Shown here piece by piece: positions 1 to 35,084 of a stretch of DNA of 35,084 bases. This stretch comes from Octopus bimaculoides. Lineage: Eukaryota. The stretch covers positions 20,145,351 through 20,180,434 of the forward strand of contig NC_068995.1 of assembly GCF_001194135.2 (NCBI RefSeq), in the 5' to 3' direction. Both the position numbers and the translations under genes were made by a program. A model generated the notes under the pieces. The model did not search any database. It was not told the DNA's origin and saw only the letters and a program-made list of their open reading frames with translations. Positions within the stretch are counted from its first letter, which is position 1. Each line of letters begins with the position of its first letter.

Positions 1-254
1 ATATATATATATGTGTGTGTGTGTGTTTAAAATTAAAATTTAGACACGAGACTTTATAATGTAGTATCCAAGCCTTGTTTTGGCTATGTTCATATTAGTG
101 TGCATTGAGAGCACGTTCTTCACATACGGCTGCCAGGCGTCATCCGTGGTACAGCGTTTTAGTCGCAGGATCTAAATAAGGAAATCGTCAGTATACGTTT
201 GGTATATTTGAAATTATTGATAGGGAAGACAGAGTTGTATTGTTAGCATTGTTT

Positions 255-364
255 GGCACGTCGATCGTTTCGGCTTACATCGGCACTGCTCCCTAGTAGG
301 AGGGAAACGATATAATGGAATCAAATGTACGCCACAGTGCAGAAGAAACCTCATCAGGTTGCAT
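255..364 (-). ncRNA. Degenerate hammerhead-like motif with long stem II insert (probable Penelope remnant)
   Basis: Minus strand: GCAAC-CUGAUGA-GGUUU...(~70 nt)...AAGCC-GAAAC-GAUCGAC-GUGC. Core and stem II are intact; stem III, cleavage triplet and stem I are damaged. Confidence 0.4.
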
Positions 365-1320
365 AATATGTTACAGTGTTATAATATATACACATTTCGC
401 TGATGTGTGTGGAAGTATGCTATTGGTATGATGCGTGCTTTTATAGTAGTTCACAGACCCGTTAATAGATGTAGACACACATAATATAAATATTTCTAAA
501 TATTCGACTAGAATATATTTTCCTGTGGAAAATTCTCGCAAAATCTCAATAACCAAAAATCTCTGAGTAATATAAATTAATATAATGTTATTTGATTAAA
601 TGTATTGCAAGGCAAATACATTAAAATAAATACACATATTATACCCCGGACATATACGTATTTCTGGCAGCTGGGTGTACATTAAAAACACAAACAGAAG
701 TTTCTTCCGCTGGAGGACAACTTATAATATATTTGAACTTAACAAAGTTGTATATACCCCAGAGATGGACTAGTTAAGACACGAGGTGTAAAAATTTCAT
801 TTGAAATGTCAGTGAATTCAATTCTCTTTGCCCGTAGAAACATACAGAAAGAAAGCATTAACAGTTTTAAGATTAACCTAAGCTGGGAGCAATAAATTGG
901 AAATATCTCTCAAAATACATCATGAATTGATTTTTCTTTTCCGAAACATTTCGAACGTGCTACTCCCAAAATAAATAGCTTAGAACAATATAAATTACTT
1001 GAATGCTATGTACTCTGAGTTAGATATACACCAAATAAATATGCACTATTTTATATACTCGAGACTCTTACAGGTTCCTATCAACTAAATGAATGTTAAA
1101 AAAGAAAAAAAAGTACAATCAGACTTTCAAACACAGATGGTTCATAATGAAACAAACAAACATGGTTCAGATCGACATAAGTGAATGCACGTGCAGTGGT
1201 ATATATGTATATATGTGCACGTATGTGTGTGTGTGTGTGTATTTGTGTGTGCGTGTGTGTGTGTGTGAGTGTGTGTGTTTGTGCATGTGCGTAGATATGC
1301 ACATATCTTTATCCTTTTCT

Positions 1321-1590
1321 TGTTTCATTCATTAGACTGCTGCCTTCATTAGATCGCCTTGAAGAATCTTTAGTTGAATGAATCGACCCTACTACTTAAA
1401 CCAAACCGCTAAGTTACGGGGACGTAAGCAAACCAACACTGGTTGTCAAGCGGTTGTGGGGGACTAACACGTACGCAGAGACACACACACACACGTACAC
1501 ACAGACACACACACATGCACATGCACACACGTACATACAAACTCACCCATACATACAACGTGTTTCTTTCAGTTTCCGTCTCCCTAAACC
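1321..1590 (-). mobile_element. SINE family B, headless fragment
   Basis: AACCGCTAAGTTACGGGGACGTAA...GGTTGTCAAGCG...TTTCTTTCAGTTTCCGTCT, shared with 13310-13705. Confidence 0.8.
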
Positions 1591-1638
1591 TGAGTCTATA
1601 CATACATACATACATACATACATACATACATGCATACT

Positions 1639-1670
<32 letters not shown>

Positions 1671-1805
1671 TATNNNNNNNNNNNNNNNNNNNNNNNNNNN
1701 NNNNNNNNNNNNNNNNNNNNNNNNNNNNNNNNNNNNNNNNNNNNNNNNNNNNNNNNNNNNNNNNNNNNNNNNNNNNNNNNNNNNNNNNNNNNNNNNNNNN
1801 NNNNN

Positions 1806-2022
1806 AAAATAATACTGACATCTCATTTTAACAGATATACTTACCAAAATTACATAAGAATATTTTGAAATACTAAAGAGAAATTTATTTATTAAATCGA
1901 CATAGGCTTCAACCACGGTCTCCAAACGACTTCGGAATCTTCTGCAGCTCTTCTAGACAGTCTTCTCGTTTAAGTTGGTGAATGCTGCCATAATCCTTGT
2001 CTTCAGTTCATCTTTGGTAGTA
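1806..2022 (-). mobile_element. Tc1/mariner-superfamily transposase C-terminal fragment plus downstream sequence
   Basis: Minus strand translates as KDELKTRIMAAFTNLNEKTV*KSCRRFRSRLETVVEAYVDLI, a typical Tc1/mariner C-terminus with an in-frame stop; runs into an N gap. Confidence 0.7.
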
Positions 2023-2084
2023 ATAAATAGTTGACAACTGAGGAGGCGTTAGACTTCTTTTCGTATTTTGTCCTGTACTTTCTC

Positions 2085-2240
2085 ATTACGTTCTGAGGTC
2101 AAATGCCGCTGGGGTCGGCTTTGCCTTTCATCCTTTCTGGGACGATAAATTAAGTACCAGTTACGCTCTGGATTCAATATAATCAACTGGTTCCCCTCTC
2201 CCAAATTTCAGGCCTTGTGCCTATTGTAGAAAAGATTATA
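2085..2240 (+). mobile_element. SINE family A (tail type 2), diverged and 5' truncated
   Basis: TTACGTTCTGAGGTCAAATGCCG...GCCTTTCATCCTTTCTGGGACGATAAATTAAGTACCAG...GGCCTTGTGCCTATTGTAGAAAAG. Confidence 0.85.
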
Positions 2241-2508
2241 TATTCGTCTTCACTGTCCTTTTTACGTTCTACATTACAATGTTGCTGAAGTTCACTTTAC
2301 GTCCTGCAAAAACGTTAGATTTGTAATAGTAATATACAGGAAACTTCAACCTCTTACAGCGCTGATCGTTTATTCTCTAGAAGCAAAGTGATTAATTTCG
2401 TACTGCAAGTACACGATCCTTTCTCCAGAATTTTAAAATCTGGAGAGCCCTCCGAAACCGAACTTTTTCGTGGAGGGTGTAGCGCATCATAACAGGGGTT
2501 GTTTGGTA

Positions 2509-2582
2509 GCAACACTTGGCATATGGGCATATGGCATATGGGCATATGGCATATGGGCCGCAACACTTGGCATATGGGCCGC
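2509..2582. repeat. Short tandem repeat of GGCATATG with duplicated GCAACACTTGGCATATGGGC
   Basis: Six CATATG palindromes in 60 bp. Confidence 0.9.
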
Positions 2583-3254
2583 TATATGTCGTAAATTTGA
2601 ACATAACATCATATGTTCAAATTATTGCTTTCCATTTCAGGATAACAATGCTCGCGCTTCTAGGAAGTCACCAATATCAGTCAGATCTGCTGTCTTAAAT
2701 TAGGCCCTTGAATCTTTTGAAAAACAAATACACTACAACAATTGGTTACAACCGAATACTGAAGGCATTTGAAATAACGAAGGATTAGACACTGTTAGAC
2801 CGTCTCTGATCATAGGTCTCTCTCTCATTTACGAGTGATCTACGCACAAACGCCAACAGCGTAACATATCGATGAAAAAAGAGTAACCAGTAATATACTG
2901 CGGTCGAAATTGCCGTCTTTTATGTTGTTAGCTACGTAAGATAGGGGTTTATACCTTGTGCTATAATTTGTTTTTGCAGAAACTTTGAAAAACTGTAATA
3001 ATATAATTTTTTAAAAAATCGTTGAACACTATTCTACAACAAACTTTCGAATGAAGAAAAATATTCCGATACGGTTGTGTTCCGTGTATTGCGGAAAAGA
3101 GAGAAAAATGAGAGCGAGAGTTGTTCTTATTATTTGAGCCATGACGCTCTAGGGATATCGTTCTTTCAGCCATGGAAGTCTTGAAGGAAATTGCTTAAAC
3201 TGAAATAAGAACATACAGCGTGGAATCGTATCACGATATACTAAGGCTCTCTAG

Positions 3255-3280
3255 ATGTGTATAAGTATGTTTATATGTAC

Positions 3281-3311
<31 letters not shown>

Positions 3312-3397
3312 TCTATGTATGTATGTATGTATGTATGTATGTATGTATGTATGCATGTATGTATGTATGTATGTGTATATGTGTATGTATGTATGCA

Positions 3398-3477
<80 letters not shown>

Positions 3478-3506
3478 CATAGAGAGAGAGAGTGAGAGAT
3501 AAAAAC

Positions 3507-3565
<59 letters not shown>
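3255..3565. repeat. Compound microsatellite (ATGT)n-(AT)n-(AG)n-(ATAG)n
   Basis: Read directly. Similar compound arrays at 1200-1300, 1590-1673, 4200-4450, 21245-21656, 23580-23840, 32260-32398, 32744-32960, 33230-33560 and 34680-35084. Confidence 0.97.
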
Positions 3566-4230
3566 CGCATTCACAGTCACATATATTCGATAAATTTTTT
3601 ATTGAATACTTATTCGTGAAAGTGTGATTCCTTTTTGGATGACCTAAGATGTGTTTTGTAGAACATGTCAATCAATCAAGCTCTCTTTCTCTGTCTGTAC
3701 GTCCTCTCTCTTCCTCTCTTTCTGATGCATGCGTGTGTGTGTGCGTGTATGTGTGTGTATGTACGTATGTACGTATGGCTGGAGATTAAATACATTGAGA
3801 TGGATTCGGCTTGTGTACGTGTGCGTAAATACATATGAAAGACAAAACTAAATTCGTATGTGTGCAGCAGCTTTGTCAGAACTCTAAAACTAACGAAGAT
3901 GAAATATTTATAAAGTAGATCTGATGAAATCTATTTCAAGAAATAATTTTATATGAATGTTTGGTTTATTAAAGAAACAATAAAAGTCTGGAGGTTTCTA
4001 AATAGGAAATAGCCTTAATCCTAGAAATACTTGTTAAGTAGTAGCTACTATCTATGAGTGGGTTTTCTTTAAATGACGCACATAAACACATTTACAGACA
4101 TCGAAACACAGAGACGGAAATAGACCCACAAAAACATACCTACACAAATATACACGCATAAGCACATACGCACCTATGCACACGTATACATATGCGTACG
4201 CGCTTGTATGCATACATATATCAATGCATA

Positions 4231-4265
<35 letters not shown>

Positions 4266-4749
4266 NNNNNNNNNNTATATACATACACACACACACACAC
4301 ACATACATATATCTATATATGTTTTTATAAAACATACATACATACATATATATACGCATGCACATACACAAGCACACACATGCAAACATTCGCACACACG
4401 CACACACACACACATACACATACACACACACTCACACACACATATACACATAATTTCCTGTCCTGAAAAAAATGGCTAACAATGGCAAAAAAACACAGAG
4501 AATATAATAAACAATAAAATGTAAGCTACAAAGAATAACTATAAAAATCTATGACGTTAAAATACAACAATCACCTTTACATCAACCATCGCCCCTACAA
4601 CAACTTCAGAACAACAACAAGTATTGAAAATCTGTTAGATATCGCAGTAAATACATAGATAAACAAAGGAGGAAAGACTATACAAAAAGCGCAGTAACAT
4701 TGAAAATTTTTACAGAATATACGCGTGTGTATGTATTTATATATATATG

Positions 4750-4803
<54 letters not shown>

Positions 4804-5828
4804 NNNNNNNNNNNNNNNNNNNNNNNNNNNNNNNNNNNNNNNNNNNNNNNNNNNNNNNNNNNNNNNNNNNNNNNNNNNNNNNNNNNNNNNNNNNNNNNNN
4901 NNNNNNNNNNNNNNNNNNNNNNNNNNNNNNNNNNNNNNNNNNNNNNNNNNNNNNNNNNNNNNNNNNNNNNNNNNNNNNNNNNNNNNNNNNNNNNNNNNNN
5001 NNNNNNNNNNNNNNNNNNNNNNNNNNNNNNNNNNNNNNNNNNNNNNNNNNNNNNNNNNNNNNNNNNNNNNNNNNNNNNNNNNNNNNNNNNNNNNNNNNNN
5101 NNNNNNNNNNNNNNNNNNNNNNNNNNNNNNNNNNNNNNNNNNNNNNNNNNNNNNNNNNNNNNNNNNNNNNNNNNNNNNNNNNNNNNNNNNNNNNNNNNNN
5201 NNNNNNNNNNNNNNNNNNNNNNNNNNNNNNNNNNNNNNNNNNNNNNNNNNNNNNNNNNNNNNNNNNNNNNNNNNNNNNNNNNNNNNNNNNNNNNNNNNNN
5301 NNNNNNNNNNNNNNNNNNNNNNNNNNNNNNNNNNNNNNNNNNNNNNNNNNNNNNNNNNNNNNNNNNNNNNNNNNNNNNNNNNNNNNNNNNACGAAGGGAA
5401 AAAGAGAAAGAGAGAAAGAGAGCAACACAAATACAACCACAAAACAACAAATTTGTTATTTATTCGAGATGAAATTTTCACTTTTTTTTTTGTTGTTACT
5501 GTTATTCCTGTATTTTCGTTTTCGATTTCTGTGATTCTTTCTTGTCTTCTTACTTTTTTAAATTTTTTATTGTCATAATTGAAATGTTGTCCCAGTTGTA
5601 AAAACAACTCAATTATAGGCTTCTTTCAACTGGAGTTTAAATAATGCTATCGATGTAGGTGAATAAAACATGTTTGTACCTTTCTCAGTAGCTTTGATAG
5701 TTTTAGCTTCATAATTTTTATTATTTATCTGGGGTTTTTTTTCTGGAAGGCTGGCAGGACCATAACTCCTCACGGAGTTTACGTATCTGGTGAAAATTAG
5801 AAAATGAATTTTCTTAAAACGGGAACTT

Positions 5829-6225
5829 TTGTGGAATGCTTACAACGGGGTGAACTGCACTAAAGGTATCCCTGTGACCTGACGTAGTGCTAAATGGAAT
5901 AACGGTTTAAAGCTACTATCCAAATGGTCTATGGTGAGATTTGAGCTCAGCACTTTTTGGTTTTTACCTGTTAAATGGGAAGGATTAATAATACCCATGA
6001 TCCTTTACAAAGTTTTCGAAAGTGGCGAGGAAGTGGAAAGTAATTATCCTGGAACCAGAACTTCGGTGGAATGCTTGCAGCCGAGCGAACTTCGCTAAAG
6101 GTACCCAAGCTGCCATGTAGTGAGACAGGTTAAGCCTACTATCCAAATATGCTACAGTTAGATTTGGAGACAGAACTCAGAGAGCCGGAACAAATGCTAC
6201 AAGCCACCCGCTCGTCCACCGCCCA
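5829..6225. repeat. Two diverged neighbouring copies of an unclassified repeat
   Basis: GTGGAATGCTT...CTAAAGGTA...CTACTATCCAAAT...AGATTTG occurs at ~5832-5945 and ~6066-6168. Confidence 0.7.
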
Positions 6226-7017
6226 ACGCTGGTAATCTGTTTCCTTTTCTGCCCTAGAAGAATGTAAAGCAAATTTGATCGTTGCAGAATTTCAACTTAG
6301 AGTTTAAAGAGCCACAATAATCACTTCAATGCTTTTTGTCCGACGCCTTTCAAACTACTTTTCTATAGAAAATGGATATAGCTTGACCCACGACTGCCTG
6401 CCAAGACGCTTACTGCTAAGTGGACAGCAGAAATTTCAGAACTCCTATTCTAGGTTGATCTAACAAACGAACCCCTTCGTGGTCGCTCTACTTGGTAGAA
6501 TTAACAGCCATTTCTTCTTGTCTGAAGGAAGAACATGTTGGATATTTGAACCTGGGTTGACTACACACAGGAAAAAACGTGATGGGCAAGGTTGATCTCG
6601 ACCACTATTCAACACTATTTCATGTCGGCCATCTTTTTCTCCATCTTTGTTTCCTCTCATTCTCTATATTCACTTCCCGCATAAATCAAATGCGTGTCCT
6701 GTCGCTAGACATCCACCTTTCCCTCACTATTCACGCTGCTCTCCACACCCTCTTTTAGTACTGCCATTTATCTCTTCTTTCCCGACCCACTCCCATGTCT
6801 CTTAGAAATAACGGACAAATTATCGTCTAATGGCATTCTTCTATTTGATAAAAAAAAAAAGGAGCATATTGGAAAATTATTGTCCTATATATTTATTTAT
6901 ATGTGATGGTCATGTGTCGAAGGCCCTTGAATCTATTTCTGCTCAGTGTGAGCTGACTTGGGGCTAACTAACAAAAGTAACAAGTAAAACATAATGTTAA
7001 TTTCATAAGTATTTATA

Positions 7018-7036
7018 AATTTTGAGAGAACATGAA

Positions 7037-7107
<71 letters not shown>
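7018..7107. repeat. (ATT)n microsatellite
   Basis: About 23 perfect ATT units at 7038-7107. Confidence 0.97.
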
Positions 7108-7301
7108 GAAACGATGAATCTCGAAGCAGATAAAGTTGTAAATAACAGCATGTAAAAATCTAAAAGAAAATCTTTGGCGAGAAAATGTCGAAGGCTGCTC
7201 CTGAGACTCGAACCACTTCTCCTCTATACACAAATCCCACAGGCAGCATTCGACATCTTCTATCCAAAGGGTTTTCTAACCCAATATTTACACGGTATTA
7301 A

Positions 7302-7530
7302 GGCGGTGAGCTGGCAGAAATGTTAGCACGCCGGACGAGATGCTTAGTGGTATTTCGTCTGTCTTTACGTTCTGAGTTCAAATTCCGCCGAGGTCGACTT
7401 TGCCTTTCATCCTTTCAGGGTCGATAAATTAAGTACAAGTTACGCACTGGCGTCGATGTAATCGACTTAATCCCTTTGTCAGTCCTTGTTTGTCCTCTCT
7501 ATGTTTAGCCCCTTGCGGACAATAAATAAA
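7302..7530 (+). mobile_element. tRNA-derived SINE family A (tail type 1)
   Basis: Head GGCGGTGAGCTGGCAGAAATGTTAGC, B box GAGTTCAAATTCC, central GCCTTTCATCCTTTCAGGGTCGATAAATTAAGTAC, tail TTTGTCCTCTCTATGTTTAGCCCC, A-rich end. Confidence 0.9.
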
Positions 7531-7533
7531 TAT

Positions 7534-7718
7534 GAAACGTTAGCATACCGGTATTTCGTCTGTCTTTACGTTCTGAGTTTAAATTCCGCCGAGGTCGATT
7601 TTGCCTTTCATCCTTTCGGGGTCGATGAATTAAGTACCAGTTGCGTACTGAGGTCGATCTAATCGACTAGTCCCCTCACCCCAAATTTCGGGCCTTGTGC
7701 CTATAGTAGAAAAGAATA
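7534..7718 (+). mobile_element. SINE family A (tail type 2), 5' shortened
   Basis: Same B box and central motif; tail CCAAATTTCGGGCCTTGTGCCTATAGTAGAAAAG. Confidence 0.9.
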
Positions 7719-7732
7719 TTTACACGTTAATA

Positions 7733-7922
7733 AGGCAGCGAGCTGGCAAAAACGTTAGCACGCCGGGCGAGATCCTTAGCAGTATTTCGTCTGTCTTTAC
7801 GTTCTGTGTTCAAATTCTGCCGAGATCAACTTGGCCTTTCATCCTTTTGACTTGGGTCGATCTAATCGACTGGCCCGCCTCCGCCAAAATTTCGGGCCTT
7901 GTGGTTAGAGTAGAAAAGAATA
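7733..7922 (+). mobile_element. SINE family A (tail type 2), internal deletion
   Basis: Full head; central motif lacks the GTCGATAAATTAAGTACCAG segment. Confidence 0.9.
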
Positions 7923-8089
7923 CTTACACGTTATTATTTACACCTAGTTTTATCGGTTTTGCGATCACCATTCCAAAAAAAGGCATTATTGATTTCTTAT
8001 ATTGGTCTAAAGACCCCAAAGAACAGATGAATTTGTAGCTGTTCTTCAAATTATTATACTTAATTTCTTTCACATGCATAAGTCTAAAT

Positions 8090-8230
8090 TAATGGCGAGA
8101 GGGGAATAGAATACAATTCGATTTGATCGTATCAAATTTGTTCTTGATTGGAAGTTATTTTATCAACCGAGGAAGGATAATAAAAGTTACCGCCGAACTC
8201 GGCAGGATTTGAACTCAGTTCGTAAGGAGG
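8090..8230 (-). mobile_element. SINE family A, highly diverged
   Basis: TTTTATCAACCGAGGAAGGAT...CGGCAGGATTTGAACTCAG is the reverse complement of the B box and central motif. Confidence 0.6.
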
Positions 8231-9084
8231 AGTAAGTCATCATTGTAATTTATTTTTAATCGGCGTTCCGTCGTTTCTGGCATTGAATTGCTTTTCGTAA
8301 TAATACTATTAACAATAATAATGGATCTTTCTTTTTTTCTTTTGCGTAATATAGGATTTAGGGCGAAAATGAAGAACGTTCAGGAATCTAGACAAGAATC
8401 TTAAGATTTCAGAGCGAATATAAAAAAAAGTTATTAGGAAATAAATGAAATTACGAAATAATTGCCTCTTGTGAAATTTTACGGCAAATTCAGCATGTTT
8501 TCCATCAAACATTAAAAGAATAATCCGATATTTGCTATCGAATCTAGTTTGGTTCAATTAGAATAATAAGGAAACAAAAAAAAAAAAAGGAAGAAAAACA
8601 ATTTTCAATTTCTTAGCAAATTTTCAGAATTGAAAAAAATAGGAGCTTTATACTCTTTTTTTCCTTTTCTTTCTTTTCGTTAATTTGAAGAATATGGATC
8701 TAAAGTTGAAAACTTAAAATAATCTACGTAATCATTTAATTAAAGTTCTTCCTATAAGCTTTGAATCAGAAAAAAAAAACGTTTCTTTTCTTTCTTCCCT
8801 TTTTTTTTTTAAATTTTCATCAATGGAATACTTTTCTTTACTTTAGATATTATTTAGCATAAAATTGAATAAAAACGCTTTAAATATATTTAGATTTTAT
8901 AAAGAGTTATTTTCAAACTTTAATTTTCTCCTTAATTTAATTAAATTTTCTTTTTAAGTTGAAGTAACTTTTTCCAACTAAAATTTTTAAAGTTATTTCA
9001 GATCACAGCTATGGATCGTTCGTCAAAATTAACAATGCTTTCTAAACGTAGCAGAAGACCAGTATCTTTTGAGGGTAGGTGTCT

Positions 9085-9225
9085 AACAATTTCAACGACC
9101 TCATTACATGACTGGTACTTTATTTAATCGATCCCGAAAGGATGAACTGCAAAGATGACTTTGATGGGATTTGAACGCAGAAGGCAAAGTTTTTGTTTTC
9201 CGATGTGCTAACGATTCAGCGAATC
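9085..9225 (-). mobile_element. SINE family A, diverged
   Basis: CTGGTACTTTATTTAATCGATCCCGAAAGGATGAA...GGGATTTGAACGCAGAA...GTGCTAACGATTC. Confidence 0.7.
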
Positions 9226-9379
9226 CATCGCTAATACTAATGATTTTTTGAAATATAGATCATTAGGCTTCGCCACATAAAATATACAGCCTATCCTAAG
9301 TATTTACTCACAGCACGTGGTTCTGACAGCTGTCCAATATCCTATGGATTCGGCCACTTATTAATTCCGAAGAATTGAT

Positions 9380-9545
9380 CGCCAAATCTCCATCAAATCA
9401 CAAAGCGCCGTCGTGATAAAGAACACGACGAATAATGTTCTTGTGTGATAGTCACAGCTGAAATTCGTATGATCATTGGTCTGTTCAGTCTGGACTAACC
9501 TAGGGCTAAAACGACAACATCAAAACGACAAAAGAGCAACAACAG
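9380..9545 (+). repeat. Unclassified dispersed repeat (family C) ending GGGCTAA plus (ACA)n-like tail
   Basis: Motif GATGGTCA(C/T)(A/G)GCTG...GATCAT(A/T)GGTCT...CT(A/G)ACCT(A/G)GGGCTAA. Related pieces near 2775-2830, 6790-6985, 9770-9900, 10180-10290, 26880-27000, and reversed at 12385-12510. Confidence 0.55.
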
Positions 9546-10757
9546 AATAGCTAGATATTCTTTCAGCGACCCTGCAAGTATGAAAAAGTAAAAATAGTTC
9601 TAAATGCTAACTTGAAGATTGATAATTGATAATAAAAATTGTTTTCCATTATTACAATATCAGAAATATCTCAAGGAAAGAGACAACCTATTAAATCGTC
9701 CACATTATGCAATCGCTATTTATTTGTTCCAGCGAAACAGTCTCTGATTAAACGTTCCACTTGCTAAGTCTATCGAAAATCATTCCGTACCCTTTTAAAA
9801 AAATGAGGGAACGAAACATGAATTAAGGTAATCCGAGTAGTACAATCTCTGAAATGTTGGGATAGCTACTGCTGGATCACAGCTCTACATCATCATTGGC
9901 CGAGTTTGTCAACTGGTGATATTTATTTTATCAACACTGGAAGGATGAAAAGCAAATCCAAGCTTGCCGCAGTTTAAAATTAGCGCATGAACCTTGAACA
10001 AACAATAAGCCTGTTATAGTCTAAAACTTGTTACATTGTACATGAAGTAGCAAAGAACCTGTCACAATTTGAAACTTGTTCTATGAAACAGAAAAGGCTA
10101 ACTTATCACAGTTAAAATGCAGCACGTCTCACATAAAGAAACAACGAAGTAACAGAGCCACATTTTCCTCAAATCACACTCTACTGTCCTATAATGAAAG
10201 AAAAGCGTAGAAATATAGTCCTATGTGTACAAAATCCTCGATGGTCACAGAGAGAACACATTTGGCTGTAGTTCAGTTTTGCCAGAGCTAACCAAATGTC
10301 GTGATTTATATAATCTTGTTTTAATGGATTTTGTTAAAGTGGTTCTCAATAAACTTATTGGTTTCTCTAAAAGATGCAATTTACTGCTGATGTTGTTAAT
10401 ATTCTTGTTTTTTAGATAGTGTGGGTAGGGAATAATCAAGCAACCTTATGATCAGCTTGTTCTAGCAACGGTCATCCCATCTGACTTTGAGATTATTATG
10501 CACCTGAGATTACATTACTTTGAGTATACAAGTCCTTCCATTTGTAAGAAAGCTGGAAGCGATTCAAGGTAGATTTGGCCCCTATTTCAAACAGGTTGAG
10601 CGACCACACACTTTTGCTGGTAATTGATATTCTTGGGTGGGTTTTATCAAGTGTGTGTGTATAAAACAGCAAGCGTACTGTCATGAAAAACAAATTGAAA
10701 GCAAAGTGATAATATTAGGTTTACGCTCAAGGCAAGGGAAGGAAGTAGATGTGTCTT

Positions 10758-10790
10758 CAATGTTTCGAGTTTAAGCTCTTTGTCATACAC
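10758..10790 (-). ncRNA. Degenerate minimal hammerhead-like remnant
   Basis: Minus: AUGACAA-A-GAGC-UUAA-ACUC-GAAAC-AUU, resembling CUGAUGA-A-GAGC-loop-GCUC-GAAACGU; several mismatches. Confidence 0.25.
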
Positions 10791-12534
10791 AGAGAGGTAG
10801 GTAAGAAAAGGGCAACAGAAATGGAATAATGGATAAATATGATTTAGAATATAGCAAAGCATGTTAGAAAGGAGCAGAAACGACAGGAAGTTAGTCAGAA
10901 GAGAGTGACAAGGGAGATAACTGCACGCCGTTAAAGCATGAGTGCGCATATGCGTCTGTGTATGCTGTTTGATCAAATATGTGTTTGTGTGCCGGTGGTT
11001 CTCTTTCACTGTACGCGTGCGTTTGTATTCATATCCAGTACACTGCGCTGACCATGTATATGTTGTGATTCTTCGTGTGTATCCATATGTTACGCATGCA
11101 GATTCATGAGAGCTTGTGTGTAAATGTGGGGGGGGGGGCACGCGTGTGCATGTAACTGATACGTAGTCAAGCAAATTCCCTTCGGTTGCTTTCGGTTCCT
11201 TTCGGTTAAAACCATATTGTATCCACACGTTGAAAACCTTTTGTGGGATATCCGTGCCAGATGTACACACGTTCAACCCATAGAAAACGGTTCACTAAAC
11301 GCTGCTTTTCGTTGAGTCTAGGAAAATGCGTAGCGGCCAGTGTTCATGTAATAGCAGCGGCAACTTACTTAATTCACACTTCAAGTTCGAAAGTAGAGTT
11401 TTGTTAGAAGAGGAGACACTTATCCAAAACACTGCGCACAAGGATTGAACTTGGTATCTCGTATTTTAAAAACGAAACTCTTAAGCACATAGTCCTGTTT
11501 GCACCATATTTGTGGCCCTGTTGATACTTATGGCGGTAAGTGCCTGGAGTAAGGGTGCAGTTTTGTTGCTGAGGATACAGAAAGAAAAGAAAAGAAAAAA
11601 AAAGCTGAGTATAATACAATTATTCTGAAAATCAATTTAATTCTACACTTTCTTTCTTTCTTTCTTTCTTTCTTTTTATATCCACGTAAAAATGTTTTAT
11701 TTTTTATTTTACCTAATCAGTTTCCAAATTAGTTTTTTTTGTTCTGTTTTAAAGTATGTTTTGTATTTCTTTTTTTACGTAATTTCATTTTGTTTAATTA
11801 TTTTTTTCTTACTTTCCACTTTCCTTTTTTTTTTTTGTCTATATATATATATATCGTAAGGGAAATTGAAATTCAATAAGGTATATAGAGATGTTGTATA
11901 AACGTAGTATGTGTAGGTATATTTGTGTGTATATGTACGTGTGTGTATGTGTGTGTATTTATATGTGTATATGTACGTTTATTCTCTCAACAACAACAAT
12001 AACAATAATAATAATAATAAATAAATAAATAAAAACAATAATAACAATAACTTTCTAAGAAATACACAAAAAAAATCAGAAATTATTGGTGAGAATATAT
12101 CACCTTCATTGCCGTTTTCTTTTTTACTCTTTTTTCTGGTATATATGAGGATTCTTTTCCTTTTTTTCTTAAATTTTATTCATTCATTTTCTTTTGCCCC
12201 TTCAGTTCACCATTTATTTTTACTCAACCTTTCCCGGTGAAACATTTACTTTCGTTTTTACATTTCTTTTTTATATATGATAATATCGGCCTTTCTTTCT
12301 TTAATGGTAGTAGCAGTGATGATGGTATGCTGCTGATGGTGATAGAACTGAAGCCATCATCAGTACTGTTACTACTACAGCTTTTGCTGCTGTTCAGGCG
12401 CCGAGGTCAATCCTGCTCTGCAATCAAAAACATTCCAGCCACGACAATTCCGTCTTATTTCCAGCTACAAGATATCTAAAAACACATCCACCAGTATGTT
12501 CTCTCTTGGCTTGAAGTGGTGTTGACAGTGTGTT

Positions 12535-12775
12535 GGCACTCCGTCACTTACGACGTCGAGGGTTCCAGTTGAACCGATCAACGGAACAGCCTGCTCGTGA
12601 AATTAACGTGCAAGTGGCTGAGCACTCCACAGACACGTGTACCCTTAACGTAGTTCTCGGGGGATATTCAGCGTGACACAGTGTGACAAGGCTGACCCTT
12701 TGAATTACAGGCACAAGAGAAACAGGAAGTAAGAGTGAGAGAAAGTTGTGGTGAAAGAGTACAGCAGGGTTCGTT
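12535..12775 (-). mobile_element. SINE family E body fragment
   Basis: GAGGGTTCCAGTTGAACCGATCAACGGAACAGCCTGCTCGTGAAATTAACGTGCAAGTGGCTGAG..., shared with 24668-24822 and 25365-25500. Strand inferred from the headed copy. Confidence 0.75.
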
Positions 12776-13309
12776 TGATGGTGGGGATGGTATTGCGCTG
12801 ATGGTGACGTGATTGTGTGTTAGTAAGGGCAGTGGTGATGATGATAGTGTTACGGTAGTTTTATGGTAGTGTTGGTGATATTGTGGTCATGATAGTGATG
12901 GCATTTTTATGGTAGCGGTGGTGTTATTGTGTTGGTGGTGTAATGACGGCGGCGGTGTTTCTCTGTGTGTGTGCCTGCGCACACACACATTCTTTTTCAT
13001 ATGGATCGACCCTCGTCTGCGTATGTATAGATTATGGTGTACCTCTACGCGTAGACACTTGTGGGTACATAAATACATATATACATAGATATACAACTCT
13101 GCGTGTGTGTGTGTGTGTGTGTGAGTGTGCGTGCACGTGCGTGTGTACAGTGATGGATTCGAGGGTTTCGTTTATTTATGAATTGATTTCTTAATTTCAC
13201 CGGTGATACTAAAAACAAAATTAATTCAGTTCAATTAAAAAGCATGGGTAAGCAACGCTTTGTAAGCCACACTATAATTTGCAGAAAAAATTTATCTGCG
13301 CCCCTCCGA

Positions 13310-13705
13310 TTTTTTTTATTTGTTTCAGTCATTTCATTGTGGCCATGCTGGAGCACCACCTTTAGTTGAGCAAATCCACCCCAGGACTTATTCTTTGTAA
13401 GCCTAGTACTTATTCTATCGGTCTCTTTTGCCTAACCGCTAAGTTACGGGAACGTAAACACACCAGCATCGGTTGTCAAGCGATGTTGGGGGGACAAACA
13501 CAGACACACAAACATATACACACACATACATATATATATACATATATACGACGGGTTTCTTTCAGTTTCCGCCTACCAAATCCATTCACAAGGTTTTGGT
13601 CGGCCTGAGGCTATAGTAGATGACACTTTCCCAAGGTGCCACGCTGTGGGACTGAACCCGGAACCATGTGGTTCGTAAGCAAGCTACTTACCACACAGCC
13701 ATTCC
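13310..13705 (-). mobile_element. tRNA-derived SINE family B with CORE-like segment and internal (TG/TA)n, full length
   Basis: Minus: GGCTGTGTGGTAAGTAGC head, GGGTTCAGTCCC B box, GGCACCTTGGGAAAGTGTC (CORE-like start), internal microsatellite, tail CCAGCATGGCCAC...GACTGAAACA. Confidence 0.9.
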
Positions 13706-13749
13706 GATGTCTTTTTTTTTTTTCATTTTCACATTACTTATGGTTCCTT

Positions 13750-13940
13750 GATGTTCGTACAAACCTCACTCTTGCCTCACGCTGATGAATTTTACTTATA
13801 TGCACATCTTCCGATTTCACTGCTCTGCAAATATAACATAAACCAAGCATCCACCTCAGTACTGAAATCTCTGGCACTGGCTCTTCTATTTCTCTTGCCC
13901 ATATACTTTTGTGCCAGACTATTCACTGGTGCATGAGGCT
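13750..13940 (-). pseudogene. RTE-like LINE ORF C-terminal remnant
   Basis: Minus: LMHQ*IVW...EISVLRWMLG...KIHQREARVRFV, resembling the RTE motifs LYGSETW...EMRMLRWMLG...KIREARLRWFGHV. Confidence 0.5.
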
Positions 13941-14751
13941 TACTTGGCTACGCATCTTACCCTAGATCTAAAGAACAAATCTCAGGGCTCCACATCTTTA
14001 CCGCACTCGATGGTGTGCGAATTCTGCCAAGGATAAGTCAAGCGTTCTGTTACTTTTTCTTCTGAAGGCATACGGCACTACTCCCCTGTTTGCAAAACAA
14101 AGATATGCCGCTGTAAATTTACTCTATCTTAGACTAAAAATGAGCAAATTGCAACAGATCTAATACATCTTCCTCCCTGTTTCAAAATGCCTGCTCAGAT
14201 CCAATACCTCTCAGTCACCAACAATATTAGAGAAAGAAAAGGGGCTTGTTACTGGTATGCAAGCTGTTCCTGTGGTTTTAACATCCGTATCAATGTTCTC
14301 AACTATTCTTTTTATGTTTTTAATATGTTTACTCTCCTTACATTTGTTAGACTATCTTATCGTCTATGTTCTTATATTTGTTGTACTTTTGACTAGAAAT
14401 GGAGGAAGGAGTATGTTTCGCTTTCTTTCTGGGGTTTTATTTTTTTATTATAGCCATTCAGGAATGTACCTCTTCATGCAACCCGAAATATGTCGAAACT
14501 CGAACAATATTGTAAATGGCCGCTTGCCAGAAAAAAAAAGTATATGCTACTAAAGAAAATAATGTCAAAATGAACTTTTCTTCCATTTCAAAAGTAGACT
14601 GAAAGTTAGATAACTCTAAAAGCCTTTCCTTATAATTCCAAATCAAAACGGAAACGAACAATCTTGTTTTTCCATTAGTTTATCCAGGTAGAATTCCTTT
14701 GCCTAGGGGGAGCTACGTGGAAGTTGCGCATTTACAGTAACATTAAAGTAC

Positions 14752-14752
<1 letters not shown>

Positions 14753-14798
<46 letters not shown>

Positions 14799-14845
14799 TG
14801 ATGATAATAATAGCAATAATAATAATGATAATAATAATAATAATG
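14753..14845. repeat. (TAA)n microsatellite
   Basis: Read directly; further TAA arrays at 14983-15020 and 15911-15985. Confidence 0.97.
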
Positions 14846-14847
14846 AT

Positions 14848-14985
14848 TTCAAATTTTGCCCCAAGAGCAGCCATTTTGGGGAAGGAGATGTGTCGAATAC
14901 ATCGACCCCAGTTTTTCACTGGTACTTAATTTATCGACCTTGAAAGGATGAAAGGCAAAGTAGACCACGGCGGAATTTGAACTCA
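14848..14985 (-). mobile_element. SINE family A fragment
   Basis: CTGGTACTTAATTTTATCGACCTTGAAAGGATGAAAGGCAAAGTAGACCACGGCGGAATTTGAACTCA. Confidence 0.85.
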
Positions 14986-15021
14986 CAACAACAACAATAA
15001 TAATAATAATAACAACAACAA

Positions 15022-15320
15022 CTTTCTAATATAGGCACAAAACCTGACATTGTGGAAGAGAGTGCTAGTCGATTATATCGATCCCAGTACTGAACTGCTA
15101 TGTACTTTATCGAGCACGAAAAAATGAAAGGCAATCGTGACCTAGGCGGAATTTAAACTCGGAACGTAAAGCTGGAAGAAATACCACTAATCATTTTGGC
15201 CAGCGTGTTGACGATTCTGTCAACGGCGGGTTGACACAGGGCCTGAAAGTTTCAGTAGAGATGGTCAGTTAATTACGTTGACTCCAGTGCTCAAATGGTA
15301 TTTAATTCATCAATTATGAA
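15022..15320 (-). mobile_element. SINE family A diverged copy plus adjacent 3' fragment
   Basis: CTTTATCGAGCACGAAAAAATGAAAGGC...GGCGGAATTTAAACTCGGAACGTAAAG; a second tail piece lies at 15230-15320. Confidence 0.7.
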
Positions 15321-15329
15321 ACGATTCGG

Positions 15330-15550
15330 CCTCCTCACCGCCGCCTTGATCCCACTTTCTGTAGTCCTGTGCAAAATCAACGTGCACTATGAGCTGAGGA
15401 AGAATGGACTTCGTCTCAACCACTTTCTTTTCATAGATGATTTCAAACTTATCGCAAAAAAATCAAACAGAGCCTGAAATAGAGAGACTGGTTGAGATTG
15501 TGAAAATGTGCAGCAAGGATCTAGGGATGGTATTCGATATCTCGTAGTGT
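15330..15550 (+). pseudogene. R4/Dong-type non-LTR retrotransposon, RT fragment
   Basis: LLTAALIPLSVVL...LNHFLFIDDFKLIAK followed by DLGMVFDIS*CA, matching the RT YxDD region and the GMxFGxxKCA motif of R2-superfamily elements. Confidence 0.8.
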
Positions 15551-15912
15551 GCCAGGAGATCAACATATCCTCATGAAAGAAAGAGAAAAGGTTGGTAAAT
15601 ATGGAGACCTGAGAACTGAGATTGCCAAGATGTGACAGCTACGACAGTCAAACATAAAGGTTATCCTTATTATCATTGGAGCATTGGGTTCAATACCACC
15701 CAATCTGAAAAAAAAAACATCTGAAAACCTTAGAAACACCCTACAATCTAGATGTATTGCAAGAGTCGGCATTACTTTCAACTGCACGCATATTGCATAA
15801 AGTACTGTCTGTCTGAGGTCCTTGTTGTGACATGACAAACAGTACAAAGCCCCGGTAGAAACAATATCTTTAATCAACAACCTCACGATATTGTATACAG
15901 TGCGACGTCTAT
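15551..15912 (+). mobile_element. R4/Dong-type element, C-terminal endonuclease segment and 3' UTR ending at (TAA)n
   Basis: GDQHILMKEREKVGKYGDLRTEIAKM*...KVILIIIGALGS...LDVLQESALLSTAHILHKVLSV*, resembling the EK.EKYxDL / IGALG / LQK..LLGT..IL C-terminus of restriction-like endonuclease elements; followed directly by a TAA array. Confidence 0.75.
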
Positions 15913-15916
15913 AATG

Positions 15917-15980
<64 letters not shown>

Positions 15981-15989
15981 TGATGATAT

Positions 15990-16200
15990 TTTCTACTCTA
16001 GGCACAGGGCCCGAAATGTCGGTAGAGAGGGCCAGTCGATTAGATCGACCGTAGTACGCAACTGGTACTTAATTTATCAACCCCGAAAGGATGAAAGACA
16101 ATTTCGACCTCCACGGAATTTGAACTCAGAACGTCAAGGCGGGCGAAATGCCGTTAAGCATTTCACCCGGCGTGTTAACGATTTTGCCAGCTCGCCGCCC
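15990..16200 (-). mobile_element. SINE family A (tail type 2), full length
   Basis: Reverse complement of head (...TTTTGCCAGCTCGCCGCC), B box and central motif; tail abuts the TAA array. Confidence 0.9.
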
Positions 16201-16282
16201 TATACATAAATAGAGAGATATGTACAGACACATGTACAAACACACGCGCAAACACGCACACAAGCACGCATGCACGCACAAC

Positions 16283-16822
16283 AGTGAAAGAAGGAACATG
16301 GCAGAATATTTGGTAAGCAGCAAAGAAGACATGCTACAGTATGCTGCTAATGCAGAAGGATTTACCAAAAATGGACTTGAGAGTGCTCATGGTTTCTGAT
16401 CACGAATAGCCAACAAGAATGAAGTATATGGAATCACACGATCAGTTCCACCGTGAAACTAACAACTTAAAAGACCAGAAACTATCATGGATGTAGCTCA
16501 GCAAGGGTGACCTAAAAAGGAATACCGAAACCCTACTCATCACTGCCCAGGATCAGGCATTGAATACCAACTCAATGAAAAGGGATATATACCGCAAAGG
16601 CGCAACGAACCTCTGCAGAATGTATGGGAAGAGTGTTGAAAGCATGACTCACATTGTTAGTGCTTGTGAAAGTCTTGTACAGAAAGAGTACAAGCGCAGA
16701 CATTACAAGGCTGCTCAAAACCTTCACTGGCTACTATGCCGGAAGTATAGATACGAGTTAATGGTACCAACGTACACCGGATAAGGTAATGGACGAAAAG
16801 GAGAAGGCAAAAGTACTCTGGG
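16283..16822 (+). pseudogene. R4/Dong-type element, thumb and CCHC zinc-knuckle fragment
   Basis: GDLKRNTETLLITAQDQALNTNSMK...LCRMYGKSVESMTHIVSACESLVQKEYKRRHYKAAQNLHWLLCRKY, then WYQRTPDKVMDEKEKAKVLWD; one knuckle Cys is mutated to Tyr. Confidence 0.85.
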
Positions 16823-17220
16823 ACAGTCTAGTCTCGGCCGTATTTGAACCAGGAAGTAGCGTCAACAACATAATCATCAATAACAATAATTTTAGCACAA
16901 GGCCAATAATTTTAGTGGACACGCTTGCGTCCACGTAGGGCAAATGAAAGTATTGATGGGAGTGGGATGTGATTGACTTTTTCCAAGCAGCTTCATGTAG
17001 CTAATCGTGAAAGAGTGAGTGAGAGAAAGAGGAAGACAAAGTAAGAGGAGAAAATGCTGATAAATTATTTATACCTCGAAGATCTAAGATTATTTAGAAA
17101 GTTAAATAAGAAAAAAAAAATCATCTAGCAGCGTTTAAAAGATGAAGAAGACAAGGAAGGGAGATAATTCCAATAAGATCAGTTGAGAGAAATTTTATAA
17201 GTATATACAACTATATATAC

Positions 17221-17255
<35 letters not shown>

Positions 17256-17495
17256 ATTTTGTTTAAATGAGTTCCAACACTGTATGTTTTTTATGTTTTA
17301 TTTATATTTCTGCAAAACCAATGTGGGATATAGAATATAGAATATGGAATATACAATATATAATATAAAATAAAAATGGATGGTACTATGAAATAAAGTA
17401 TTGAATATATGGAATATGTCTTATTGAATAGAAGAAATATTGAGTGTTCAATATAAAGGATTAAATATATAAAGGCGAATACGTATTTTCTATAC

Positions 17496-17532
17496 CTTGT
17501 GGTATTTCATCATGGCCGGTATGACAGACTTT
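17496..17532 (-). CDS. Candidate partial exon running into N gap
   Basis: KSVIPAMMKYHK, ending at AAG|GTATAG donor; only 37 nt visible. Confidence 0.22.
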
Positions 17533-17777
17533 NNNNNNNNNNNNNNNNNNNNNNNNNNNNNNNNNNNNNNNNNNNNNNNNNNNNNNNNNNNNNNNNNNNN
17601 NNNNNNNNNNNNNNNNNNNNNNNNNNNNNNNNNNNNNNNNNNNNNNNNNNNNNNNNNNNNNNNNNNNNNNNNNNNNNNNNNNNNNNNNNNNNNNNNNNNN
17701 NNNNNNNNNNNNNNNNNNNNNNNNNNNNNNNNNNNNNNNNNNNNNNNNNNNNNNNNNNNNNNNNNNNNNNNNNNNNN

Positions 17778-17809
<32 letters not shown>

Positions 17810-17839
17810 TATCTACATGTATGCATGCACGCACGTAGA

Positions 17840-17890
17840 GTGACTCAAGGGCCGAGAGTTTCGTGTGTTGGGACTTATCAAAAACTTGAA
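17840..17890 (-). ncRNA. Degenerate hammerhead-like remnant
   Basis: Minus: UCAAGUUU-UUGAUAA-GU...AC-GAAA-CUC-UC-GGCC-CUUGA. Distal stem UCAAG/CUUGA. A related 30-mer lies at 34301-34330. Confidence 0.3.
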
Positions 17891-18395
17891 TACCTATATA
17901 TACAGGGTAGCCTGTAACTCACTACCCATCCATATATCTTATGTATCCAATATATCTGTGCATTGTCCCTCATTCTGGTTGTTTAATATTATACGACGCC
18001 ATGTTTACAGTAATTTGGTTGGTAGAAATTATCAGTTTTATTTATTAGCTCTTCGAGTATGAGTGGAGGAAAAAAACCTCACGTGACCGTGATGTAGAAT
18101 AAATATCTTTACGTATATGTCTCATTTTATATGTAATATTATGGTTTGATAAACAATTATCTCCATAAAAAAGAAAAGCTATTTGATAGAAGCAGTGAAA
18201 TCTTATAGGAAATATTGTGGAAAATAGTTACAAGATAGAAAGATAGAAAGAATCATAAAAGGAATTAATATCAAGCATAACGATGAACCTAAATGATAGC
18301 AACAGAGATAGGAAATAAGCATTGGTTCGAATAATCGATAGAAAAAAAGAACTAAAGAAAGAGAAGAGACCCGAACTACTAAATCCCAGATTTAC

Positions 18396-18525
18396 CTAGC
18401 CGAAAGCATTAGCCAGCGGGCTATAGATTCCGCTATACTTTTACTATTAATAAATATTTCATCTTGTTTTCTGTAGGTTATTTCACTGTCTGCCTCAGAG
18501 AAGTTCCAGTCCATCTGGTGCCGAT
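18396..18525 (-). CDS. Candidate internal exon of an unidentified gene (130 nt)
   Basis: TTGCAG|AT acceptor and AG|GTAAAT donor; only one of three frames is open: (D)RHQMDWNFSEADSEITYRKQDEIFINSKSIAESIARWLMLSA(R). Non-repetitive; protein not recognised. Confidence 0.35.
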
Positions 18526-19166
18526 CTGCAATACATATTTTATTGATAATATTTTAGCTATGATCTAAAAGGATGTATTTTCAGTTGAATATTTCATGAT
18601 ATGTCCAGTCTTACTTAAATACCACAAACAAGCACATATATAATACAATACCACAAACAAGTATATATNNNNNNNNNNNNNNNNNNNNNNNNNNNNNNNN
18701 NNNNNNNNNNNNNNNNNNNNNNNNNNNNNNNNNNNNNNNNNNNNNNNNNNNNNNNNNNNNNNNNNNNNNNNNNNNNNNNNNNNNNNNNNNNNNNNNNNNN
18801 NNNNNNNNNNNNNNNNNNNNNNNNNNNNNNNNNNNNNNNNNNNNNNNNNNNNNNNNNNNNNNNNNNNNNNNNNNNNNNNNNNNNNNNNNNNNNNNNNNNN
18901 NNNNNNNNNNNNNNNNNNNNNNNNNNNNNNNNNNNNNNNNNNNNNNNNNNNNNNNNNNNNNNNNNNNNNNNNNNNNNNNNNNNNNNNNNNNNNNNNNNNN
19001 NNNNNNNNNNNNNNNNNNNNNNNNNNNNNNNNNNNNNNNNNNNNNNNNNNNNNNNNNNNNNNNNNNNNNNGCGTGTGTGTATGTTTACAAGTGTGGTTGT
19101 GTGTGTGTATTTCTGTATGATATAATTTCATAAATGAATATATGTACTAATGTATAAGTGTGTGTG

Positions 19167-19204
<38 letters not shown>

Positions 19205-19832
19205 CGCCTTTGGAAGTTTATCGGATGTCTAAAGCTCCTTTGGACGTACAGGAACACACTCGGAAACGCTGTTATACCCCGGTAATAGTTAGACATGCAT
19301 ACATATACTCAGACACAAGTACACAGGCGTGGGCTAGCACAGATACATATTGTATATATATATACTTATACGTTGCGGTTCAGTACAGTTTCCGTTTACT
19401 AAATTCAATATGCAAAAACAATGGTCAATCAGATATCTATGTTCTGTCACAGTAATTTCGAAGTTGAAACGTGAAACCCCACTGTTTGCGAAGGAAATTT
19501 ATTAACCATGCAGCTAGGAGTACGCTTATAATGCGTGTTTGCGCGCGCGCGTGTGCGTTTGTGTATAAGTGTATAGGTATGTATATATTGGGCTGAGACA
19601 AAAAGTTCGTACCGTTATTCTGTTGTTGGAGATTAAAGAAGTGATTTCGTTTTGTCACGTGATAGAAATATATGACATATGTAGTGAAAGGTTACATTTT
19701 AACATGTCTTTCAATTCGATTGTAGGGTACATATTTTATTTTTACTGTTTTTACGAAAAAAAAAACGTGCAACCAGAGGAAAATATGATACTTTTTTGTT
19801 ATTTGACTCCCTTTTATTTCTGGCATGTTAAA

Positions 19833-20250
19833 CATGTAGCTGTGTGGTAAAAAAAACTCGCTTCTCAACCATACAGTTCCGGGTTCAGTCTCACTGCGTG
19901 TCACCACGGATAGGTGTCTTCTACTATATATAGTCTCGGACCGACCAGAGCTTTGTGAGTAGATTTGGTAGACGGAAATTGAAAGAAACTTGTCGTACAT
20001 ATATATGTATATATTTATATGTGTGTGAGCTTTGTGTCTGCTTTTGTTTCACAACCATCATCACTTGACAACCGATGTTGATGTGCTAACGTTCCCGTAA
20101 CTAAGCGATTCGGCAAGAAAGACCGATAGAATAAATACTAGGTTTTAAAAAATTACGTACTGATGTCGAGTTTTTTTACTAAAGTATTTCAAGGCGATGT
20201 CCCAGTATGGCTGCAGTCCAATGACTAAAGCAAGTGAAAGATAAACGATT
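19833..20250 (+). mobile_element. SINE family B nested in the mariner
   Basis: GCTGTGTGGTAA...CCGGGTTCAGTCTCACTG...GATTTGGTAGACGGAAATTGAAAGAAAC...CCCAGTATGGCTGCAGTCCAATGACT. Confidence 0.88.
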
Positions 20251-20821
20251 AAAAAAACAGCAAAAAAAAAAGTGCCGCTCAGAGAGATAGTGCCATAACT
20301 GAGAGAAATGTTTGTAAGTGGTTTGCTAGGTCAGGTGTGAAGTTTTTGCTCTGGGAGACCATGAATATTCCGACAGACCTATATTTGTTGACGTTGACCA
20401 AATCTAAATACTAATCAAAAATAATCCATGTTACACCACACGAGATATCACCGAGATATTCCACATATCTCATATGAACGATATAAAGTATTTAAAAACC
20501 CTTGATCACGTGAATCCCTGTGTTGATTGAGAACCTCATAATGTAACGGAAAATAATTCAGAGGACTGCATTTCCTTCTGGAATTCTCTGCTCGAACACA
20601 GCAAAAACTTCCCAATTTTCAAAAAAACGATCACTGATGAGGGAAAATGTGGGGTGAGAAATCTCTTGAAGAAAACGAAAAGAATCACTTATAATCACTC
20701 CAAAAGCTGGCCAGTATCCGAAGATGGTAACACCCATCGTGTGTGATTAGAAGGGTACAGTGTGTTATGACCTTCAAAATTAGATATTGAGTTAAGACAA
20801 TAATTGTTCCTAATTAGACAT

Positions 20822-20995
20822 AAAGGAGGCAATCAATGAAAAACGTCCAAAATTAGCCAACCGGAAGGGTCTCGTCTTCTTTCAAGAAACGCTAGATCTC
20901 ATGTCTCCTTACAGACTTGGCAGAAATTGGTACAGCTTGGTTGGGATATCCTTCAATACCCATCGTACTCACCTGACCCTGCACCTATGAATTAT
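20822..20995 (+). pseudogene. Mariner transposase catalytic-domain remnant (frameshifted)
   Basis: Translates as KEAINEKRPKLANRKGLVFFQE/NARSHVSLQTWQKLVQLGWDILQYPSYSPDPAPMNY, matching the mariner HDNARPH and WEVLPHPPYSPDLAP motifs with one frameshift. Confidence 0.9.
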
Positions 20996-21600
20996 TTATC
21001 TGCAAAATTTTCGTAATATGAAGAAAGTCAGTTCTTTGGAAGATTGTAAAAACCATTTAAACAGTTCATGTCATGAAAAGATGCGAATTTCTGGAGGATG
21101 GGATAAGCTGGTTCAAACATGGCGAAAGATAGTGGAACAAAATGGGACACATGTAACTGAATAAAGATATGTAAAAGTATCTAAATATTGTTTTTCAAGT
21201 TTATTTTTTAAAATGATACGACCTTTTGTTCCAAGTCAATATCTGTGTGTGTGAGTGTGTCTATATATGTATGTATATGCGTGTGTATGAATGCATGTAT
21301 GTACACACACGCATATATATGCACACACATACACCTATGTATATATTTATGCATGCGTACATGTATGCATGTACGTATGTACATATATATGAGTATTCTT
21401 GCATGTGCTGTAAGTGTTGAGCAATAATATGTTCATGCGTAAGCAAACCGGAACGCACACGCAGAAAACATACACACTCACACTGAAGCACACACACATA
21501 TGCATATCCAATACATACACACAATATATATACATATATATATAATATATATATATATATAAAGTACATATATGGTATATATATATTTATGGTTTATTTA

Positions 21601-21656
<56 letters not shown>

Positions 21657-22369
21657 NNNNNNNNNNNNNNNNNNNNNNNNNNNNNNNNNNNNNNNNNNNN
21701 NNNNNNNNNNNNNNNNNNNNNNNNNNNNNNNNNNNNNNNNNNNNNNNNNNNNNNNNNNNNNNNNNNNNNNNNNNNNNNNNNNNNNNNNNNNNNNNNNNNN
21801 NNNNNNNNNNNNNNNNNNNNNNNNNNNNNNNNNNNNNNNNNNNNNNNNNNNNNNNNNNNNNNNNNNNNNNNNNNNNNNNNNNNNNNNNNNNNNNNNNNNN
21901 NNNNNNNNNNNNNNNNNNNNNNNNNNNNNNNNNNNNNNNNNNNNNNNNNNNNNNNNNNNNNNNNNNNNNNNNNNNNNNNNNNNNNNNNNNNNNNNNNNNN
22001 NNNNNNNNNNNNNNNNNNNNNNNNNNNNNNNNNNNNNNNNNNNNNNNNNNNNNNNNNNNNNNNNNNNNNNNNNNNNNNNNNNNNNNNNNNNNNNNNNNNN
22101 NNNNNNNNNNNNNNNNNNNNNNNNNNNNNNNNNNNNNNNNNNNNNNNNNNNNNNNNNNNNNNNNNNNNNNNNNNNNNNNNNNNNNNNNNNNNNNNNNNNN
22201 NNNNNNNNNNNNNNNNNNNNNNNNNNNNNNNNNNNNNNNNNNNNNNNNNNNNNNNNNNNNNNNNNNNNNNNNNNNNNNNNNNNNNNNNNNNNNNNNNNNN
22301 NNNNNNNNNNNNNNNNNNNNNNNNNNNNNNNNNNNNNNNNNNNNNNNNNNNNNNNNNNNNNNNNNNNNN

Positions 22370-22400
<31 letters not shown>

Positions 22401-22401
<1 letters not shown>

Positions 22402-22428
22402 TATCTGAATTACCCGACGTTGCCCGGA
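22401..22428 (-). mobile_element. Helitron-like 3' terminus (GC-rich hairpin plus CTAG-like end)
   Basis: Minus: TCCGGGCAACGTCGGGTAATTCAGATAG|T, resembling the CCCGGGCAACGCCGGG-N8-CTAG|T ends of animal Helitrons; one terminal mismatch; 5' end not located. Confidence 0.55.
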
Positions 22429-22689
22429 TTACTGCTTTTCTTTTTCTGATTAGTAAGCAATAAATATGAAAAAATATTTTTAATCATAATCATTTCAAAA
22501 TATCTATATTTAATTTTTTAAATATCCAAACAATATTGTACAGTTGGCCATGGGAGAAGCATGTAGTAGAGAGATAAAGTCCAATAATCTTGATAGTTCG
22601 TATCTCTTTTACTTTAATCAGTCATTCAAACACATTTACTGTAGGGAGTTAGAAGAAAAGTTGGAGAGCGGAGAAAATCTTTGGGATGC

Positions 22690-22860
22690 TTAATTACGGT
22701 TCCTTACATTCTGATTTCAAATGGTGCCAAGATCAACATTGTCGTTCTTCTTTCTAGGGTCGATAAAATAAAGTACCAGTCAAATACTCCCGTGGATATC
22801 ATCGACCAATCTCTACCTGCAAATTTCTAACCCTGTGCTTAAGCTAGTAATGATAAGGAT
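22690..22860 (+). mobile_element. SINE family A, diverged
   Basis: TTACATTCTGATTTCAAAT...CTAGGGTCGATAAAATAAAGTACCAGTCAAATACT. Confidence 0.65.
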
Positions 22861-23384
22861 ATCAGCTCAGCAGCTTTGGGAACTGGTCACGCAAGCGAGC
22901 AATCGTGATTTCAAACCTCCTTTACTGATGTGATGTTCTTATTTAGTTGGAATGAAGAATTTGATGAATCCTTTAAGCGTCGGAAAAAAAGGCAGCAGTG
23001 ATTTAGCGGTAGATATAGCACACAACTGAGAATATGAACAGGAATATAGGCACGGATTTTCTCTCTGTATATAGACGTGTGGATCCTTGTATGAATACCC
23101 GTATGCATGATCGTGTATGTGCGTGTGTGTGTGAGTGTGTGTACATTTATATCGACAGAAAGTGAGAGATGTATGTATAAACGTGTATGTATATGTACAC
23201 ACACATACACACACATATATATAATGCGAACGTGTGCGCGTGTGACTGAATGTGTGTATGTTCATGCACATTGGTATAACATTAGATTAAGAGAGTACAT
23301 GAAAAGCATTAAACTGTTTAATATAGACTAAGTGTACATAAACATTTATATACGCTGTGGGTGTATGTGCGTGTGTGTGTGTGT

Positions 23385-23550
23385 GGTGCGTGTGCGCGCG
23401 AGTGGGTACCTGTCTCGATTTATCTGTCTCAGACAGATAACGTCTATTTGACTCTATCAGTGGCAGGAGTAACTTACCTGGCGACGGCCCCCAGCGATAA
23501 AGTTAAAGCACTCTGTGGAATAGTTTGTGCTTTTCAACGAGGAATTCGTA
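23385..23550. repeat. Left arm of inverted repeat pair (partner 25070-25240)
   Basis: GCGCGCGAGTGGGTACCTGTC...TTATCTGTCTCAGACAGATAA...CCCCCAGCGATAAAGTTAAAGCACTCTGTGGA matches the reverse complement of 25105-25240. Confidence 0.85.
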
Positions 23551-23609
23551 TGTTTACACGCACGCACCCCCACCGCTCATATACGCTCACACACACACAC
23601 ATATACATG

Positions 23610-23660
<51 letters not shown>

Positions 23661-24248
23661 ACAAGGACAGACAGAAGCATACGTGTATATATCTGGGTGT
23701 CTTCTATTTTGTCATTGATATATTGGCATCTATCTATCTACCTATCTCTCTCTCTCTCTCTTTCTACATATATGTGTGTGTATGTGTGTATACAGACCTC
23801 ATATACCTTCTCTCTCTCTCCCTCTCTACTATATATATAGTAGTTTTATAGGATCACGCGCTGTAACAGCGCGTTACAGCATCCACCATTTTTTGGTGAC
23901 TCCCTACTAACCCTAGCGGATGACATCTCTGCACCACTTAGGTGAACGCCTTACCCAAATCCTTGCGTCTGTTATGGTAGTCGTTGCTGGTGAGGTTTTC
24001 ATCAAGTCGTAGTGCAAATCCTTAACCTTTTTTAGTCGCCTTTTTACAATACCCAGGGAAAACAATGGGTCTATGTTTTGATATACCAGTTCCCAATAAA
24101 AAAGAATAAACGTGAAATGAAGTGTTTGCTTAAAAATACAGCACACTTCCGGTCCCGAGAATAAATCGCAAGATCTAATAATCGTGAATGCATCATACTA
24201 TCCACTAGGCCGCGCGCACGCACACACACACACACACACACACACAAA

Positions 24249-24480
24249 GGCGGCGAGCTGGCAGAAACGTTAGCACACCGGGCGAAATGCTTAGCGGTAT
24301 TTCGTCTGCCGCTATGTTCTGAGTTCAAATTCCGCCGAGGTCGACTTTGCCTTTCATCCTTTCGGGGTCGATTAAATAAGTAGCAGTTACGCACTGGGGT
24401 CGGTATAATCGACTTAATCCGTTTGTCTGTCCTTGTTTGTCCCCTCTGTGTGTAGCCCCTTGTGGGTAGTAAAGAAATAA
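24249..24480 (+). mobile_element. SINE family A (tail type 1), full length, little decay
   Basis: GGCGGCGAGCTGGCAGAAACGTTAGC...GAGTTCAAATTCCGCCGAGGTCGACTTTGCCTTTCATCCTTTCGGGGTCG...GTAGCCCCTTGTGGGTAGTAAAGAAATAA; (CA)n on both sides. Confidence 0.92.
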
Positions 24481-24667
24481 CACACACACACATATATATG
24501 CATGCAGGTAATCTTTATCTCCAGCTTAACGTGGAGGCTCTGTTAGAACACAGAACACTTCGTTATTTACTTTCAGAGGACTTCTCATACACACGACGTA
24601 AACAAGAGTGCTTATATGCACCACCACATGAGAGATAGTCTCAAAGCAAATAATGCTATCTAACACA

Positions 24668-24822
24668 ACCTGCTCGTGAAATTAACGAGCAAGTGGCTGA
24701 GTGTTCCACAGAGACGCATGCCCTTAACGTAGTTCTCAGGGAGATTCACCGTGACACAGAATGTGACAAGGCCGGACCTTTGAATGCCACGTACACCTCA
24801 CTTTTACCAGCTGAGTGAACTG
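24668..24822 (-). mobile_element. SINE family E body fragment
   Basis: CCTGCTCGTGAAATTAACGAGCAAGTGGCTGAG...CCCTTAACGTAGTTCTCAGGGAGATTCACCGTGACACAG. Confidence 0.75.
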
Positions 24823-24829
24823 TGTTCTC

Positions 24830-24985
24830 GTGTTTAAGTTCCCATAACTTAGCCTGACGTCAAAAGCGACCGACAGAATAAATAACAGGCTTCAAAATAA
24901 ATATTGGAGTCGATTCTTTCGATTAAAATTCTTCATATCAGTACTCCAACATGGCCGCAGTCTAATGATTGAAACAAATAAAAAA
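24830..24985 (+). mobile_element. SINE family B 3' fragment
   Basis: CCCATAACTTAGC...AACATGGCCGCAGTCTAATGATTGAAACAAATAAAA. Confidence 0.7.
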
Positions 24986-25069
24986 ATAAAAAGAATGTCT
25001 ATGTGTATTTCAGTGGGNNNNNNNNNNNNNNNNGGGGGGGGGGGGGGTAGTGCACGCTCGTGCGTGCGT

Positions 25070-25240
25070 GCATACTTTCAAATTTCAAATTGAAAATTTC
25101 AGACCAATCCACAGAGTGCTATAATTTTATCGCTGGGGGCAATCTGCAGGTAAATTACCTCTGCCAGGTGTAGATTCAGACAGGCTTTATCTGTCTGTGA
25201 CAGATAAAGTTTGACAGGTACACGCTCGCGCGCACGCACA
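25070..25240. repeat. Right arm of inverted repeat pair
   Basis: TCCACAGAGTGCTATAATTTTATCGCTGGGGGC...CTTTATCTGTCTGTGACAGATAAAG...GACAGGTACACGCTCGCGCGCAC. Confidence 0.85.
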
Positions 25241-25364
25241 CACATACACACACACACACACACACTACTTTTAGTTGGTCGATATACATAAACGTGGCCA
25301 AATAATCTCCCTTACAATCATCTGATTATTACTCTAAGATTTTATTCTAATTCATTGACTGGTC

Positions 25365-25623
25365 CTCCGTCGCTTACAACGGTGAGGGTTCCATTGATCT
25401 GATAAAACGGAACAACCCGTTCGTAAAATTAACCGCGTACCCTTAACATGGATATCAAGGAGATTCAGTGTGAAACAGAGTAACAGATTCAACTCACTTT
25501 TGCCAGCCGAGTGGACTGGAGCAACGTGAAATGAAGTATCTTGCTTAAGGACACAACACGTCGTCAGGAATTGAACTCACAACCGTGTGCCGAATACCCT
25601 AACCATTAAGCCATGTGCCTTCA
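25365..25623 (-). mobile_element. tRNA-derived SINE family E with CORE-like segment
   Basis: Minus: GGCACATGGCTTAATGGTTAGGG head, GAGTTCAATTCC B box, TGTGTCCTTAAGCAAGATACTTCATTTCACGTTGCTCCAG (CORE-like). Confidence 0.8.
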
Positions 25624-25759
25624 CCCTAAGTCATTTTGTCTGTGAAGGAATGGTTTTGCGATTACTACGCCGCTGAGATAAGGAATGAGCTGACTCCACA
25701 TTGTAGTGTAATGACTCTTTCTAAAGATAGAAACTAGAAAGTGTAAGACAGACAGTGGG

Positions 25760-26358
25760 AGAGACACGGGGAGAGAGGGAGAGAGAGAAGTGGGGAAGAC
25801 AGAGAATGACAGTGAGAGAAACGGCGAGAATGACAGAGAGACAGACGGAGAGCGAGAGAGTGAATGACAGTGAAAAAGACGGAGAGAGAGAGATAGAGGG
25901 AGCGCGAATGACAGTGAGAAAGACGGAGAGAGAGGGAGAGAGTGAGTGAGTAACAGTGAGAAAGACGGAGAGAGAGAAGGATCGGGAATGACAGTAAGAA
26001 AGCGGGAGAGAGAGAAAGAGAGAGTGAATGACAGAGAGAGAGAGAGAAGAAGAAGAGAGAGAGAATGACAGAGAGAGAGAGCATGACAGAAAGAGAGAGC
26101 ATGACAGAGAGAGAGAGAGCATGACAGAGAGAGAGCATGACAGAGAGAAAGAGAGCATGACAGAGAGAAAGAGAGCATGACAGAGAGAGAGAGAGAGAGA
26201 GCNNNNNNNNNNNNNNNNNNNNNNNNNNNNNNNNNNNNNNNNNNNNNNNNNNNNNNNNNNNNNNNNNNNNNNNNNNNNNNNNNNNNNNACAGAGAGAGAG
26301 AGAGAGAGAGAGCATGACAGAGAGAGAGAGAGAGCATGACAGAGAGAGAGAGAGAGAG
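25760..26358. repeat. Compound (GA)n minisatellite with recurring (A/GC)ATGACA spacers
   Basis: Repeated GAGAGAGCATGACA and AATGACAG units around an N gap. Confidence 0.9.
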
Positions 26359-27012
26359 TCGTTTATTGTTGGAATTATACTCAGCAATATTTACCAAATC
26401 GCACTCAACCGGTTTATGTTAATTCTTTTAGTTCAAGAACGACTGTTTCGCCCCCTACATGAAAGTTTCAAAATAGTATCCATATCTGACACTAAATTTG
26501 TATGCTTAAAGCGATATACCCGTTATGATACACCTCTCGCAACTTAGCGAAATAAGGCCTAAAATTACATCTGAAGATGTCTCTTGATTATCGAGATACG
26601 AAGCGCAAATGGATCAATATAATAACTATTGAGTTAACTGCTAAGATAAGTGGATTAACTGATTATCCATTAAAAAATCCCTTGAAAAGCCAACTTCCAA
26701 ACTCACAAACGGACATGTTGTTTGTTGCTCAATAAACGTTTGTGAAATATCAACACCAACGTCCATGCTTTTTTTGTTTAATTTTTCTTTATTGGTAACA
26801 GAGTTAATTTATTTCTATAAGCCACGTCTAATCAAGTAAAAGTAATTAGTCATTGTCACTTGCAGTGCAACTTACTAAACTAAAACGTAAGAACACATGG
26901 GATAATGTAGTCCTTGATAACCCGTGTCAGAAAAAATGTCGGAAGGTCATGGTTAAAACAAGTTTGGGCTTACAACTAGCCTGCAGTTAAACTACAATAA
27001 CACAGTTATAAA

Positions 27013-27295
27013 TATAATTTAAGAGATGAGGAATTATGTACATTATTCACATTATTTACATTTGGCGGATATTTGTCCTCGTCTTGTTTGTTGTTAACAC
27101 AACGTTTCGGCTGATATACTCTCCAGCCTTCATCGGGTGTCTTGGCGAAATTTCGAACCTGGGTTCTCATTCCTAAGGTATTTTTTGATGTTGTTGTTGT
27201 TGTTATTATTATTATTATTCAGGTCACTGCCTGGAATCGAACTCGGAATTTTGGGGTTAGTAGTGCGCGCTCTTAACCACTACGCCATAAGCCCG
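27013..27295 (-). mobile_element. tRNA-headed SINE-like element with (AAT/AAC)n linker and Penelope-type hammerhead tail
   Basis: Minus strand reads: A box TGGCGTAGTGG (27287-27277), B box GAGTTCGATTCC (27244-27233), then (AAT)n(AAC)n, then ...AAGACACCCGATGAAGGCTGGAGAGTATATCAGCCGAAACGTTGTGTT... and an AT-rich tail. Confidence 0.7.
27096..27141 (-). ncRNA. Minimal Penelope-type hammerhead ribozyme, core U4>C in this copy
   Basis: Stem I GACAC/GUGUU; core CCGAUGA plus an extra A; stem II GGCUG-GAGAGUAUAU-CAGCC; GAAAC-GUU with palindromic AACGUU stem III; predicted cut between 27101 and 27100. Confidence 0.7.
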
Positions 27296-27357
27296 TTGTT
27301 TTAACAACAAACAAGATGAGGACAAATATCCGTCAATTGTAAATTATGTAAATAATG
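27294..27357 (+). repeat. 64-bp inverted copy of 27041-27104
   Basis: The reverse complement matches 27041-27104 at 58 of 64 positions by hand alignment. Confidence 0.9.
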
Positions 27358-27414
27358 AACTACGATAACTTCATTCAAAACACTTGCTCGACTCCAGTAT
27401 TAGACTGATAGTAA

Positions 27415-27625
27415 GACGGCCAGCTGGCAGAATTGATAACACGCCGGACAAAATGCTTAACGGCATTTCATCCGTTATTACGTTCTGAATTCAAATTCAG
27501 CCGAGGTCGACTTTTCATTTCATCATTTCGGGGTCGATAGAATGAGTACCAGTTGGACATTGGTACCGATGTAATCGATTTACCCGCTTCTTCGAAATTT
27601 CTGGCCGGCCTTGTACTAAAAAATT
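27415..27625 (+). mobile_element. SINE family A
   Basis: GACGGCCAGCTGGCAGAATTG...GAATTCAAATTCAGCCGAGGTCGAC...TTTCGGGGTCGATAGAATGAGTACCAG. Confidence 0.85.
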
Positions 27626-27974
27626 TCAAAGCATCATTTGACTGACAATCTATGCTATCGACCCCGTAAAATCCACTACAGCGGGATTTAAAGACTGAGT
27701 GTGAAAATCAATTATTGTGAGACAATTTTACTCAATACGTGGTCCTTCATTGAGCTGAAATCAACAGCTAAACCTCTGACAAATGACACCCTTACAGTTT
27801 TAAGTAACGGAATTTTGAGAACCTACGAGTTTTTATTGATATAGAAACGACAGGATTTTCATGACTGGAAAGTCGAGGTCAATACTGTCTTTCATCCAAT
27901 TGGACTTCGATAAAATAACGTGTAATATCTTTCGTCTAAATCCGAAAACAGATATTTCTGTAAAAAAATTAATA

Positions 27975-28065
27975 AATAAAGGCGGTACTCCAGCATGGCC
28001 ACAGTCGCATGACTGAAACAAGTAAAAGAGTAAAAGAGTAAAAGAGTAAAAGAGTAAAAGAGTAA
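27975..28065 (+). mobile_element. SINE family B 3' end with (AGTAAAAG)5.6 tail
   Basis: AAGGCGGTACTCCAGCATGGCCACAGTCGCATGACTGAAACA, then the 8-mer repeat at 28021-28065. Confidence 0.8.
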
Positions 28066-28385
28066 CTGCGTTGCACAAGGCTAGCGCAAGAAGATCAAAA
28101 TTATTTTTGCAACAATATCCACGTTTTTTAGAAAGAAGGATATACTGGTAATCCATCTCCTTAAAGATATGGAGCACTGTCTTATCTAATGTGTCCTTCA
28201 CATTATTAAAACGATAAAGCGGTAATTTGAAGTAGACTTGGTTGCTATTTCTAGCTCGACATACTTTATCAGTCATTAGTGTTTTGCTTCATCCATGTGA
28301 GTCTGGAAATCCAGTAGATTTATCACTAAGCCTATTCAAACTATGGCCCCTCCGTTTCTTTACTTGTAAATTGGATTACATTGTC

Positions 28386-28441
<56 letters not shown>

Positions 28442-28692
28442 NNNNNNNNNNNNNNNNNNNNNNNNNNNNNNNNNNNNNNNNNNNNNNNNNNNNNNNNNNN
28501 NNNNNNNNNNNNNNNNNNNNNNNNNNNNNNNNNNNNNNNNNNNNNNNNNNNNNNNNNNNNNNNNNNNNNNNNNNNNNNNNNNNNNNNNNNNNNNNNNNNN
28601 NNNNNNNNNNNNNNNNNNNNNNNNNNNNNNNNNNNNNNNNNNNNNNNNNNNNNNNNNNNNNNNNNNNNNNNNNNNNNNNNNNNNNNNNNNNN

Positions 28693-28753
28693 ATGGTGGT
28701 GGTGTTAGTAGTGGTGGTGGTGGTGGTGGTGGTGGTGGGTTTTGGTGGTGTTT

Positions 28754-28798
<45 letters not shown>

Positions 28799-28800
28799 AC
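28693..28800. repeat. (GGT)n-(AGT)n microsatellite
   Basis: Read directly. Confidence 0.95.
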
Positions 28801-29332
28801 AGCAGCTTGCATGCTTTGGTGCTGAAAACTAACAGACTGAAAACTAATACAGGACAGTTTCCCTTCAGTTCCTACAACACTCACGCAGGTTTGCAAAACA
28901 GCGATCGATATCAACAGATAAATGGGCCGCATCGTTCTTTTTTTATATATCCGTCCACTAGACTCAATGATTGCGACAAAACAATTATCAATTAGTGTGA
29001 CAGGTGCGCAAAAGTACGCTGTCGGTCACCTGATACGCCGTTAGAAGATTGAATAAAAATGGTTGATTGTCTGGCTGTCTGGTTGTCTGGCTGGTGTCCG
29101 ACTGGCTATTATCAAGGCTGTCTGATCTGACTGGCTAGATGCATAGCTGGCAAATAGCATGGCTTGTCTGTCTATCTATCTACCTATCTATCTATCTGAA
29201 TGTAGCAAAGATGGTGCGTGCAAGTGACGATACCTCTTTGAGCATGATCCTATAAATCGACAAAAAATTTTTTTAAAAAAAGAGAGAGAGAGAGCACTTC
29301 GCTCTCATGTGTCTATTCCCTGCTGAGGTTAC

Positions 29333-29419
29333 CATGGTCTTTTCAGTAGGCTTTTCTCTCCATGGATAAACCTAATGTTACCCGATTTTACAAAATTGAC
29401 ATTTTCTGTGATATACGAT
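29333..29419 (-). CDS. Candidate partial exon running into N gap
   Basis: SYITENVNFVKSGNIRFIHGEKSLLKRP(W), ending at TG|GTAACC donor; acceptor would lie in the gap. Confidence 0.3.
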
Positions 29420-29995
29420 NNNNNNNNNNNNNNNNNNNNNNNNNNNNNNNNNNNNNNNNNNNNNNNNNNNNNNNNNNNNNNNNNNNNNNNNNNNNNNNNN
29501 NNNNNNNNNNNNNNNNNNNNNNNNNNNNNNNNNNNNNNNNNNNNNNNNNNNNNNNNNNNNNNNNNNNNNNNNNNNNNNNNNNNNNNNNNNNNNNNNNNNN
29601 NNNNNNNNNNNNNNNNNNNNNNNNNNNNNNNNNNNNNNNNNNNNNNNNNNNNNNNNNNNNNNNNNNNNNNNNNNNNNNNNNNNNNNNNNNNNNNNNNNNN
29701 NNNNNNNNNNNNNNNNNNNNNNNNNNNNNNNNNNNNNNNNNNNNNNNNNNNNNNNNNNNNNNNNNNNNNNNNNNNNNNNNNNNNNNNNNNNNNNNNNNNN
29801 NNNNNNNNNNNNNNNNNNNNNNNNNNNNNNNNNNNNNNNNNNNNNNNNNNNNNNNNNNNNNNNNNNNNNNNNNNNNNNNNNNNNNNNNNNNNNNNNNNNN
29901 NNNNNNNNNNNNNNNNNNNNNNNNNNNNNNNNNNNNNNNNNNNNNNNNNNNNNNNNNNNNNNNNNNNNNNNNNNNNNNNNNNNNNNNNNNNNNNN

Positions 29996-30040
<45 letters not shown>

Positions 30041-30122
30041 TTCAGTCTCCTGTTCTGGCAATGTTTCTTTTGTATATCCGTAGTGGGGAAATGAATCGTT
30101 GCTGTCTCTTGCGATTGAGCGT

Positions 30123-30169
30123 CCATCATTGACAAGACCAAGGAAGGTCGAAATCACGTGATCTGGTGG
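30123..30169 (+). ncRNA. Type I hammerhead ribozyme, copy 1
   Basis: Stem I CCAUCA/UGGUGG (6 bp); core UUGACAA (U3:A8 can form the tertiary pair); stem II GACC-AAGGAA-GGUC; GAA; stem III within palindrome AUCACGUGAU; AUC cleavage triplet, predicted cut after C30163. Confidence 0.8.
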
Positions 30170-30437
30170 TTTCTACACCGAAGATGACAGGGATTTATCT
30201 CCTGAACCACAAGCCAATATAAGAGTTTTTCCCATAACTACCGCAGTATAGTCTGTTCCAACAGAACATCCACGTTTAAATGGGGATAAATATGACTTCT
30301 CGTTGTTAATATGGCTTCTGTCGCTATTATATATTTTTTTAGCAGGCTCACTGGCCAATAGCGACACCAGTACCCGTTCTAGCACCGTTTTCCTATATAT
30401 CACTGGCGGGGAGATGGAACGGTGCTTCCGCTAATGG

Positions 30438-30498
30438 CCGAGCATCGATTATTGATGAGACCCAGGAAGGTCGAAATCACCTGATCTGGTGGTCTCGG
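30438..30498 (+). ncRNA. Type I hammerhead ribozyme, copy 2
   Basis: Core UUGAUGA (30452-30458); stem II GACC-CAGGAA-GGUC; GAA; stem III AUCA-CC-UGAU; AUC triplet, cut after C30486. Proximal stem I CGAUUA/UGGUGG is weakened; distal helix CCGAG(30438-42)/CUCGG(30494-98) is present. Confidence 0.8.
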
Positions 30499-30959
30499 TG
30501 CCGGAGATAGCGGGGATTTATCTCCCCACAAGCGATATAAACAGGAATGCATTATGAAGCAAAAGCTTATGGTATCTACCGTAGTAAAGTTTGTTGTAAT
30601 GGGGATAAATGTGGGGATAAATGTTATCTTCCGGTATTTATACTGCCTCTGTCACTTTTAAATAAATGTGTGTGTGTGTGTGAGTGTGTGTGAATGTACT
30701 TGGACATAAATAGGTATATATTTATACACCTCTGTGTGAGAGACAGCATGGGTATATCTGTTTGTCTACACATACACACACCCACATAAACACACACAAA
30801 TGCACAGACATATATATTTGTATGTGTGTGTGTATATATATATTACATGTGTGTCTGCTTGTATATATGTAATCATCAGGCGATACAAATACTCAGAGCA
30901 GTTTAATGATAAAATTATGTCTCGGCTAAAAGTACCGGAGTACACTGCAATAGATTTCA

Positions 30960-31245
30960 CGAAACTAATCATAGCTGACGTTAACTACAGTAAGCCTCCT
31001 TGGATTTTAGCGATTATTTTGTATTGTTTTACTATGTTTTCCTTCGTGCGTCTTGATTCCACGTTCGAATCACGCATCTTCCAACTAATAAATCAGTTTG
31101 ACTTATGTTTATTAAACGGGTCATATTACAGTGAAGTAGGAAAGTCACTGAAGCATCGAATAACCTATATTTGCTTATTCGTTCTGGACCTATTCAAAAT
31201 GAGTCCAAAATCCACCGGTCACCCACACCCTGTTTTTCTTTTTTA
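30960..31245 (+). pseudogene. LINE apurinic-like (APE/EEP) endonuclease remnant
   Basis: Within ORF 30800-31273: IIADVNYSKPPW (~GDFNAHHPLW), LINQFDLCLLNGSY (~LCLLNDGSPT), RITYICLFVLDLF (~IDLS), TGHPHPVFL (~SDHFP). Motif order is correct; catalytic residues are degraded. Confidence 0.55.
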
Positions 31246-31769
31246 TCTTTTTATGATCGGTTTATTAAAATAACAATCCAGAACCAGAGTCGATTCCTAT
31301 TTAACTTTTTATTCTCACCCTCTCATTTTTTTCTGTTAGAAACTGACCGGGACTCGACATGAGGGAGAATGAGCTTCGGCAGATTTAGATGTCCAGAGAC
31401 ACGACTTGCATTTCTAAGATTTCATTTTAAGCTGAGGACCCAAGGCAAAGTAAGACCAAATTTCAAATGTGAGCACACTGAATATTGGTCAACTTCATCA
31501 ATACAAAGCAATTGATCTATCGCACTCATTCAAAAATTCTCCGACAAAATTAGGGCGGCTGATAAAAACGATGCCATGTGCACTGACTAACTCACGTAGC
31601 TTATATTTCTGCCCTTTAAATGGTAAGTTCAAATCTCTTTAGGGATTATTAAGCTTTCATCTAACCGGGGGTCATGCTACTGTACCACTAACGTACCCAG
31701 GCAAATTTAATGCGTTACAACTCTCTCGTAAATTGCATCGCTTTTTTTTTTTTTTAAATGAAATTCTGC

Positions 31770-31955
31770 CAAATTTTAATAAAATCAATATTTTGTTTCG
31801 TACTTTTCAAATTTAAGTTCAAATCTCCGAGGAGTCAATTTTTACTTTTCCTTTTCATCCACCCGTGATCGATAAAATAAAAATTAGACAAATATATGGG
31901 GTCGATTTTATCGACCAAACCTCTCCTCTACGAAAACTTGGCCTTGTTCCTAATC
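31770..31955 (+). mobile_element. SINE family A, highly diverged
   Basis: AAGTTCAAATCTCCGAGGAGTCAAT...TTTTCATCCACCCGTGATCGATAAAAT...GGGGTCGAT...GGCCTTGTTCCTA. Confidence 0.55.
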
Positions 31956-32294
31956 AAAACTAATGAATGATTTTGTAGGTTTGTTATTTTTCTATTTCCT
32001 TTGCAACAAGGAGATGAGATCAGTCACATGTACCAAGGTCCTCGGGTTACACTTTTGACAACACCACCGGCTATTTGTAATGCTGTATTCATATATACGC
32101 ATATGTATCTACATATATGAATGTATGTGTACCTAAATTCAATATATATGTCTCTGACGTGAAGGGAGATGAAGAATAGCTGAGATTCAGTGCCTTACCG
32201 TATGTATACATATATGTTTCCAAATTATTTGTGTGTGTGCTGTGAGTGAATGTGCGTATATGTATGTATGTATGTATGTATGTATATCTATCTG

Positions 32295-32348
<54 letters not shown>

Positions 32349-32358
32349 CATCCATCTA

Positions 32359-32398
<40 letters not shown>

Positions 32399-33285
32399 NN
32401 NNNNNNNNNNNNNNNNNNNNNNNNNNNNNNNNNNNNNNNNNNNNNNNNNNNNNNNNNNNNNNNNNNNNNNNNNNNNNNNNNNNNNNNNNNNNNNNNNNNN
32501 NNNNNNNNNNNNNNNNNNNNNNNNNNNNNNNNNNNNNNNNNNNNNNNNNNNNNNNNNNNNNNNNNNNNNNNNNNNNNNNNNNNNNNNNNNNNNNNNNNNN
32601 NNNNNNNNNNNNNNNNNNNNNNNNNNNNNNNNNNNNNNNNNNNNNNNNNNNNNNNNNNNNNNNNNNNNNNNNNNNNNNNNNNNNNNNNNNNNNNNNNNNN
32701 NNNNNNNNNNNNNNNNNNNNNNNNNNNNNNNNNNNNNNNNNNNATATACATATATATATATATGTATATGTATGTATGTATGTATATATATATATATATA
32801 GATAGATATAGATATAGATATATAGATATGCGTGTGTGTGTATGTGTGTGTGTGCACACATACATACATATACAAACGTGTGCATGGAGGTATATATATG
32901 TAGATGTGTGTATATTAATACTTATATATGTATGCGTGTGTGTCTGTACACACACACTCAAATCCGTCTGGGAAGCATGGCTGTGTTTTTACACCTATGT
33001 CCATCTGCTATCTGAATGTATGAATGCTTTTGCACTTATGTGCATGTGCGTGTATGTGAATAGATCGCCAAGTCTTCTAATTCAGCAAAGCCAATCAACG
33101 AACACACGTACACACAATAACTTGTAATGATGCAGACGACCAACACCAACTAGCTGCATTAAAGCTACCAACCGAAGAGAACGAGATCACAATGAGGCGG
33201 CTACTATAGGTGATTGATAATATACTATGTGTATAGACAGCAGATAGATGGATAGATAGATAGATAGATAGACAGATAGACAGAC

Positions 33286-33323
<38 letters not shown>

Positions 33324-34544
33324 GTATACATATACACAAATACTTACCTACATACATAAATATATATATACACACACACACATATATAAATAGAGAGAGA
33401 GAGACAGCTATCTACGTCTTTACCAATCTTTCTATCAATGTAACTATATATAAATCCGTGTGTACGTGTGTGTGTGTTTACACACACACACGTCTATCTA
33501 TCTATCTATCTATCTATCTATTTATTTATATATATATATAAGTGTGTGTGTGTGTATANNNNNNNNNNNNNNNNNNNNNNNNNNNNNNNNNNNNNNNNNN
33601 NNNNNNNNNNNNNNNNNNNNNNNNNNNNNNNNNNNNNNNNNNNNNNNNNNNNNNNNNNNNNNNNNNNNNNNNNNNNNNNNNNNNNNNNNNNNNNNNNNNN
33701 NNNNNNNNNNNNNNNNNNNNNNNNNNNNNNNNNNNNNNNNNNNNNNNNNNNNNNNNNNNNNNNNNNNNNNNNNNNNNNNNNNNNNNNNNNNNNNNNNNNN
33801 NNNNNNNNNNNNNNNNNNNNNNNNNNNNNNNNNNNNNNNNNNNNNNNNNNNNNNNNNNNNNNNNNNNNNNNNNNNNNNNNNNNNNNNNNNNNNNNNNNNN
33901 NNNNNNNNNNNNNNNNNNNNNNNNNNNNNNNNNNNNNNNNNNNNNNNNNNNNNNNNNNNNNNNNNNNNNNNNNNNNNNNNNNNNNNNNNNNNNNNNNNNN
34001 NNNNNNNNNNNNNNNNNNNNNNNNNNNNNNNNNNNNNNNNNNNNNNNNNNNNNNNNNNNNNNNNNNNNNNNNNNNNNNNNNNNNNNNNNNNNNNNNNNNN
34101 NNNNNNNNNNNNNNNNNNNNNNNNNNNNNNNNNNNNNNNNNNNNNNNNNNNNNNNNNNNNNNNNNNNNNNNNNNNNNNNNNNNNNNNNNNNNNNNNNNNN
34201 NNNNNNNNNNNNNNNNNNNNNNNNNNNNNNNNNNNNCACGAGTATATATATATATACATATATATACATTTTTTTGTATACATTCAGTCGAAGGTACAGA
34301 GTAGCTCAAAGAGCGAGAGTTTCGTGTGTTACACAACGACTCAGTGGAAGAGCGTTGCATTCGTTGGTAGCAATCGAAGTCCCAACGAACGAACCTTTCA
34401 GGATTTGAGTCACTCCGCAACCTCCACTGATTACTAATAAAAAAAAATGTGTGTGTGTGGGGGGGGGGCGTGAGCGCGTGTGTATTTGTCTCATGCCTAC
34501 TGGTGTTGCATTGTATGCATCCCCGTACCTTTCTAGGTTCTCAA

Positions 34545-34675
34545 AAAGTAGCCGATAAAATAAGAACCGATTCTACCAGCAATAGGTCCTGGCGTCCATT
34601 TGTTCAACCAAAAGTCATCAAGGCAGATCCCCAGCATCACCGTAGTCCAGTGACTGAAACAATTACAAGATGAAA
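34545..34675 (+). mobile_element. SINE family B 3' fragment, diverged
   Basis: GTCCTGGCGTCCATTTGTTCAAC...AAGGCAGATCCCCAGCATCACCGTAGTCCAGTGACTGAAACAA. Confidence 0.6.
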
Positions 34676-35012
34676 GCTACATGTGTGTGTGTGTATGTAT
34701 GTGTGTGTTTGTGTGTGTGTATGTGTGTGTATGTGATTGTGTGTGTGACTGTATATATGTGAATGTGTATGTGTATATGTGTATGTATATATGTGTATGT
34801 ATATATGTGAATCTAAATATTCGTATATATATATATTGGCACACCTATAAATGTATACATACACCCACATATACATACATTTATCTGTCTTTCTACACAC
34901 AAACACGCACACACACACACACAGATGTAACTTTGTATGAGTTGCGCATGGTACATATATTTATGTATTTATGAAAATGTAAGTCTCTGTGCTTGTATGT
35001 ATATATATATAT

Positions 35013-35044
<32 letters not shown>

Positions 35045-35084
35045 CTGTATGTATTTATCTGTCTATTTATCTATCTATTTATCT

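Follow-up and report, generated by a model that had tools for sequence, protein, structure and literature searches.

Position and organisation of the array

The window (the whole 35,084-nt stretch of Octopus bimaculoides DNA that was analysed) carries on its plus strand an array of two direct, diverged units of ~323 bp, located at 30049-30664 and flanked by (TA)n and (TG)n microsatellites. The elements of the array and its borders are as follows.

29996-30039, no strand assigned: (TA)n microsatellite, adjoining the left end of the array
30049-30372, plus strand: repeat unit 1, full, 324 nt
30373-30664, plus strand: repeat unit 2, 292 nt, without the final ~32 nt
30667-30697, no strand assigned: (TG)n microsatellite, adjoining the right end of the array

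The copy number of the array is thus 1.9 units. Unit 1 can be aligned to unit 2 in register over its 5' part, a central ribozyme block and its 3' part. The ribozyme block is the segment recovered in a BLAST comparison of the two units (86 nt, 81% identity, E 3.5e-15; 30117-30202 against 30440-30525), and its 5' and 3' flanks align in register with z-scores of ~8 and ~9, respectively, against shuffled sequences. The in-register alignment of the flanks indicates that the duplication spans 30049-30372 and 30373-30664 and is real beyond the ribozyme, in agreement with the preliminary description, which had proposed a diverged tandem duplication of ~323 nt. Similarity stops at 30664, shortly before the (TG)n microsatellite, and unit 2 contains a 12-nt internal duplication at 30600-30624. 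The divergence between the units is too high for the 323-nt period to be detected by Tandem Repeats Finder (TRF). The GC content of the array is 43.3%, as compared to 36.8% for the window. The assembly has a gap at 29420-29995, on the upstream side of the (TA)n microsatellite.

Two type I hammerhead motifs

Each of the two units contains a hammerhead motif in the same orientation. The motifs and the positions that follow from them are listed below.

30123-30169, plus strand: hammerhead copy 1, helix I 6/6 bp, core UUGACAA (U3:A8, C7), identified by reading of the sequence, descriptor and covariance model
30446-30492, plus strand: hammerhead copy 2, helix I 5/6 bp, core UUGAUGA (U3·G8), identified by reading of the sequence, descriptor, Hammerhead_HH9 and covariance model
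30437-30499, plus strand: extended copy 2 hammerhead, with outer stem I GCCGA (30437-30441) / UCGGU (30495-30499), from the cmscan alignment to HH9
30163-30164, plus strand: predicted cleavage site 1, after C17 at 30163, from hammerhead numbering
30486-30487, plus strand: predicted cleavage site 2, after C17 at 30486, from hammerhead numbering
30164-30486, plus strand: interval between the two predicted sites, a predicted 323-nt monomer and candidate circRNA after ligation

In copy 1, helix I is formed by a 5' strand CCAUCA (30123-30128) and a 3' strand UGGUGG (30164-30169). The core UUGACAA (30129-30135) is followed by helix II, GACC/GGUC with the loop AAGGAA (30136-30149), by GAA (30150-30152), by helix III, AUC/GAU with the loop ACGU (30153-30162), and by C17 at 30163. 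Copy 2 has the same layout shifted by +323, with the loop CAGGAA on an identical helix II (GACC/GGUC), the helix III loop ACCU and C17 at 30486. All base pairs of helix II (4/4) and helix III (3/3) are present in both copies, and helix I is complete in copy 1 (6/6) and has one mismatch in copy 2 (5/6). Loops close helices II and III but not helix I, so that the topology is type I. In the cmscan alignment of copy 2 to HH9, an internal loop (GCAU / UC) separates helix I from the outer stem I.

The invariant residues U4 G5 A6, A9 and G12 A13 A14, the A15.1-U16.1 pair and H17 are all present in both copies, and C17 lies within an AUC triplet in each. Two type I hammerheads in direct orientation, with AUC sites at 30163 and 30486 and therefore 323 nt apart, are precisely what had been read from the DNA earlier, and that reading proved exact.

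Statistical support for the motifs

A relaxed type I descriptor, permitting C3:G8, U3:A8 or U3·G8, gave exactly two matches on both strands of the whole window, at 30123-30169 and 30446-30492. In 540 Mb of first-order Markov sequence matched to the window in composition, the same descriptor gave 7 matches, which corresponds to ~4e-4 matches per window by chance. We also built a covariance model from only four validated retrozyme hammerheads (coral, mussel and two from axolotl; supplement of PMC7229834), aligned with the hammerhead structure, and ran it over the window without filters. The two sites rank first and are aligned over their full length, with 27.4 bits and E 7.4e-6 for 30123-30169 and 18.3 bits and E 3.5e-3 for 30446-30492, and the next match has an E-value of 0.76. 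As the second motif is a duplicate of the first, the two really represent one ancestral event. That ancestral hammerhead motif is more than a chance match.

Curated models behaved differently. A descriptor and the Rfam hammerhead models had been suggested as a check in the preliminary description; our own descriptor finds both sites, but no Rfam model reaches its gathering threshold anywhere in the window. When Rfam was searched by E-value over a 705-nt region, copy 2 was found to fit the full Hammerhead_HH9 model with 23.9 bits (E 0.0018; gathering score 52), and copy 1 was not reported in that region. The strict descriptor CUGANGA likewise gave zero matches in the window. Both the strict descriptor and the curated Rfam models miss the sites because of a U at position 3 of both cores.

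A deviation in the catalytic core

Core position 3, normally an invariant C, is U in both copies. In copy 1 it faces A8 in a Watson-Crick U3:A8 pair, with C at the free position 7, and in copy 2 it forms a U3·G8 wobble. In mutational work on the hammerhead, a double change of C3 and G8 keeps activity better than either single change, and a U3·G8 combination is expected from mutational studies to reduce activity. Naturally occurring U3-A8 covariation is found in ~1,300 motifs of Schistosoma Penelope-like elements (PLEs; PMC4209133), and the core U3 U4 G5 A6 C7 G8 A9 has been cited among natural hammerhead variants. Judged by its sequence, copy 1 is a plausible ribozyme, with a paired U3:A8 and a perfect helix I, and we regard copy 2, with U3·G8 and a mismatch in helix I, as an impaired putative ribozyme. 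Decay of an ancestral CG was considered for the C7A8/U7G8 difference between the copies; the observed/expected ratio of CpG in the units is ~0.9, i.e. there is no depletion.

Conservation between the units and coding capacity

The two units diverge by ~33% overall, and the divergence is distributed unevenly. Identity is 41/47 (87%) in the hammerhead and 146/234 (62%) elsewhere (Fisher p=6.6e-4), corresponding to a K2P of 0.14 as compared to 0.56 for the remainder, where the divergence reaches 38%. The preliminary description had named the ribozyme as the best-conserved segment, and in the two units compared this excess is present. The hammerhead copies differ at six positions, namely N7, position 8 (opposite U3), the first base of loop 2, one base of loop 3 and two bases in helix I, of which one is a C-to-U change retaining a G·U pair and the other breaks a pair. 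Five of these six differences fall at tolerant places, and the otherwise invariant core bases are identical in both copies. Such excess conservation fits either units that already differed at insertion, with the ribozyme kept by family-level selection, or a ribozyme maintained at this locus; a dimer whose units were identical at first and then decayed neutrally and evenly would explain it poorly.

No ORF of the array exceeds 76 aa, the longest lying on the minus strand. Searches with the ORFs of the repeat gave no credible relative, and none was found as a candidate for a 50-aa antisense ORF overlapping copy 2, so that the repeat appears to be without coding capacity, as had been proposed. Exact look-ups of three ORFs of the window returned no record. 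The sole HMMER match to an 83-aa antisense frame among 1.84 billion representatives was a 57-aa tandem-repeat protein with a repeat-inflated score; it was rejected because BLASTP gives no alignment and the protein has no record.

Folding of single motifs and of a dimeric transcript

The helix III regions of the two copies are listed separately, as they bear on how the motifs could pair with each other.

30153-30162, plus strand: copy 1 helix III region AUCACGUGAU, a perfect 10-nt palindrome
30476-30485, plus strand: copy 2 helix III region AUCACCUGAU, 8/10 palindromic, with 9/10 pairs with copy 1

The helix III hairpin of copy 1 alone has a folding energy of 0 kcal/mol, whereas helix III duplexes reach -12.9 kcal/mol (copy 1 with copy 1) and -7.1 kcal/mol (copy 1 with copy 2). 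The instability of helix III as a hairpin implies that cleavage would need a dimeric conformation. We folded a dimer transcript of 421 nt (30100-30520). Its MFE is -129.6 kcal/mol. The best structure with two single hammerheads has -107.0 kcal/mol and the full double hammerhead -114.2 kcal/mol, the latter being 7 kcal/mol better, and both hammerhead folds are thus 15-23 kcal/mol less stable than the MFE structure. A half double hammerhead, in which the core of copy 1 acts on the site of copy 2, comes to -125.4 kcal/mol, only 4 kcal/mol above the MFE. Left unconstrained, neither motif shows the hammerhead in its MFE fold, since GAAAUCAC and GUGGUUUC offer an alternative pairing. Dimer-dependent hammerheads often fold in this way, and the result does not decide the matter.

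Folded as a circle, the 323-nt interval has -84.6 kcal/mol with 55% of its bases paired (z = -2.1 against 300 dinucleotide shuffles). The predicted circle would therefore be structured, but only modestly.

Other copies and neighbouring sequences

BLAST found no further full copy of the unit in the window. A short related segment is present outside the array.

24508-24570, minus strand: isolated 62-nt fragment related to 30235-30296 of unit 1, without a hammerhead

Its local alignment score is 44, against a mean of 20.6 and a maximum of 29 for shuffled sequences, and it hints that the repeat sequence is not unique in the genome. The exact pattern of the ribozyme segment has no match in viral, metagenome or prokaryotic genome contigs. 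Six metagenome loci that match a looser pattern of helix II and loop 2 are without the rest of the motif and were treated as chance; an Rfam scan of three of these six loci gave no hammerhead.

By Pfam (E<=0.01), no RT or GIY-YIG domain is found in the non-low-complexity ORFs scanned over ~13-35 kb, which cover 13-22.9 and 24.5-35 kb. The window contains a fragment of the tail of a non-LTR RT, which is matched by two ORFs in ENA contigs; these contigs share no nucleotide repeats with the window. A SINE-like ORF of the window matches one 543-bp contig, and the SINE-like repeat seems octopus-like in character.

Comparison with known hammerhead repeats

Metazoan non-LTR retrozymes are tandem repeats of ~150-450 bp, from dimers to large multimers, with a GC content below 45-50%, a type I hammerhead in each unit and no LTR, PBS or PPT (PMC7229834). 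They are transcribed, self-cleaved and circularised, most likely by tRNA ligase, and their mobilisation is thought to be due to PLEs (PMC7229834). Reports come from cnidarians, a mussel and salamanders and, by bioinformatics, from rotifers, flatworms, annelids, crustaceans and insects (PMC7229834). Among the published cases are Amil224 of coral, Mg353 of mussel and Ax330/Ax353 of axolotl (Cervera & de la Peña 2020, PMC7229834) and, historically, the newt 'satellite 2'.

The octopus array resembles these elements in being a short non-coding tandem repeat that has no LTR, with a unit of 323 bp against 220-390 bp in the published cases and a GC content of 43%. It also shares their 6-bp helix I, 4-bp helix II, loop 2 of 5-6 nt and weak palindromic helix III. 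The units of axolotl retrozymes (~330-350 bp) are similar in size, and the axolotl elements depend on a dimer conformation. In canonical metazoan type I hammerheads an unstable helix III blocks efficient cleavage by a single motif, and a second copy nearby gives an active dimer (PMC4209133); the octopus hammerheads match this architecture as defined by Cervera & de la Peña 2014 (PMC4209133). The assignment to the retrozyme kind made in the preliminary description is borne out by this anatomy, which is that of metazoan non-LTR retrozymes (PMC7229834). The array differs from them in its 3:8 pair, which is U:A or U·G instead of C:G, in having just 1.9 strongly diverged units and in lacking similarity beyond the ribozyme. 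Published retrozyme circles are described as highly self-paired, whereas the predicted octopus circle would be only moderately so.

Hammerheads of the pseudo-LTRs of PLEs are similar to the octopus motifs in their type I topology, tandem arrangement and palindromic helix III, through which PLE hammerheads act as dimers, and the U3-A8 pair is as in Schistosoma (PMC4209133). PLE insertion is, moreover, associated with microsatellites: canonical PLEs and Naiads have been reported to favour microsatellite targets. The hammerheads of PLEs are, however, minimal variants, with a helix II of 6-8 bp, a helix I of 2-5 bp and a helix III that is absent or of 1 bp (PMC4209133), and helices I, II and III of the octopus motifs, at 6, 4 and 3 bp, do not have this minimal layout. 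PLE motifs also flank an ORF of ~3 kb for RT and GIY-YIG, in contrast to the 323 nt without such an ORF seen here.

An origin of animal retrozymes from the pseudo-LTRs of PLEs is advocated in a 2026 preprint, which defines retrozymes operationally by a TRF repeat with a match to the canonical or minimal descriptor in at least two consecutive units. The octopus array falls outside this definition of an active retrozyme, since TRF and the canonical descriptor both miss it.

The nearest Rfam family is Hammerhead_HH9 (RF02275; clan CL00010, together with Hammerhead_1), to which copy 2 aligns over the full length, outer stem I and internal loop included. Its score of 23.9 against the gathering score of 52 bits sets it apart from this family, which consists of single conserved intronic motifs of amniotes. 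HH9-type ribozymes are described as isolated motifs and not as tandem copies (PMC7229834). Plant LTR retrozymes (PMC4918200) share with the array the concept of a hammerhead-bounded non-autonomous retroelement giving a circRNA, and are unlike it in their type III hammerheads, their LTRs and PBS/PPT, their units of ~600-1000 nt and their high GC content.

Cephalopods are not named in PMC7229834 and its supplement, and full-text searches gave no relevant report of a hammerhead or retrozyme in octopus or other cephalopods. The literature searched thus agrees with the earlier statement that no such family had been described in octopus.

Interpretation of the locus

We consider it likely that the locus is a genomic copy of a non-coding hammerhead tandem repeat of the metazoan non-LTR retrozyme kind, present as 1.9 units between microsatellites. 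The DNA itself shows the hammerhead motif and its architecture, the tandem duplication and the stronger conservation of the ribozyme relative to the remainder of the unit. To go by its sequence, the octopus copy is probably an old one, with weak activity at best.

Validated retrozymes suggest how an element of this kind would multiply, and it is by analogy with them that we infer every biochemical step of the cycle at this locus. Read-through transcription would give an oligomeric RNA, in which neighbouring hammerheads may pair via their palindromic helix III regions into a double hammerhead, helix III being too weak as a hairpin. The cleaved RNA would be circularised by a host tRNA ligase of the RtcB type. 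An autonomous element, most likely a PLE, could then supply the reverse transcriptase that uses the circle as its template, and the resulting tandem cDNA copies would integrate at other sites.

The alternative that weighs most is that the array is an inert fossil of an old insertion, in which the ribozymes have lost their cleavage activity and no product is set free; we give it slightly less than an even chance. Such a fossil would be expected to show what is seen in much of the array, namely a divergence of ~33% between adjacent units and of 38% outside the hammerhead (K2P 0.56), and a unit 2 that is incomplete at its 3' end. The same can be said of U3 in both copies, of the U·G wobble and helix I mismatch of copy 2, of Rfam scores below threshold and of hammerhead folds that fall 15-23 kcal/mol short of the MFE in the dimer transcript. 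What does not sit well with an inert fossil is that the hammerhead has been spared most of the decay seen elsewhere in the unit (p=6.6e-4) and that the changes accepted within it are mostly tolerated by the structure. Copy 1, moreover, keeps all helices and a Watson-Crick 3:8 pair of a natural type (PMC4209133).

At the opposite end stands the possibility that the locus belongs to a family that is still active, with U3:A8 as its normal core pair and abundant circRNAs of ~323 nt, in which case the excess conservation would reflect selection for self-cleavage. We think this unlikely.

A descent from an autonomous element is also conceivable, in that the two repeats could be the hammerhead-bearing pseudo-LTRs of a PLE, left in tandem after the loss of the internal RT/endonuclease ORF. 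PLE pseudo-LTRs do bear type I hammerheads (PMC4209133), PLEs insert as partial tandems with a bias towards microsatellites, and the derivation of animal retrozymes from PLE pseudo-LTRs proposed in the 2026 preprint would be in line with such an origin. The 323-nt interval, however, holds no RT or GIY-YIG remnant, none being found by Pfam in the ORFs scanned over 13-35 kb, and the 6/4 bp layout is the canonical one associated with retrozymes and not the minimal PLE variant (PMC4209133). We therefore hold a PLE remnant to be quite improbable.

It is very unlikely that the motif is a hammerhead domesticated by the host at a single locus and acting on a host transcript, in the manner of the intronic HH9/HH10 ribozymes of amniotes. 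HH9 is the best Rfam match and the ribozyme is better conserved than its surroundings, as such a role would predict, but the HH9 score is far under the threshold of the family, and the motif is part of a tandem repeat flanked by microsatellites, with no recognisable gene, exon or coding signal nearby; ribozymes of the HH9 type, furthermore, occur isolated and not in tandem (PMC7229834). A chance hammerhead-like sequence in an ordinary minisatellite or segmental duplication is least probable of all and can be set aside: the core is non-canonical, the curated models stay below threshold and the second motif was copied by duplication and is not independent, but the relaxed descriptor expects ~4e-4 matches per window, the independent model gives E 7e-6, and the palindromic helix III, the 6-nt purine-rich loop 2, the outer stem I of copy 2 and the excess conservation are all features beyond the descriptor.

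Taken as a copy of a retrozyme-type repeat, which we prefer, the octopus locus is an incremental case of modest novelty and brings no new principle. Repeats of this type have been described before in cnidarians, molluscs (mussels), flatworms, annelids, arthropods, rotifers, amphibians and other vertebrates. If the finding is confirmed genome-wide, cephalopods would be added to the hosts of circRNA retroelements processed by hammerheads. Confirmation would also provide a natural type I hammerhead of canonical architecture with a U3:A8 core, which would be useful for descriptors and Rfam models.

Putative mobile-element remnants in the window

An interspersed, SINE-like repeat of ~230 bp has at least 10 copies in the window, with an identity of 77-89%. 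Its ORF has a single database relative, a 543-bp ENA metagenome contig (L009). Copies are located at the following positions:

24240-24475: reference copy
7300-7515, 7543-7668, 7732-7847, 27413-27554 and 2087-2188, + strand: further copies
16034-16199, 14892-14990, 15067-15219 and 9096-9182, - strand: further copies

Further fragments resemble two other element types:

15259-15474 and 16497-16781, + strand: non-LTR retrotransposon RT-like fragments
20531-21161, + strand: transposase-like peptide fragments in three frames

The former resemble the reverse transcriptase of a non-LTR retrotransposon, with a FIDD motif and a Cys/His tail. This tail shares 53-62% amino acid identity with ORFs of L007 and L008, two long ENA contigs of eukaryote-like character; no nucleotide repeats common to the window and these contigs were found. 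The latter may be remnants of a decayed mariner/Tc1-type transposase (e.g. ...LGWDILQYPSYSPDPAP..., ...WDKLVQTWRKIVEQNG...); Pfam gave no match at E<=0.01 in the ORFs scanned from 13-35 kb.

Sequences related to the hammerhead repeat

A fragment resembling part of the body of the hammerhead repeat lies elsewhere in the window, and a short motif is duplicated within unit 2:

24508-24570, - strand: 62-nt fragment related to the repeat body (30235-30296 of unit 1)
30600-30624: tandem duplication of the 12-nt motif TGGGGATAAATG within unit 2

The 24508-24570 fragment is neighboured by one microsatellite and one SINE-like copy, and no hammerhead is present near it. The motif duplicated in unit 2 occurs once in unit 1 as GGGGATAAAT (30283-30292) and is complementary to AUUUAUCUCC, which the predicted monomer carries close to its 5' end.

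HMMER with the antisense frame of the repeat matched only P0001, a 490-aa library 'protein' from outside the window that consists of 8.5 tandem 57-aa repeats (171-nt period). Since BLASTP of P0001 against this frame gave no alignment, the match was rejected as a repeat-inflated artefact.

Sequence quality and extent of the array

The window is of draft quality, containing 12 N gaps (4,041 bases in total), and has a GC content of 36.8%. Microsatellites of the (TA)n, (TG)n/(CA)n and similar types predominate. A 576-N gap lies 44 bp from the left side of the hammerhead array and therefore additional repeat units may be present upstream of the (TA)n tract (29996-30039).
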